A stretch of 64,000 nt of DNA. Source: a virus. Below the pieces are notes generated by a model. That model did no database searches, was not told the origin of the DNA, and was given only the letters and a program-made list of their open reading frames with translations. The translations under genes were made by a program, and so were the position numbers. Where the stretch lies: IMG/VR virus record IMGVR_UViG_3300007609_000005, positions 32,001 to 96,000 of that record, one strand, 5' to 3'. Shown piece by piece: positions 1-64,000 of this stretch. How positions within the stretch are numbered: position 1 is the first letter of the stretch; each line of letters begins with the position of its first letter.

Positions 1-1442
1 TTTAAATTAGGTTCGTGACCCAATTTAAGACCAATAGCAGCCATAAGATTGACCACCTCCTTATTTGATACAAACTTATCATTTGATATATCAGTAACAT
101 TCATAAATTTACCCTTCAATGGAAATGCACCCATTAATTCAGGTGTTCTGTATTTTCGGAAAGCACTAGTGGCTGAATCACCCTCAAATATTCCCAATTG
201 ACACTTCCACCGGGTCTTTCCTTTGGCATCGATCAACTTATCAACTTTTTTACTCGATAAAGACTTATTCAATTTTCTTTTTTTCCTCATCTCATCGGCA
301 AGTTCTTTCTGTTTTACCCAATCAAGTATAGAACTTACAATCTCAGACTTAAGTACTTGTTGAATGAATTTTTTAGATACTGTGTGAGTTGTTTTAAACT
401 CCTTCTGTTCAGTTATCAATTTATCCTTTGTCTGTGATTGGAAAAATGGATTAATGACCGTACAGTTAAGGTAAAGTGCCATATGATTCTTTATATTGGA
501 AGGTTTCACATCAACCTTGTGTTTTTTCTGAAAATATTCCCTCAATTCCTTCACAACTTGGTCTATTATGAAATCAACATGTGTTCCACCATCACTTGTT
601 TCAGTAGTATTCACAAAACTTATATGTTCAAACCCATTTTCGGATGGTGATAATGCAATTGTCCAATCTTTTGATGACTCACTTATATAATCTGTTGTAA
701 ACATCTCTATATAATCTTCAAATTTCTTGAAATCTATTTTCTTGCCATTGAAAGTAACATTCAATTTAGGATTACATGCTGCCACCTCATAACATCTCTT
801 CTCAATCATTGCAAAATGGTTGAGATCTATTTTTCTCATACCAAATTGTTTAAAATCCGGTACGTATGATATCTCAGTATGCTTCCTTGTGAATTTTGTT
901 ATTTTCGCCTTTGTTCTTTTCTTCATATTACTATTGAAAGTTTGAACAAATTTCTTTTTACCATCACTACTCGATACTTTGAATTCTGTTGAAAATATGT
1001 TAGTTAATTTTGCACCTAACCCATTCAATCCAGCAACATCCCTATCCTCTGCATCATCATAATTTGAACCAGAACGTAGAGAGCCGAATATCATCTCAGG
1101 TACATACTTCTTCTCAACCTTATGCATCACAATAGGTATCCCACCATTATCTTTAATGGTTATACGCCCAGTATCTCTATCTACCTTCACATCCAACTTA
1201 TTCAACCTCCCATTCCTCTTATGTTCATCTACCGAATTGGTTATTACCTCATCAAATATCTTTAAGAAAGATGGTATATAAGTAATATCCCTTTTGGACA
1301 TTTTATTGCCATTTTTAACCAACCATTTGGTTTCTGTATGTTTCTTGTTTGAACCCACATATGTCTGTGGCCTTTTCAATACGTGGTCGATCTCATCCAG
1401 TGATTGAAATTCTTCTTCGATTGTCTTCTTTCTCCTTGCCAT
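1..1442 (-). CDS. Type IIA DNA topoisomerase large (ATPase/TOPRIM) subunit, GyrB/T4 gp39-gp60-like; runs off window start
   Basis: Manual translation from ATG at 1442: MARRKKTIEEEFQSLDEIDHVLKRPQTYVGS, GHKL motif GLNGLGAKLTNIFS, TOPRIM motifs IFEGDSA and FPLKGKFMNV. Absent from the ORF track because its stop is outside the window. Confidence 0.93.
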   Translation of the reverse strand, partial: MARRKKTIEEEFQSLDEIDHVLKRPQTYVGSNKKHTETKWLVKNGNKMSKRDITYIPSFLKIFDEVITNSVDEHKRNGRLNKLDVKVDRDTGRITIKDNGGIPIVMHKVEKKYVPEMIFGSLRSGSNYDDAEDRDVAGLNGLGAKLTNIFSTEFKVSSSDGKKKFVQTFNSNMKKRTKAKITKFTRKHTEISYVPDFKQFGMRKIDLNHFAMIEKRCYEVAACNPKLNVTFNGKKIDFKKFEDYIEMFTTDYISESSKDWTIALSPSENGFEHISFVNTTETSDGGTHVDFIIDQVVKELREYFQKKHKVDVKPSNIKNHMALYLNCTVINPFFQSQTKDKLITEQKEFKTTHTVSKKFIQQVLKSEIVSSILDWVKQKELADEMRKKRKLNKSLSSKKVDKLIDAKGKTRWKCQLGIFEGDSATSAFRKYRTPELMGAFPLKGKFMNVTDISNDKFVSNKEVVNLMAAIGLKLGHEPNL

Positions 1443-1521
1443 CCATATTAACTTGATTTGATTTATATATACAATCAATGAGTCTTTCACGAATTATTAG
1501 GAATTCAAAATCAATATAATA

Positions 1522-1889
1522 TCAATTGTACTTTTCTTTATACATTGATTTCAGTTTATCTAAACGGGCTTCAAGTCTTTTAAATTTCGGTTCTTCTGCA
1601 GCCTGCTCCATTTCATCATCAGAATCATCATATTTATATAACAGGTCTTCTAATTTTTTTCCAATCGTTCAATTTCACCCTTATCTTTGATCTGTTGTTC
1701 AGTCATCTTATTTGATGATGATATATTCTTTAGACTACTTTCTAATTTAGATATGTCAGTATATGTTCCAGTTTTTGTACTTGGTTTCATTTTATCCAAT
1801 AATGATTCAAGTAATGATTTCATCATATTATATGCCTCATTACCATCATACTTATTGTTCTCGTTAAATTCTATCCAATTATCAATAAT
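1522..1889 (-). pseudogene. Frameshifted small gene with the N-terminal virion-targeting-like peptide (IIDNWIEFNE)
   Basis: Behind a TATATA element. The frame runs from ATT (1889) to TAG (1650-1652) through an A7 run (plus-strand T 1654-1660). One extra A continues it as KKLEDLLYKYDD...KEKYN to TGA at 1522. Confidence 0.55.
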
Positions 1890-1975
1890 ATACTATATAT
1901 TAATATAAATAAGATGCAAAGTACTATGTTATATATAACAAAAAACATAGATAATGTTTCACAATAGATAATATA

Positions 1976-3322
1976 ATGCATATGGAAAAGAAAAATATCG
2001 AAAACTTCCTCAATGAAGAATATAAAGAATTTGCAATGTATTCCCTGGAATCAAGGGCAATTGCATCAATGATCGATGGATTTAAACCGGTTCAAAGAAA
2101 AATCATCCACATATCATCCAATATATGGAAAACTGGAAATGAAAAAACACTTAGAGTGTTTCAATTGTCCGGTAAAGTTGCAAGTGATTCATTCTACCAC
2201 CATGGAGATAAATCACTGAATGATGCCATTATCAATATGGCACAAAGTTTTAAGAACAATGCACCATTATTGGACGAAGATGGACAATTTGGATCACTTA
2301 GATCCCCCGAATCAGGTGCACCACGATATATAGGGACTCGTTTAAATTCGAGTTTTAGAAAAATATACAAAGATTTCAACTTACTTGAAAATCAAATAGA
2401 AGAAGGAGAAATGATAGAACCTAAATTCCTTCTACCTATAATCCCAATGCTACTTATAAATGGTGGCGGTGGTATTGCAGTAGGATTCCGATCCGAAATA
2501 CTCAATAGAGATGTTAAAACAGTAGCAAGGGAATGTCTCAGATTCTTAAAATCCAATAGGGTCAATAAAATACCACCCCACTTAAATGGATTCAAAGGAA
2601 CTTATAGACAAGATGATGACAATCCCAATAAGTGGTGGGTAAAGGGTGTTTTCGAACGTGTTAATACGACAACAGTTAAAATAACAGAACTCCCACCATC
2701 TATAACATATCAGAATTATGAAGACCACCTCGAAAAATTGATTGAAAACGATGCAATAAAATCATATGAAGATAATTGCCGAGATGATGTTAATTATGTT
2801 ATCAAAATGAGTAGAAAAGACCTGAAAGAAATAACTGATGATAAATTGGTAAAGTTACTGAAGTTGGAAGAAACTCAATATGAATATCTAAATGTTTTGG
2901 ATGAAAATGGGAAACTGAAAACATTCACAGATGTTAAAGATATACTCAAATATTTTGTGAAATTCAGATTGAAATGGTATGATATCCGTAAGAAAACAAT
3001 CCTTGAAAATATGGAGAAAGACCTTAAGGTAATGACCAATAAGGCCAAATTCATATCCCTCATAATAAAAGGCGATATACTTATAAATAACATCAAAAAG
3101 ACAGACATTGAAAAATCAATTGCCAAATATAAATTAGATAAGGTATTGGGTTCTTACAATTACCTTTTTAAGATACCAATCCATAACCTCACCAAAGAAA
3201 ACTATGAAAAGATACAGAATGATATGAAAGCATCCAAGAAAGACATATCATATCTCAAAAAGGTGAAACCCAAGGATATGTATATCGATGAATTGGAAGA
3301 TTTTATAAAGAAATGGAAATAA
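1976..3322 (+). CDS. Type IIA DNA topoisomerase DNA-cleavage subunit, T4 gp52/GyrA-like
   Basis: DGFKPVQRK, YHHGD, GQFGS, catalytic APRY, GIAVG. 448 aa with no beta-pinwheel CTD, like gp52. Confidence 0.93.
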   Translation: MHMEKKNIENFLNEEYKEFAMYSLESRAIASMIDGFKPVQRKIIHISSNIWKTGNEKTLRVFQLSGKVASDSFYHHGDKSLNDAIINMAQSFKNNAPLLDEDGQFGSLRSPESGAPRYIGTRLNSSFRKIYKDFNLLENQIEEGEMIEPKFLLPIIPMLLINGGGGIAVGFRSEILNRDVKTVARECLRFLKSNRVNKIPPHLNGFKGTYRQDDDNPNKWWVKGVFERVNTTTVKITELPPSITYQNYEDHLEKLIENDAIKSYEDNCRDDVNYVIKMSRKDLKEITDDKLVKLLKLEETQYEYLNVLDENGKLKTFTDVKDILKYFVKFRLKWYDIRKKTILENMEKDLKVMTNKAKFISLIIKGDILINNIKKTDIEKSIAKYKLDKVLGSYNYLFKIPIHNLTKENYEKIQNDMKASKKDISYLKKVKPKDMYIDELEDFIKKWK

Positions 3323-3362
3323 TACGAAAATAATTATTACCTTTGTTCAAAATACTATAAAT

Positions 3363-3938
3363 ATGTTCATAGGTACTTATTTTGTAAAACGACTATTCTA
3401 TTTTAATATATTCATATCACTCTTAACATTCTTCACACCACTTGGTGAATATTTGTTAATGGGGTTTGGATTAATTGACTTTTGGAACCCGATTCAATTG
3501 ATAGGATACCTATTTCTTCATGGAAATTTTAATCATCTATTTGGAAATATGATTGGATTAATTGTTTTTGGACCTATTGTAGAACAATATACAGGTGCTA
3601 AAAAATTCATTTTATATTACTTAATAATGGGAATAGTTGCCGGTATATCTCAATTGTTATTAGGTTCATCCAATGCTATGTTAATTGGTGCATCCGGTTC
3701 AATATTCGGATTGATAACATTTGCATTCTTATTGAACCCAAATATGAAATTCTTGTTTGGAATACCATTTAAATTGGTATTCTATGCAATTATTGGATTT
3801 GAAATATTTGCACTGTTCGGTCCACTCGATAATATCGGACACATCGCCCATTTATTCGGTGCATTGACCGGACTTCTTCTATTCATTTACGAATGTGGTT
3901 TCAATCCACAGAAATGGAAAAAATTATACTTGTTTTGA
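3363..3938 (+). CDS. Rhomboid intramembrane serine protease
   Basis: Multiple TM helices, HLFGNM, catalytic GASG, AHLFG. Confidence 0.9.
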   Translation: MFIGTYFVKRLFYFNIFISLLTFFTPLGEYLLMGFGLIDFWNPIQLIGYLFLHGNFNHLFGNMIGLIVFGPIVEQYTGAKKFILYYLIMGIVAGISQLLLGSSNAMLIGASGSIFGLITFAFLLNPNMKFLFGIPFKLVFYAIIGFEIFALFGPLDNIGHIAHLFGALTGLLLFIYECGFNPQKWKKLYLF

Positions 3939-4387
3939 TAAAAGAAAAAATTTCAAATACATATAGGTACTTACTAATATGTTCCCCCTCTATGGGTGAA
4001 TATCATACGGTAGATTACATGGAAGAAAAATATAATTCCCTAATAGGAATCCATAATAAAGATCTATCAGAAAAGTATAAGCCTTTACTTCGCCTATCCG
4101 AAGAATTCTATAATTGGATGGATGTATTCCAAGTATCCGATGAAGAAGTTGAACGTATGGGGTATAATGTCTTATATTGGACATTGAAATTAAAACATTT
4201 TCCACCATTTAATGAACATATGAAAATTTTCAGAGAGATAATAGGTGACCCAAATGACATCAACCTAGATAATAATTGTTCAATACACCCACTCATTAAT
4301 GAAAGAATAGAAACTATAATACTCTCGCAGCCACAAATTAAAAGAAATATTAAAATATATGAGATATTAAATTATATTATATCATGA
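3935..4387 (+). CDS. Hypothetical protein with C-terminal RxxK[LI]xx[LI]L motif
   Basis: ORF (TTG start overlapping upstream stop; start uncertain); ends RNIKIYEILNYIIS. Confidence 0.65.
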   Translation: MIKEKISNTYRYLLICSPSMGEYHTVDYMEEKYNSLIGIHNKDLSEKYKPLLRLSEEFYNWMDVFQVSDEEVERMGYNVLYWTLKLKHFPPFNEHMKIFREIIGDPNDINLDNNCSIHPLINERIETIILSQPQIKRNIKIYEILNYIIS

Positions 4388-4752
4388 TGTTGCACAATTT
4401 TCACGAAAAAATAGATAACTTACTAGAAAACCATATTGAATATTACCGTAATTGGTGTATTGATGTCATACAAGACCTAGATGAAAAAATGACCCAGAGT
4501 GAATTAGCATTCTTTCTTTGTGTCTGTATATCTAAATATGGAACATATGATAAAATAAATGAAGTTACTCGCCTAAATTTCAAACACTATGCTGAACATT
4601 TGTCAAACATATTACACGATGATGAAGATTTAAAAAAACAATTTAATACATTTTTAACAGACCCAGACTTACATAAAAAAATCCCGGATACATATACGAA
4701 TCAAGAAATCCGTGAAATAAAATTAAAAAGATTATTGTCGGAAGAGAAATAA
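4384..4752 (+). CDS. Hypothetical protein with C-terminal motif
   Basis: ATGA overlap; ends IREIKLKRLLSEEK. Confidence 0.7.
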   Translation: MMLHNFHEKIDNLLENHIEYYRNWCIDVIQDLDEKMTQSELAFFLCVCISKYGTYDKINEVTRLNFKHYAEHLSNILHDDEDLKKQFNTFLTDPDLHKKIPDTYTNQEIREIKLKRLLSEEK

Positions 4753-4802
4753 TTTGTACATTTGTAATTCCAAATACGAAACATTAATAAAAACAAAAAG
4801 AA

Positions 4803-6602
4803 ATGCCAGAGAAAATTCAACTAAACCAATCAGAAGAAAACGAGATGAAAGAACCTAAAATTGGTAAATTTCGTCCAAAGAAATTGATGAAAACATTCCT
4901 TATGGTAAAAGGTAGAGGAAGAGTTCATACAGAAACTGCATTCCTTTCAGGAAAGGCACTAAGTGGCATGTTAGAACACGTTACTTTTAAATTGACAATT
5001 TGTGACGAAGGCACGGTCGATTTCGAAGAAGTTGATACCAACGAATGTGATGAAAATATGATGAAACGCCTTCTTGATGATATTACAGAACGTAATGTTG
5101 TATTGTATGCCGAAAAAACGGTTATCCCATCATTGAAGTTCAGTGCCGGTGAAGAATTCCAAAACCAATTGGTCTATTTGGAAATCGAAGAAGAAGCCAA
5201 ACCATTCAACAAACTACAAGGAATTTTCAACGAAAAACCAGAAGTTTCGAATAAAGCCAATGATTTCCTTGGAGATTTACTTGGGATTGACCCATCTGAA
5301 TCAAATTCCGAATCAAATGAAGAAGAAACTGAGGAAGAACAGGAAGAAGAAGTAACAGACACCACAGAAAAGCCCGAAGTGGTCGAAGAAGAAACTTCTG
5401 AAGGCTCTATGTATAAAGAGATGATGAAAGAAGCACTGGCAGAAGCAAATGCTAAGAAGAAAGCAGAACTTCAAAAAAGAATTGACCAATGTTTGGATGA
5501 TAAAAAGAAGCAAACATTTGCTCTCCAAACTGCTGAACAGCAACTTGATAAAATTGAAGAAGATCTAAAGATCTTGAATACTCGAAAAGAGTCAATGCAA
5601 CCACAACTCGACCCCAATGGATATGTTTTCTATGTAGCACCCGGTGAGAATTCCGGTGTTGATCCAACTGATACAACAACCATCGAAGTAATTGAGAAAT
5701 TAGCACCGTTGATGAAGTTGAATGTTCCGGCAGTACTCGATGTACTCGGACAAACAACATATGAGATCAGAATTGATCGTAAAGGGGTGTATGAAGACAC
5801 TGAAATTGCAGAAGATGAAATTAATGAACTTGTTATGAACTTTGACATTTTGGGACAAACAACAATGACAAATAAAAATGTTTTCTCATACCAAGGTGAA
5901 TTGACATGGCACCAGATTGTTGATAAACTTTTGAAACTTGGTTTTGAACAAGATTCAGAGTATGACAAACTGTGTGGATCTCCTTCTTACCAAAGTACTA
6001 CTGATAATTATGACACATCAAGTGTTGATGCGGAATCAGATGAAAATCCTACACCGGAAACTCCTGTGGGCGAAAAAAGTGAAAACTTCAAATCAAGAAA
6101 ACTTCGTTCATTCAAAGAACAGACAATCGTTATTCTTGATGCAAACGGTAGTGATGTAGCACCTTCGGTAGATGTTGAAATTAATGATGACGAAGAATAC
6201 CTTGACCTATATGTTGATGGTGCGAAACTTGATGTGAATGTAAGAACACAAGGATTCGCCAACATTATGACCAAAGAACAATTTGATAGAGTAATGGAGG
6301 AAGACGGTGAATTATTAAGTAGTTGCGATGGGTGGTTCAATGGTGTAGTTATTCCTAACTTCACAGGTGATATTGAAATCACAGGACATGATTACTCAAC
6401 CGGTGAATTCAAAACTGATTTTGATGAATCAAGTTTCATTAACCACCAAGAAGGTTTTGAAACTATTAATGTTGGTCTTAACTTCCCAGTAGGAACAGAA
6501 GTATATGAATTAAACAAAGATTTTTCATATCCAATGAATGTTTTGAGAGATGCAATGAACACAGGCGTTCTTGATGAAGACTCTGACAATTCAGAGGATT
6601 AA
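4803..6602 (+). CDS. Large acidic hypothetical protein with central coiled coil
   Basis: 599 aa ORF after a TAnnTTTG promoter (4757), followed by a terminator. Confidence 0.8.
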   Translation: MPEKIQLNQSEENEMKEPKIGKFRPKKLMKTFLMVKGRGRVHTETAFLSGKALSGMLEHVTFKLTICDEGTVDFEEVDTNECDENMMKRLLDDITERNVVLYAEKTVIPSLKFSAGEEFQNQLVYLEIEEEAKPFNKLQGIFNEKPEVSNKANDFLGDLLGIDPSESNSESNEEETEEEQEEEVTDTTEKPEVVEEETSEGSMYKEMMKEALAEANAKKKAELQKRIDQCLDDKKKQTFALQTAEQQLDKIEEDLKILNTRKESMQPQLDPNGYVFYVAPGENSGVDPTDTTTIEVIEKLAPLMKLNVPAVLDVLGQTTYEIRIDRKGVYEDTEIAEDEINELVMNFDILGQTTMTNKNVFSYQGELTWHQIVDKLLKLGFEQDSEYDKLCGSPSYQSTTDNYDTSSVDAESDENPTPETPVGEKSENFKSRKLRSFKEQTIVILDANGSDVAPSVDVEINDDEEYLDLYVDGAKLDVNVRTQGFANIMTKEQFDRVMEEDGELLSSCDGWFNGVVIPNFTGDIEITGHDYSTGEFKTDFDESSFINHQEGFETINVGLNFPVGTEVYELNKDFSYPMNVLRDAMNTGVLDEDSDNSED

Positions 6603-6620
6603 GAATGAAATCATATAAAC

Positions 6621-6653
6621 AAAAAAGGGATTCTATTCGAATCCCTTTTTTTT
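6621..6653. terminator. Bidirectional intrinsic terminator
   Basis: AAAAAAGGGATTC-TATTC-GAATCCCTTTTTTTT between convergent genes. Confidence 0.85.
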
Positions 6654-6665
6654 ATTCAATACATA

Positions 6666-7187
6666 TTATACTTTTGGTTCTTCACCATCAATATCACTCT
6701 TAGGTTCTTCAATAACCTCTTCTTCACCACTTGTAAGTTCAACCGGTTCATTATATACTTCATCAATATCTGAACGAGAATTATTTACCGTACTATCTTC
6801 TTTCATAGTTACTTCCATATCATCACCATATATCATTTCTTGGTCTGAATATTCCTTTTCTTGATAAGCACCATCATTGATAATCTCCTCTTTATATTCC
6901 ATATATGAACTATCATCCATATATTCTCCAGATGAGTATGTGCCATCTTCATAATCTTCTTCGTGTGTATCAGAAAGTGAATCACTTTCTTGACCATTAC
7001 AACAACCAGATGTACAACCACATGATACATTAGCACAGATTTCCTTTGCCCTTTTTGTTACCATCATATCAATTGCCTCACCAAATAAGTTTTTTTCCTC
7101 TTCGGTCATTGTACTGAAAAATGCACCTTCAGCAAATAACACAGATGTAATTTCATTAAGCCTTTGTTCGAAATAATTATCTTCCAT
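6666..7187 (-). CDS. Highly acidic hypothetical protein with Cys cluster (CANVSCGCTSGCC)
   Basis: 173 aa ORF preceded by TATATA. Confidence 0.7.
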   Translation of the reverse strand: MEDNYFEQRLNEITSVLFAEGAFFSTMTEEEKNLFGEAIDMMVTKRAKEICANVSCGCTSGCCNGQESDSLSDTHEEDYEDGTYSSGEYMDDSSYMEYKEEIINDGAYQEKEYSDQEMIYGDDMEVTMKEDSTVNNSRSDIDEVYNEPVELTSGEEEVIEEPKSDIDGEEPKV

Positions 7188-7288
7188 AATTTTGTTTGTT
7201 TTTAATATATATCAAGAACAAATACAATGATATTTCACAGAGGATTCTCTTTATTTTTATCCATTATGAATGAATCGAATAAATAAAT

Positions 7289-8968
7289 CTATACACACAA
7301 ATTATATTTTAACTTACCACAATCCCATATACGTTCAATTTTATTACTTTGCATATATGATTTTTCAGATTCTTTTTCGGAAATACTCTCTAATTTATCC
7401 CTTTGAAAACTTCTTTTATTGACCCTACTACCATTAACAATATATTTATAGTCCGGACCACTACTTTTCACCCTCTCAAATCCAAGTTTTTCATATAGAT
7501 TGCCTTCACTCCAACACCTATCTGCATAACTGATTATACGGGTTGCATTATATTCCCTTATAAACCATTTCAACAATTTCCCGGCACCACCAATAACATT
7601 CGTGTTCAATTTGTTACAGAACCTCGAAAGATTCCATTCACCATCATCCATCTTCACCCTCCCCTCGAATTTATTGAATGTCATTACTGCCACAAGTTCA
7701 TCATTGTATAAAAGACCAATATAAACAGAACTTCTATCATTCCCTTGTATATGATTTTCCTTTAAAAACTCAGAACACCGTCTAGTACTTAATTTAACAA
7801 CTTCACATTTCCGTGCCCCTATTTTCGTATCACTTATAGATAATATACTTGATATCTGACTCTTTATGATTGAACCTCTTTCAACCCAATCATCTTCCCA
7901 TATATGTATGATACGTATACCTTTATCATTGAAATATGATGTTTTATCAATGTGGTAGTTTTTATACTTATATTTCTCAGAATGCCAATAAAGCCCATTG
8001 AATTCAAAGCCTATTTTCAACTCCGGTAAGTAAATATCAATTTCCAAACCATCTCGATAAGACCTCACCACTTCACCATTATATATTGAATTGATGTATT
8101 CATATAACTCACCCTCCTTAATAGAAGTGGAATCCGATATTGGATTACAAACAGTACATAGGTTTACATTTGATTTTTTCCGATTATAGTACATATATGA
8201 TGATATCTCAAAATTATGATCACAACCTTTATCACAATTGAATTCTGAAATATTGTCACCAACATATCCAATGTAATTTTCATCATTTGATAAATGGACA
8301 CTATGACCTCTTATAGATTCAGAAGAATATGGCGAAGTTGAACCATATCTATCTAACATTGTTTTCTTAATTTTTTCTCTAACACCTGGGTCAGATAAAC
8401 TGGACCAATATCCCGTCTTATCATAATATGTTTTGGATATCCTATCATATATTTCTGGAACCTTTGATGGGTGATCCACCCCATACTTCTCCAAAAATGA
8501 ATTTCTTATCATTTCTTTATCATGGAATGGATTTTTAAATCCAAACTTCTCCATATTGGTTTTGGACTTACGTTCTTTATATTCATCCGTTTTAGAATAA
8601 TGATCCACCCCATATCTATCTAAGTTGGTTTCCTTAACTCGGTCTTTATATTGATTGGTCTTCGAATAATGATCCACCCCATATTTTTGAGAATTAGTTA
8701 CTTTATTCTTAACACTAGAACATTTAACACAAGTGTAAATAGGCAGTTCCTCACAAGAATTCACATTCTTGTTATAAGACTGATATGTTATGATATTCTC
8801 AGAAAAACAAACATCACAAGACACTTTAACCTTTTTATTACTCTTTTTCTGAAGATGTATAATATCAATATCTATCACATCGCCACATTCTATACCAACA
8901 TAATATTCACTGAAATGATCAATATTCCTCTTACTTATCTTAACCTTTATTGATTTATCTACTAACAT
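7289..8968 (-). CDS. Free-standing homing-endonuclease-like protein (Zn ribbon, KYGVDH repeats, PD-(D/E)XK/Vsr-like domain, C-terminal GNAT-like domain)
   Basis: Repeats KYGVDHYSK/RYGVDHYSK/KYGVDHPSK; EIDIYLPELKIGFEFNGLYWH; IHIWEDDW; ISYADRCWSEGNLY. Confidence 0.75.
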   Translation of the reverse strand: MLVDKSIKVKISKRNIDHFSEYYVGIECGDVIDIDIIHLQKKSNKKVKVSCDVCFSENIITYQSYNKNVNSCEELPIYTCVKCSSVKNKVTNSQKYGVDHYSKTNQYKDRVKETNLDRYGVDHYSKTDEYKERKSKTNMEKFGFKNPFHDKEMIRNSFLEKYGVDHPSKVPEIYDRISKTYYDKTGYWSSLSDPGVREKIKKTMLDRYGSTSPYSSESIRGHSVHLSNDENYIGYVGDNISEFNCDKGCDHNFEISSYMYYNRKKSNVNLCTVCNPISDSTSIKEGELYEYINSIYNGEVVRSYRDGLEIDIYLPELKIGFEFNGLYWHSEKYKYKNYHIDKTSYFNDKGIRIIHIWEDDWVERGSIIKSQISSILSISDTKIGARKCEVVKLSTRRCSEFLKENHIQGNDRSSVYIGLLYNDELVAVMTFNKFEGRVKMDDGEWNLSRFCNKLNTNVIGGAGKLLKWFIREYNATRIISYADRCWSEGNLYEKLGFERVKSSGPDYKYIVNGSRVNKRSFQRDKLESISEKESEKSYMQSNKIERIWDCGKLKYNLCV

Positions 8969-9036
8969 AACCTATATATTACAATTAAATTCTTCTTATT
9001 ATGGTAATTTTTTGTTGTTTGTTTAAAAAAAAGCAT

Positions 9037-9044
9037 TATCTTTG
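9037..9044 (+). promoter_or_regulatory. Bacteroidota housekeeping-sigma -7 element TAnnTTTG (representative)
   Basis: Same motif upstream of genes at 3338, 4757, 21283, 23459, 24907, 28570, 35575, 38889, 39244, 41431, 44217, 49348, 53324 and 63023 (minus). Confidence 0.75.
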
Positions 9045-9077
9045 TAAAACAAATCTTAAACATATAATAAAATTAAC

Positions 9078-10652
9078 ATGATTATAAACAAGAACATACA
9101 CGAAAAACTCCTTACGTCAATCCAAGAAATGTTGATCGATACGAAAGTTAATCTACCATACTATGGTGAATTTAACTTATTGGTGAACTTTCACGAGTCC
9201 AATAACCTTCCAACATGTGGTGTAAATGTTACATCAAAGGGGATGAACTTCTACTACAATCCGAAGTTCCTACAACACATGTCCCAAAAAGAAGTGAACT
9301 TCGTAACACTACACGAAGATTTCCACTTACTTTTCAATCACCCACGTAGAACAATCACGGGTCAATATAATCACAAATTGTCGAATATTGCACAAGATAT
9401 GATTATCAACTACATCATTTGGGACGATATCTCTCACAATTTTGTAGAAATTCCAAAGGATGAGAATGGTAAGAATATGGCACTGTTCCCACCAAAGGAA
9501 TACAAAGGTAAATTGATCTATGAAGAAGTCTATACTTGGTTGAAAGACGAAAAAGAAAAGTGGGACGAAGAACAGAAGAAAAACTCCGGTGATGGTGATT
9601 GCCAAACATGTAACGGCTCTGGTCAAAAACAAGACCAAAATGATCAAGGTCAAAGTGATGGTCAAGGTCAAGACCAAGGCCAAGGTCAAGGTGATGGTCA
9701 AGGTGATGGTCAAGGTGATGGAGAAGGTCAAGACCAAGGTCAAGGTCAAGGTGATGGTCAAGGTGATGGAGAAGGTCAAGGTCAAGGTGATGGTCAAGGT
9801 GATGGACACAATCACGGTCAATCAGGCGAACCTTGCCCAGATTGTAATGGCACGGGTAACCAAAATGGTATGGATTCATCTGGTAAGCCATCTTATGGTC
9901 CATATGGACAAAACCCATCCGGAGATGGTTCTATTGATACATGGTCAAAAGAACAGATCTTTAAGGACATGGATCAGAATGATGGACAATATATGGATTC
10001 CCACATCACCGATGATGTTCCTGAGGACATGAGAGAAACAATGGTACGAGATGCCATGGAAAGATTGGCTGCACGAGGACTTGCATCAGGTAATATTGAA
10101 ACAACTCTGAATAAACTTCAGAAGAAACGAAAAGATTACTTGAAAGAAATCAAACGTTCAATCTCAAATGAGATCTTCGGTACTAAAAAACAAAAGACTA
10201 TTACTCGAATCAATCGTAGAGGTATCAAAGGTCTTAAAGGTAACCGAAAGACCAAGACAACAATCAACGTTATTCTTGATACATCCGGTTCTATGGGTGG
10301 TCAAGGGACATTTGAAAGAGTTCTGTCGTATGTTTATAGGAACGACATTGAAATAAACTTCATCCAAGGTGATACTGATGTGAAGTGGGTTGAGAAGTTC
10401 AAGAAGAAACGTCAATTGGAAACAATGAAAATCCGAGGTCTTGGTGGCACTGTGCTCCAACCTAGCGTGGATTACTGTGTCGAACACTATAATGAGTACA
10501 ATACTTGTATACTTACGGATGGTTACACAGATACTCTTGACCTCTCTAAGTTGAATGGACGAGTTCTAATGATTTCTGTTGGTGTTGAAGTACCAACTAG
10601 CCGACCACCAAAGAAAGGTGTGAAGCAAATCGTACTTGAAGAAACTCACTAA
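9078..10652 (+). CDS. Metallopeptidase-like/VWA-domain protein (DUF2201 type), probable MoxR ATPase partner
   Basis: HEDFH (HExxH), MIDAS DTSGS, GGT and TDG motifs, Gly/Gln/Asp linker. Confidence 0.85.
   Translation: MIINKNIHEKLLTSIQEMLIDTKVNLPYYGEFNLLVNFHESNNLPTCGVNVTSKGMNFYYNPKFLQHMSQKEVNFVTLHEDFHLLFNHPRRTITGQYNHKLSNIAQDMIINYIIWDDISHNFVEIPKDENGKNMALFPPKEYKGKLIYEEVYTWLKDEKEKWDEEQKKNSGDGDCQTCNGSGQKQDQNDQGQSDGQGQDQGQGQGDGQGDGQGDGEGQDQGQGQGDGQGDGEGQGQGDGQGDGHNHGQSGEPCPDCNGTGNQNGMDSSGKPSYGPYGQNPSGDGSIDTWSKEQIFKDMDQNDGQYMDSHITDDVPEDMRETMVRDAMERLAARGLASGNIETTLNKLQKKRKDYLKEIKRSISNEIFGTKKQKTITRINRRGIKGLKGNRKTKTTINVILDTSGSMGGQGTFERVLSYVYRNDIEINFIQGDTDVKWVEKFKKKRQLETMKIRGLGGTVLQPSVDYCVEHYNEYNTCILTDGYTDTLDLSKLNGRVLMISVGVEVPTSRPPKKGVKQIVLEETH
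9645..9805 (+). repeat. Coding tandem repeat (GGTCAAGGTGAT-type units) encoding GQGD/GQGQ
   Basis: Visible imperfect 6/12-bp tandem repeats. Confidence 0.85.
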
Positions 10653-10682
10653 GAGTTTAACAAGTTGTGTATGTTTGTTTGT

Positions 10683-10714
10683 GAGTGGGGTTGAATTTCA
10701 ACCCCACTCTTTTT
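10683..10714 (+). terminator. Intrinsic terminator
   Basis: GAGTGGGGTTGA-ATT-TCAACCCCACTC-TTTTT. Confidence 0.85.
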
Positions 10715-10735
10715 AACTGAAAAAAGAAAAATAAC

Positions 10736-11875
10736 ATGAAAAGTATATTAACAGTAATATTTATCTTAATTTCCCAACTTTTATATGCTGGATGTGGTCC
10801 ATACGAAATTGTAGATGTTTATCCTGAGGTTGGGTCAATAGAAGTGCCAATAAATTTAACTTCAATAAAATTCATACCTGATAACCTACTATCATGTAGC
10901 ACTGCTGCAAAATTTAGAGATGGGTACTTACGAATATTTGAATCTACAACAAATCAGTTAGTTGATAGTATTGATGTAAATGATTATTACCCATATGGTT
11001 ATGAAGCACCATTTGGCGAAGAACTTATTTTTCCACTTAATACAACGTTACAATATTGTACTAATTATTATGTAACAATGGATATAGGTACTGTATATAA
11101 CCCGTGCTGTTCAAGTGGTGGGGATTTTGGGATGTATGGTCAAATTGATCCAAATACAGGGGATGGTTACTTTTGGGGAGAATGGGTAACAACACCTCAA
11201 CCACATTGGGAAGGATTTACTTGGGAATTTACAACAATAACACCGGAAATACAATTAGATGTCACCGATGCTTCTTGTTACAATTCCTGTGATGGTTCTA
11301 TCGAAATATATTCACCTTTAACCAATCAAGGACAAATTTATAATAATCATTGTCCAAATACATACTTCTTTGACCTGTCTGCAATAACATATGGATGTAT
11401 TGACAATTTTGAAGTTACTATAGATTCCCCAGATTCAATAGTTATTTATGAAACTGTTACGAATTCAAGTATTAATTTGTCTGTAAATGGAGGAATACCA
11501 CCATACCAATTTAATTGGACTGGACCAAATGGGTTTATATCAAATCAACCATATAACATAAACAATTTACAGGGCGGTATATACACATATACTATTACTG
11601 ATAATAATGGGTGTCAATCATCAAACGAAATATCTATTAGTATCATGTCCATTGAAGATATCACCCACATAAAAAATTCGGAACACATTTTATTTCCAAA
11701 TCCTTCGAAGATACAAATTAATATCAAACCAAATACTAATTATAGAATAATTGATATTTCTGGCAGAACAATATCAAAAAATTTTACAGAGAATGGGACA
11801 ATAAATGTATCACATTTGAATGGGGTGTATTATTTATTTGATAATAACCAAATTCATAAATTCATAGTTGAATAG
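10736..11875 (+). CDS. Secreted protein with signal peptide, Ig-like/SprB-like repeats and type A T9SS C-terminal sorting domain
   Basis: MKSILTVIFILISQLLYA signal peptide; ASCYNSCDGSI and GGIPPYQFNW...YTYTITDNNGC SprB-like; FPNPS...IIDISGR...GVYY...KFIVE CTD. Confidence 0.8.
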   Translation: MKSILTVIFILISQLLYAGCGPYEIVDVYPEVGSIEVPINLTSIKFIPDNLLSCSTAAKFRDGYLRIFESTTNQLVDSIDVNDYYPYGYEAPFGEELIFPLNTTLQYCTNYYVTMDIGTVYNPCCSSGGDFGMYGQIDPNTGDGYFWGEWVTTPQPHWEGFTWEFTTITPEIQLDVTDASCYNSCDGSIEIYSPLTNQGQIYNNHCPNTYFFDLSAITYGCIDNFEVTIDSPDSIVIYETVTNSSINLSVNGGIPPYQFNWTGPNGFISNQPYNINNLQGGIYTYTITDNNGCQSSNEISISIMSIEDITHIKNSEHILFPNPSKIQINIKPNTNYRIIDISGRTISKNFTENGTINVSHLNGVYYLFDNNQIHKFIVE

Positions 11876-12681
11876 CTTTCCTCAGTAAGAAAAGATTTAG
11901 ATGAATTGTGTCTCTTCTTTGTCATACATAAGTTTGACAGAGAAGAGATTTCTTCTTCAGATATATTGTTTTGAAACCCGTGAATAATACTCACTTTATG
12001 ATCCAACGTTGGATATTCTCTATCAGTGTGTTTGTATGAAAAGTTATTGGCAATATATTCACCATCATAATAATCATTACCATCCCAATTCTCCATCAAT
12101 ATCTTTCGGTTCCTTTCAGTGAGTTTCCTAACCCTTTTCCGGTAAATATCCCATTCAGTCAATTGTTCATCAGGAATTATTAAACCTCTTTCCATTTTGG
12201 TTATTAAACCTTTCTCAATTATCTTTGAATTAAATTCTTCTAATTTCATATAGTGACCACCATACCTTTCATTTAAAGTTCCCTTTAATTGTTCTTTGTG
12301 TTGATCAGAATCAACATAATATTCTGACCCATATTTCTCCAAGCAAGTTTTTTTCCTTTTCTCAACAACTTCTTCACACTTACTTGGATTATCAACACCA
12401 TATTTATCCAACATGGTCTTTTTGGCTGTGATGTTATTACACGATTTACAATTATAAGTCCCACTTCTATCTTTATTCTTTGAATACTTCAACATAGATA
12501 AATTTTTAGTGATAGAACCACAACTATCACATTGAGCATCAATCTTATACTTACAATACTTCATTAAATATTTGACCGGCATCATAACTTTCTTACCATA
12601 TTCAACTTCAATACCTTGTTCTCGGAAGTGCTTCATATTCTTAGGATTAAATGTTATCTCCACTTCTTTTGTCAGTATCAT
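11854..12681 (-). CDS. HNH homing-endonuclease-like protein with KYGVDNPS repeats
   Basis: Start MILTKEV after TATATA; CDSC/CKSC zinc ribbon; YPTLDHK...NLCMTKKRHNSSK HNH-like. Confidence 0.7.
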   Translation of the reverse strand: MILTKEVEITFNPKNMKHFREQGIEVEYGKKVMMPVKYLMKYCKYKIDAQCDSCGSITKNLSMLKYSKNKDRSGTYNCKSCNNITAKKTMLDKYGVDNPSKCEEVVEKRKKTCLEKYGSEYYVDSDQHKEQLKGTLNERYGGHYMKLEEFNSKIIEKGLITKMERGLIIPDEQLTEWDIYRKRVRKLTERNRKILMENWDGNDYYDGEYIANNFSYKHTDREYPTLDHKVSIIHGFQNNISEEEISSLSNLCMTKKRHNSSKSFLTEESYSTMNL

Positions 12682-12832
12682 AAGTCTATATATTATCTTT
12701 ACAAAATCCAAAAACTCATCGTTTTTATCACATAATGCTACTACTTGAGAAAATTTACGAACATTTTCAATAAATTAATAATTACTAATAGAGATAGGTA
12801 CTAAAACCTAATAAAAATAGAATTGATAAATT

Positions 12833-12952
12833 ATGGAATTTTTAATGGAAATAATTAAAGAATTAATAATTGAAATTATCAAACGAATGTTGGATAAGTA
12901 TTGTGCAAAAAGTGAACTAATACCATACTTAAAGAAGTGTGATCATTCATAA
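12833..12952 (+). CDS. Possible small amphipathic peptide (39 aa)
   Basis: MEFLMEIIKELIIEIIKRMLDKYCAKSELIPYLKKCDHS in an otherwise empty gap of about 400 bp. Confidence 0.35.
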   Translation: MEFLMEIIKELIIEIIKRMLDKYCAKSELIPYLKKCDHS

Positions 12953-13092
12953 ACACCGATGGTGAATTGATTAAACTGTGTAGTGGCTTATATCATTGTG
13001 ATATGGATATATGATTGTGGTAAGATAAAGTTCGAAAAATTGATATAAATTACCGTTCTATTTTATATATAGAAGAAACAACCAAATCACCA

Positions 13093-13773
13093 ATGAGTAA
13101 ACTCATAACGAGTCTATCAGAATACATCAAAGAAGAAACCACCAATGGTATTTGGTATCACGGAACACCGGATAGTAGAGGAATCGAAAAAAATGGATTC
13201 GATAAAAGAACTAAGAGTATAACATATCTAAAAGATATTGAAAAATACAAGGAAGCCCAATCAAAATTGAAATCTGCACGAGAAAATGATGATATGGATT
13301 TATATCATAGGATATTGGATACGATATCTTATTTCAAGTCTGATATGACATATAATTCTCCTATATTCTTAACTGATAACTACTCGGTTGCTAGAACATA
13401 TGCTGACCCAATGAGGGCATTTGATTACCAAGGGGCGATTGAAAAAGTTTATAAGGTAAGGGTCAATAACTGTAATAGGGTAGTTCGGATAAATGCAACT
13501 GGTGATAGGTTTCGTTTCATATCAGTTGATAAGGTTAAAAGAGGATTTATGGCATTTGGTATAACCGAGGAGGAAATAACTGACCTTATAAACAAATTCA
13601 ATTTTTATGTTCAGAATAACAAAGGTGTGCAAACTGATGTTATTGCAGCCATTGGTAATTGTCTCAAAATAGATTGTATTGATGTAATTGGTGTATATGA
13701 TTCATATAATGGGGGCAAAATAAAATCCACCGTTAGAATGGTATTAGACCCATCAAACATAGAGATAGTATAG
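13093..13773 (+). CDS. Putative ADP-ribosyltransferase-fold protein
   Basis: WYHGT...PIFLTDNYSVARTYA resembles the H-Y-E class ART core; TATATA promoter. Confidence 0.6.
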   Translation: MSKLITSLSEYIKEETTNGIWYHGTPDSRGIEKNGFDKRTKSITYLKDIEKYKEAQSKLKSARENDDMDLYHRILDTISYFKSDMTYNSPIFLTDNYSVARTYADPMRAFDYQGAIEKVYKVRVNNCNRVVRINATGDRFRFISVDKVKRGFMAFGITEEEITDLINKFNFYVQNNKGVQTDVIAAIGNCLKIDCIDVIGVYDSYNGGKIKSTVRMVLDPSNIEIV

Positions 13774-13826
13774 TGATGAATTAAAACAAGTATCAACTAT
13801 TCACATTATTTTACATAGAATAATGT

Positions 13827-14291
13827 ATGAATAGACATATTAAGAAATTTCAAGATAAGAATAACAATGAAATAAAATCAACTATATTGTTATCTGCCTT
13901 TCCGGGTACAGGTAAATCACACCTCTTTAAGAATAACAAAAACCTTAAAATTTTGGATAGTGACAGTAGTACATTCGATAAAAAAGATTTTCCGGAAAAT
14001 TATATAAAACACATCAAAGAAAATATTGGTGTTGTAGATATCATATGCATAAGTAGTCATGAAGAGGTAAGGAAGGCATTAGTTGATAACGGACTCATGT
14101 TCTTACTTGTATATCCTAATATAGAACTCAAAGATGAGTATATTGAGAGATATGAAACCAGAGGGAACGACAAAGGATTCATCGAATTATTGACAGATAA
14201 ATGGGATGAATGGATAACAGATGTTTCTGAACAGAAAAATTGCATAAGAATTGAATTGGGTAAAAATGAATTCATAGGAGATAAATTATGA
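13827..14291 (+). CDS. P-loop nucleotide kinase-like protein
   Basis: SAFPGTGKS Walker A, DSDS. Confidence 0.7.
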   Translation: MNRHIKKFQDKNNNEIKSTILLSAFPGTGKSHLFKNNKNLKILDSDSSTFDKKDFPENYIKHIKENIGVVDIICISSHEEVRKALVDNGLMFLLVYPNIELKDEYIERYETRGNDKGFIELLTDKWDEWITDVSEQKNCIRIELGKNEFIGDKL

Positions 14292-14482
14292 CAAGTATAT
14301 TACAAACAGGTCTAATACCAACCGTAGGATATTCATCAACACCGATCAAAACCATAATCGGTTATGAGGATGTTAAGGGACTAGGAACTATAGAACATTC
14401 TGTATTGAGTGGAAGGTCATTAACACTGGAAGAGATAAAGGAAGAAAAAGCCAAATTAAAGAAAAGATTAGATAAGGAATGA
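14288..14482 (+). CDS. Hypothetical protein
   Basis: ATGA overlaps at both ends. Confidence 0.55.
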   Translation: MTSILQTGLIPTVGYSSTPIKTIIGYEDVKGLGTIEHSVLSGRSLTLEEIKEEKAKLKKRLDKE

Positions 14483-15426
14483 ACGTATTAAGTCTATTTG
14501 ATGGTATGAGTTGTGGTCAAATTGCCCTCAATCGTCAAGGAATAAAATATAAGAATTATTATGCAAGTGAGATTGATAAACATGCAATCCAAGTAACTGA
14601 GAAAAACTATCCAAAAACCATACAACTCGGTGACGTAAAGGATATTACCAAAGAAACATTCGGTGATGAGAAGATAGATCTTTTGATAGGTGGTTCGCCT
14701 TGTCAGGGATTCTCCAAGGCAGGGAAGGGATTGAACTTCGAAGACCCAAGGTCAAAGTTATTTTTCGAATATGTACGTTTACTGAAAGAACTCAAACCAA
14801 AATATTTTCTTTTGGAAAATGTTAAAATGAAGAAGGAACACGAGGAAATAATAACCGATTTTCTTGGGGTATATCCAATGAAAATAGATTCACTGCACCT
14901 TACACCACAAACACGTAAAAGGTTATATTGGACAAATATTCCCGGTGGGGTCAATGTTATTCAGAATGATAGAAAAGAACTCAGAGATATTATCGAAAAG
15001 AATCACCCAATAACAGATAAAGAAATAAAGTATCTCGAAAAGTTCCCACTATTGGAACGAGTTGGTGATAAATTAATACATCCTGAGGCAACTAAGAAAG
15101 GTTATGCAGAGGCAAGTATTTATGAAGGACTTGATCTATCATTCCCCAATTCCCAAACAAGAAGAGGTCGGTCAATGAAAGATTATTCCAATTGTTTAAC
15201 TGCATCAGGTCATGACCTTGGTATAGTGGTAAAACATAATGATAAATTGATTTGGAGAAGATTCACACCAGTGGAATGTGAAAGATTACAAACAGTTCCT
15301 GATAATTACACATCAGTAAAAGATGAAGAAGGGAATGAATTAATATCCGATACACAAAGGTATAAAATGTTGGGCAATGGATGGACAGTTGATATTATTG
15401 GAAATATTTTGAAAAATATGGAATGA
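14479..15426 (+). CDS. dcm: DNA cytosine-5 methyltransferase
   Basis: SLFDG, GGSPCQGFS, ENV, QTRKRLY, LGNGW. Confidence 0.93.
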   Translation: MNVLSLFDGMSCGQIALNRQGIKYKNYYASEIDKHAIQVTEKNYPKTIQLGDVKDITKETFGDEKIDLLIGGSPCQGFSKAGKGLNFEDPRSKLFFEYVRLLKELKPKYFLLENVKMKKEHEEIITDFLGVYPMKIDSLHLTPQTRKRLYWTNIPGGVNVIQNDRKELRDIIEKNHPITDKEIKYLEKFPLLERVGDKLIHPEATKKGYAEASIYEGLDLSFPNSQTRRGRSMKDYSNCLTASGHDLGIVVKHNDKLIWRRFTPVECERLQTVPDNYTSVKDEEGNELISDTQRYKMLGNGWTVDIIGNILKNME

Positions 15427-15813
15427 TCATCTTTGGTAATTATTCTGTACTGCATATATGATTGACTTGAACCGGGTTTCAATTTCTTCATCTTGTGCCT
15501 TTTTTAATTCACCAAGATTTCTAACTATTCCTTTCAGAGCCTTTATATGTTCAAATTTTAAAAACATCAAATAAGGGAAGTATCTTATAGGCTTTTTGTC
15601 CTTATTCCATCGACCATACAATGCCGCCTTGAAATTTTTCTTAGTAATTTCCACTATATCATATTCATAATTAATGACATACATTTTAAGACCATATCCA
15701 AGCACAATATCATAATCATCTAACTTTAAAAGGCTTAGATCACTTATATGATAAAAATTCCTATCTTTAACATGTATCTCATATTCCTCATTGAATTTTT
15801 TAAGATGTTTCAT
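15427..15813 (-). CDS. Hypothetical protein with N-terminal MKHLKKFNE peptide
   Basis: ORF; likely paralog of 15800-16207. Confidence 0.75.
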   Translation of the reverse strand: MKHLKKFNEEYEIHVKDRNFYHISDLSLLKLDDYDIVLGYGLKMYVINYEYDIVEITKKNFKAALYGRWNKDKKPIRYFPYLMFLKFEHIKALKGIVRNLGELKKAQDEEIETRFKSIIYAVQNNYQR

Positions 15814-16207
15814 TTATACCACCTCCCTTTCTAGCCAATACTTTGACATATTCAAACATAGTCTTCATTTTTTTGTTGTATATTTTTTCCACCTCTGATA
15901 ATTTATCCAATAACTCTTGTACATCATCAAGTTGTTCACCTTTCAAGAATAAAAAGTACTTAAAAACATCAGGTGTATCAAATGTACTTTTATTATAATA
16001 AGCAGTCTTGGTCTTTACCTCCCAAAATCTTTTAATTTTTTCTAATTTATAATCCTTATTTACGAAATAAACCTCTTTACCCATTTTATTTAATTTTTTG
16101 AAATCCTCTGAATTCAACATATCCATTTTTTCAATAGGGAAAATGGAACTTGATAATATACTATCTCCAACAGATTTCTTTTCATTATAATTTTTAATAT
16201 GCTGCAT
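15800..16207 (-). CDS. Hypothetical protein with N-terminal MQHIKNYNE peptide
   Basis: Start reassigned to ATG 16207. Confidence 0.7.
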   Translation of the reverse strand: MQHIKNYNEKKSVGDSILSSSIFPIEKMDMLNSEDFKKLNKMGKEVYFVNKDYKLEKIKRFWEVKTKTAYYNKSTFDTPDVFKYFLFLKGEQLDDVQELLDKLSEVEKIYNKKMKTMFEYVKVLARKGGGINETS

Positions 16208-16211
16208 GATT

Positions 16212-16451
16212 TTAATATTCAATTTTATCAACACTGTGTAAATAAACCTCATGTTCCTCATTATCATATAAAACAGTAATAAGACCATCATTATCAATAC
16301 TTACAGGGACGAGAGATTTATCTGGATCTGCATCAGGAAAATCTTTAACGGTTGATGCATATAACCTTCCTTGATTCTTTATGGTTTCTACAACATCATC
16401 ATGTTCGATATTATTCACCTTAAACCCCTCATATGTTTTAATGTGTTTCAT
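16212..16451 (-). CDS. Hypothetical protein with N-terminal MKHIKTYE peptide
   Basis: Start at 16451 right after TATATA. Confidence 0.7.
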   Translation of the reverse strand: MKHIKTYEGFKVNNIEHDDVVETIKNQGRLYASTVKDFPDADPDKSLVPVSIDNDGLITVLYDNEEHEVYLHSVDKIEY

Positions 16452-16541
16452 TATAATATATATTAAAACCAATTCCTATCATTAATACAATTTTTAAAAC
16501 CACATGAGTCATTTAATATATAACAAAAACCAAGTATCAAT

Positions 16542-17360
16542 ATGTCATTTATAAAGAAGTATAACGAACTGAATAGTGATAAATATAAATTGGCAGGAGA
16601 AGAATTAACTAAACTAGGTCACTCTGGCCGCGGGAAAAAACTTATTGAATGGGGAGAACATAAACGATATTCGGAAATATCGGAAAAGGCAGAATATGCT
16701 AGAAATATTTATTCCAAATACGGAAAATTGCGAATTTATGTGGAGGGATTTCATGACACCAGGGATAAACAACTTTGGGGAGATTTAATTCCGGATGAGT
16801 TTGATTATTTTATACATTTTTCGAATGATGTTACAGTAGAAGAGTTTGGAACTGTTGATGATGGAAATGATTCGGAGATACTACACTTCAATCTTTATAT
16901 TATTCCAACCCAAGAAATGATAGACCGACTTTTCAACGCTGATCACAAAACAACTGACAAACAACTTATAACTTTTTACAAAGACGAACTTAGCATTGAT
17001 GATTTTTCATCTTACTTCTTTTTATGCACTTTTACAATCGAATTTAAGAAAGATCTCGAAAATCAAAAATTGAATTTATCAGATATAAGTATTTGCCCGG
17101 TTGAAATGGACTTTGGTAAAATAACATTAAAAACAAAAAGGGATGCAGCCAAATTCAGAGAGCTATTGTATTCAATATTCAATAAAGACATAGACTACCC
17201 AACATATCCGAATAATACACTTTCAAAAAAACCAATGTATGATGAAATTCAAGAAACATTGGTAGAACTTGATGTACTTACGAATTACGGACTTGAAATT
17301 GAAGATATTGCAGAACAGATAAAAATATTTTCAACAAATAAATTGTATAAAGAGATATGA
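16542..17360 (+). CDS. Hypothetical protein (MSFIKKYNE), paralog of next gene
   Basis: Shares LGHSGRGKKL, DYP and YGLEIEDIAE segments with 17357-18109. Confidence 0.8.
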   Translation: MSFIKKYNELNSDKYKLAGEELTKLGHSGRGKKLIEWGEHKRYSEISEKAEYARNIYSKYGKLRIYVEGFHDTRDKQLWGDLIPDEFDYFIHFSNDVTVEEFGTVDDGNDSEILHFNLYIIPTQEMIDRLFNADHKTTDKQLITFYKDELSIDDFSSYFFLCTFTIEFKKDLENQKLNLSDISICPVEMDFGKITLKTKRDAAKFRELLYSIFNKDIDYPTYPNNTLSKKPMYDEIQETLVELDVLTNYGLEIEDIAEQIKIFSTNKLYKEI

Positions 17361-18109
17361 AAAAACATTTAAGAAAGTATAACGAATTACACTCAAGTGT
17401 GTATAAGAAAGTCGGTAAAAAACTAACAGATATGGGACATATTAATCGTGGCGAAAAATTATCTGATTATGCAGAACACAAAAAACATTCAGAAATCCAT
17501 GAAAGAGCAACCGAAACAAGAGAACTTTATTCAAAATATCCCCAATTCAAACCAACAATAACATTTTACGATGGATGGGGTATGGAAGAACCCGAATACA
17601 CAACATTTATAACATTCAGCACACATGAGATATCGAATCTGTTTCATGGTATTGGAGACAATAAGAAATATTTAGAATTTGGACTATATATGGTACCATC
17701 TAAACAAATGATCGATTATATTTTTGAATTGCAAAAAGAAATGAAAATCTATAAATTCATATACACACCATACATTATATTAGGTTTGGTTAATATGGAG
17801 TTTCATGCAGATGCTGCAAAAATGACACTATCAAGATTATATTATGATGACGAACGATCCGATATATCCTCAGAATTTACAAGCCGCAGAGAAGCAGTTA
17901 GCCTGAAAAAACTAATATATGATATATTAAATAAAGAAACAGATTACCCAGTTGGTCCATGGAACGAAAACACAAAATCAAAACCACAATACCAAGAGTT
18001 CGAGGAAGCACTGTCTGAAGTTGATGTCCTTGGTGAATATGGACTTGATATGGAAGATATTGCAGAAATGGTCAAAAACCATACAGTAAATGAATTATAT
18101 AAGAATTAA
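17357..18109 (+). CDS. Hypothetical protein (MKKHLRKYNE), tandem paralog
   Basis: MGHINRGEKL, DYP, YGLDMEDIAE. Confidence 0.8.
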   Translation: MKKHLRKYNELHSSVYKKVGKKLTDMGHINRGEKLSDYAEHKKHSEIHERATETRELYSKYPQFKPTITFYDGWGMEEPEYTTFITFSTHEISNLFHGIGDNKKYLEFGLYMVPSKQMIDYIFELQKEMKIYKFIYTPYIILGLVNMEFHADAAKMTLSRLYYDDERSDISSEFTSRREAVSLKKLIYDILNKETDYPVGPWNENTKSKPQYQEFEEALSEVDVLGEYGLDMEDIAEMVKNHTVNELYKN

Positions 18110-19330
18110 ATGATACATAATTTTAAAAAATACAATGAAGCCCAAGAAGATACAGTTGGGAAACTTCCCTTGGAGGCAGAAGGTCTATATGATATGATGC
18201 CCGATTCCATAAAGGAGATATCCAAAGTATTCAGTGAATCAGGGAAAAGCCTTTACCTTGTGGGTGGTGCAATCAGAGATTATATCAAAGGTCAAGAACC
18301 AAAAGATTATGATGTTGCAACTGATGCAATGCCAGATGAAGTATTGGATATCCTTAAAGGGTATAAGACACAACTACAAGGAGAAGCTTTTGGAATCGTA
18401 GTGGTTTACACAGATGATCAACCAGAAGGAATGGAAATTGCCACCTTCCGCCAAGATATAAGCAAAGGCAGAAACCCAAAGGTAAAACTTGGTGTAACGA
18501 TTGAAGAAGATGTGGAAAGGCGTGACCTAACCTATAATGCAATGTTCTATCACATTGAGAAAAAGGAGATATATGACCTTGTTGGTGGTATGAAGGACTT
18601 AGAAGATGGCATAACACGAATGGTTGGAGATCCTTTCGAAAGAATAGAAGAAGATTCCCTTAGAATTTTGAGGGCTTTCCGGTTTGCATCCAGATACAAT
18701 CACATATTGGATGAACGTTCAATCGAGGCATTTGAAAAGAGAAATAATTTAGAGAACATCGATCCAGATACAGGGGAATTGAAAAGAATATCTTCCGAAC
18801 GTATTTATGAAGAAATGCAAAAGGCATGGAAACAATCACCTGACTATAACTATTATTTACAATTCTTCAATGAATTCAATATGTGGTCAGAGGTCTTTCC
18901 AGGTGCAAATATAAATGAGAATTTGATTGAAACCGATAGTTTCAGAGTATGCCTCGCCAATCTTTTCAGAAATGAGAATCCAAATGGATTGGCGAATAAA
19001 CTGATAAGTAAATATAAGATAGATGGTGGTACAGCCGACACCATCGAATTTTTAATTGAATTCAACAATATGACTGAAGAAAATGCCATTGAAGTTCAGA
19101 AAAAATTGAAAAAGAAAAATCTTGATGTGGAAAATATCAAGGAATCGGATATACTTGAATGGATACGAGTTGAAAATCTTGGTAACCTACATAAGAAATT
19201 TCTTCAATATAAACCAAAGAATTGGAGTGACGAATTGAAGAAACAAGGGTTTAAACCCGGTCCGGAATTCGGAAAAGAGATAAGAAAACGTAGTATAGAC
19301 GATTTTAAGACTTTCATTTCTAATAAATAA
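18110..19330 (+). CDS. cca: tRNA nucleotidyltransferase (CCA-adding, class II)
   Basis: LVGGAIRD, DYDVAT, EIATFR, RRDLTYNA, EDSLRILRAFRF, ERIYEE, GPEFG. Confidence 0.9.
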   Translation: MIHNFKKYNEAQEDTVGKLPLEAEGLYDMMPDSIKEISKVFSESGKSLYLVGGAIRDYIKGQEPKDYDVATDAMPDEVLDILKGYKTQLQGEAFGIVVVYTDDQPEGMEIATFRQDISKGRNPKVKLGVTIEEDVERRDLTYNAMFYHIEKKEIYDLVGGMKDLEDGITRMVGDPFERIEEDSLRILRAFRFASRYNHILDERSIEAFEKRNNLENIDPDTGELKRISSERIYEEMQKAWKQSPDYNYYLQFFNEFNMWSEVFPGANINENLIETDSFRVCLANLFRNENPNGLANKLISKYKIDGGTADTIEFLIEFNNMTEENAIEVQKKLKKKNLDVENIKESDILEWIRVENLGNLHKKFLQYKPKNWSDELKKQGFKPGPEFGKEIRKRSIDDFKTFISNK

Positions 19331-19334
19331 CTAT

Positions 19335-20084
19335 ATGATACACTATTTAACACACGTAAAAGATGTTATTGGACAGAACTATATTGGTATTAAGTTCAAT
19401 AAAACGCAATTGACACCATTCCTTGATCAATTAAAGGAACACCTTGGGGATGATTATGAGGAATATGTTAAAAATCAACAGAATCGTGATAGAGGAGGTC
19501 ATCATATGACCGTTATAAATGTCCGAGATTATAATAAACTCACAAAAGAAATCGGTATGGACGAATTTACAAAACAAGTAAGTGAGTTATTCAAATATCC
19601 AATAAATGACCTTAAACTCATGGGAGTTGGTACGGGGACAAATGGAACAAACACTACATACTTCGTTGTAGGTAAATCAGATAAATTAGATGCCATCCGA
19701 AAAAGATATGACCTCAAAGAACATGATTTCCACATAACCATCGGTTTTAAACACAAAGATGTTTTCGGTATTCGAAAAAATGAGGTTATGAAGAAGAAAA
19801 GCAAATTTGTTGATGTTTTCAGAGAAAAATTCATGGAAAGGGAGAATTTTCACTTTTTAAAACAAATAGATAATTGGAAGGAGAATCCCGATAAAGATAT
19901 AATACCTATATCAATATCAGACGAAGATCTAATTGTTAAGGTTGATGATACTGTATTGAGAATAAGTCTTGTTGATCTGGGAAAGGGTGATGTTCTATGG
20001 GTTACCAATCGTTATAAAGATGAAAAAAACCTAAAACGAATGCCACTTACAGATGTTATCGGTTTCCTGAAAGAAAAAAATTGA
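19335..20084 (+). CDS. 2H phosphoesterase (RNA repair-type)
   Basis: Two HxT motifs (HMTV, HITIGF); adjacent to cca. Confidence 0.7.
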   Translation: MIHYLTHVKDVIGQNYIGIKFNKTQLTPFLDQLKEHLGDDYEEYVKNQQNRDRGGHHMTVINVRDYNKLTKEIGMDEFTKQVSELFKYPINDLKLMGVGTGTNGTNTTYFVVGKSDKLDAIRKRYDLKEHDFHITIGFKHKDVFGIRKNEVMKKKSKFVDVFREKFMERENFHFLKQIDNWKENPDKDIIPISISDEDLIVKVDDTVLRISLVDLGKGDVLWVTNRYKDEKNLKRMPLTDVIGFLKEKN

Positions 20085-20088
20085 TGAA

Positions 20089-20343
20089 ATGAAATTATAC
20101 CGATATTATTCATTTGTCGAATGTTCAGATGAAAGTGAAGTAACAGATTACCTTGAAGATCTAAGGTACGAGGGGAAAATACAATGGGAAATGATCGATC
20201 AATGGTCATTCCATATTGAGGATTCTGACCTATCAGAATTTGATGAAAGATTACTTATCGAATATTTAGATGAAAAGAATGTTTTACCATCATCAGATTT
20301 TGAAGATGGAGATGAAATGGGCGGATACTATTATGATTATTGA
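20089..20343 (+). CDS. Acidic hypothetical protein
   Basis: ORF in operon. Confidence 0.6.
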   Translation: MKLYRYYSFVECSDESEVTDYLEDLRYEGKIQWEMIDQWSFHIEDSDLSEFDERLLIEYLDEKNVLPSSDFEDGDEMGGYYYDY

Positions 20344-20347
20344 TTCT

Positions 20348-20737
20348 TTACTTGAAATTTGAAAACTTTACAATATCAAAATTGTTATCAACACTATCCA
20401 TTATTTTATCCATCACCTTAGGTTTAGATAATGGTAATAAATTCTTCAATGCCTGTTGAATTCTATTCTTTTGGTCAAGTGCAAGTTCAACAACTTCACC
20501 ATCTTTCTTAACAACAAGGTCTTTGGCTTTAATAATTTCAATAGGGGCTTCTATATCAACCCGTCCAGATAAAACTTCAATGGTTATTTTCATGACATTT
20601 TCATCACGATAGACATCCGGTTTTACATCATGGAGCATTGAAGTTATTTCATTCACCAGATCCTTATTCTTATTGGCACTTCTTCCAATGCCGAACATTT
20701 CCTCATTTACTTGGTCGAAAGTTTTAATATTATTCAT
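20348..20737 (-). CDS. Hypothetical protein (MNNIKTFDQVNEE)
   Basis: TATATA promoter and N-terminal motif. Confidence 0.7.
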   Translation of the reverse strand: MNNIKTFDQVNEEMFGIGRSANKNKDLVNEITSMLHDVKPDVYRDENVMKITIEVLSGRVDIEAPIEIIKAKDLVVKKDGEVVELALDQKNRIQQALKNLLPLSKPKVMDKIMDSVDNNFDIVKFSNFK

Positions 20738-20803
20738 ACACTATATATTATTATATGAATCCCTTTTTTCAAACTTACCAATCCATATTACATATATAAA
20801 TGT

Positions 20804-21190
20804 ATGTATAAAGTGAGATTCAATTTAGGAAGAGGTTCTAACTTTCGGAAATGGCAAGTACGGGATAAAGACAACAAACCAACCCACTTCGATCCAATGG
20901 AAGTAACATTGGTAATGTCTAAATGCCAACTCAAAAATAATAAAAATACAGCCAATAAGATATTCGAGGGCTCACATAAAACAGTTTGTGCATGGATAGA
21001 ATGCGAATCTGTTAATGTTATTCGAAAAAATCACCCAATGGATATGGAAACAATGGAATTGAAATATAACCCAAGAAAAAATCCATATTGGACAATTGGA
21101 GACAGTAACGAGGATATAGACAATGAAAAGTATGATCTTATATATTCTGGTAACACACATTTATACACTCCAAAATTATTTTTTGACTAA
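20804..21190 (+). CDS. Conserved phage hypothetical protein
   Basis: 128 aa ORF with YNP motif after AAAC-N18-TATA. Confidence 0.7.
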   Translation: MYKVRFNLGRGSNFRKWQVRDKDNKPTHFDPMEVTLVMSKCQLKNNKNTANKIFEGSHKTVCAWIECESVNVIRKNHPMDMETMELKYNPRKNPYWTIGDSNEDIDNEKYDLIYSGNTHLYTPKLFFD

Positions 21191-21328
21191 ATAAATACCA
21201 CATTTGAACTTAAATTGGAATAAATTTCAAAAAATTTCAAAAAAAGTTCACACAATATTTGTTTGTATCAAAAAGAAATGCATATCTTTGTAATCGTAAA
21301 TCAATTATTAATCATAAACAACAGTAAA

Positions 21329-22498
21329 ATGTCAGAAGAAAAAGAAAAAAATGTGCAACGGATTAAAGACCGAGAGGCAAAATCCGAAAGTGGAATGATC
21401 TCTAACCAAGAGTTCTCTCCACGAATGAAAAACCTCACAAAGAAAGAGGAAGCCTACTTCCGTTCAATGTGGCCAAAGTATGGTGTTCTCTTCATCACAG
21501 CAAAACCAGGTGTTGCTAAATCAGCAATTGCCCGTTCCATTGCTGAGAAGATGGGATTCCGTTACATGGACCTTCGCCTTTCAATGGTTGATGAGACTGA
21601 TGTCGGTCTTTTCCCAAATGTGAGTGAAGTTGATGGTTCTAAAGTTCTTGATCACGTTGTTCCACGTTGGGCAGTTGAATCCAACAAGCAACCAACCATC
21701 ATCCACTTCGAGGAGTTGAACCGTGCAACCCAACAGGTTCGTAATGCAGCACTTCAAATCCTTCTTGAAAGAGAAATCGGTACGAATTTCAAATTCAATG
21801 ACAATGTATTGATGATGGCTTCAGGTAACCTTGGTGACGAAGATGGTACTGATGTCGAGGAATTTGACTCAGCATTGAACGGTCGTCTTATCCACGTTCA
21901 ACACACATTGAGTGTAGATGAGTGGATGGAAAACTTCGCAAAGGAGAATGTTCACCCAACAATCGTTGGATATCTGAACTCTCACCCGGAGAAACTTTAT
22001 GTTGATCCAAACCAGGATGACAAATTCAATGCATACGCATCACCACGTTCATGGACAATGATGAGTGAGTTTATTGTGAAGAACTACGGCATCAATGCAA
22101 CTGCGAAGGATTTCCTTCCTGCATTGAAACAACAAGCCGGTTCTTATATCGGTGCAACTGCGGTGAAGTACATCCAATACTGTGAGGATATGTTGCGTAT
22201 CAGCATCATGGATGTATTGAACAACTACAAGAAAGTTAAAAACGATCTTGAGCAGTACAACCGTGACAAGAAGTCTGAACTAATTCAATCTCTTAAAGAG
22301 ATGGAGGTAACAGAACTTACTGATAAGCAGATGAAAAACTGCGTAGCTTTCTTGAAGACTGTGGATGATGATGAATTGACTGCATACCTTCTTCACCTAG
22401 TAGATACCAATTACGAAGTGACAAGTGATAAACTGAAGAAATTTCTTTTGAATTTCAGAGATACACTTCAGACAATCCACAGTATTAACAACAAATAA
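21329..22498 (+). CDS. MoxR-like AAA+ ATPase
   Basis: Variant Walker A AKPGVAKS, Walker B IHFEELNRA, SPRSW; start reassigned to MSEEK. Confidence 0.85.
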   Translation: MSEEKEKNVQRIKDREAKSESGMISNQEFSPRMKNLTKKEEAYFRSMWPKYGVLFITAKPGVAKSAIARSIAEKMGFRYMDLRLSMVDETDVGLFPNVSEVDGSKVLDHVVPRWAVESNKQPTIIHFEELNRATQQVRNAALQILLEREIGTNFKFNDNVLMMASGNLGDEDGTDVEEFDSALNGRLIHVQHTLSVDEWMENFAKENVHPTIVGYLNSHPEKLYVDPNQDDKFNAYASPRSWTMMSEFIVKNYGINATAKDFLPALKQQAGSYIGATAVKYIQYCEDMLRISIMDVLNNYKKVKNDLEQYNRDKKSELIQSLKEMEVTELTDKQMKNCVAFLKTVDDDELTAYLLHLVDTNYEVTSDKLKKFLLNFRDTLQTIHSINNK

Positions 22499-22536
22499 GT
22501 GTATGTTGTATAGACATATAATACTGTGATACTGTT

Positions 22537-22572
22537 GAGAGGGGCTTTGGTAAAACAAAGCCCCTCTTTTTT
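22537..22572 (+). terminator. Intrinsic terminator
   Basis: AGAGGGGCTTTG-GTAAAA-CAAAGCCCCTCT-TTTTT. Confidence 0.85.
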
Positions 22573-22584
22573 CGTATAAAGATA

Positions 22585-22797
22585 ATGAGAATCAGAATTC
22601 GTGTCATATCAGAACTTGGGGAATTCATAGGTGATACCTTAGAAGTAACACCCGATGAATATAAAGGACTTTGTGAAATATCTAAAGACTATTATAACCA
22701 AAATGGATTCGAAATGATAACGGAAGATGGTGGTTTGGTAATAATACCACCAAATATAATAACTGATTCCATATTAAAAATAGATGTTATGAAATGA
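22585..22797 (+). CDS. Hypothetical protein
   Basis: 70 aa ORF. Confidence 0.65.
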   Translation: MRIRIRVISELGEFIGDTLEVTPDEYKGLCEISKDYYNQNGFEMITEDGGLVIIPPNIITDSILKIDVMK

Positions 22798-23453
22798 GTA
22801 GGTTTAAAAATATGTTTAAGAAATTCGGAGGTGAAAAAATCCCGGACATTATAGAGTATTTAAGAGAACGGATAGATGAAAACCCCAATCTCACAATTAC
22901 TGTTGGATGTGATTCCATACAAAAACGTAGAAAAACCATTTACGCATGTACAATAATGTTCTATGATATGGATATCCGTAGAGGGGCACACGTTGTCTTT
23001 TTCCGTGAAAAGGTAGATAAGGTAAGGGATGACCTTGAAAGACTTTATAAGGAGTCTGTATATGCATATGAGATTGCAGAGTACTTGGATTCTGAGTTAT
23101 CATCTTTCTATGTTCGAAAAGACATAACAGATTATGAAAGAAAGAGATATAAATACCACCTACAGGAATGTGACGGTAACAATTCTTGGATAAAAGACCA
23201 CCATGTTGAGAAATACATCGATAACATGGTGCTTTCTGACCAAGAAAAATCTATGGAATATAAAATGGTTGATATACACTTGGATTATAACCCAAAGAAA
23301 TATACATTGAACCGAGGCAGGAAGCAAGTAAATATATCCAATGAATCTTTTTTAAGTTACGTTCCATGGTTGAAAGGACTTAATTACAGAGTGTTCTGTA
23401 AAAAGGATAGCCATGCTGCAACTTCTGCTGCTGACTTGTTATTGAAAGATTAA
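22794..23453 (+). CDS. RNase H-like YkuK (DUF458) family protein
   Basis: VGCDS, IHLDYN, AATSAAD. Confidence 0.75.
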   Translation: MSRFKNMFKKFGGEKIPDIIEYLRERIDENPNLTITVGCDSIQKRRKTIYACTIMFYDMDIRRGAHVVFFREKVDKVRDDLERLYKESVYAYEIAEYLDSELSSFYVRKDITDYERKRYKYHLQECDGNNSWIKDHHVEKYIDNMVLSDQEKSMEYKMVDIHLDYNPKKYTLNRGRKQVNISNESFLSYVPWLKGLNYRVFCKKDSHAATSAADLLLKD

Positions 23454-23509
23454 ATCCTTATATTTGTAATCAATCATTAAACAAAATCATAAAATAAGAT
23501 ATAAGTAAT

Positions 23510-24076
23510 ATGAATAGAGAAGTAAGTGTACATGGATTACATTATTCACAAAGTCAAGTTGGTACATATGTATGCCTTTTATCAGAAGATATTGGCACAC
23601 GCAAATTACCCATCATTGTAAATTCTGCAGATGCACAAGTAATAGCATTGAAAGTTGAGAATATGAAATCTCCAAGACCTTTGATGGCAGATGTTGTCGA
23701 TAATGTTATTGATGCATTCGGTGGATTTTGTAGAGAAGTTGTGATATATAACATTCTTGAAGGTGTTTTTTATGCAAAAATCGTAGTTAGCAATCATGTT
23801 GATACATTTGATATTGAATGTACTGCCGGTGCTGCCATTACATTATCAAAGGTATTTAATTGCCCTCTTTTCGTTGATGAAAAGGTTCTTGATAGTACTG
23901 GGATTGAAATTGGGGATGATGGAGAACCGGTTGAAGAAGAACATCAACCAAGTGAAAGTGTTGTTCGGATTGAAGACCTTGAACGAATGTTAGAAGATGC
24001 ACTCGATTCCGAGGATTATATGTTGGCTGCTGAATTACGTGATAAGATCCAAGACCGAAAGGAACAAGAGCAGTAA
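23510..24076 (+). CDS. Bifunctional nuclease (DUF151) with C-terminal UVR domain
   Basis: LPIIV, PRPL, GVFYAKI; EDYMLAAELRD. Confidence 0.85.
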   Translation: MNREVSVHGLHYSQSQVGTYVCLLSEDIGTRKLPIIVNSADAQVIALKVENMKSPRPLMADVVDNVIDAFGGFCREVVIYNILEGVFYAKIVVSNHVDTFDIECTAGAAITLSKVFNCPLFVDEKVLDSTGIEIGDDGEPVEEEHQPSESVVRIEDLERMLEDALDSEDYMLAAELRDKIQDRKEQEQ

Positions 24077-24147
24077 TAAAGGTTTATTCTGCCTTATTGC
24101 AATCACACGGTTCTTTCATCAGGTGAACACTTAAAGGATATATTTTA

Positions 24148-24504
24148 ATGCCAGAATACACCAATATAAGTAAAGAAGTAAGGGGAACATTGATGGATAC
24201 AACATCAACCGAATTAATCGCAAATTGGCTAAAGCCGTATTTCCCAGAAATAACATATGAAAATATAGATATATCAAAAACACCATTTAATAATTTAACG
24301 CTAAATTATAAAGATATCCCAATACTGTTTGAGAGGGATTTTGTTTTAACCATAAACCCTGTAAAAGATAAACATGGTAATTACCAAACTACCGAATTCA
24401 AACGATGGATAATTGAGGATCTTCCGGCATTAACAATTAAACACAAAAGGAGAAAACTTCTTGATACAATAATGAATGAGAAAAGGAGCACAAACATTCA
24501 ATGA
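24148..24504 (+). CDS. Hypothetical protein with C-terminal motif variant
   Basis: RRKLLDTIM near the C-terminus. Confidence 0.6.
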   Translation: MPEYTNISKEVRGTLMDTTSTELIANWLKPYFPEITYENIDISKTPFNNLTLNYKDIPILFERDFVLTINPVKDKHGNYQTTEFKRWIIEDLPALTIKHKRRKLLDTIMNEKRSTNIQ

Positions 24505-24872
24505 AGATCAAACTCAAAAAAGCAAAAATACAACTCCGCCACAGGATAAAGATATTTAAACATTTTTACCTCAAAAGATATTTTATCATAAATGGTATTA
24601 TTCTAATTATTGCGATACACAACTATGTAATGCATGGTGACTTAACAGGATTCATTTGTTTTGGTTCAACATTGGCAATATTCCTATTACTTTTTTTATC
24701 AGTTGATATTCAGGCAAGATCAGATAATAATTTCAATCACCCAATCGATAAACTTCTCCAAAGAGAAATAGGTAATGACCAAGAATATAAATCAATACTC
24801 GAAGAAGAGAAATTTACAAAGAACAAAAAAGAACGTGAAAAGAAACTTAAGAAAATATTAAATGATAATTGA
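24501..24872 (+). CDS. Two-TM membrane protein with C-terminal motif
   Basis: Two hydrophobic segments; ends REKKLKKILNDN. Confidence 0.7.
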   Translation: MKIKLKKAKIQLRHRIKIFKHFYLKRYFIINGIILIIAIHNYVMHGDLTGFICFGSTLAIFLLLFLSVDIQARSDNNFNHPIDKLLQREIGNDQEYKSILEEEKFTKNKKEREKKLKKILNDN

Positions 24873-24918
24873 CATATGGAACACTTGCCATTCCATTTAA
24901 AATCTGTATATTTGTATT

Positions 24919-25641
24919 ATGGATATTACAAAACCATTTTATATATTCGGGTCAGAAAACTCACAAGATTATGATGTGTTGGTCTCCGTTGATGAAATAC
25001 CACAGGAAATTGATAAAGCACATAAAATCTGTAAGTTTTGGAATCAAAGATTATCTCTTATTCTAACAGACAAACCATTAAACTGTAACATCGGTGTTTT
25101 TAATGATGGTGATCTGGTTTCTTGTTTTAAAGGAACTGTTGACGAATTATCAAATGTGTTGTATTATACATATGATAACCACACACAATATTTCCCCAAC
25201 CCCATTAAAAATCCAGTTGAACGGGACTTGGATGAAAAATTGGTAAGAGTTGCAAGATTCATCATTTCCTTTTATTCACGTACAGAACTCAGAAGTGATA
25301 TTAAGAAGGCACTACGTGGAAACATATCGGATAGAACCAATGTCATTAAAAAGATAGATTTTACCAAAATGACCGAATTCCCCGGTAAAAAAGAAAAGAA
25401 AGAAGACATATACAAAGTACTTGCTTTCCAATTTGGACAAGTATTCTCTATGGTGGATGATAAAGAATCTGAATCTTATACCAAAACCGAGATAATGAAA
25501 AACTATCCCGATCTGGGAAATATGTTAGTTAGGGGAGAAACCAAACAAACCGACCTGGAAACTCTCAATGAGTACCGTGATCGGTTTGTCGATTATGTGG
25601 AGAAAAACTTGGATAGTAAGTTAGTAGAGACTCTTATTTAA
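24919..25641 (+). CDS. Putative Pol-beta-superfamily nucleotidyltransferase
   Basis: FGS-x4-DYD motif at the N-terminus. Confidence 0.6.
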   Translation: MDITKPFYIFGSENSQDYDVLVSVDEIPQEIDKAHKICKFWNQRLSLILTDKPLNCNIGVFNDGDLVSCFKGTVDELSNVLYYTYDNHTQYFPNPIKNPVERDLDEKLVRVARFIISFYSRTELRSDIKKALRGNISDRTNVIKKIDFTKMTEFPGKKEKKEDIYKVLAFQFGQVFSMVDDKESESYTKTEIMKNYPDLGNMLVRGETKQTDLETLNEYRDRFVDYVEKNLDSKLVETLI

Positions 25642-25798
25642 GAAGCCTCTCTGCCTTTATCTTTTTCCACTTCTCTATATCATTCTCCATAAGCTTTCGG
25701 ATTCTCTTAGACATAGTAAAACTATTTTCTTCACAGAAATCTTTATAATCTTTATGTAATTTCTTAGGGATTCGGATATTCATTAACTTATCGTGCAT
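25634..25798 (-). CDS. Ribbon-helix-helix DNA-binding protein (54 aa)
   Basis: Manual translation MHDKLMNIRIPKKLHKDYKDFCEENSFTMSKRIRKLMENDIE...; TATATA upstream. Confidence 0.7.
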   Translation of the reverse strand: MHDKLMNIRIPKKLHKDYKDFCEENSFTMSKRIRKLMENDIEKWKKIKAERLLK

Positions 25799-25878
25799 AA
25801 TTCAGACTTTTATTTACTTGTATATATATGTATTTCTCCTCTCCCTAAACCATTTATTAAATTTATCATATAAAACAC

Positions 25879-26118
25879 ATGTGCAATTCACGAATATATG
25901 ACGAAAAGATATTTAAGGATAAAATTGAGAAACTTAGAACGGAGTATTACTATTGCCCTCACTGCTTTGCGAATAATTTAACATCCATAACAAGTGGTGG
26001 TGCTATATTAATACATGATTACCTATGCATCAATTGCAATGAAACATTCGATATTATTTTAGCATTGACCAAGACGGAAATTAGGGAATTGAAACTCAAT
26101 AAACTACTTTCTAATTGA
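25879..26118 (+). CDS. Zn-ribbon protein with C-terminal motif
   Basis: CPHC...CINC; ends IRELKLNKLLSN. Confidence 0.7.
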   Translation: MCNSRIYDEKIFKDKIEKLRTEYYYCPHCFANNLTSITSGGAILIHDYLCINCNETFDIILALTKTEIRELKLNKLLSN

Positions 26119-26472
26119 CTTTCTATGTTGAATTACCCTATGACAACGATAACCTACATATAATTGAACAAAACATGGATAAACATTCACAAATAGGTTA
26201 AATAACCACCACATTGGAGGTATGTGCCCAATTATAGATAAGGGTATAATTATATAAGTAAGAAAACCAATAATATGTATAGTGAATATTCGTACTGCAC
26301 TCGCCTTTCTAATTTTAACACTTTTTAAAGCCGATAACCCACTTGCAATAAAACGTATGATAGGGTTCTTTGATTGCCCATTTGTCACAAGTAACCAGTT
26401 CATATAGAATTTAGTACCGGTAACAATTGCTAACACCTCAACAACATCTCTGATCTTATCTGAATCATACAT
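26104..26472 (-). CDS. Membrane protein, weakly CrtO acyltransferase-like
   Basis: Hydrophobic; NLFVNVYPCFVQLY resembles the CrtO-family motif. Confidence 0.45.
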   Translation of the reverse strand: MYDSDKIRDVVEVLAIVTGTKFYMNWLLVTNGQSKNPIIRFIASGLSALKSVKIRKASAVRIFTIHIIGFLTYIIIPLSIIGHIPPMWWLFNLFVNVYPCFVQLYVGYRCHRVIQHRKSIRK

Positions 26473-26511
26473 ATGATGTAAATATACAACAAAAAATTTA
26501 ATATATGTAAT

Positions 26512-26862
26512 ATGAAGTTAGATTTTCAATTACTTAGACACAACTATATCAAACGACTTGTTATATTTTCTCTATTTCTATATAAGAACCAAAGAAAAAA
26601 TGAAGTGACATATTCCAACTTAGTCCGTTCGTTCATTGACAAAAGACTTAATATAAACATAGAATTGGATATTGATGTTGGTCCAAAAATGCCAAAGGTC
26701 GATGTGAGAAATGTTCTATTAGATGACATACTTGGTGATTCAGATATGGATGTGGGAGTAATGAATCTTGTCATTGTTAATTTCAAAACAGGACACAAAG
26801 AGGAAACACTACAAATAAATTTGAACGATGAAGAAAAATACGAACTATTTTTAGAATCTTAG
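26512..26862 (+). CDS. Hypothetical protein
   Basis: 116 aa ORF with internal RNVLLDDIL. Confidence 0.6.
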   Translation: MKLDFQLLRHNYIKRLVIFSLFLYKNQRKNEVTYSNLVRSFIDKRLNINIELDIDVGPKMPKVDVRNVLLDDILGDSDMDVGVMNLVIVNFKTGHKEETLQINLNDEEKYELFLES

Positions 26863-27500
26863 TTCGAAACTGGAACATATTTATCAACTTTCCTTTTGTG
26901 CAGCCGGTTGCTGCGTAATTTAAAATATTTCCACTTACGTCTCATGTTCATTGCAACATAATATGCATCAGGTTTCAATAGATCATTGAATATTTTCATA
27001 TTATGAAATTGTCTTTTATAAACCATCTCAATGAATCCATCATCTACATTATGACCACCTTTTTCCGAACGTTCTTTATTTTGTTTTTTCGCAGTTTCGA
27101 GATCAACAATAATATGTACAAACATTAGTTTATATCCATATTTCTTAGATTCCTCCTTCACCCTCAAAAGTACTCTATCATTGGTTGCTGTTGTATCATA
27201 TACAAAGTTTTGTCCAGACTCCATAAAGGCAAATAATCTTTTAATATTCAATTCAGACGAACCCGAAACATATTCCTCACTCGAACCACCTAATAAAGTA
27301 CGTGAAACATCATCTGTTGAAAAAATTTTAACATTTTTCATCTTTCTCTTTATCTCATTCATAGCAAATGTTGATTTCCCAGCACCGGGTGCTCCGGTCA
27401 ATATTATTCCCAATTTAGAATTTTCTCTGAATTCTGGAATTGGGTCATTCTTGGAATACTCTTCATTTATATGTTCTTTATACTTTAAAATTTCCATCAC
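26859..27500 (-). CDS. P-loop kinase (zeta toxin/AAA_33-like) with N-terminal targeting-like peptide
   Basis: GAPGAGKST, STDD, VYDTT, GGHNV. Confidence 0.75.
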   Translation of the reverse strand: MMEILKYKEHINEEYSKNDPIPEFRENSKLGIILTGAPGAGKSTFAMNEIKRKMKNVKIFSTDDVSRTLLGGSSEEYVSGSSELNIKRLFAFMESGQNFVYDTTATNDRVLLRVKEESKKYGYKLMFVHIIVDLETAKKQNKERSEKGGHNVDDGFIEMVYKRQFHNMKIFNDLLKPDAYYVAMNMRRKWKYFKLRSNRLHKRKVDKYVPVSN

Positions 27501-28504
27501 CCATCATGCCTTATTGTTATATCCACACTATTATATGCTGAATTAGATATCCATATATCATATGGTACTTGGTAAGAAAAATCATTTGAAAATGTATAAC
27601 CATCCTTTATCTTGGTGAAATCATTTGAAAACATGTTACCAACATAGAATCCATCATTTGGTAGGTTACCATAAACACTTGGGTGAGCATATACGAAATA
27701 AGAACCAGTCCCAAAACTCATATGAGTCTCAAAATCAAACCCGTTCTGTAATGAACTTACCGTAAGACCCTTTATACGTGTATCTGTTATATATGCTCTT
27801 GTAGTAGTAACTGATGATGGAAGACTTGGTGTATATCCCCCAATAGGTGTGAGGTCAATCGGACCATAATAAACCTTGTGTTTATAAATAGCAGAGGATG
27901 TTGCACTAAAAGTCATACCATCACCAGTAACAACACTCATTGTAAATATATTCAATTCTGTAACTGCTGGAGTTGATGAGAATGTAGGCGAAATACCACT
28001 TTGAGTACCTACTTCCGGGTAACTACCGGTCGGTACCACTGTACCTAACAATCCGGTAGGACCATTGAATGATATGGAAAATAATGGAGAGTACCCGGGT
28101 GTTATCTGATATGATAAAGATTGTATAGGTGCTAATTGACCAAATTGATACTCATCAATAACAGCATCAAACCCATCTATCAATGGTTCTCTGTATGATT
28201 CTAACATTTGACCAAACAGTTGATATGGTGTCAAATCGGATAATGTTATTCCCCTTGGAACACCACCAACCTCATACGTTGTCCTTCTCAATGAAGAAAA
28301 AGTTACACCACTTGCAGTTGCAACAGACTGTGATCCTATTTCAAGAACACGGTTATGTAATGTCCATGCCATATCACGAACATCTTTTGCATCAATTAAA
28401 TTACCGGTGTTATCTTGTAACCTTTGTAATAACTGAGTAAAATCGTCCTCATATTCCGAGTACCAATTCGATCCTGTTCCAGTTGATGGTGTTCCTAATG
28501 ACAT
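27497..28504 (-). CDS. Probable virion structural protein (Ser/Thr/Gly-rich)
   Basis: 335 aa with beta-rich composition; TATATA promoter. Confidence 0.55.
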   Translation of the reverse strand: MSLGTPSTGTGSNWYSEYEDDFTQLLQRLQDNTGNLIDAKDVRDMAWTLHNRVLEIGSQSVATASGVTFSSLRRTTYEVGGVPRGITLSDLTPYQLFGQMLESYREPLIDGFDAVIDEYQFGQLAPIQSLSYQITPGYSPLFSISFNGPTGLLGTVVPTGSYPEVGTQSGISPTFSSTPAVTELNIFTMSVVTGDGMTFSATSSAIYKHKVYYGPIDLTPIGGYTPSLPSSVTTTRAYITDTRIKGLTVSSLQNGFDFETHMSFGTGSYFVYAHPSVYGNLPNDGFYVGNMFSNDFTKIKDGYTFSNDFSYQVPYDIWISNSAYNSVDITIRHDG

Positions 28505-28604
28505 TCAATGAAATTCTTTTATCTATATATTATTTTGAAAAAGCCTATTGTTAATCCAAAAGTTATATGTATCTTTGTACAACAAATCAAAAACACACAC
28601 AAAA

Positions 28605-29492
28605 TTGAGTTATTACAGAAGAACACCAAATTTCCAACCTTACAACAAACAAAATCTTCTTGATCGAATCAACAAGATTGAAATTATCCGTGAGGAAAAC
28701 CAAGTCATTACTAAATATGACGGAAGAGTAACTGCAATTTCAGATGTTTCCAATAAGTATGAGGTCTTTGATATCAAGAAGTATATCCAAGAAAAACTTG
28801 ACCTTATTGAGAAAAACTTTGAAATCAAAGAGTTTTATTTTAGTGTAACAAAAGGAATCCAACAATTGAAACTGATCAGTGATACTATCGAGATCAATGG
28901 TATGGAATTCCACAAAACGTTTTTCATCATCAACTCATCTGATCGTTCAAGAAGACTTCAATTCAATTCAGGACTTTACTCAAAAGGAAGTAACTTCTAC
29001 ATGGTGAGTACAACACAAAACCTCGGACTCTCCAAAAAGCATTACCGAGGAATCACAGATGCAGCCGAGGAAGCAACAAAAGACATCAATGTTGAAACAT
29101 TTGACGAGCAGATTGAAGCAATTCAGAAATTAGTGGGACACAAGGTTGCATTCTCAAAACTACGTAAGGTCATGGTCGGTGATGGTAGTGTAAAAACAAA
29201 TCACCTTAAATTTGATAAACTCAAAGAACATCTTCTGTGGGCACTCCGAGAGGATAAATCTGTAACAATGACCGGTGAAAATTATTCACTCCTCAGAAAA
29301 CGGTCACAATATGCAGGAGATGTCGACCCAAATAAAGATTTCTATATGGATGCATTCATGGTATTCCAAGTTTATATGAAATTGTATTCACACTTGGACT
29401 CACACATTGTTAAAACAGAAACAGAAAGAATTCTTGGAATTACACAGTGGGCTGTGAGAAATGAATTATTGGGTGATCTTTTAGCAGTATAA
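28605..29492 (+). CDS. DUF932-like protein with C-terminal motif
   Basis: IINSSDRS...GLY; TTG start after TAnnTTTG; ends RNELLGDLLAV. Confidence 0.55.
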   Translation: MSYYRRTPNFQPYNKQNLLDRINKIEIIREENQVITKYDGRVTAISDVSNKYEVFDIKKYIQEKLDLIEKNFEIKEFYFSVTKGIQQLKLISDTIEINGMEFHKTFFIINSSDRSRRLQFNSGLYSKGSNFYMVSTTQNLGLSKKHYRGITDAAEEATKDINVETFDEQIEAIQKLVGHKVAFSKLRKVMVGDGSVKTNHLKFDKLKEHLLWALREDKSVTMTGENYSLLRKRSQYAGDVDPNKDFYMDAFMVFQVYMKLYSHLDSHIVKTETERILGITQWAVRNELLGDLLAV

Positions 29493-29497
29493 GTATT

Positions 29498-29713
29498 GTG
29501 GAAATAATACACCAAATAATAGCAGAAAGTGTCAGTGGCGGGGTTTTCAACTTCATTGGATATTGGTTAATGATAACGATATTCATTGGAGTTCCCGCCA
29601 AATTAATAGGATTTATAATAAATAGGATTCTAAGACACTGGACAATCAGAAAACATGGATACCCACCACCACATTGTGATGCAGATGGGGATTTTAAAGA
29701 AAAGGATAATTGA
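29498..29713 (+). CDS. Small membrane protein
   Basis: TM helix, then HGYPPPHCDADGDF. Confidence 0.65.
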   Translation: MEIIHQIIAESVSGGVFNFIGYWLMITIFIGVPAKLIGFIINRILRHWTIRKHGYPPPHCDADGDFKEKDN

Positions 29714-29728
29714 CATGATAGTTTGCAA

Positions 29729-30403
29729 TTAATCTCCCATAGCATCCCAATATCCCCAAAGGTATTTCTTAAATCGTTTCATTTGTTTGGCATTAAGAAC
29801 TTTCTTATAAACATCCCAAACCCAAGATTTTATATCCTTGGGATTATTCAATAACTGTAAAATATCATCCTTACTTTTACCTTGCTCAACTAACTGATCA
29901 ATCAATGATTGTGCATAGGCCATCAATTCCTTTTTATCATTCCAATATTTTTTAGGATTATGCGTTGGTGATGAATCTAACAAATATAAATCTGAATTAC
30001 CCATTCTACTAACTTGTTGTAGATGTATAGATTCATGTCTAAGAACCTCATTTAAAAAGGTGCATATATTTCTAACCATTTCTTTATCAGATAATGATTT
30101 TATGAACTTGTCTTCAATAACAACAATCATTATCATATCTTTATACTTATTATAAAGTGCGAATTTTATTCCAGCAAACAATTCTAACTCACGTGGTGCC
30201 ATTTCTTTCTCAATTTCAGTACCAAGGGAATCATGAAACGTGTCAAAATCAGCAAATTCTACTTTATACTCCCTTGACATTTTATTTAACGAAGAAATGC
30301 CATCAAACTTCTCATTTTTCAAACTCTGTAAAAGTTTATCGAAATTAAGTGGTTTTATTACACCTTCACTGAACGATATATAATTATCAAGATATTTCAT
30401 CAC
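29729..30403 (-). CDS. Putative zincin metallopeptidase with N-terminal targeting-like peptide
   Basis: HESIH (HExxH) plus downstream ELMAYA. Confidence 0.65.
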   Translation of the reverse strand: MMKYLDNYISFSEGVIKPLNFDKLLQSLKNEKFDGISSLNKMSREYKVEFADFDTFHDSLGTEIEKEMAPRELELFAGIKFALYNKYKDMIMIVVIEDKFIKSLSDKEMVRNICTFLNEVLRHESIHLQQVSRMGNSDLYLLDSSPTHNPKKYWNDKKELMAYAQSLIDQLVEQGKSKDDILQLLNNPKDIKSWVWDVYKKVLNAKQMKRFKKYLWGYWDAMGD

Positions 30404-30708
30404 ATACCCAATGCACTATTATCTTTATCCTCATAATATTCTTGTTCAGCCTTAACCTCATCAATAACTGATTGATCAACATTATTTGCTTCAAGTATAT
30501 TAACCACATTCTGATAAACATCCCTTTGTGCAGTTTTGCATATTGTAGTTGCATCACTCCGTTCTATAAACTTTTTCTTACGGAAATCTTCACCATATAA
30601 CTCTTCCCAATACCTTCCACTTCCTAACTGTTTCTTGAAAATATGTTCCCACATTTCACTTCTTATTTTGTCATCAGATGACTCATTGAATTTCTTTAAA
30701 TGTTTCAT
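30400..30708 (-). CDS. Hypothetical protein (MKHLKKFNE)
   Basis: Start at 30708 after TATATA. Confidence 0.75.
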   Translation of the reverse strand: MKHLKKFNESSDDKIRSEMWEHIFKKQLGSGRYWEELYGEDFRKKKFIERSDATTICKTAQRDVYQNVVNILEANNVDQSVIDEVKAEQEYYEDKDNSALGM

Positions 30709-30721
30709 ATGGTTATATATT

Positions 30722-30748
30722 AAACATTCCACCTGAAAAAATGTATAA
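30722..30748 (+). promoter_or_regulatory. AAAC-N18-TATA putative phage promoter (representative)
   Basis: Same spacing at 20771, 22553, 25847, 44911, 48736, 51129, 56810 and 58893; N17 at 23479. Confidence 0.6.
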
Positions 30749-30753
30749 AAATT

Positions 30754-31494
30754 ATGAACATTGACGAAGTAAAAAAGAAATTAGAGGTATTCAATGACCC
30801 ACAATTCACATTTAATGAGGAGAAACATATGTATCACTACAAAGGTGAGAGGTATATATCAGCAACTCAATTCCTTGAAAAATTCCATAAACCATTCGAT
30901 CAAAATTATTGGTCGAAAAGGAAAGCAGATGAACGTGGTGTTGAGCAACAAGTAGTACTTGATGAATGGCAAGAACTGAATGACTATGCAAATATAGTAG
31001 GATCTGCTACACATGAATGGATAGAGAATTACTTTAACCGAGTATATCAAGAACTACCAACCAATTTAGATATAATCGACCGAATCAACAAATTCAATAA
31101 GATATACCCAACACACCTTTCCAAATTAGAACCGATAAAAATGGAAACCCGGGTATTTTCCAAGAAATACCCAATTGCAGGAACTATTGATTCACTGTTT
31201 CTCTACAAGGGGAAAATTGTCATTGTTGATTATAAGACCAATAAAAAATTTACAACGGATGAAGATAATAGATGGAATATGTTGTTACCTCCATTTGATG
31301 ATCACTATGAGAATCATCACAATGAATATTCCATACAAGTATCATTATATGCATACATTTTGAAAGAGTGGGGATTTGATGTTGCTGGCGGCTATCTACT
31401 ATACATTGGACCTAATGATGATGCAAAATTTTACAAATCACACAACTTTATTGATAGACTTGGTGAATATTTACCACAACATAAGTTTGAATAA
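30754..31494 (+). CDS. PD-(D/E)XK exonuclease (Cas4/RecB-like)
   Basis: GSATH, AGTID, VDYKT, QVSLY. Confidence 0.8.
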   Translation: MNIDEVKKKLEVFNDPQFTFNEEKHMYHYKGERYISATQFLEKFHKPFDQNYWSKRKADERGVEQQVVLDEWQELNDYANIVGSATHEWIENYFNRVYQELPTNLDIIDRINKFNKIYPTHLSKLEPIKMETRVFSKKYPIAGTIDSLFLYKGKIVIVDYKTNKKFTTDEDNRWNMLLPPFDDHYENHHNEYSIQVSLYAYILKEWGFDVAGGYLLYIGPNDDAKFYKSHNFIDRLGEYLPQHKFE

Positions 31495-31527
31495 TTAGTA
31501 TAACAATTATAAAAAAGATATAAAATT

Positions 31528-31983
31528 ATGGATTTTAGAATAGTAAACACCGAAACACTTCTTAAAAACTTCAAACCATATCACGAGTCTATGGATTTGA
31601 TCAATGAGGAGAAAAAGAAATTCACTGATAGAGTTGATAGTATCAGAAATGAAATGGAAGGACTTGTCAAATCATCACAATTGATATTAGACGACAAGAG
31701 TACTCAGTCAAAAAAGGAAAGATTCAATGAATTGCAAACAGAGGCAGTTGAACTAGAAAACGAATTCAGACAGATGATATCTAAAATGCAAAACGAAGAG
31801 TTGGATAAGAACTTCAAAGATATTACTGACATCACACAAGAATGGGCAGTTAATAATGATGTAAAACACGTATTCAATGCACTTCAAATGGCATATACTG
31901 ATGGTACTGCAGATTGTACAGATGAAATCATTGAACTTATCAAAGAAAGAAACTTATATAAAGAATTTACTGAGGAAACCTAA
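31528..31983 (+). CDS. OmpH/Skp-like chaperone lacking a signal peptide
   Basis: VNTETLL N-terminus, long coiled coil, C-terminal DCTDEII. Confidence 0.6.
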   Translation: MDFRIVNTETLLKNFKPYHESMDLINEEKKKFTDRVDSIRNEMEGLVKSSQLILDDKSTQSKKERFNELQTEAVELENEFRQMISKMQNEELDKNFKDITDITQEWAVNNDVKHVFNALQMAYTDGTADCTDEIIELIKERNLYKEFTEET

Positions 31984-31988
31984 AACCA

Positions 31989-32378
31989 ATGATTGATTAT
32001 CCACAATATAGAATATTAAAATATTTCTATAGTGATAGAACAATTTCAGACTCATTTATAGATTCACGTGAGCGATTCGTTGTTGGTTATACTCTAATAA
32101 CTCAAGATGGATATTTGTATTTTAACCAAAGTAATGGAGATGTATGCAATATTAACACGGAACAATTAAAAGAACAAGATGTTCTATTAGAAAAAGAATG
32201 GGCAAATCCTAAACAAATTTCAGAAATTCTTAGAACACAACCATATGACCTTGGATCAAATGAATGGTCAAGTGGATATGGAATGTACTCAAAAGAACTT
32301 TGGAGACTTGTTCTCAAAGAGTTCAGAAATCATAAAATGGAGATATTATTGGATAAATTTGATTATAAACACCAATAA
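31989..32378 (+). CDS. Hypothetical protein with C-terminal motif
   Basis: RNHKMEILL. Confidence 0.65.
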   Translation: MIDYPQYRILKYFYSDRTISDSFIDSRERFVVGYTLITQDGYLYFNQSNGDVCNINTEQLKEQDVLLEKEWANPKQISEILRTQPYDLGSNEWSSGYGMYSKELWRLVLKEFRNHKMEILLDKFDYKHQ

Positions 32379-32423
32379 CGGAATTTGGATACCATTAAAA
32401 AAAAAGAAATTCTTCTTAAATGA

Positions 32424-32909
32424 TCATTTAAACTCATTTAAAAACTTCCTTTCTTTGCTTATAGGCTTTTTTTCGGATTCGTATCTAAGTTTAATCCAAT
32501 CAAGTATTTTAGCCTCATCGATATCCAATTCTAATTTTTCTAACCTATCGTCAGTGTAACCTGCCCAAATTTCAATATCCGGTCCAAAAGTACTATCAAC
32601 TGCCAATATTTTAATATTCTTGGACAACACACCCTTATTACCCAACCACCCATGGAATAAATAAACATCATGCTGTGAGGAGTGCTTTTCTTGCATCTTG
32701 GATATAGACTGTCTTAACTTGTTTGATTCAGTTTTTATTTCATCATTTTTTTCTACCTCTCTCGTATCACTACCTTTCTCCTTGTCCTTAATGGCCCTTT
32801 TCAATAACTTCATAGCATCTCTCCTATCCATAAACTTATTTAACTTATCTTTAACTTTGTGTTTGAACATATCAAAGTCAAACTCTTCATACGTTTTAAT
32901 ATTTTCCAT
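32424..32909 (-). CDS. Hypothetical protein (MENIKTYEE)
   Basis: TATATA promoter and N-terminal motif. Confidence 0.7.
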   Translation of the reverse strand: MENIKTYEEFDFDMFKHKVKDKLNKFMDRRDAMKLLKRAIKDKEKGSDTREVEKNDEIKTESNKLRQSISKMQEKHSSQHDVYLFHGWLGNKGVLSKNIKILAVDSTFGPDIEIWAGYTDDRLEKLELDIDEAKILDWIKLRYESEKKPISKERKFLNEFK

Positions 32910-32928
32910 AACCTATATATTATATTTT

Positions 32929-33723
32929 TTAACGAAAATTTTCATCAATCACCTTCTTATAAAACTTATTACAAACCTTCATAAAAGGTTCATCTAATTT
33001 GGCAAATTTACTATCAAGGTAATCCAAATCGGGGAATAATGTTTCTCCACCATCACAGTATTCACATGCTGTGTATACTTCACCGGAACCACCACATTCA
33101 TAACAAGTATCACCATAACCATCTTCCCCCTCCCCATTACAATCACTACACACTTCTTCTTCTTCACCTGCACCGTGACACATATCACATATCACATTAT
33201 AATCCTCTAATTCTCTACTAAACTCCTTCATTACATCCCAAACCATCTTACTAATTTGATAAACATCCATTAACCCGGATTCTTCCATATATTCCATCAT
33301 GTCCAAATGAAGTTGTATATCCTCATGGCTACTACTAAAACTCCTCCCACCACTTGATGCATAACCATTGAAGTAATATTGTGAGTGCCCCCCATTATTA
33401 ACCTGACCAATATAATTCATTATCATTATGACAAGAGCCAACCTATGGTCCTTTCTCCTAACGAATTCCAAAAAATCATCATAATTCCATGTTGAAGAAT
33501 CAAATCTCAGGTCATTTTCGTGTTCTTTCCATACACGATAATAATATTCATATATGGCCTCACAATAATTACCCACTCCATATGATGCTAAATTAAATAT
33601 CTTATGTTTCTTACCAACTGATTCAGAAAGACCCCTATCCTTTATTTTATCAAGAATGTTATTCAACATATCGTCTGATAATCTTTCGGATTCAAATATT
33701 CTCCAAGTTTTCAAGTGTTCCAT
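32929..33723 (-). CDS. DMP19/DUF4375-like protein with inserted DnaJ-type zinc finger
   Basis: QVNNGGHSQYYFN; four CxxCxG(xG) repeats. Confidence 0.6.
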   Translation of the reverse strand: MEHLKTWRIFESERLSDDMLNNILDKIKDRGLSESVGKKHKIFNLASYGVGNYCEAIYEYYYRVWKEHENDLRFDSSTWNYDDFLEFVRRKDHRLALVIMIMNYIGQVNNGGHSQYYFNGYASSGGRSFSSSHEDIQLHLDMMEYMEESGLMDVYQISKMVWDVMKEFSRELEDYNVICDMCHGAGEEEEVCSDCNGEGEDGYGDTCYECGGSGEVYTACEYCDGGETLFPDLDYLDSKFAKLDEPFMKVCNKFYKKVIDENFR

Positions 33724-33739
33724 TTAATATATATTAAAT
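33724..33739. promoter_or_regulatory. Palindromic bidirectional TATATA (late-type) promoter
   Basis: TTAATATATATTAA sits in the 16-bp gap between two divergent ATGs. Confidence 0.65.
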
Positions 33740-34681
33740 ATGAAACATTTAAAGAGCTTTTTTGAAAGTAGAATTGAACATTTATACCAACCATGTGGTA
33801 TATCTTGTGGGAACACTGTTCTCAAAATGTTATTGAATTTTTATGGAATATGTCCAGACACATCAATAGAAGAACTTATACGTATATGTGGCACAGACAA
33901 TAAAACTGGTACAACAGATAAGAAGTTAAAAGTTGGATTAGAATATGCTAACATACCACACGAACAAAATACAGTCATTGGAGAGGATTCTATAACTGAT
34001 CTCAAATCAAGATTAGGCAACGAACTATTCCTTATGAGAACTTTAACCAAAGGAATACCACATTGGATACTTGTATATCATTATGACGGTTCTATGTGGG
34101 ATGTTATGGACCCTTGGTTGGGTGAAATACAGTACAATGACCAAGAGATATTAGATATATGGGAACCAAGAAATTATGATGGGTTTTATGTACCAAGGAC
34201 ATTACCCCAATTGGAAAGATTTAATTTCTTTAATAAGAAAGAGAAATATCCAATTTCCCTTATTGGAAAAGAAGATATAGATGATGTTCTTGAATTGGCT
34301 GATAAAGTTTTTTGGGATTCCGGAATGGATAATAAGTTATATATCGGCTCAAATGCAGATTGGAGTATATCAGTTAAGATGGTGGATAGTGATCGAATAA
34401 TTGGGTTCTACATATTTAACAAAGAAGGATTACCATTCTCAAATGATAAATTCTCAGGTAAGGCAGTTCAGGGTGTTGCACTTGGAATAGATGAAGAATA
34501 TAAAGGGAAAGGACTTGGTAAGAAACTTATACAATATCCGTATGAGAATTTGGGAAACCAGTTCGATTATATATGGGGTATGCAACTTAAATCATTAAAG
34601 AACATCGATGATTGGTTGAAGAGAAGAGAAATTGTTGCAGATATGGGTGGTATGTACATAACTGCCGGATTATTAAACTAA
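33740..34681 (+). CDS. Peptidase C39-like domain fused to GNAT acetyltransferase
   Basis: Q...SCG, HW, DPW; YKGKGLGKKL acetyl-CoA motif A; starts MKHLKSFFE. Confidence 0.75.
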   Translation: MKHLKSFFESRIEHLYQPCGISCGNTVLKMLLNFYGICPDTSIEELIRICGTDNKTGTTDKKLKVGLEYANIPHEQNTVIGEDSITDLKSRLGNELFLMRTLTKGIPHWILVYHYDGSMWDVMDPWLGEIQYNDQEILDIWEPRNYDGFYVPRTLPQLERFNFFNKKEKYPISLIGKEDIDDVLELADKVFWDSGMDNKLYIGSNADWSISVKMVDSDRIIGFYIFNKEGLPFSNDKFSGKAVQGVALGIDEEYKGKGLGKKLIQYPYENLGNQFDYIWGMQLKSLKNIDDWLKRREIVADMGGMYITAGLLN

Positions 34682-34690
34682 TATACTAAT

Positions 34691-35263
34691 ATGAAACACC
34701 TAAAGAAATTCAATGAAATCAGTGGCTATCGGTCTAACTTCGACTTCGATAAGAATGAAATATACTACCACGGAACTACAGAACCGTTTGACAATTTCAC
34801 ATTGGGGAACAGAGTTACTACAAAAACCTATGGAAATAAAGCACCTGATCAAGGTCTCGGAACATTTTTCACTGATAATCTAACTATGGCAAAATGGTTT
34901 GCCGGTCGAACAGAATATGATCTCGATACCGAGAAGTATGAGGAACTATCTGGAACAGGTAGGGTAGTATCTGCCAATCTCAATATAAAGAAACCTTGGA
35001 TACTTAACGATAATTACTTAGACTATATGTCAAAAGAAGATTTTATTAATTGGGAAGACCCAATACAAGTTTATTTTGATATAATCAATACTGAAAGTGG
35101 TGGTGAAAATTTTAAAGAAAAGTTAAAAACTGATGGATATGATTCTGTAATAGTCAAAGGCGGTACAACAAATTATTATGAATACCCAAATACATATGAC
35201 ATTATTGTAGTGTTCAACCCATCACAGATCAATGTTATCTCAAAGAACGTTTTATCTGACTGA
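34691..35263 (+). CDS. ADP-ribosyltransferase-like (ART-PolyVal-type) protein
   Basis: YYHGT, GTFFT, GYDSV, VVFNPSQI; starts MKHLKKFNE. Confidence 0.7.
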   Translation: MKHLKKFNEISGYRSNFDFDKNEIYYHGTTEPFDNFTLGNRVTTKTYGNKAPDQGLGTFFTDNLTMAKWFAGRTEYDLDTEKYEELSGTGRVVSANLNIKKPWILNDNYLDYMSKEDFINWEDPIQVYFDIINTESGGENFKEKLKTDGYDSVIVKGGTTNYYEYPNTYDIIVVFNPSQINVISKNVLSD

Positions 35264-35302
35264 ATTTCTAATATATATATATATATAAACCTATTTAGAA
35301 TT

Positions 35303-35569
35303 ATGAAACACTTAAGCACATTCAATGAACATTATGGACCAATTTATGACATAGGTGATAAATATGAAAGAATATCACCAATTGGACCAGGAGTTGCTGG
35401 AATGGGTAGAAAATTCAATAGTTTCACAATAGTTGATGATACACCAACCCATTATAAGATTCGCGGTAAGATTGTAAGTGGTATAGACGATACACGTAAA
35501 ATACACAAGAAGGACTTCAATGAGTTCATGAAAAATTTCAAAAGAGTACTACATATAGGAAAAGATTAA
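35303..35569 (+). CDS. Hypothetical protein (MKHLSTFNE)
   Basis: ORF after an (AT)8 run. Confidence 0.7.
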   Translation: MKHLSTFNEHYGPIYDIGDKYERISPIGPGVAGMGRKFNSFTIVDDTPTHYKIRGKIVSGIDDTRKIHKKDFNEFMKNFKRVLHIGKD

Positions 35570-35586
35570 TTTATTATCTTTGTTAA

Positions 35587-35880
35587 ATGACTGAAAAGGA
35601 TGTTCAAAAACTAAATGAATTAGTAACTGATAGTTTCCATTTCCATTTACATAATACACATACCAAAAAATGGCTAATCATTATTCATAAAGAAAGCAAA
35701 ACAACATTATTTAAATTCGAAAGTCACACATTCACCCTAGAGAAATTAATGAAAACTCTTAGACAAAACATGAAAAGTAAGCATATATATGGGTCTAGTA
35801 GGAAATACCGAGAAGAATTATATAAACAACTCAAACATTATGACCGAAATAGAAAACTAAAAGAACTTCTTGATATATAA
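35587..35880 (+). CDS. Hypothetical protein with C-terminal motif
   Basis: Ends RNRKLKELLDI; TAnnTTTG at 35575. Confidence 0.7.
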   Translation: MTEKDVQKLNELVTDSFHFHLHNTHTKKWLIIIHKESKTTLFKFESHTFTLEKLMKTLRQNMKSKHIYGSSRKYREELYKQLKHYDRNRKLKELLDI

Positions 35881-35886
35881 AGAGTA

Positions 35887-35949
35887 ATGAATAATAAATC
35901 TGAAAATAACTTAGTGGTCGTCACTGATATCGTCAAGATGTTGGTGTAG
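35887..35949 (+). CDS. Val-rich attenuator leader peptide
   Basis: MNNKSENNLVVVTDIVKMLV*; five Val codons (GTG GTC GTC, GTC, GTG) directly upstream of valS. Confidence 0.75.
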   Translation: MNNKSENNLVVVTDIVKMLV

Positions 35950-36014
35950 ATAACTAATTCATTATATCCCAAGTGAATCCCAACATCTGAAACAGGTGTT
36001 GGGATTCTCCGTTT
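35936..36014 (+). promoter_or_regulatory. Attenuator terminator/antiterminator of valS
   Basis: 15-bp hairpin 35975-35989/35993-36007; AGATGTTGG (35936-35944) is complementary to CCAACATCT (35980-35988). Confidence 0.72.
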
Positions 36015-36037
36015 ACAAAAAATTAAAATCAAAAATT

Positions 36038-37366
36038 ATGAAAACTAAAAAATATTTAATAGATACTCCACCTGCAACAATTTCAGGTAAATTGCACATA
36101 GGACATCTGTTCTCTTATACACAGGCAGATATTATCGCCCGATACCATAGATACAAAGGCGATGAACTGATATATCCTTGGTGCTTCGATAACAATGGGT
36201 TACCTACATATAAATTGGCAAACAATCGAAAGATTAAAGGTCATGACAACATACTCAACTTCTCAATCGAACGTTCTAATGAGTACATAGACACATTCAA
36301 TAATGCAGGTATAGAGTTCGGAAATACCGAGTACCACACATTTTCTGAATCATCCATAGATATTGCATATAAGGCATTCGAGTTACTGAAGTCAAAGGGT
36401 ATAATCTATAAAAAGGAAACTGAATTCATGTGGTGTCCTAAACAAAAATGTTCCATATCACAATCTGAACTGGGTGATGATGGTAGAATAGAACGTAGTG
36501 GTGAATTTCCAGAGATAAAGACGGGGTGGGGCTGGTTCATAGACATCAAGAACCATATTCCACAGATAAAGGAAAAAATAGAGGAAATAGATTGGAAGCC
36601 TGAGAGGTTTAAACAGAATGCACTAAATTGGGCAGATAACATTGAATGGGATTGGTCCATATCAAGAGAACGGTATTATGGTATTCCGATACCAGGTGAA
36701 GAAAGAATGACATTTGACACTTGGTTCATCTCTTCCCTATCGCCACAACTGGCTTGGAACTCATATACGGGTGATACTAGCCTAGATATCCCTATATTTG
36801 ATATGAGATACCAAGGACATGATATTATTCGAACATGGGCTTTCTATACGATTGCAATGTCATATTTTTTAAACAATCAAATACCTTGGAAGACACTTAT
36901 GATAACAGGACATACACTTGATGGTAAGGGAGATAAGTTCTCCAAGTCATCTGGAAATGCCACTGATCCAAGACCATATATCGATAGACACAAACCATCA
37001 GGAATAAGATGGTGGGCATGTTCAACAACCTTGGGGAATGATATAAAACTAGATGAGCCAAAGATGAAAATGGGTTGGCGTATTGAGAACAAACTTCTAA
37101 ACGCCAAGAAATTCATAAAAATGCAAATAGATAATGAGTGGATAGGTGAAGATGAAAGCCTTATGACGGAATATTTAGACCATAAGGATCGGATACTTGA
37201 ACATTTCGAAAATTATGAACTGGATAAGGCAACTGATCACATATACACATTCTTTTGGAATATATTCTGTGATAAGTGGATAGAGGCATCCAAGAAAAAC
37301 CCAACTTCAATAACATTGAATAATATAATTACTGACTTCGAAAAAATAATGAATATCATATTATGA
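36038..37366 (+). CDS. valS: Minimal valyl-tRNA synthetase lacking CP1 editing domain
   Basis: DTPPATISGKLHIGH, WDWSISRERYYGIPIP, FDTWF, QGHDIIRTW, KFSKS; 442 aa. Confidence 0.88.
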   Translation: MKTKKYLIDTPPATISGKLHIGHLFSYTQADIIARYHRYKGDELIYPWCFDNNGLPTYKLANNRKIKGHDNILNFSIERSNEYIDTFNNAGIEFGNTEYHTFSESSIDIAYKAFELLKSKGIIYKKETEFMWCPKQKCSISQSELGDDGRIERSGEFPEIKTGWGWFIDIKNHIPQIKEKIEEIDWKPERFKQNALNWADNIEWDWSISRERYYGIPIPGEERMTFDTWFISSLSPQLAWNSYTGDTSLDIPIFDMRYQGHDIIRTWAFYTIAMSYFLNNQIPWKTLMITGHTLDGKGDKFSKSSGNATDPRPYIDRHKPSGIRWWACSTTLGNDIKLDEPKMKMGWRIENKLLNAKKFIKMQIDNEWIGEDESLMTEYLDHKDRILEHFENYELDKATDHIYTFFWNIFCDKWIEASKKNPTSITLNNIITDFEKIMNIIL

Positions 37367-37998
37367 GAAATAAAACATATTACCCAAATGATATGCTTGA
37401 TATAGTGGAATATGTCAAAGAAAACCCAAGTGATAAATCACCAGAAGAAATTTATAACGACTGGACAATTCATACTAATAATAAATTAACAGAACATGAA
37501 AGAGGAACACTAGGGGATATTAAAATATTCAGAGAAAAATTAAAAGGGGATTCAGAACTTGTTCTTTTTTGGGATGGTCGACAATCATCAAGAGTATTTG
37601 AACTCGCCCAAAATAAATATTTCAATGATACTAAATATTGGGATTTCAATCAAAATTCTTTTATACACGCATTCAGAATGGACATCAGTAATATAAATAG
37701 TCTATGGAGTCCATATAAGGATGATAAATATTTCCAATTTTATAAACACACATTCGATAATGGTAATGAGATGATATTATTGTTCGGTTCTTTATCACCC
37801 GAAGACGATTCTTATAAATATGATAAATATACACTCAGTGATGTTATACGAGAAGAGGGAATATCTAAATATATGACATTCATAGAATCATCATTGTCAA
37901 ATCCATGGCTTATGGTATTATTCAAGGATAATCCCGAATATGGATTTGAATATGAGAATGGTATTGAGGTAATAGAGAAAAGATTCTCCAAAAAATAA
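37363..37998 (+). CDS. Hypothetical protein
   Basis: 211 aa ORF. Confidence 0.7.
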   Translation: MRNKTYYPNDMLDIVEYVKENPSDKSPEEIYNDWTIHTNNKLTEHERGTLGDIKIFREKLKGDSELVLFWDGRQSSRVFELAQNKYFNDTKYWDFNQNSFIHAFRMDISNINSLWSPYKDDKYFQFYKHTFDNGNEMILLFGSLSPEDDSYKYDKYTLSDVIREEGISKYMTFIESSLSNPWLMVLFKDNPEYGFEYENGIEVIEKRFSKK

Positions 37999-38011
37999 AT
38001 AAACCAGTAAT

Positions 38012-38506
38012 ATGAAAAAGCCAACACGACAAGAAATCGCCAATAAGTTTGATACTTGGGTAGAGAACTATGAACCGGATACACACGATCTACAATCTAT
38101 TTTTGAGGCGGGAATTGAATATGCATTTGAGTATCAAAAACCATCAAGAGTGATGAGAACTTATACAGAACTTGGATTCCCAATAGATGTTAAACTCATA
38201 CATGATATAATGACCAATAAAGTTGATCATGAATTATACGATGAGTTATACAATATGGATAATATAGAAATCACTAAGGTTGATACATCCAGAACAGAAA
38301 GTAATTGGACTGATACGTGGATAACGATTATTTTCACTGCATGGGATAGTAATCAGGAATATAAAAACAATACTATCAAAATTGATAACTTAGGCAGAGT
38401 GACTGTGGATATAAATGATACACCATGGGAAAGTGGGGGTGTTTCTAGAGAAATTGAAGAAATTGTTATGGGTCTAGTTACAAAAGCTAAATATGTAACT
38501 GATTGA
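38012..38506 (+). CDS. Hypothetical protein
   Basis: 164 aa ORF. Confidence 0.7.
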   Translation: MKKPTRQEIANKFDTWVENYEPDTHDLQSIFEAGIEYAFEYQKPSRVMRTYTELGFPIDVKLIHDIMTNKVDHELYDELYNMDNIEITKVDTSRTESNWTDTWITIIFTAWDSNQEYKNNTIKIDNLGRVTVDINDTPWESGGVSREIEEIVMGLVTKAKYVTD

Positions 38507-38533
38507 TATAATTAAAAACGAAGAACCATAGCA

Positions 38534-38842
38534 ATGAAGAATGAATTAGTTCCAAAAATAGGACAGCAAATAATCTGTATAAAAAGTGATCATATCACTG
38601 ATATAAATGATGGTATATCTAAAGGCAAAACTTATACCATTCATGATATAACTACTCCAGAGGATAACAGAAATGGTTGGGCACATGGAACAAAAAGCTG
38701 TGTTTTCTTATTTGAACCAAAGTGGTCGATTATTATTGATAACGGAACAATAGTCAGTTATAACCTTTCAGAATTATGTGAATATTTCAATGCTAAAGGA
38801 CTACTCAGAAATGATACAATAAATAGCATACTATATGGATAG
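38534..38842 (+). CDS. Hypothetical protein with C-terminal motif
   Basis: Ends RNDTINSILYG. Confidence 0.7.
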   Translation: MKNELVPKIGQQIICIKSDHITDINDGISKGKTYTIHDITTPEDNRNGWAHGTKSCVFLFEPKWSIIIDNGTIVSYNLSELCEYFNAKGLLRNDTINSILYG

Positions 38843-38915
38843 TTATTTTCACGGCAAAGAAAATATTGGGTAACTAAATTTCATTCCGTATATTTGTTCA
38901 TATAATAAATATGCA

Positions 38916-39227
38916 ATGAAAATAAACCTAAGCGAAAATGTTATCATATACCCAAGTAAAGAAGGTTGGATAAAAATCTATGAAACATTTGCAAATAGGT
39001 ATAGGAAACCCTATAATGAAGCAATAAACCATATAGATGAGTATAACCGAACAGATGATAATGGATTTAAGGAACAATTATGGGTAATTATGGAAATGTA
39101 TAATGGGTTATTATATAATGGAAGTACATTACTCTCTAATATGGATGTGGACCTATTGAATAATTATACCCTATCTGAACAAGATAAAAGAAGTATTAAA
39201 TTACAAAATATCTTAGACAATAAATAA
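38916..39227 (+). CDS. Hypothetical protein with C-terminal motif
   Basis: Ends RSIKLQNILDNK. Confidence 0.7.
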   Translation: MKINLSENVIIYPSKEGWIKIYETFANRYRKPYNEAINHIDEYNRTDDNGFKEQLWVIMEMYNGLLYNGSTLLSNMDVDLLNNYTLSEQDKRSIKLQNILDNK

Positions 39228-39270
39228 TATTAAATTATTTTTGTATATTTGTACAAACAAACACTCACAA

Positions 39271-39705
39271 ATGGAAATTTACGAAGTAACTTACAAGAAC
39301 GAATTAGCAAGAGTAAAAAAATACCCATCAGATTATTATGATATCGATGGGAAAATAGCATTCCGTGTTGTAATCGAAGAGAATGTTCATACAGTTGTGG
39401 TTATGGCAAAAAACATAGAAGCAGTTCGTAACGTGTATAAAGAGGAAACTCACACATGTAATGGATTCACAAAACGAACATTATATGATGTTGAAATAAA
39501 ACACTTACGTTCCGAAGAAAATCAATTTGAAGCACTTTTCCCAGATGATAAAGTGACTACAGTCAAGCCACAGAAAACCAAAACAACCAGAGACATCCGG
39601 GAAGAAGATGCATTCTGTGCAGACGAAGTTCAAGAAAGGTATAGTAAATTGGATGACTCAGGTAAAGAATATATGAGAACTCACAGAGAATACTCAGATT
39701 TTTGA
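39271..39705 (+). CDS. Hypothetical protein
   Basis: ATG after TAnnTTTG (39244). Confidence 0.7.
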   Translation: MEIYEVTYKNELARVKKYPSDYYDIDGKIAFRVVIEENVHTVVVMAKNIEAVRNVYKEETHTCNGFTKRTLYDVEIKHLRSEENQFEALFPDDKVTTVKPQKTKTTRDIREEDAFCADEVQERYSKLDDSGKEYMRTHREYSDF

Positions 39706-39738
39706 TTAAATATATAATATACAAAAAAAAGAGTCAAA

Positions 39739-40011
39739 ATGACAAAAATCAAAAAATTCACCGAAAATACATCACCGAAAGCAAAAGATAAGTACCTAAC
39801 AGTTGGGAAAATGAAAGAATTGCTTAATAAATACCAAGATGATATGCTTATTGGAGCAATTGGACACTTTGGTGAATTCATGGAAATGACGGATTTTGAT
39901 GTTTCATCAAGAAAATCATATTTAACCAATGGGTCAAGTTGGAGAAACCGTGGTGAAGAAGTAACAGTAGTGGAACTCACAGTTCCTGAAAAGGGTCCAG
40001 AGCCAGACTAA
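39739..40011 (+). CDS. Hypothetical protein (MTKIKKFTE)
   Basis: TATATA promoter and N-terminal motif. Confidence 0.7.
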   Translation: MTKIKKFTENTSPKAKDKYLTVGKMKELLNKYQDDMLIGAIGHFGEFMEMTDFDVSSRKSYLTNGSSWRNRGEEVTVVELTVPEKGPEPD

Positions 40012-41390
40012 CCATAGAACTGTTTCTTATACTCTTCCTTATACTTATTGGAGATTTCATAATAATCATAATCAACAGTCCGTATTACATTTTCAAAAAT
40101 CTCTTTCATATATTTATCAATGTAGCCATCCTCATATTTATATGACATATCGGTTACATTTACTTTATCAGACAATTTAACCTCATTCAAGTCGAAATGG
40201 GGTTTTATATAATCAGTACCCATATAGAAAGAGTATTCTAAAATATCATTCTCATTACTGAAAATAATCATTTTATAAATTCCTTTCAATTTTTCCAAAT
40301 AACTTTCAACAACCTCTTTTATCTCTTTTGAGACATATGCATTATTATAATACTCACCATCTATTTCAACATAGTCATGGTAATTATTCTTATACATCTC
40401 CCACACCTCATTATCAATTATCCTTTCGATGTCCCGGTAAAACTCTTTCTTTATATCCCCTTTGGTTTTTTTACCTACCCATTGTTTCTTTTTAAAATAA
40501 TCTTCCAAGGTATCTGACTTATGTTTTCTCATATCATCACTCAACATTTTCAGAAGAAACCTTGACATTTTGTCCGGCTTAGAACGGATGTTATGTACCA
40601 TATTAGAAATAACATACACCGCCTCGTGTTCATATGGTGAACCCAATCGATAATGATTGTGTGTTTCTTTCCCCAATGTTTCGTCCAATTCTTTCTTCAA
40701 CTTATCACTATTCATAAATTTAACAATCCTATCATAGTTCTTTTCATCGTTAAAAGATAAAAATGATGCCAATTTAATTTGATCATACTTAGGTACCCAA
40801 GTAGTTTTGGATTCACCATCACCCTCTTCGAAATCAGAAGATACATTTTTAATGGGGTTCTTTTGGTTTAGGAAATCTTCTTTATTTTTATATAGATACA
40901 ATGGAATATCACGTTTATTACAATAATGAATCAATTCAGAAACACCATCATAATATTCATCATCTCTCTGATATGCATCACAATGTATTTCTAAGATATA
41001 CTTACTTGCATTCGGTATAACAGCATCATTTGATACCAATCTATCCTCTTGTTCAGTTTCCAATGCACTCTTATAAGAACTCACTGTTTGGTACTCATTG
41101 GGGTCCTTCGACCATTGCCAATAATCAACGGGGATTATTTTATACTTGTTCCTTAATTTACGATCATCAAGTAATATTTTAGTATTACCCGATCGATAAC
41201 CACTACTCTTACTCCTAGTCATTGAGAAAAAGAAAAATCTACCCTTATTTATTTTAAGATCGGACGATGTTCCTGCAGCCGATGTCAAACTTATTTCATC
41301 ATTCTTAAGTATGTTGGCAACATAACCACTATTTGTGAAATGGTATAAACCATAACCTACTTTTTCCAAAAAGGTTTTTAGGAACTTCAT
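40008..41390 (-). CDS. Protein with N-terminal ART-like domain (MKFLKTFLE)
   Basis: LYHFT, FSMTRS, EQEDR pattern. Confidence 0.6.
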   Translation of the reverse strand: MKFLKTFLEKVGYGLYHFTNSGYVANILKNDEISLTSAAGTSSDLKINKGRFFFFSMTRSKSSGYRSGNTKILLDDRKLRNKYKIIPVDYWQWSKDPNEYQTVSSYKSALETEQEDRLVSNDAVIPNASKYILEIHCDAYQRDDEYYDGVSELIHYCNKRDIPLYLYKNKEDFLNQKNPIKNVSSDFEEGDGESKTTWVPKYDQIKLASFLSFNDEKNYDRIVKFMNSDKLKKELDETLGKETHNHYRLGSPYEHEAVYVISNMVHNIRSKPDKMSRFLLKMLSDDMRKHKSDTLEDYFKKKQWVGKKTKGDIKKEFYRDIERIIDNEVWEMYKNNYHDYVEIDGEYYNNAYVSKEIKEVVESYLEKLKGIYKMIIFSNENDILEYSFYMGTDYIKPHFDLNEVKLSDKVNVTDMSYKYEDGYIDKYMKEIFENVIRTVDYDYYEISNKYKEEYKKQFYG

Positions 41391-41442
41391 AATTTTATAT
41401 ATTAAAAATAACTTTTAACGATTAAAATCGTATATTTGTAGT

Positions 41443-42723
41443 ATGTCAAAGAATAAAAAGTATATTAATGTGATGTTCCCATACCCAAGTGGTTCAGGCC
41501 TTCACATCGGACATGTTTATAATTATGCAATAATGGATTCCTATTCCAGGTATTGGCGGTATAGAGGATATGATGTATTTCAACCATTCGGATTTGACTC
41601 ATTCGGACTTCCTGCCGAAAATTATGCCAAAAAAGTTGGAAGGAAGCCAAGTGAAGTCACATATGAGAATATTGAAAACTTCAGAAAACAAATGAGAGAC
41701 ATGAATACTGAATATACTGAGTTGCTAACGACTTCGGATGTTTCATATTATAAATGGACACAGTGGATATTCAGTAAGTTGAGAGAACATGGTTTGGCAT
41801 ACAAAAAAGATGGTGAAGTGAATTGGTGTACATCGTGTGAAACTGTCTTGGCAAGAGAACAAGTTAAAGATGGTGTGTGTAAAAGGTGTAGTTCTACCGT
41901 GGAAGAGAAGGTAATGAACCAATGGTATTTCAAGATAACCGATTACAAGGACAGGTTGATCAAAAATTTGGATCACATCGACTACCCACAATCAACTATC
42001 AATGCACAAAGAAATTGGTTGGAGAATTTGCACGATTGGTGTGTTTCAAGACAAAGAAGTTGGGGATGTCCAATTCCCGTTGAAAATGAAACAGACACAT
42101 TGGATACATTTGTCGATTCATCTTTCTATTTTGTTCGATATTGTGACCCATTCAATGATGAAGAATTGTGTTCAAGAGATAAATACCAACAAGTCGATAT
42201 GTATGTTGGTGGAAGTGAACACGCCTGTATGCACTTGATATATGCCAGGTTCATTCATATGTTCTTGTACGATATTGGTGTTGTCCCGGTCGAAGAACCA
42301 TTCAAAAGTGTAAGACACCAAGGTATGATATTGAATGATGGTGAAAAGATGTCAAAGTCAAAAGGAAATACAATAAATCCCGATGATTACGACCCAGATG
42401 AGTTGAGAATGTACTTGATGTTCATTGGCCACTATTTCGATGGTGGTTCGTGGTCAGATAAGAATATAAAGGGAATTAGACGATTCATCGGCAGGTTTAA
42501 GGAATGGATGTCGAGAGAAGGTGATCATGTTATTGACATCGAACCATTCAAAGAGAAAGTTTTCAATTATACGGAATCTTTCAAATTCAACAAAGTTGTT
42601 TCTGAGTATATGACATTGGTGAATAAGAATAGAAAATACAACATAACCCCTGAAGTTAAAAAAGAATTGACCAATATTTTGAAAATATATATCCCCGGTT
42701 TAGAATTGGGTGATGGTGATTAA
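41443..42723 (+). CDS. leuS: Minimal leucyl-tRNA synthetase lacking CP1 editing domain
   Basis: MFPYPSGSGLHIGH, GFDSFGLPAEN, DWCVSRQRSWGCPIP, DTFVDSS, YVGGSEHA, KMSKS; 426 aa. Confidence 0.92.
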   Translation: MSKNKKYINVMFPYPSGSGLHIGHVYNYAIMDSYSRYWRYRGYDVFQPFGFDSFGLPAENYAKKVGRKPSEVTYENIENFRKQMRDMNTEYTELLTTSDVSYYKWTQWIFSKLREHGLAYKKDGEVNWCTSCETVLAREQVKDGVCKRCSSTVEEKVMNQWYFKITDYKDRLIKNLDHIDYPQSTINAQRNWLENLHDWCVSRQRSWGCPIPVENETDTLDTFVDSSFYFVRYCDPFNDEELCSRDKYQQVDMYVGGSEHACMHLIYARFIHMFLYDIGVVPVEEPFKSVRHQGMILNDGEKMSKSKGNTINPDDYDPDELRMYLMFIGHYFDGGSWSDKNIKGIRRFIGRFKEWMSREGDHVIDIEPFKEKVFNYTESFKFNKVVSEYMTLVNKNRKYNITPEVKKELTNILKIYIPGLELGDGD

Positions 42724-42788
42724 CTTCACTTTATGATTTGGTAATACATATATTTTTCGTAAATTTACATAAACAAATCAAAAATCAG

Positions 42789-42986
42789 ATGAATATCACA
42801 AACGAAAAAATGCTTTCTGATCAAGAAAACTCAAAACTGTGGTTCAATAACTTGACATCAGGTGAAGAACAAATGTTATTGTATAAATATAATCACAAAA
42901 ATGCATTCCTATCAACAAAGGAGGTTGAGGAAATGTGGAAATCCGAATTATCTGAATCATTGACCAATAGAGTGAATGACATCTGA
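42789..42986 (+). CDS. Hypothetical protein
   Basis: Small ORF. Confidence 0.55.
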   Translation: MNITNEKMLSDQENSKLWFNNLTSGEEQMLLYKYNHKNAFLSTKEVEEMWKSELSESLTNRVNDI

Positions 42987-43308
42987 AATTAAAAAAAGTA
43001 TATTAATATCATTATTCACAACCCAAGGAAATTATGTGAGCAATGATGGTATATTCCGAGTTGGTCCGGACTTCAAGCCATTTGACATTTTCATATTTCA
43101 TAAATTAGTGGAAAGCTCAATATTACTTGAGATAAGTACTGGTATTGATGGTTCGGAAAAAGATACTAAATACAACTGGTGCTATATACTCAACCATAAT
43201 AGACTTATAGAAAAAATCAAATCAATAGATGAAAAATTTACAGACTATGATTGGAATTATCTATTAAGATTGTCAAGGGAAAATAAACTAAACAATATTC
43301 TAAGTTGA
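42976..43308 (+). CDS. Hypothetical protein with C-terminal motif
   Basis: Ends RENKLNNILS. Confidence 0.7.
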   Translation: MTSEIKKSILISLFTTQGNYVSNDGIFRVGPDFKPFDIFIFHKLVESSILLEISTGIDGSEKDTKYNWCYILNHNRLIEKIKSIDEKFTDYDWNYLLRLSRENKLNNILS

Positions 43309-43326
43309 TCATTCAATAATATTTAT

Positions 43327-43728
43327 ATGAGAACAACACCCAAAAATATTAAGAAACTTGAAAGTAACCAAATATTTGTATTTGGCAGCAACCAATCCGG
43401 AAGACATGGGAAAGGTGCTGCGAAAACAGCACTTGGTTGGGGTGCTGTATATGGACAAGCAGAGGGTTTGCAAGGTAAAACCTATGGAATTCCAAGTAAA
43501 GATAAAAGCATAAGACGAACGTTATCCATAGAGGAAATTAAACCTTACGTTGATAGATTTATAGAATTTGCTGAAACCCACCCCGAACTAACATTCTTAG
43601 TAACTGAAATCGGTTGTGGTTTGGCAGGATTAAAGCCCAAGAATGTAGCACCCCTTTTTACAGAATGCAAGAATCTTGAAAATGTTTGGCTACCTGCTAG
43701 GTTTTGGCATAAGTTAGGTGGAACATAA
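43327..43728 (+). CDS. A1S_2505-family (macro-like) phage protein
   Basis: IFVFGSN..GRHGKGAA, TEIGCGLAG. Confidence 0.75.
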   Translation: MRTTPKNIKKLESNQIFVFGSNQSGRHGKGAAKTALGWGAVYGQAEGLQGKTYGIPSKDKSIRRTLSIEEIKPYVDRFIEFAETHPELTFLVTEIGCGLAGLKPKNVAPLFTECKNLENVWLPARFWHKLGGT

Positions 43729-43756
43729 TAACATACCCAAAACTAATATATAATCA

Positions 43757-44209
43757 ATGGATCATATATTAAATTACAATAATTTCCCAATACTTGAACA
43801 ACGCAACGATGGATTAGTGGCGTATCACGGAACATCTGATAAGAACATCCAAAACATCCAAAACAATGGATTGAATAAGCCATTTTTAGCAAAAACATAT
43901 GAATTGGCAGAATATTATGCAGAAGAAGCATGTGATGATATCGGTGGGAATCCAATAATTATCGAACTTGTAGTCCCTGATATTTCAAAATTAAGATATG
44001 ATGGTGCTGCGATGGATGAACCGGTTCTAGTCGATGAAAATACTGTCCAAAAGGAGTTAGATAAAGCAGAGGAAGAACACCCGGAGTGGGTCAAAGGCGA
44101 TGTTATTATTATTCCAAGTGATGAGTGGGAATATTCATGGAGAGGTGCAAATTCAATTTGGTATGATGGTTATATATCAAGTGATAATTTCATTAGTGAA
44201 TATGACTAA
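43757..44209 (+). CDS. ART-like protein with N-terminal targeting-like peptide
   Basis: AYHGT...FLAKTYELAEYYA. Confidence 0.6.
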   Translation: MDHILNYNNFPILEQRNDGLVAYHGTSDKNIQNIQNNGLNKPFLAKTYELAEYYAEEACDDIGGNPIIIELVVPDISKLRYDGAAMDEPVLVDENTVQKELDKAEEEHPEWVKGDVIIIPSDEWEYSWRGANSIWYDGYISSDNFISEYD

Positions 44210-44254
44210 TTATTTTTATATTTGTGTTAGTATTCACAGCAAATTAAAACTAAT

Positions 44255-44449
44255 ATGGAAAACATAACAGTAAATGCATTAGAATTGGCATCAGAATTAG
44301 CCGACCAAAAACTCAGAGCCGATTGGAGTGAATCCATCACCATTGATGCAGGAGATGGTGAAGAAGTATTTTACACGGAAGAGGCACAAGACCTTTTTAA
44401 TGAATACTATGACAAATATTTCACCTTGATAAATTCTTGCAAGGCGTGA
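44255..44449 (+). CDS. Hypothetical protein
   Basis: ORF after TAnnTTTG (44217). Confidence 0.65.
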   Translation: MENITVNALELASELADQKLRADWSESITIDAGDGEEVFYTEEAQDLFNEYYDKYFTLINSCKA

Positions 44450-44880
44450 TGTATAAAATAGAACGCCATAATCTAGTAACCGAAACCATTAAAGACATTC
44501 TTTATGTTTTTGGTGGTAGGAAAATCTATACCATAGATACACATTCATCGTCTTATAATAGTAAAAAAGCATATTTTCTAAATACTGAAGAAGAAATCCC
44601 CATACACATATACACGAAACTGTATAATGCACATCTTTTAAGTATTGAGGGTGATGTCTACCTTGGGGAATCAAAACCATGGTATAATCAATTGAAAAGA
44701 TTTCTACCCAAAGACCCAAGTGTGGAAAATAAAGTTATAACAGTTTACACATTTAACGAACCATTGATACGGTTTCGAGTACACGGCTTAATTTCAAGTG
44801 GTGATTGGAAACAAACTGAACGGGATACATTGAAGACAATGAAGCGTAACATAAGAATAAATGAAATTTTGAGTAACTAA
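44449..44880 (+). CDS. Hypothetical protein with C-terminal motif
   Basis: Ends RNIRINEILSN. Confidence 0.7.
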   Translation: MYKIERHNLVTETIKDILYVFGGRKIYTIDTHSSSYNSKKAYFLNTEEEIPIHIYTKLYNAHLLSIEGDVYLGESKPWYNQLKRFLPKDPSVENKVITVYTFNEPLIRFRVHGLISSGDWKQTERDTLKTMKRNIRINEILSN

Positions 44881-44942
44881 TTGCGTACAGAAATTATACC
44901 GAACTATATTAAACTTTATCACAATAAATGTGTATAGTAAGT

Positions 44943-45152
44943 ATGGCAATATACAAACCAGACTATAAATTCAAAAAGGCAAAAGAGTTAATTAATAGCC
45001 TTGATGACACAGAAGAAAATGAATTGATTAAATACTATATCAAAAAGAAACAAGATCGTATTGATGAACTAAACAATAGGTTGAATGAACACAACGACTT
45101 TTTCGAAAAACTTGACCGATTTTTACCAAATAGAAATCCTATCATTCGGTAG
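44943..45152 (+). CDS. Small coiled-coil hypothetical protein
   Basis: After AAAC-N18-TATA. Confidence 0.6.
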   Translation: MAIYKPDYKFKKAKELINSLDDTEENELIKYYIKKKQDRIDELNNRLNEHNDFFEKLDRFLPNRNPIIR

Positions 45153-45205
45153 ATTTTGACTAAATGTATATAATTATACAAGTGATAATTTTATATATAT
45201 ATTTA

Positions 45206-45910
45206 ATGAAACACTTGAAGAGTTTTGAGTCTAAGAATTATCCAACTTTATACCACTATATCCCCTTATACAACCTTATCAAAGTATTTGAGGAATATAC
45301 AAGAACCGGTAAATTCTTATTAAAGACCGATGTCTGCCCAGAAAGAACCAATAACAAACCCGTTGTTAGTTTAAGTAGAAACTCACAGATGAACAGTGTC
45401 GATTTATCGATGTCAAAACAACTATGTAGAATATCCTTTGATGGAGAAAAATTATCACATAGATTTAAAATGAAACCATATGCCGATTCAACATACACAA
45501 AAGGTATTGATGGTGAAGAAGAAGAAATGCTATTTCTAAATGATGATGGCACTTACACAAATACAATCAACAACCAAATACCTTGTAGATATGAGGGTGA
45601 TGTTACAGATTGCATAATACGAATAGATATACTCACAAAGGTCACTGAAGTCAGAAATGGTCAATCTGGGTATGTTTCTTGGTCGGATAAGTATGATGAT
45701 TACAACCCAAAATACCTTAACCGAAAAGATGAACACGATGATATGCAAAGAGACCATGATAACATGGTCCGTAAGTTATTCCAAACCATACGTGAAAATA
45801 AAATACCTTTCCCTGTCAGACTTGTTAAAAAGTTCTCAAATATAAAGTATCAAGATCGTTATATTGATAAATGGAACAGACGAAGTTATCGATATAATAA
45901 AGGTAATTGA
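45206..45910 (+). CDS. ART-like protein (MKHLKSFES), related to 40008-41390
   Basis: LYHYI, VSLSRN, EEEE pattern. Confidence 0.6.
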   Translation: MKHLKSFESKNYPTLYHYIPLYNLIKVFEEYTRTGKFLLKTDVCPERTNNKPVVSLSRNSQMNSVDLSMSKQLCRISFDGEKLSHRFKMKPYADSTYTKGIDGEEEEMLFLNDDGTYTNTINNQIPCRYEGDVTDCIIRIDILTKVTEVRNGQSGYVSWSDKYDDYNPKYLNRKDEHDDMQRDHDNMVRKLFQTIRENKIPFPVRLVKKFSNIKYQDRYIDKWNRRSYRYNKGN

Positions 45911-45925
45911 GTTAATATATACTCA

Positions 45926-46354
45926 ATGAAACACATACTCCCATTCAATGAAGATAATAATGACAATGGTCTAAGTGATGACGACATTAAAGAACATTTC
46001 TATGATCTACTGGATAAAGGCTACGAGTATTCAGCCATCGATACAAGTGATTCTCGTTATATGAACATAAGCAAGGGATTAATGCAATCAGAGTTGAGTA
46101 GAGTTCCTGATGATGAACACCCATGGAAGAAGAAGAAAATATGTCTAAGTGGTCGAATAATAGATAACATCCCGTTAAATATTTTTAAAAAGAAAACCGA
46201 AAATGAACAGATAGTGGTGAATGGATGTGAAACTTTAGAGAAATTGTATGATGGTAGTGTTTTGTTATACCACGTAAATACTGAGGTAAATAATCTTTAT
46301 GGTGAGGGAATTCACCATGAAATAACTGTAATATTCATAGAAAGAACGTCTTAG
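45926..46354 (+). CDS. Hypothetical protein (MKHILPFNE)
   Basis: TAATATATA promoter and N-terminal motif. Confidence 0.7.
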   Translation: MKHILPFNEDNNDNGLSDDDIKEHFYDLLDKGYEYSAIDTSDSRYMNISKGLMQSELSRVPDDEHPWKKKKICLSGRIIDNIPLNIFKKKTENEQIVVNGCETLEKLYDGSVLLYHVNTEVNNLYGEGIHHEITVIFIERTS

Positions 46355-46378
46355 GTTATACACAACCAATAATAAAAA

Positions 46379-46945
46379 TTACACTAAGTAATCGAAAGCC
46401 TCTTTGTATAGGTTTATCAAATTCTTATCATACCTAGACTCATCTCTCCAAGCAGAGAATGATGCACTCATAGTAGAACCATCCAAAGTAGCAACCAAAT
46501 ATGTTTTTTTGTTTCCAACTATTTTCTGTAATTCCGATGGAGATAAACCATCCACATCTTCTTCGAAATAATCAATCTCTTGGATAGTACCAAGTGGATT
46601 CGTGTATGTTGCAGTTACCGGCAACTCTTCATAATATGTTACACCCAATTGATAAATTCCCTTTTTGACCATTAGTGCAGCCTTCTTCTCATCCACACTC
46701 GGAACAGTGTGCTTCATTATGGCAGACCAACTTGGTCTTTTCATATCTCCAACGTTCAAATAATCTTCTACATCAAAATTATAGTGATGATAAAGAACTT
46801 GTGACAGTAACCAATACTGATTACGTTCAATGCAATCATCTACGAACGAATAATATTTTATGAAGTTTTCACTGCCAAGTTTGGCAATTTTGTCTATCTT
46901 TCGATAGAAATTGTTCATTTGTCGTTTCTGTGATATCCAAGCCAT
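46379..46945 (-). CDS. Hypothetical protein
   Basis: 188 aa ORF behind TATATA. Confidence 0.7.
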   Translation of the reverse strand: MAWISQKRQMNNFYRKIDKIAKLGSENFIKYYSFVDDCIERNQYWLLSQVLYHHYNFDVEDYLNVGDMKRPSWSAIMKHTVPSVDEKKAALMVKKGIYQLGVTYYEELPVTATYTNPLGTIQEIDYFEEDVDGLSPSELQKIVGNKKTYLVATLDGSTMSASFSAWRDESRYDKNLINLYKEAFDYLV

Positions 46946-46955
46946 ATCCTATATA

Positions 46956-48005
46956 TTAGAATGTACCATCAGTCCGAACTTTATCTTCGGTAGGTTGCAC
47001 CTCTTCCTCATTCTGGCTTGCTTCTGCTTCTGCCTCAACTTTAACCTCTTCCTTTGGTTCTTCTGTGGCCTCTCCACTCTCTTCACTTCCTTTCTTGGTC
47101 TTTTCATCATACCTATCTACTTGGATAACTTTACCTAGATCTATTTTGAATCCCTCATTATCACCTTCATCGGTTCTCACTTGAACTTGCCGTTTAGGAC
47201 CAGAACCATCAAGTAGTTCGATGACAGTTGCCCTAGTTCCTTCATAATTATCATTATCTTGTGCATTTGACTTTGAGAAATATGTTATTTTATCACCCTT
47301 CTCTATTTCATTCTTAGGATCAAGGAAGGGAGATTCTTCCCACTGATAATTATCTGGGTCATCCATTGCCATTTCCATATCAAACTCAGAAGAAACCTCC
47401 TTAGGCTCTTTTTTAAGTGTTTCTGTTTCTTGTTTCTCCAATTCGACATTTTGTTCAGTCTTTTTTTGGAGATCGTTGGCAATATTGCTCAGATCATTAT
47501 TATTCTTCAACTGTTCCTCACTTATGCCCACTTGGTCATAGATAATTGCCCTTTCCCTTTCGAGAAGTTCTTGTTGCATTTCTATTTTCATTAACTTGAT
47601 ATAGTTTTTCATTCGTGGGTCTTTTTCCTCTTTCATCTGTTCTTTGAAACGAATGTCAAACTTCTCCTTGGATAATTTTATTTGCTTTTCAAAATTTTCC
47701 TTATTCTCTTTATAAGCATTACTCAGTTCTTCCATTTTCTTATCATCGACTTCCGGTTCTCCTTCTTGTGTAGTTTTAACATATTCTGCAAAATCTCTCA
47801 GAGATTTCAACATAATATTCTGTTTGGCAATCAATTCTGCTTTATAATCTTCGATTATTTTCTCAACTTCGGCTGCCGAGCCGAACATTTTGGAGAATTC
47901 TTTTGATACTTTGTTCTTAACCATATTCTTTAGTTTGTTGAACATATCTCCAACAACACCCTCATTATATTTCTTGTGTGATTCAAATGTCCTTATATAC
48001 CTCAT
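46956..48005 (-). CDS. Coiled-coil protein (MRYIRTFES)
   Basis: 349 aa, Glu/Lys-rich. Confidence 0.75.
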   Translation of the reverse strand: MRYIRTFESHKKYNEGVVGDMFNKLKNMVKNKVSKEFSKMFGSAAEVEKIIEDYKAELIAKQNIMLKSLRDFAEYVKTTQEGEPEVDDKKMEELSNAYKENKENFEKQIKLSKEKFDIRFKEQMKEEKDPRMKNYIKLMKIEMQQELLERERAIIYDQVGISEEQLKNNNDLSNIANDLQKKTEQNVELEKQETETLKKEPKEVSSEFDMEMAMDDPDNYQWEESPFLDPKNEIEKGDKITYFSKSNAQDNDNYEGTRATVIELLDGSGPKRQVQVRTDEGDNEGFKIDLGKVIQVDRYDEKTKKGSEESGEATEEPKEEVKVEAEAEASQNEEEVQPTEDKVRTDGTF

Positions 48006-48047
48006 AATAGCTCTTTTATTGTAACATATATATTAAATACCAATTCA

Positions 48048-48719
48048 TTAAACCTCTTCAACAAGAACTTGGCCCTTTCCCATTTCCACCAATGCTGCAA
48101 ACCGGTGGTTGAAATCCGTTAACGTATATTCTTTATTATCTTTCCAATATTCCAATATTTCTTTAAATCCCATATACAGATCGTGGTCATAATCACCTTC
48201 CCTATCCTCATCATCCATTATATCTTTATTATAAACAATATCCAGATCATCTACATCTCTCACATCGGACAGTTCCATTTCATCATTGAACCCAAATTCC
48301 CAAGGGCTACTTATAATATCAAATTTACTAAGGTCAAATAACTTCATATATTCCTTAGATAGTATCTCCCAAGCAATTTCGAAATTTTCATTTTCATCCA
48401 AATATTCTAACATCTCTTCCAAATTATTACACAACCCTAAAGGATTTGACTGAACAGGGAAGGTCTGAGTTATACCACCCTCATTGAAATATTGGATATA
48501 CCTCTTTATTTGGTCCGGATAAAATAAATTCTCTTCCGTATACTCTATCAAATCCACACTCACCATTGTATCATTCCCGGATAACTCATAAAGTATTCCA
48601 TCACAATACTCATAATCATGACCATCATCAGCTACCGTTTTAGTGATATCATATTCATCACCATCATTCAACGTATGATAAGAGGTTGCCTCATTGAATT
48701 CTTTAAAGTTTTTGATCAT
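48048..48719 (-). CDS. Acidic protein with split ParB/Srx-like motif (MIKNFKEFNE)
   Basis: LTDFNHRFAAL resembles DGxHR. Confidence 0.6.
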   Translation of the reverse strand: MIKNFKEFNEATSYHTLNDGDEYDITKTVADDGHDYEYCDGILYELSGNDTMVSVDLIEYTEENLFYPDQIKRYIQYFNEGGITQTFPVQSNPLGLCNNLEEMLEYLDENENFEIAWEILSKEYMKLFDLSKFDIISSPWEFGFNDEMELSDVRDVDDLDIVYNKDIMDDEDREGDYDHDLYMGFKEILEYWKDNKEYTLTDFNHRFAALVEMGKGQVLVEEV

Positions 48720-48785
48720 GTCATATATATATTAAAAACTTAGACATATATACATAGTATAATAATTAAAATAGATACACAGAAT

Positions 48786-49343
48786 ATGAATTGGAAAGAA
48801 TACTTACAGCTATCAGAAAAAACATTATCGACAGAATTCCATGTTGGTACAAAAACCGAAAACCTATTGCATGCAATAATGGGCATTCTCACTGAACTTG
48901 AAGAACTTATAATAAATCACGATGACGAATATGATGATGCCAATGTACTGGAAGAAGTTGGTGATATCACTTGGTATTTGGCAATAATCGGAAGGGAATA
49001 TGATATTGACTGGACACCGGATGAAGATGTTTATACACAAGTTCAATGCTCCAAGACAGAATATATAATGAAAATGATAAAAGCATCACTTAAAATGTTA
49101 GATGTGATGAAAAAGAAAATTTACTATAACAAACCAATTAATGACCAATTCATAATTGAACAAACAAGAATTGTTATGACAAACCTATATCTGTATTTTG
49201 ATAAATCAAATACAAAATTCAATTCTTGTTTTGATGTTAATATTGCAAAATTGAAACAGAGATATGGTGATAAATTCACATCAGAAAAAGCAATCAATAG
49301 AGATTTGGGTTCTGAAAGAAAAATTTTGGAAAATGGAAATTAA
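48786..49343 (+). CDS. MazG-like NTP pyrophosphohydrolase
   Basis: ELEEL, EEVGDITWY, NIAKLKQRY. Confidence 0.8.
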   Translation: MNWKEYLQLSEKTLSTEFHVGTKTENLLHAIMGILTELEELIINHDDEYDDANVLEEVGDITWYLAIIGREYDIDWTPDEDVYTQVQCSKTEYIMKMIKASLKMLDVMKKKIYYNKPINDQFIIEQTRIVMTNLYLYFDKSNTKFNSCFDVNIAKLKQRYGDKFTSEKAINRDLGSERKILENGN

Positions 49344-49381
49344 TTTATAATTTTGTAAAACAAACTAAAACAAACGAAGTA

Positions 49382-49645
49382 ATGAGCCACCAACAAGGAG
49401 AAATGACATTTCAAGAATTCAATGAGAGAGTTATGACCACGAAACATTCTGTGTGGTTTGATGCATTACATATCCAAAAAAGAAAAAGACTTTATAGAGA
49501 ATGGGGATATTTCTCAAATGACCTAATTGGGAAAAATAAAAAACCATCACTCAGAAAGTTTATTTACAACATAAGAAATAATAGACAGTATTATACAGTA
49601 CCCAAGCAGGCATTGAGAAAAAATATTTTAGATAAAATACTATGA
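49382..49645 (+). CDS. Hypothetical protein with C-terminal motif
   Basis: Ends RKNILDKIL. Confidence 0.65.
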   Translation: MSHQQGEMTFQEFNERVMTTKHSVWFDALHIQKRKRLYREWGYFSNDLIGKNKKPSLRKFIYNIRNNRQYYTVPKQALRKNILDKIL

Positions 49646-50610
49646 AGATTTTTGCAGGATCAAATTACGAACACCTAACAGACCTGGTTATTGATGGTCT
49701 GAATGAAACAAGGTTATCAACATCGAAAGTTGATATCGGTAAATTAAAAATAGACCATTTCAAAGATGGTGAAATGTTGCCACTGTTCAAAGAATCTATT
49801 CGATCAGAACATGTTTTCTATTTGAACTCAACATCATCTTCTGATGAATGGGTGGAGACATTCTTGGCAATGGATGCTATCAAACGATCAGGTTGCAAAA
49901 GACTAACTCTTTTGATTCCATTCCTTGGGTATTCACGCCAAGATAAAGCCGACCACCTACGCACTTCCATAGGTGCAAAGATGTTTGCAGATATCTTTGA
50001 TAAATTGAGTGAAAAGATGCACGTTGATATGATTACATTAGACCTCCATTCCAAGGCGGTTCAAGGATTTTATGATATTCCGGTCATCCACCTTATGGGC
50101 ACTCGTCTATTTGTTGAATATATCAATAAAATGAACCTTGATAATATCTGCATTGTTGCTCCGGACCGAGGTGCTGCAGACCGAGCAAATGCAGTACATA
50201 AAAAAATTCCAGGTTCAGAATTGGCAATCATCAATAAACAACGCATTGTTCCCAATAAAGTACATTCTATGGATTTGTTAGGTTCTGTTGAAGGAATGAA
50301 TGTCATAATAATCGATGATATGGCAGATACTTGTGGAACTTTATGCAAAGCATCTGACCTCCTATTGGAGAATGGTGCTGAGTCAGTAAGGGCAATGACC
50401 ACGCACGGCATTCTGTCAGGTGATGCACTAAATAAATTAGAAAACTCAAGTCTTGAATACCTTATGGTATTCGACACCATATCATCTGTATCTGATAAGG
50501 AAAAGAAATGTAGCAAGTTGAAAGTAGTTACTTGCTCAACAATGCTTTACGAATCGATAAATGCATTGAACAGACATATTTCAATTCAAACAAACGTAAA
50601 CGATAAGTAA
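49642..50610 (+). CDS. prs: Ribose-phosphate pyrophosphokinase family protein
   Basis: FKDGE, YSRQDK, DLH, PDRGA, IIDDMADTCGT, THG. Confidence 0.9.
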   Translation: MKIFAGSNYEHLTDLVIDGLNETRLSTSKVDIGKLKIDHFKDGEMLPLFKESIRSEHVFYLNSTSSSDEWVETFLAMDAIKRSGCKRLTLLIPFLGYSRQDKADHLRTSIGAKMFADIFDKLSEKMHVDMITLDLHSKAVQGFYDIPVIHLMGTRLFVEYINKMNLDNICIVAPDRGAADRANAVHKKIPGSELAIINKQRIVPNKVHSMDLLGSVEGMNVIIIDDMADTCGTLCKASDLLLENGAESVRAMTTHGILSGDALNKLENSSLEYLMVFDTISSVSDKEKKCSKLKVVTCSTMLYESINALNRHISIQTNVNDK

Positions 50611-51111
50611 ATGGAACCATCTGTGGCTTTCACATCCTTCGGTATTCTTTTGGGCATTATATTCACTTGTATGTGTCTTCTAATATTCACCTTGACCATT
50701 TCAAATAAATCACTTAAAAATGAAGTGGATTCACTTAAAAAATATAGGGAGAAATTTTCAAAACGAAAGAATAAACTAAGAAAGGGAATTTATCAGACAA
50801 AATGGTTTAATGTTAAGGATAAAGAAATAAACCCAAACAACTATGCATCATGGTCTACGACTTTTACAGTACAAGAACTTGGAGAAAAGACCGGTAACAA
50901 AACAAAGGTTGAAATAATCGATTGCTTTTGTAGTGACCGTTCAAAGTTAGAAACATTGGATTATTATAAGAATTGGTTGAATGATAAATATGGTGGTTAT
51001 GTCGATTTGAGTAATATTGAATGGATAGAAACAAAGTCCAAAGACGAAATAAGGGGAGAAAAATTAGAAGAGATCCTATCTTCCGAAGATACAGATAAAC
51101 AATATTCATAA
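50611..51111 (+). CDS. N-terminal TM protein with C-terminal motif
   Basis: RGEKLEEIL; similar architecture to 54540-55004. Confidence 0.7.
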   Translation: MEPSVAFTSFGILLGIIFTCMCLLIFTLTISNKSLKNEVDSLKKYREKFSKRKNKLRKGIYQTKWFNVKDKEINPNNYASWSTTFTVQELGEKTGNKTKVEIIDCFCSDRSKLETLDYYKNWLNDKYGGYVDLSNIEWIETKSKDEIRGEKLEEILSSEDTDKQYS

Positions 51112-51176
51112 ATTAGTGGGATATGTATAAACAAACCATACAAAATATTCTATAATTAAAAAATAGAATATTATGA

Positions 51177-52376
51177 ATGGCAGTAAAGCTTATATTAACC
51201 CAGATAATGAAAGACGAGGCACACGTTGCCCATCGAATGCTGAATTCGATTAAACCCATTGTTGATGGCATCGTTGTTATCGATACCGGTTCAACAGACG
51301 ACTCTATAAATATCGTAAAGAAATGGGGTGAAGACAATGGTGTAGAAACACACGTATTCGAAAGACCATTTGATAACTTTGAAGACTCACGTAACGAATC
51401 TTTTAAAAAGGCAAGAGAAGTATTCCTTGGTCGAGATGATAATCACACTTACTACAATTTTTGGTTGGACTTTGATGAACAATTGATAATCGACCCAAGC
51501 TTCAAAAAGAATAAACTCAATAAAGACCTTTATATGTTCAACACATATATCAAGACGATGAAATATACTCGTAATGAACTATGTAGATTGGACAAGGATT
51601 TCCGATTCTATGGTCCGGTACATGAGTTTATTGTCCCGCCAAATGGACCAGATGGGAAACCCGATAAAACAATTACATCTGCACTCTTAGATGGTATTAC
51701 TGTCAAGGTTGAAATGGATGGTGGTTCATGGCAAGGTAATATATCACACAAATATAAATCACATGCACATTCATTGGAGAAATATATCGATGAAAGTAGG
51801 GAAGATCCGAGATGGGTATTTTACACTGCACAATCATATCACGACTCTGCATGTGTTCCGGAAAATAAACAAGAGAATGATGAACGGCTAAGAAGATCTT
51901 TGTACTATTATAAGGAAAGAGTTCAAAGACCAGATGGTTATTATGAGGAGATTTTCTACTCACAATACCGAATTGCCACGATAATGAGGGCAATGGAAGA
52001 ACCTTGGAACTTGTGTCTTAACGAATTCTTAAAGGCACATAGTATGGATCCACTAAGGGGAGAACCAATAAAAGCAATTTCCGATTATTATTTAGCACTT
52101 GGTGAATGGAATAATGCATATATATTCACCTCACTTGGTAAAAAGTTATACCATGGAAATAACCCATACCCAAAACGACTTCTTTTTGTTGATGAAACCA
52201 TGTATGTTTGGAAATTCTTGGAGGCACATGCGGCAGCCTGTTTTTATACAAATCGAAAATCTGAGGCAAAACAGACATATTTGGAAATGAGTTCAATAAT
52301 GAAATCTCAACCACAGTTTTTCACACAAGATGATATCCAAAAAATACAATCCAATGCACAGTTTTTCACTCAGTAG
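51177..52376 (+). CDS. Glycosyltransferase family 2 with TPR repeats
   Basis: IMKDE, DTGSTD, LDFDE, GPVHE, then a helical TPR region. Confidence 0.85.
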   Translation: MAVKLILTQIMKDEAHVAHRMLNSIKPIVDGIVVIDTGSTDDSINIVKKWGEDNGVETHVFERPFDNFEDSRNESFKKAREVFLGRDDNHTYYNFWLDFDEQLIIDPSFKKNKLNKDLYMFNTYIKTMKYTRNELCRLDKDFRFYGPVHEFIVPPNGPDGKPDKTITSALLDGITVKVEMDGGSWQGNISHKYKSHAHSLEKYIDESREDPRWVFYTAQSYHDSACVPENKQENDERLRRSLYYYKERVQRPDGYYEEIFYSQYRIATIMRAMEEPWNLCLNEFLKAHSMDPLRGEPIKAISDYYLALGEWNNAYIFTSLGKKLYHGNNPYPKRLLFVDETMYVWKFLEAHAAACFYTNRKSEAKQTYLEMSSIMKSQPQFFTQDDIQKIQSNAQFFTQ

Positions 52377-52380
52377 TTTT

Positions 52381-52740
52381 GTGAATAATGCAATAGACCT
52401 CTTCATAGTTTTTTGTTATTTCCTTGGTGAAAGGAAGTTACCAAAATATGTGAAGAGGTCTTTTTTATTCAATAATGAACTTGAAGTAAAAGTTTGGGCA
52501 CTTACTGGAAATGAGGAGGATATAACAGATGCCATCAACTCAGTATTCTTATTTGAAAAACCCACTATCACTAATTTCCATAAACTAAGAAAACACAAAC
52601 TATTGAGTAAATTCATAGAATTATGTTTAAAAAGGGAAATTTATACAAAGCCAAAGTCAATGCTGCCATATATTAGGTGTACAACAGAATCCATACAAGT
52701 AGCCAGACGTAAAAAACTTAAAAAGATATTAGGTAAATAG
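52381..52740 (+). CDS. Hypothetical protein with C-terminal motif
   Basis: Ends RRKKLKKILGK; start uncertain. Confidence 0.6.
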   Translation: MNNAIDLFIVFCYFLGERKLPKYVKRSFLFNNELEVKVWALTGNEEDITDAINSVFLFEKPTITNFHKLRKHKLLSKFIELCLKREIYTKPKSMLPYIRCTTESIQVARRKKLKKILGK

Positions 52741-52794
52741 GTTCATTTAACTAAATGCAAACCTTGTTTCAGGACTATCAATCAAATATTTCGA

Positions 52795-53295
52795 TTAAGC
52801 AAATAAATCTTCATCTGGCCCACTCATTCCGTCCAATTCAATTCCATCTATAAAATTGAAAAGTTCTATCAGATATTTATCTTTAATATCCTCTATATAC
52901 CCATTTATTATCGATGGGTCCAATGATACTTCTTCTGTCTGAATATCTTTCCACTCACCCACTTCATAATTCTCATCAGGATCATCTGCAGAAACTTTTT
53001 TATAAAGAGTTATCCCAAGAGTATATTGGTGATTGTGAAATAAATCAACTTCTATTTGATAGTTTTCATTTTCTGTTACCCAAGTTATATCGTCTGTATC
53101 ATAATTGTGTTCCAATGCAAACCCACGGAGTTCGTGTCTAAGTGGCCACTTCTCGTAGTACTCATCATATAATAAATCATCAAGTTCTTTGGATATTCTA
53201 TCCATATCCTCTGCCTCAGAATCCACACCAACTAATTCACCTTTATCATTTACCATAAATGATTCTTTGAATTTATTATATTTAAGTAATGCCAT
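52795..53295 (-). CDS. Acidic hypothetical protein (MALLKYNKFKE)
   Basis: TATATA promoter and N-terminal motif. Confidence 0.7.
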   Translation of the reverse strand: MALLKYNKFKESFMVNDKGELVGVDSEAEDMDRISKELDDLLYDEYYEKWPLRHELRGFALEHNYDTDDITWVTENENYQIEVDLFHNHQYTLGITLYKKVSADDPDENYEVGEWKDIQTEEVSLDPSIINGYIEDIKDKYLIELFNFIDGIELDGMSGPDEDLFA

Positions 53296-53336
53296 TATTC
53301 TTTGTTTTCTTATATATTAATATTACCTTTGTATAA

Positions 53337-53987
53337 ATGAGTAAGTACGGATCAACATTTCATTTACCATTCTCACCTGGTCTATCAAGAGATGATAAAA
53401 GGTCAAATGACCAATCACAATTGTTAGGTAAGGAAATAATCATTACTGAGAAATTAGATGGCGAGAACACGGGGATAACAAGGCCCGGAGTTTATGCAAG
53501 AAGTCATGTTGAATTCACAAAAAACCCTTGGGCAACAATGGTTCGACAATTACACGGTCGAATCGGATATGAAATACCGGAAAATGTATTTCTATTCGGT
53601 GAAAATATGGAAGGTATCCATAGTATTGAGTATTCAAATCTAACATCACCTTTCTACCTTTTCGGAATCCGAGAGAATACAACTTGGTGGTCTTGGGATG
53701 AAGTTGAAGAATGGGCTTACCTTTTGGACATACCAGTTGCCCCCGTTCTCTTCCGAGGAAGTGTGGAATCCATAAAAGAATTACAAAACAAAATTGAAAC
53801 TTTTATGGAAAGTGGTTCTATATTAGGTGGTCTTATAGAAGGGGTTGTTGTAAGAACAGCCACCGAATTTGAAGATAGTGAGTTCCAAACACACGTACAA
53901 AAGTATGTAAGAGAGAACCATGTTCAAACTGATGAACACTGGAGAGTGAATTGGAAAAGAGCAAACATTAAATTTGGAAATATTTAA
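53337..53987 (+). CDS. RNA ligase family protein
   Basis: TEKLDGEN (motif I), FGEN, EGVVVR, KYVR. Confidence 0.85.
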   Translation: MSKYGSTFHLPFSPGLSRDDKRSNDQSQLLGKEIIITEKLDGENTGITRPGVYARSHVEFTKNPWATMVRQLHGRIGYEIPENVFLFGENMEGIHSIEYSNLTSPFYLFGIRENTTWWSWDEVEEWAYLLDIPVAPVLFRGSVESIKELQNKIETFMESGSILGGLIEGVVVRTATEFEDSEFQTHVQKYVRENHVQTDEHWRVNWKRANIKFGNI

Positions 53988-54018
53988 TGTTATCAATAAT
54001 TAGAAAAACGAATAAAAG

Positions 54019-54519
54019 ATGACAACAACAATCAAAAATCAAAAACTGTTTTGTTCTAAATGTGGTGGGGAATTTTCACTACAATACCCATTAGGAGTGT
54101 CCGAACTAGCAGAAAAAACCAAAGCATTTGACGAGTTACACAAAGACTGTAAACAAACTTGGACCGAACCAAAAGCAGATCAAACAAAAAGTATAAAAGA
54201 AAAGGCCATATGGTGGATGGGATGTGGTGAAAGGGGAATGAGTTCCGAAACAATGTGGAATTTTTTTATGGGTGAAAGAAACTTCCCAATCCATCACCCA
54301 TATGACCCTGGCGATTTCAAACGATGCTACAAACTATTGGAAGCCGTTCCGGAATGGAAAACGGAACTTTATGAACTCAAATCACTGTCAACTGCTTGGA
54401 GCAACTTAGTTGATAATTGGCCCGAACTAACCGAAATGTTTGAGGAAAATGTAAGAACTGAATGGAAGGAAACCAAACGAATTGGTATGTATGAATTTAT
54501 GCAGACCTTAATTCGTTAA
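54019..54519 (+). CDS. Conserved hypothetical protein
   Basis: GMSS, PYDPGDFKRC. Confidence 0.7.
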   Translation: MTTTIKNQKLFCSKCGGEFSLQYPLGVSELAEKTKAFDELHKDCKQTWTEPKADQTKSIKEKAIWWMGCGERGMSSETMWNFFMGERNFPIHHPYDPGDFKRCYKLLEAVPEWKTELYELKSLSTAWSNLVDNWPELTEMFEENVRTEWKETKRIGMYEFMQTLIR

Positions 54520-54539
54520 TAGAGATAAAAAAGTATCAA

Positions 54540-55004
54540 ATGAAACCATTGACAATGTATATTATTTGTGCGTTATTAATACTTGCAATAATTATAACTG
54601 TTATATCATATCAATCCAAAATTAATTCACTGAATAAAGAATATCATGGGTCAATATCAACTGTGAAAAACTACTTAAAAGACCAACGATCATTAAAGGT
54701 AGGTGATGTCGGTATTATTCGTAACTATAAATTGGAAGTCACATCCACCGGTGAAAATTTTAAAGTTGACTTTGAAGTTATAATAACTGATGTGAGTGAG
54801 AAAGATGCAAAAATTCAAATAACTGATATGTCAAGTGTTTATTCATATGCAAAAGACCCATCAAACCATCAAAGCATAATAAACTTTGTTGATAAAACTT
54901 GGGTATCAAAATCTACAATAAGTCCAATTATCGGAGCAAAATCATTAAGAAACGATAAGATAGAAAAGTTATTAAACGAATACGAAGATAAAGAAAATGA
55001 TTAA
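54540..55004 (+). CDS. N-terminal TM protein with C-terminal motif
   Basis: RNDKIEKLL. Confidence 0.7.
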   Translation: MKPLTMYIICALLILAIIITVISYQSKINSLNKEYHGSISTVKNYLKDQRSLKVGDVGIIRNYKLEVTSTGENFKVDFEVIITDVSEKDAKIQITDMSSVYSYAKDPSNHQSIINFVDKTWVSKSTISPIIGAKSLRNDKIEKLLNEYEDKEND

Positions 55005-55473
55005 ATTAGTAGTTGCAATGTCTAATAACCATGTAATTGGCAAAGACAATAAACTTATATGGAAACAATCCAATGACCTTAAAAGGTTCAAAGAACTTAC
55101 ATCCGGAAACACATGTATAATGGGTCGTAAAACATTTGAATCTATTGGAAAACCCCTTCCAAACCGAAAAAACTGCATCATTTCAAGAACACACCAGTCA
55201 ATAGAAGGGTGTCATGTATATGACTCATTGGAAGTTGCCTTACAAGACAACCCGGAATGCTTTGTTATAGGTGGTTCTACAATATACGAACAAACAATCA
55301 ATAAAGCAGATGAAATATATCTCACACTTGTTGATTGTGTAGTAGAGGGCGATGCATTCTTCCCACAATTTGAAGGATTCAAGATTGAATCCGAAGAACA
55401 ATACACAAAGGATGATAAAAACCAATATGACTACAAATTTATTAAATATACAAAAGAAAACAACAATGAATAA
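54997..55473 (+). CDS. folA: Dihydrofolate reductase
   Basis: VIG, DLKRFK, MGRKTFESI, PLPNR, IGG, GDAFFP. Confidence 0.95.
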   Translation: MIKLVVAMSNNHVIGKDNKLIWKQSNDLKRFKELTSGNTCIMGRKTFESIGKPLPNRKNCIISRTHQSIEGCHVYDSLEVALQDNPECFVIGGSTIYEQTINKADEIYLTLVDCVVEGDAFFPQFEGFKIESEEQYTKDDKNQYDYKFIKYTKENNNE

Positions 55474-55861
55474 CTCAACAGATGAAAACGATACTAAGAA
55501 ATATATGATGAAATTAAAATCCATCATAGTTCATAATATGAAGAATTCAGAATGGTCATTTGGCGATACAAATGATGAATTTGTATCAGAATACATAGAA
55601 ATATTTTACAACACCACATTTCAACAATGGAAGATTACAATATACACAAGTAAAGAACCAACAATCATAAATACCATAAATGCACCTCAATTATTCAATT
55701 GGTTCGAGTTTCATTATTACCGTGTTTTCTATATTGTTAAAAGTGCCAAAAACCACGTGAAAAGAAAAGAAGAAAAACGATTGGCCAAAATAACCAAATC
55801 CTTTATTGAGAATAACCAATCCGAAAATAGAAATGCTATATTTGAAGAATTACTAAATTAA
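55466..55861 (+). CDS. Hypothetical protein with C-terminal motif
   Basis: Ends RNAIFEELLN. Confidence 0.65.
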   Translation: MNNSTDENDTKKYMMKLKSIIVHNMKNSEWSFGDTNDEFVSEYIEIFYNTTFQQWKITIYTSKEPTIINTINAPQLFNWFEFHYYRVFYIVKSAKNHVKRKEEKRLAKITKSFIENNQSENRNAIFEELLN

Positions 55862-56704
55862 CTAGCCAACCTTTATCATTAAACAAGGTTGGTCGGTCCA
55901 ACATTCTGTCCGACTATCACGGTCAATAGTAGTCTCATTATTATATTCCAATAATTGAAATTCACCGATATATTTAGAACCCATAGGGTCAATAATCTCA
56001 TCTAGTACATCATAAAACCCATTAGGGTAATTCCTTTTGAATCTCAATAGATCCTCTTTTGTATCAAACCATTTATGCCCAGCTTGATCAAATTTGCTTT
56101 TGACAATTGGGTTTTTCTCAATATCTATTTCTTGACACCGTTTCTTAAAATCATCCAATGATAGATCTTTGGGTGCATCACCTGCATAATAATAGTCAAC
56201 CAATTTTTTTGTCAGTGAATCGATATCCAATGAGCGTACATTCAATTTATTATCAACTGTCCATAGTCCAACACCAAATGAACTCCATATATCACTTGAT
56301 GGTGTGAATGCAACCAAAGAATTTTCCTTTATCGGGATTACTCTATAAAGATTCTTACCATATACACTCAATCCATAATCCTTTGTCGAACATATAACAC
56401 TTTCTGACCTATTTGGCCACCCTTTCCATTCATCTATGAATAGTTGATATAATACCGGTGAATGCCTTGGACCCCTTTTATGTTTTTTTGGATCAATAAA
56501 CCTTACTGCAGAATCTGCATCGACCATCCGGTACATTTTAGTCTCACAATTTTCCCAATCATACCAAGGTGCATATTTATCAAGTGCTTCCTCTTTGGTC
56601 ATTTCAAGTTTTTCTGCACGGCTTTTATTTTTATAACCATACTTCTTCCATGGATCATTGGGGTTACTATCTTCATTCACAAATTGATCAAATTTAAATA
56701 TCAT
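55862..56704 (-). CDS. Hypothetical protein (MIFKFDQFVNE), possibly R-S-E ART-like
   Basis: TATATA promoter; MYR...SVICST...TECW. Confidence 0.6.
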   Translation of the reverse strand: MIFKFDQFVNEDSNPNDPWKKYGYKNKSRAEKLEMTKEEALDKYAPWYDWENCETKMYRMVDADSAVRFIDPKKHKRGPRHSPVLYQLFIDEWKGWPNRSESVICSTKDYGLSVYGKNLYRVIPIKENSLVAFTPSSDIWSSFGVGLWTVDNKLNVRSLDIDSLTKKLVDYYYAGDAPKDLSLDDFKKRCQEIDIEKNPIVKSKFDQAGHKWFDTKEDLLRFKRNYPNGFYDVLDEIIDPMGSKYIGEFQLLEYNNETTIDRDSRTECWTDQPCLMIKVG

Positions 56705-56743
56705 AACATATATATTCAGTTATATGTTCCTCAATTAACCAAA

Positions 56744-56878
56744 TGACATTTTGTCAGTATTATTCAATACATTTTTCACAAATTGTCTCATTTTTTTTAA
56801 TTTACATATAAACTTTGCCAACTTTAATGCATATATTACACATCGATGCCGTTGAAACCAAATGGCATTGAAATTGTA
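56744..56878 (+). promoter_or_regulatory. Possible sigma54-type promoter with upstream palindrome for dnaK
   Basis: TGGCA-TTGAAA-TTGT (56863-56877; GG-N10-GT) and TGACA-TTT-TGTCA (56744-56756). Confidence 0.45.
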
Positions 56879-56904
56879 CATAGAACATAAAAACAATATA
56901 AATT

Positions 56905-58785
56905 ATGAGTAAAGAAACAACAATAATAGGAATCGACCTCGGAACAACAAACTCTGCTGTATCCGTTGTAGAAAATGGAGAATCAGTTATCATACCCAAC
57001 AGTGAGGGCAAAAGAACTACACCTTCCATTATAGCATTCACCAAAGACGAAAGAAAAGTTGGTGATTCTGCTAAAAGACAAGCAGTTACCAATCCAGAAA
57101 AAACAATCTATTCAATTAAAAGATTTATCGGTAAAGATTTTACAAAATGTAAGGATGAAGTAAAACGTGTCCCATACAAAGTTACTAAGACCGGTAACAA
57201 CGTACCTGCTGTATCAATTGATGATAAGAACTATACACCTCAGGAAATTTCTGCAATGGTCTTACAGAAGATGAAAAAGACCGCAGAGGATTATCTTGGA
57301 CATGATGTTGAAAGAGCAGTCGTGACAGTACCCGCATATTTTGGGGATGCTGAACGACAAGCAACAATCGAAGCCGGTGAAATTGCCGGGCTTAAAATTG
57401 AGAGAATTATCAATGAACCAACTGCTGCTTCTCTTGCATATGGTCTTGATAAAAAGGCCAATGATACCAAGATCCTTGTGTTTGACCTTGGTGGCGGAAC
57501 ACATGACGTATCAATCCTTGATATTGGTGATGGTGTATTTGAAGTACTTGCGACCGAAGGAGATGTTCATTTAGGTGGAGATGATTTTGATAACAAGATT
57601 ATTGACCATATGGTTAATGATTTCAAATCACAACATAACTTGGATGTATCCAAAGACCCAATGGCACTACAAAGACTTAAAGAAGCAGCAGAAAAGGCAA
57701 AAATTGAGTTATCTTCATCAACATCAACAGATATCAATTTGCCATACTTGATGCCTGGTTCAGATGGTGTCCCTGTACATTATACATCAACGATGACCAG
57801 ATCAGACTTTAACAAGATCACATCTGACCTTGTTGACCGAGCAATTTCAAGTGCTAAGAAAGCACTGAAAGCCAAAAAACTAAAAAAGGATGATATCAGT
57901 GAGATTATCCTTGTAGGTGGTTCAACACGAATCCCTGCTATTCAAGAAGCACTTAAAAAAGAATTCGGCAAAGAACCAAACAAGAGTGTAAATCCCGATG
58001 AAGTTGTTGCTATGGGTGCTGCTATTCAAGGTGCTGTACTTACAGGAACAATAAATGATGTCCTCTTACTTGATGTAACACCACTCTCACTTGGTATTGA
58101 AACAATGGGAGGTGTTTTCACCAAATTGATCGAGGCAAATACAACCATCCCAACAAAGAAATCAGAAACATTTTCAACGGCTGCTGATAACCAACCATCG
58201 GTTGAGGTACATGTTCTTCAAGGAGAAAGACCAATGGCAAAAGATAATAAATCACTTGGTCGTTTCCACTTAGATGGAATTATGCCTGCCCCAAGAGGAA
58301 TTCCTCAGATTGAAGTTCTCTTTGATATTGATGCAAACGGAGTCCTATCTGTATCTGCAAAAGACAATGCATCCGGCAAAGAAAACCAAATCCGTATTGA
58401 AGGTGGTTCTCAATTATCAGAAGAAGAAATAGAAAGAATGAAGGCGGAAGCCGAAGAAAATGCAGAGGCTGATAGAGTTGAAAAGGAAAAAGTTGATAAA
58501 TTGAACACTGCAGATACTCTCATCTTCCAAACAGAGAAACAGATCAAGGAATTCGAGGACAAACTTGAAGATTCTGATAAAGAAGAACTAAATGAGAAAT
58601 TGGAAAGCCTCCGTGAATCATATAAATCACAAGATATTGATTCAATAGATGAATCTGTTGAGGCATTAAACACAACGTGGACATCCATCTCACAAAAATT
58701 GTATCAACAAACAGAGTCAACTGATACACCAGGAGAAACCGGTGATGATGACGTAACAGATGTTGATTTCGAAGAGGTGAAGTAA
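56905..58785 (+). CDS. dnaK: Chaperone DnaK (Hsp70)
   Basis: [35 protein letters not shown]. Confidence 0.98.
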
Positions 58786-58950
58786 GTTAAATTGGCCGGG
58801 TACTTTATGGTATCCGGTCAAAATAATACCAAGAAACGTTATAAATTCAGTGACAAATTCAAATATATCAAGAAAGATTAATGACTTTTTTGAAACTTAA
58901 TTGATACCCAACCTTATAAGAGTACATACAAAAAAGAATAAAAATCACAT

Positions 58951-59439
58951 ATGACAATTAAAGTTTATCCAGAAGACCTCATAAAATTAGGAGTATGGGA
59001 CTCTTATGTTTATTATGTTGTAGGATCAGAATCCGAAGCAGAAGAACAACTTAAAAAGAATGAAGAATTTGAAATCAAAGACACCGATGCATTGGTCATT
59101 GGACTATTGAAAGTTATCGAAACCAACAACCTCATTCACAGATTGAATGGTTATGTGACAGACTTCTTAACAAATAAGTCAAGTAAGATGCAGGGGAAAG
59201 CACTCATTCGCAAAAAACTCATACTCAGTGCCTTTGATAAGTTCCGTAACAAATACCCATCTTATTGGGATGCCCCAATAGATTACAAGAATGGCATTGA
59301 TAATATGGATAAGTATATTGAATCAGTTGTGGAAAAAATAGAGAATTTAGAAACACATAAAGTGACTATTCAATTCGGAACTTTTGAATACCTTAGTTCA
59401 AAACAAGTTAAAAAATTATTAGAATTCAATTATCAATGA
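58951..59439 (+). CDS. Hypothetical protein
   Basis: 162 aa ORF after AAAC-N18-TATA. Confidence 0.7.
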   Translation: MTIKVYPEDLIKLGVWDSYVYYVVGSESEAEEQLKKNEEFEIKDTDALVIGLLKVIETNNLIHRLNGYVTDFLTNKSSKMQGKALIRKKLILSAFDKFRNKYPSYWDAPIDYKNGIDNMDKYIESVVEKIENLETHKVTIQFGTFEYLSSKQVKKLLEFNYQ

Positions 59440-59957
59440 TGGAAACAAAAAGCATTCAAAATATCCAAGATAAGATAACAGTAGACCAAGATGGAAATCC
59501 GGTCATTATCACTGACCAAGATGGAAACAAACATAATTTGCAAAAACTTCTTGATGATTATGCAAATTACAAAACCGAAGATCTTAAATTAAGGAACATT
59601 GCTGAGATTTCAAACATTAAGAAAAGAAAAGCCATTGAACTAAGAGATAGGACTGATAAGGTGAAGTTTGATTCACTTGAATCACTTATTGAATTAGATG
59701 ACGACTTTTACAAAGCATCTAAAATGCTCAATGATGAACAACTTGCAATCATCAAACCCTTTAACGATAAACTGAAAGGAATTCTAACCAAGAATGGTAT
59801 ATCTGATATAGAACCAAGTGAATATGATTCAGACCAACAAGAAGTAATTTCTGTTGTTCAATCAAACCAAAATAAGATTGATGTTATATCAAAAGGCTAT
59901 AAAATAGGTGAACATATATTAAGACACCCAAAAGTAGTTTTATTTAAAAATGCCTAA
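59436..59957 (+). CDS. grpE: Divergent nucleotide exchange factor GrpE
   Basis: AEISNIKKR, C-terminal KGYKIGEHILRHPKVV; lies between dnaK and dnaJ. Confidence 0.8.
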   Translation: MMETKSIQNIQDKITVDQDGNPVIITDQDGNKHNLQKLLDDYANYKTEDLKLRNIAEISNIKKRKAIELRDRTDKVKFDSLESLIELDDDFYKASKMLNDEQLAIIKPFNDKLKGILTKNGISDIEPSEYDSDQQEVISVVQSNQNKIDVISKGYKIGEHILRHPKVVLFKNA

Positions 59958-60402
59958 TGTCGATAGAACATTTGACTACAACCACCCAAGATTAGACAAT
60001 GGTCAATATAACAAAGCATCTATTATACACTATATGAATTTTGATAGATTCGAATCACTTGAACACTTAGACGAAGGCACATTCACTCTTATGTTTCATA
60101 GGATATACACTGATGTGTATTTAGATACACCCGAAATATTGAACAATAAGAAAGATAGATTGAATCTCTTCCAACTGTTATTTGATTGGGAGGAATTTTA
60201 TGACATAGCATATAAACAGGCCATAGAAAACAGTAACATATTTGATAATTTTGATCATGTTGATAAAGACATTAAACTTTTATACACGATATCAGATAAT
60301 CATGTTGGTAAAATATTAGAACAAACTATGAATGTTTTACAAGAAGATGTTAAAAAGGAAATAAGAAGATTGAAAATGCAAAAAATAACTGATCAGAAAT
60401 GA
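59950..60402 (+). CDS. Hypothetical protein with C-terminal motif variant
   Basis: Ends [13 protein letters not shown]. Confidence 0.65.
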
Positions 60403-61460
60403 ACACAGAATATTATGATATACTAGGCGTGAATAAAAATGCCACAAAAGATGAAATTAAAAAAGCATATCGTAAGATGGCAGTTAAATATCATCCAGAT
60501 AAGAACCCTGATAATCCAGAGGCAGAGGACAAATTTAAAAAGGCTGCCGAAGCATATGAAGTTTTATCAGATGATAATAAGAAACAACAGTATGACCGAT
60601 TCGGTAAAGCCGGGTCCGGACAAGGCTTTGGTGGTGGATTTTCCATGGATGATATTTTTAGCCAATTCGGTGATATATTCGGTGGTGGTTTCGGTGGTGG
60701 TGGTTTCGGTGGACAAACTCACCGAAGAAGAAGAAGAGGTAACGACCTAAGAATAAACGTAGAACTTACACTTAATGATATTATAAATGGTTGCACAAAA
60801 AAACTAAAATACACAAGAAAAGTTGAGTGTTCAAGTTGTAATGGACAAGGTGGGACAGATGTGGTGAATTGTGGTCAGTGCAAGGGTTCTGGGCATGTTG
60901 TTTATACACAACAAACAAACTTCGGAACAATACAACAGTCATATACCTGCCCAAAATGTCAAGGTGAGGGAAACGAAATCAAAAATGTATGTGGTAGTTG
61001 TAATGGATCAGGAACAAAAAAGAGTACCGAAATAATTGAAGTTGAAATACCTAAGGGAGCAACTGAGGGAACATATTTAAAAAAGCCACTATCCGGACAT
61101 TACACGAAAAATGGAGATTTTGGTGACCTACATATACAAATATCTGAAAAACCTGAATTCAATTACATAAGAGATGGATTAAATTTAGTCCATATTGAAA
61201 CTATTTCAATTATTGATGCTATAATTGGATGTAAAAAAGAACTTACACTACCAGATGGAACAAAAACCACATATAAGATCAACCCGGGGACTGAACACGG
61301 ATCTGATGTCGTATTACGTGGAAAAGGGATTCCTGATGTCAATGGGCATTACCAACCAGGAGACATTGTTATACGTTTTGGTATAAATATCCCAACAAGT
61401 ATAACAAGAGAAGAAAGGGAATTAGTAGAACAATTAAGAAACCATAAAAACTTTAAATAA
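60399..61460 (+). CDS. dnaJ: Chaperone DnaJ
   Basis: HPD J-domain, G/F region, four CxxCxGxG. Confidence 0.97.
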
Positions 61461-62128
61461 TGAGAGACTTATTCCATTTTGATATTGAAACAGCAGGAAA
61501 TTACCCCACTTGGGATGAATTTGAACTTAATGACCAAAGAGGTGCAGACCTATTCAGAAAGAAATATGATAACTATTGGATAGAAAGATATGATACAATA
61601 GAAGAAGCATATACTTCACTTGCACCAGTAGTTTCTACATTCGGTAGAATCTGTTGTATATCTTGTGGTTATTGGAGTGGCGATGAGAAACGTATAAGGT
61701 CATCCACTTCCACTACCAATGACGAAAAGGATATATTATTAGACTTTAAGAAAACACTTGAACAGATTGAAGTTAAGAACTTTGATCTCACTGGCTTTCG
61801 AATACGATATTTCGACATCCCATTTGTTTTACACCGAATGCACAAATATGACATAAAACCACCTTCAATACTTCAAATATATGATAAAAAGCCTTGGGAG
61901 ATGAGAGTCCGGGATATTTCGGATGATTGGAGGCAAAGTTTTGCACGAGCATTCTCATTCGATGAAGTGTGTTATGAGTTGGACTTGGAAAGTCCGAAGG
62001 ATGAAATTAATGGATCAGAAGTCCATAATGAGTTTTGGAAACAAACACCCCAATCACTTGAAAGAATAAAAGTATATTGTGAAAAGGATGTTTCTTCTTC
62101 CCTTGATGTTGAACGTAAAATGTATTAA
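61460..62128 (+). CDS. PolB-like 3'-5' exonuclease (DEDD)
   Basis: FDIET, FDIPF, YCEKDV. Confidence 0.85.
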   Translation: MRDLFHFDIETAGNYPTWDEFELNDQRGADLFRKKYDNYWIERYDTIEEAYTSLAPVVSTFGRICCISCGYWSGDEKRIRSSTSTTNDEKDILLDFKKTLEQIEVKNFDLTGFRIRYFDIPFVLHRMHKYDIKPPSILQIYDKKPWEMRVRDISDDWRQSFARAFSFDEVCYELDLESPKDEINGSEVHNEFWKQTPQSLERIKVYCEKDVSSSLDVERKMY

Positions 62129-62217
62129 TCATGACTGATTCAGCCACAGCAAGAGATAACTCCATAGTGTACTCGGAATATATTTTTAAAAGATTATAAT
62201 ATCCAAAGCAATAAAAA

Positions 62218-62568
62218 ATGAAAGGAAAAAAGAAATTTTTTTATAACGAAGAAGAATTAGATAGAATTCTAATAAACATAATAAACTCAGATAAGAGTTA
62301 CATCAAAAAGGTTAAAGCACTCGAAAAATATACCAAAAGTGCCAAGGAAAATCGATACGGTAAATGGGAATTGGGTGGTGCAGAAGAAATGGAACACATA
62401 TGTGAATATTTTGACTCTGAATATGAACTTATTGAACGGGGGCACCAACTTGAAAAGGAATCCAAAAAATCCGCAGATATAGATGTAACAAAGTTATGGG
62501 TCACAAAACCAGATGGAACTGAATATTGCCTTTGTGATAAACTATGGGAACGTAATCTTGAATTTTAA
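62218..62568 (+). CDS. Hypothetical protein
   Basis: 116 aa ORF. Confidence 0.65.
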   Translation: MKGKKKFFYNEEELDRILINIINSDKSYIKKVKALEKYTKSAKENRYGKWELGGAEEMEHICEYFDSEYELIERGHQLEKESKKSADIDVTKLWVTKPDGTEYCLCDKLWERNLEF

Positions 62569-62571
62569 TAC

Positions 62572-62742
62572 ATGAGCAATGAAGGAGAATATAACCCAGA
62601 TAAAGAGTTTACCAAACATGAATTGGCATTAGAAGTGTTAAAACTTGTTAATAATTTCAAATCTGATAATTATGAACTTAGTGAAGATGATAAATTGGCA
62701 GTACTCGCCAAATTGGTCAGTAAAAATTTAGATAATAGGTAA
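62572..62742 (+). CDS. Hypothetical protein (56 aa)
   Basis: Manual translation MSNEGEYNPDKEF...SKNLDNR. Confidence 0.55.
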   Translation: MSNEGEYNPDKEFTKHELALEVLKLVNNFKSDNYELSEDDKLAVLAKLVSKNLDNR

Positions 62743-62744
62743 TA

Positions 62745-63017
62745 CTACTTGCCATCAAGTATAGCATTAAGTTTATTATTTCTAGTAGCCTTTGCATCAA
62801 TCGTAAGCCAATGTACGCCTAGTTCAGTATACTTATCAAGTGCTATGACGTAACAGTTGTATGAATACCATTCTTCATTGGTTTCCTTAGAAATGTTGTG
62901 AATAATTGATGTTATACGAACTTTATTTTCACTAAATATTTCTTTAGTTGCATTTTCTCTGAAACTAAAGCTACAATCACAAATATCACCCACCATGAAT
63001 TTTGGTTTCTTTTCCAT
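62745..63017 (-). CDS. Hypothetical protein with C-terminal motif
   Basis: MEKKPKF start after TAnnTTTG (63023-63030, minus); ends RNNKLNAILDGK. Confidence 0.7.
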   Translation of the reverse strand: MEKKPKFMVGDICDCSFSFRENATKEIFSENKVRITSIIHNISKETNEEWYSYNCYVIALDKYTELGVHWLTIDAKATRNNKLNAILDGK

Positions 63018-63054
63018 ACTTACAAATATAAAAATTATTCTACAATTTCGAAAT

Positions 63055-64000
63055 CTATAATTCCAACATAAAAACACTCCCTTCTTCTTTGAATAAATAG
63101 TTCTGATATGCATCTTCTGCCAGAAATGGTGTCATTGGTGCTAAGACTCTCAACATCTTATCTACACAATTCTTCAAAACATATTGACAATTCCGCCTCT
63201 CATTACTATCAAGATCATATTCATATAGGAATGATTTTGTTGCATCGTCAAGGTAGAAACTCGACAACTCAGATACCCATGTAACCAATTCTCTTAGTAC
63301 GAATTTAAATTCATACTCTTCATAATATTTCATAGAATCAACATACATTTTATTTGTCATATCCAATACTTTCTTACCTCTATCAGATAAGTCGAGTGTA
63401 TGGTCAACATCATAGCCATACATATTACCTAATAAGTATTTCATTGTATTTCGTAACTTGAAGTAATAACTAGCACATGTCTTTAATACATCATCACCGA
63501 GTGTTACATCATTCCCATAACTTGTCTGCGCCACCCACAACCTCAACACATCAGTATTGAACTTATCTTGTACATCTTTTGGATCAACAACATTCTTCAT
63601 TGATTTACTCATCTTATGACCATTTTGATCAAGAACAAACCCATGTGTAAGAACCTTTTTATAAGGGGCTTTACCCATCGATGCAACAGATGTTAAGAGA
63701 GATGATTGGTACCACCCTCTGAACTGATCAGAGCCTTCGAGGTAGAGGTCTGAAACTTTACCATCCATAACAGACAACCAAGACGACCCAGAGTCAAACC
63801 ACACATCCAACGTATAAGTACATTTTTCCAACCCCATATTATGAAATTCAGTTGGTAGGAGTTCTTTATCTGTCATAGAAAACCACACATCTGAACCAAG
63901 TTCATTAAATAACTTATATAGATGTTTGTAAACTTTATCATCAGTGAATGGGTTTCCGTCTTTTAAGAAAACTGCCAACGGAAACCCCCATTGTCTTTGC
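63055..64000 (-). CDS. ileS: Isoleucyl-tRNA synthetase, C-terminal part (5' end outside window)
   Basis: QRQWGFP, LDVWFDSG, EGSDQFRGW, THGF, KMSKS, RNTMKYLLGN; ends without a C-terminal zinc finger. Confidence 0.92.
   Translation of the reverse strand, partial: QRQWGFPLAVFLKDGNPFTDDKVYKHLYKLFNELGSDVWFSMTDKELLPTEFHNMGLEKCTYTLDVWFDSGSSWLSVMDGKVSDLYLEGSDQFRGWYQSSLLTSVASMGKAPYKKVLTHGFVLDQNGHKMSKSMKNVVDPKDVQDKFNTDVLRLWVAQTSYGNDVTLGDDVLKTCASYYFKLRNTMKYLLGNMYGYDVDHTLDLSDRGKKVLDMTNKMYVDSMKYYEEYEFKFVLRELVTWVSELSSFYLDDATKSFLYEYDLDSNERRNCQYVLKNCVDKMLRVLAPMTPFLAEDAYQNYLFKEEGSVFMLEL

Follow-up and report, generated by a model that had tools for sequence, protein, structure and literature searches.

Among the described leucyl-tRNA synthetases (LeuRSs), that of Mycoplasma mobile (PDB 3ZIU) has neither a CP1 domain nor a Leu-specific domain; it is reported to charge tRNA-Leu all the same and to mischarge Ile (PMC3643597). 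LeuRS urzymes (LeuAC) and engineered CP1 or C-terminal deletions are described as still active in leucine activation, and to some extent in acylation, although CP1 and the anticodon-binding domain have been removed (10.1101/2025.04.05.647346; PMC9026127). The C-terminal domain of M. tuberculosis LeuRS is reported to be crucial for tRNA-Leu binding and charging (PMC3561953), a split LeuRS occurs in Aquifex (PMC3643597), and the archaeal paralogue LeuRS-I, in which CP1 is disrupted, is described as forming leucyl-adenylate and binding tRNA-Leu with no aminoacylation (PMC9437257). Huge phages with as many as 15 synthetases and 67 tRNAs each were presented by Al-Shayeb et al. 2020, who suggest that these synthetases charge the phages' own tRNA variants (PMC7162821). 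The passages of that paper on these genes are silent on domain loss, cognate-free composition and single-codon use; its supplementary tables may list such genes.

Here, we analysed a window of 64,000 nt (positions 32,001 to 96,000 of IMG/VR record IMGVR_UViG_3300007609_000005) and showed that one of its genes (Table 1) encodes an intact bacterial-type LeuRS of a huge soil phage, half the usual size and hereafter called mini-LeuRS. A published description of this LeuRS family was not found in the literature, nor was anything relevant on phage synthetases stripped of domains, on phage tRNA-Leu with a short arm or on synthetases free of their cognate amino acid.

Catalytic core and domain losses of the mini-LeuRS

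In the profile search, mini-LeuRS scored 417.6 bits against TIGR00396 leuS_bact and 149, 140 and 139 bits against the ValRS, IleRS and MetRS models, respectively, which placed LeuRS ahead by ~270 bits. Because domains are missing, the TIGR00396 match was split into four stretches; the whole-protein score stayed below the curated cut-off of 548.4 bits. The best PDB matches in the sequence search were all LeuRSs, and M. mobile LeuRS ranked best both by sequence (7.5e-89) and by Foldseek (TMq 0.90), which made the comparison with that enzyme in the preliminary description an apt one. The AF2 model was confident and compact (pLDDT 93.8). When superposed on T. thermophilus (Tth) LeuRS 1obc, as had been proposed at the outset, it aligned over 421 of 426 residues with an rmsd of 2.0 Å (VIA-align Z 38.8).

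The HIGH and KMSKS motifs were intact, as first described. In the HMMER alignment, M11, F12, Y14, D52, F223, S226, Y229, H260 and H264 were identical to the aligned Tth residues M40, F41, Y43, D80, F501, S504, Y507, H541 and H545, which we take to be leucine-pocket or active-site positions, and all nine (M11 to H264) were invariant or nearly so across the family. Across the ZN domain, the native E. coli LeuRS number equals the mini-LeuRS number plus 30, and the ZN positions correspond to 159/162/176/179, Glu169 and Arg178 of PMC13454842. On the model, DSSP assigned the bundle helices to residues 339-357, 367-378, 382-396 and 403-416; F327-D339 were invariant columns in the family alignment. 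An extension of the protein by stop read-through was ruled out, as the TAA codon is followed by several in-frame stops. A match in LR745206.1 that continued beyond the stop, as far as model position 798, was in fact the next gene in the same frame.

Table 1. Features of the mini-leuS gene, in window positions
Feature	Position	Strand	Evidence or remark
mini-leuS gene	41443..42723	+	ORF: 426 aa, ATG start, TAA stop
HIGH motif, H21-I-G-H24	41503..41514	+	H21, G23, H24 invariant across 18 members of the family
ZN domain zinc motif Cys129-X2-Cys132-X13-Cys146-X2-Cys149, with E139 and R148	41827..41889	+	gap-free HMMER alignment to E. coli LeuRS
CP1-absence junction, W192-L-E-N-L-H197	42016..42033	+	HMMER against Tth; P0128 comparison
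Second-insert absence junction, P212-V-E-N-E216	42076..42090	+	query 213/P0128 470, query 214/P0128 523
Tetrapeptide N298-D-G-E301 replacing Leu-specific domain	42334..42345	+	query 297/Tth 578, query 302/Tth 637
KMSKS loop, K302-M-S-K-S306	42346..42360	+	K302, M303, K305 invariant in family
Stem-contact fold and compact four-helix anticodon-side bundle, family motif FIGHYFDGGSW	42361..42690	+	DSSP on model; alignment
TAA stop	42721..42723	+	more in-frame stops downstream

The preliminary description had listed CP1 as absent and the Leu-specific domain and the C-terminal tRNA-binding domain as apparently absent, and the alignments bore this out. Query 3-194 aligned to Tth 32-224 and query 195-213 to Tth 418-436; since query 194/Tth 224 is followed by query 195/Tth 418, the ~190-residue CP1 is absent, the editing domain of Tth ~225-417 being without a counterpart. 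The junction text '...QSTINAQRNWLENLHDWCVSRQRSWG...' was found in mini-LeuRS, and residues 225-450 of the canonical 835-aa LeuRS P0128 were unmatched. At 'QGMIL-NDGE-KMSKS' the alignment jumped from Tth 578 to 637, with NDGE in place of the Leu-specific domain. The model superposed on Tth LeuRS 28..796 of 878, E. coli LeuRS 30..779 and M. mobile LeuRS 32..556, and its end was equivalent to P0128 750 of 835; the shortfall of ~80-85 residues includes the C-terminal tRNA-binding domain. The helical bundle, which had been called short, is ~35 residues shorter than the Tth stretch (query 302-426 vs Tth 637-796), but it is kept almost to its end.

A further loss, missing from the first list, lies after the CP1 hinge and concerns an insert of ~52 residues (P0128 471-522 or Tth ~437-486).

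Mini-LeuRS resembles M. mobile LeuRS in being bacterial-type and CP1-less and in carrying a tetrapeptide for the Leu-specific domain (GKDG in that enzyme according to PMC3643597, NDGE here). In contrast, M. mobile LeuRS has 637 aa and, since the model aligns with no more than residues 32..556 of the 3ziu chain, keeps the bundle end and the C-terminal domain; it also seems to retain the ~50-residue post-CP1 insert, with ~83 residues there vs ~25 in mini-LeuRS. It is the only LeuRS of its organism, whereas the phage enzyme is an extra one. LeuAC and the engineered deletions are ~130-residue laboratory constructs or mutants, whereas mini-LeuRS is natural and conserved and retains the ZN domain, the stem-contact fold and a helical bundle. 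The architecture thus supports the proposal of a natural near-minimal synthetase: 426 aa is the smallest natural LeuRS architecture among those compared here, and M. mobile LeuRS, termed minimal in its own literature, still has its C-terminal domain.

The phage family and its Microvirga branch

Mini-LeuRS belongs to one conserved huge-phage family, a branch of which occurs in cultured Microvirga bacteria. All of the 120 clusters listed had 385-472 aa and were 69-100% identical, and the mini-LeuRS protein itself was found in identical form on two contigs. Among the IMG/VR copies 36/38 were intact and two looked frameshifted. After eight duplicate or broken loci were dropped, the dN/dS had a median of 0.13 and a maximum of 0.24 (76 unsaturated pairs). 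The nearest phage record, LR745206.1, is an unannotated genome of 634,780 bp with a 79% identical protein.

The tree was made by a quick method with SH-aLRT support only and a midpoint root, with M. mobile LeuRS left out of its rows, and does not give the direction of transfer. Seven other CP1-less LeuRSs (569-706 aa) were scattered among full-length ones, apart from the mini clade. P0123, a metagenomic LeuRS of 530 aa (58% identical), grouped with the mini family (SH-aLRT 100), inside or beside the clade; it shares the truncated C-terminus and the loss of the ~50-residue insert with mini-LeuRS, but it retains a shrunken CP1 of ~115 residues (its 201-315), and it looks like an intermediate form.

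Cultured Microvirga species carry the mini-LeuRS paralogue alongside a normal LeuRS (>1030 bits), and no tRNA genes were found near these paralogues. The paralogue of Microvirga sp. CF3016 lies among LysR, luciferase-like, GNAT acetyltransferase and MFS transporter genes. This neighbourhood was not conserved in six other Microvirga loci, therefore no function was drawn from it.

Leucine codons, genomic surroundings and tRNA-Leu genes

TTG accounted for 19/23 Leu codons of mini-leuS, vs 24.5% in the contig's other ORFs (binomial P 7.6e-9). Among the relatives, 21/38 used TTG for at least 74% of their Leu codons and three used mainly CTG; in ten of the 17/38 below 74%, no one Leu codon prevailed. 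Other synthetases of the same contig avoid their cognate amino acid as well: there is no Val in ValRS, no Ile in IleRS and no Asn in AsnRS, and a single Gln in GlnRS; these sibling IleRS, GlnRS and AsnRS pass their own curated cut-offs. Of 12 sibling-type synthetases examined, two do not avoid their own amino acid: 36 Ile were counted in an IleRS-like gene and 37 Arg in an ArgRS. Elf in 2003 and Dittmar in 2005 are said to have proposed that genes needed in starvation use codons whose tRNAs stay charged. The proposal was made for biosynthetic genes of cells, whereas here it would concern a phage synthetase's own cognate codons, and an application to such codons or to phages was not found in the literature. 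In E. coli, UUG and UUA are reported to be less variable under leucine starvation (PMC3783181).

The intergenic space before leuS, searched for a leader or attenuator, has only 52 nt; the promoter scan gave 10 hits vs 7.9 expected from shuffles, no better than these, and no terminator. The flanking ORFs matched no Pfam family, and of 10 such ORFs in the window a single one recurred, in one of 39 relatives' loci, so that leuS has no conserved neighbour. With the LeuRS profile, a separate CP1 or C-terminal piece was not found outside IleRS-like genes in the contig itself or in the records of five relatives, for four of which CheckV gives a completeness of 97-100%. In these five relatives' records, a second subunit that supplies the missing parts and is detectable with the LeuRS profile is therefore not encoded.

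No tRNA gene lies in the window, and the sole one on the 132-kb contig is a tRNA-Met, therefore the tRNA-Leu synteny comes from relatives only. In 14/37 distinct loci of relatives, tRNAs were found within 2.5 kb of leuS, and tRNA-Leu was among them in 9/14. Altogether 37/88 of these tRNAs were tRNA-Leu, compared with 5/58 in the tRNA regions of LR745206.1 (ARAGORN). The nearest tRNA was a tRNA-Leu in 6/14 loci, with Leu(CAA) in four. Some tRNA-Leu near relatives' leuS had no long variable arm; we know of no bacterial tRNA-Leu lacking it. Long-arm and short-arm tRNA-Leu genes both occur in LR745206.1, at 389081-389340.

Possible functions of the enzyme

Mini-LeuRS is probably an active, proofreading-free auxiliary LeuRS that can be made when Leu-tRNA is scarce. 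This reading rests on the LeuRS identity, the kept active-site positions, selection, the tRNA-Leu synteny, the codon and composition bias and the M. mobile precedent. With its leucine pocket and a Rossmann catalytic core in which both HIGH and KMSKS are kept, together with the ZN domain, stem-contact fold and compact bundle, the enzyme should be capable of leucine activation and of transfer to tRNA-Leu, either of the host or phage-encoded. As CP1 is lost, post-transfer editing should be gone, and this is a fair expectation because M. mobile LeuRS mischarges Ile. With the Leu-specific domain and the C-terminal domain for the elbow and variable arm gone, the grip on tRNA would have to rest on the core and the bundle. 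The lowered leucine content and the TTG-dominated Leu codons, which a single C34 isoacceptor would read, might allow synthesis of the enzyme when its own product is scarce. Against this reading stand the absence of the C-terminal domain, which M. mobile LeuRS retains and M. tuberculosis LeuRS is reported to need, the score under the LeuRS cut-off, the LeuRS-I precedent, the lack of a tRNA-Leu gene on the contig itself, the 17/38 relatives below 74% TTG, the two sibling-type synthetases rich in their own amino acid and the Microvirga paralogues beside a normal LeuRS. The interpretation given in the preliminary description was, as a whole, partly supported: the synthetase is natural, near-minimal and not in decay, and it may in addition mischarge, have relaxed tRNA specificity or evade inhibition.

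That the gene is a fragment in decay or an artefact of assembly, to which the whole-protein score under the LeuRS cut-off and the two frameshifted-looking relatives could point, is hardly credible, as it is contradicted by the constant family length, the low median dN/dS, the invariant catalytic motifs, the confident compact model and the identical protein on two contigs; decay had been named at the outset as an outcome that would refute the description. It is unlikely that the protein is an adenylate-forming or tRNA-binding paralogue outside translation, one that, like LeuRS-I, forms Leu-AMP or binds tRNA-Leu but does not charge it. Both the missing C-terminal tRNA-binding and Leu-specific domains and the LeuRS-I precedent (PMC9437257) are in keeping with such a role, and the Microvirga paralogues, which coexist with a normal LeuRS, lack tRNA genes in their vicinity and in one species lie amid LysR, luciferase-like, GNAT and MFS genes, would also fit it; however, those neighbours differ between species, relatives show tRNA-Leu synteny, strong selection has preserved the ZN domain, stem-contact fold and bundle, and the codon bias parallels that of bona fide sibling synthetases.

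Two further explanations take the protein as a synthetase. It might be an inhibitor-proof spare that takes over from a blocked host LeuRS: with no editing pocket it would be insensitive to compounds that trap tRNA-Leu in CP1, and aminoacyl-adenylate mimics might not act on its divergent synthetic site. We consider this improbable, and it overlaps the reading as an auxiliary enzyme, only the trigger being different. In its favour, CP1 is absent, a self-immunity LeuRS is known and was among the structural matches (5ah5, Agrobacterium K84 AgnB2 LeuRS), and GNAT acetyltransferase and MFS transporter genes lie near the gene in Microvirga sp. CF3016; but the CF3016 neighbourhood is not that of the six other Microvirga loci, no inhibitor is known for these hosts, and cognate avoidance extends to AsnRS, GlnRS, ValRS and IleRS, which argues for a general scarcity logic and not for one drug. 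There is likewise little chance that mini-LeuRS works only with a trans partner, for example a phage or host tRNA-binding protein that replaces the C-terminal domain. That domain matters in other bacterial LeuRSs (PMC3561953) and the Aquifex enzyme is split (PMC3643597), but the profile search, the reach of which is LeuRS homologues, gave no CP1 or C-terminal match outside IleRS-like genes in five relatives and the own contig, and the flanking ORFs, without Pfam family, did not recur beside leuS apart from the one case.

Beyond the auxiliary enzyme favoured here, a wider reading is possible though doubtful: mini-LeuRS would form, together with the phages' own tRNA-Leu genes, short-arm isoacceptors among them, a leucylation module private to the phage. 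Such a module could start itself after collapse of host Leu-tRNA, as part of a rule by which each synthetase is written without its own amino acid. The shed domain could be exactly the reader of elbow and variable arm, and the own leucines could be confined to the codon of one C34 tRNA-Leu, mostly CAA and in others CAG, which is often encoded adjacent. The single-codon leucines and the cognate-free siblings suggest that translation genes which have to be expressed in the absence of their own product follow a design rule; such a rule was not found in print.

Activity of mini-LeuRS would mean that neither CP1 nor the Leu-specific or C-terminal domain is indispensable for the charging of tRNA-Leu by a bacterial-type LeuRS, which would bear on the acquisition of modules by class Ia synthetases and would provide engineers with a compact scaffold. 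Thanks to the paralogues in cultured Microvirga, the question can be addressed in an ordinary bacterium. The same phage contig also encodes a CP1-less mini-ValRS.

Domain losses in mini-LeuRS

The 426-aa LeuRS under study (mini-LeuRS) is encoded on a 132,459-bp IMG/VR virus record (G+C about 32%, completeness 52% as estimated by CheckV), of which the window spans bases 32001-96000, and its gene ends with TAA followed by more in-frame stops downstream. Among NCBIfam models the highest score was obtained with TIGR00396 (bacterial LeuRS, 417.6 bits, matched in four stretches, short of the curated 548.4-bit cut-off), and the ValRS, IleRS and MetRS models scored about 140-150 bits. The best solved structures by sequence were M. 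mobile LeuRS 3ziu (7.5e-89) and T. thermophilus (Tth) LeuRS 1h3n (4.4e-86). The nearest phage record, LR745206.1, an unannotated 634,780-bp 'uncultured phage' genome, encodes a protein 79% identical to mini-LeuRS.

Domains were mapped against P0128, a canonical 835-aa LeuRS from the representative-protein search. The query covered only residues 30-224, 451-470, 523-681 and 689-750 of P0128, therefore four pieces are missing: 29 residues at the N-terminus, CP1 (225-450), a further 52-residue insert (471-522) and the final 85 residues, in which the helical domain ends and the C-terminal tRNA-binding domain lies. The class I motifs HIGH (21-24) and KMSKS (302-306) were kept. M11, F12, Y14, D52, F223, S226, Y229, H260 and H264 align to Tth residues which we take to be the leucine pocket, and all nine are conserved in the mini family. 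The Leu-specific domain is absent, query residues 297 and 302 corresponding to Tth 578 and 637 with NDGE in between; at this site M. mobile LeuRS carries the tetrapeptide GKDG (PMC3643597). The four-Cys ZN motif stands at the published zinc-signature positions and the residues corresponding to E. coli Glu169 and Arg178 are kept, with Lys at the equivalent of Trp177 (signature and numbering as in PMC13454842).

The AlphaFold2 model, predicted from a 49-row alignment, was confident (mean pLDDT 93.8, pTM 0.91). Foldseek ranked 3ziu first with a query-normalised TM of 0.90, and VIA-align superposed 421 of the 426 residues on Tth LeuRS 1obc (Z 38.8, rmsd 2.0 Å), the model covering Tth 28-796, E. 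coli 30-779 and M. mobile 32-556. The alignment and superposition proposed in the preliminary description were thereby carried out; mini-LeuRS ends at Tth 796 and E. coli 779, and CP1 is absent. The Tth and P0128 alignments also bear out the description of an enzyme with intact HIGH and KMSKS and without CP1, the Leu-specific domain or the C-terminal tRNA-binding domain; it is more reduced than M. mobile LeuRS, the comparator named there. A CP1-less LeuRS was already known from M. mobile (PMC3643597); the novelty here lies in a natural LeuRS that has shed both the C-terminal domain and the insert after CP1 as well, and in its codon habit and tRNA-Leu company. Our literature search found no paper on such a LeuRS, and the accessible part of the huge-phage paper treats synthetases in general terms only (PMC7162821).

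Conservation and phylogeny of the family

A cluster search of a 5.8-billion-protein collection, admitting only proteins of 234-746 aa, returned at least 120 clusters; every one among the matches listed was 385-472 aa long and 69-100% identical, and the contigs bearing them reached 779,616 bp among the same matches. A length-free search of 1.84 billion representatives gave 19,728 relatives, the closest being a 429-aa protein (66% identical), a 530-aa protein (58%) and three fragments, followed by ordinary LeuRSs at 41-54%. IMG/VR held 38 mini-leuS loci (identity 57-80%, contigs up to 607,744 bp), with the frame intact in 36 (410-487 aa) and apparently frameshifted in two. By the Nei-Gojobori method, dN/dS had a median of 0.13 and a maximum of 0.24 over 76 pairs with 0.05 < dS < 2, six near-duplicate and two broken loci being left out; all pairs with the window's own gene were saturated synonymously. 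Uniform length, 36 of 38 intact frames and the low median dN/dS uphold the earlier view that the gene is not a decaying fragment, and decay is excluded for practical purposes. The two broken copies (L072 and L074) encode 263 and 213 aa with unrelated sequence before the stop, a pattern that suggests frameshifting or faulty assembly.

The mini proteins and the 530-aa P0123 formed a single group (SH-aLRT 100) when 62 rows were placed in a quick maximum-likelihood tree. Because seven other CP1-less LeuRSs (569-706 aa, C-terminal domain kept) were dispersed among full-length enzymes, CP1 was lost on several occasions, and the mini family represents a loss of its own. P0123 still has CP1, reduced to about 115 residues, and a C-terminus as short as that of mini-LeuRS, and may be an intermediate form.

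A scan in which each prokaryote species was represented by one genome recovered 14 full-length copies. Seven lie on low-G+C contigs (0.27-0.39) assigned to bins of Bacteroidota and other MAGs, for which a phage origin is the simplest reading; tRNA-Leu adjoins the gene in three of them, and one reaches 375 kb. The other seven belong to cultured Microvirga assemblies (L084, L085, L086, L087, L088, L091, L097) with host-like G+C (0.60-0.63), are 420-442 aa long, and are 60-62% identical to the window protein and about 90% to one another. They were nested within the phage clade, adjoining a copy carried on a 608-kb phage contig (SH-aLRT 93), and their gene neighbours vary by species. A canonical LeuRS (875-876 aa, >1030 bits) was also present in all three Microvirga genomes checked.

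Codon usage and avoidance of the cognate amino acid

TTG accounts for 19 of the 23 Leu codons of mini-leuS versus 24.5% in 120 other contig ORFs (binomial P 7.6e-9), and leucine makes up 5.4% of the residues versus 7.6% in the other ORFs. TTG provided at least 74% of Leu codons in 21 of the 38 IMG/VR relatives (100% in four), CTG was dominant in three (19/20, 24/27 and 20/27), TTA and TTG made up all or almost all Leu codons in four, and the remaining ten had no single dominant Leu codon. In the Microvirga copies CTG reached 77-97% versus 43% in neighbouring genes, therefore the single-codon habit travels with the gene.

Synthetase genes of the contig (window positions unless prefixed G000:C1, the source contig)
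Gene	Position	Strand	Features
mini-leuS	41443-42723	+	open frame of 426 codons, ATG start
mini-ValRS	36038-37366	+	ATG at 36038, 442 aa, 0 Val
IleRS	63055-64000, on to G000:C1:97271	-	738 aa, CP1 present, TIGR00392 690 bits, 0 Ile
AsnRS	G000:C1:8951-10117	-	388 aa, 0 Asn
GlnRS	G000:C1:958-2526	+	522 aa, 1 Gln

The mini-ValRS matched residues 36-189, 378-414 and 448-656 of the 862-residue T. thermophilus ValRS, therefore it lacks the CP1 editing domain and some 200 residues at the C-terminus, in parallel with the losses of mini-LeuRS. Three relatives' records contained two IleRS genes without Ile, three ValRS genes without Val and a MetRS with two Met. Two genes broke the pattern, an IleRS-like one (36 Ile) and an ArgRS (37 Arg); in total, avoidance of the cognate amino acid held in 10 of the 12 non-LeuRS synthetases examined. 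The simplest reading of these sequences is that these synthetase genes would be written for translation while their own aminoacyl-tRNA is scarce; leucine is too common for removal and so would be confined to one codon. This reading fits the selective-charging idea for starvation, which was set out in earlier papers. In leucine-starved E. coli, UUG and UUA were called less variable (PMC3783181). The intergenic space upstream of leuS, 52 nt, is too small for an attenuator leader.

tRNA-Leu company and possible roles

The window has no tRNA genes and the contig only one tRNA-Met; the neighbourhood counts are from 37 distinct relatives' loci, 45 from IMG/VR and the prokaryote-genome scan less 8 near-duplicates. 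Genes for tRNA lay within 2.5 kb of leuS in 14 of the 37 loci, with tRNA-Leu among them in nine, and tRNA-Leu made up 37 of the 88 flanking tRNAs; since the loci are interrelated, these counts are not independent events. The nearest tRNA was tRNA-Leu in six of the 14 loci (Leu(CAA) in four), at a minimum distance of 16 nt. For scale, Leu accounted for 5 of 58 ARAGORN tRNAs in the tRNA regions of LR745206.1.

Matches to the LeuRS profile on the own contig came from only three genes, mini-LeuRS, mini-ValRS and IleRS. In LR745206.1 and four IMG/VR relatives of 97-100% completeness (CheckV), no match to CP1 or C-terminal positions was found outside IleRS-like frames. The separate CP1 gene or second subunit raised in the preliminary description was thus searched for by LeuRS profile on the own contig and in these five records, and none was found. 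No Pfam family was detected in the window's leuS-flanking ORFs, and, save one ORF in one locus, none of the window's ten recurred next to leuS among 39 relatives' loci. An apparent leuS extension past the stop in LR745206.1 was rejected as the next gene, whose protein begins MKHIKRF (L009, 7270 onward).

We consider it fairly probable that mini-LeuRS is an active, editing-free auxiliary LeuRS: during infection it would charge tRNA-Leu without editing, and its own synthesis would be buffered when Leu-tRNA runs short. An adenylate-only or otherwise non-translational paralogue would agree with the missing tRNA-binding modules and has a precedent in the archaeal LeuRS-I, which forms leucyl-adenylate and binds tRNA-Leu without aminoacylation (PMC9437257); set beside the tRNA-Leu genes around the relatives' leuS, this appears unlikely. 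Two variants of the auxiliary enzyme seem more improbable still, namely a spare LeuRS proof against inhibitors and, to the same slight degree, an enzyme completed in trans by a hidden partner, which would be one without LeuRS homology given the profile searches.

The C-terminal domain that mini-LeuRS lacks is reported to make the contacts with the long variable arm and the elbow of the tRNA (PMC3561953). Among 40 tRNA-Leu genes of relatives' loci, nine were short (74-78 nt), with a 4-5-nt variable loop replacing the long arm, and 35 had discriminator A. A short tRNA-Leu(UAA) of LR745206.1 shares the T arm of the adjoining long tRNA-Leu(UAA) and differs once in the acceptor stem. An appealing hypothesis is that mini-LeuRS and tRNA-Leu may be a co-adapted pair.

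In these huge phages (L042 6969-9698; L045 8359-9180; LR745206.1 342554-408120, loci L010-L039) tRNA identity and possession of a long variable arm are uncoupled: 84-91-nt tRNA-Ile, Asn, Thr, Met, Lys, Arg, His, Cys, Glu and Asp occur alongside normal tRNAs, and, conversely, there are armless tRNA-Leu (74-78 nt) and one armless tRNA-Tyr (73 nt). The long tRNAs of L042 (Ile, Asn, Thr, Met) have a stem-loop in the variable region by ARAGORN fold, with near-identical arm sequence in two; nematode nev-tRNAs are a distant parallel (PMC3333845). ARAGORN also called suppressor-type tRNAs near leuS in two relatives (L043 3525-3597; L089 2525-2605), one with anticodon CTA (labelled Pyl) and the other with TTA (labelled Stop).
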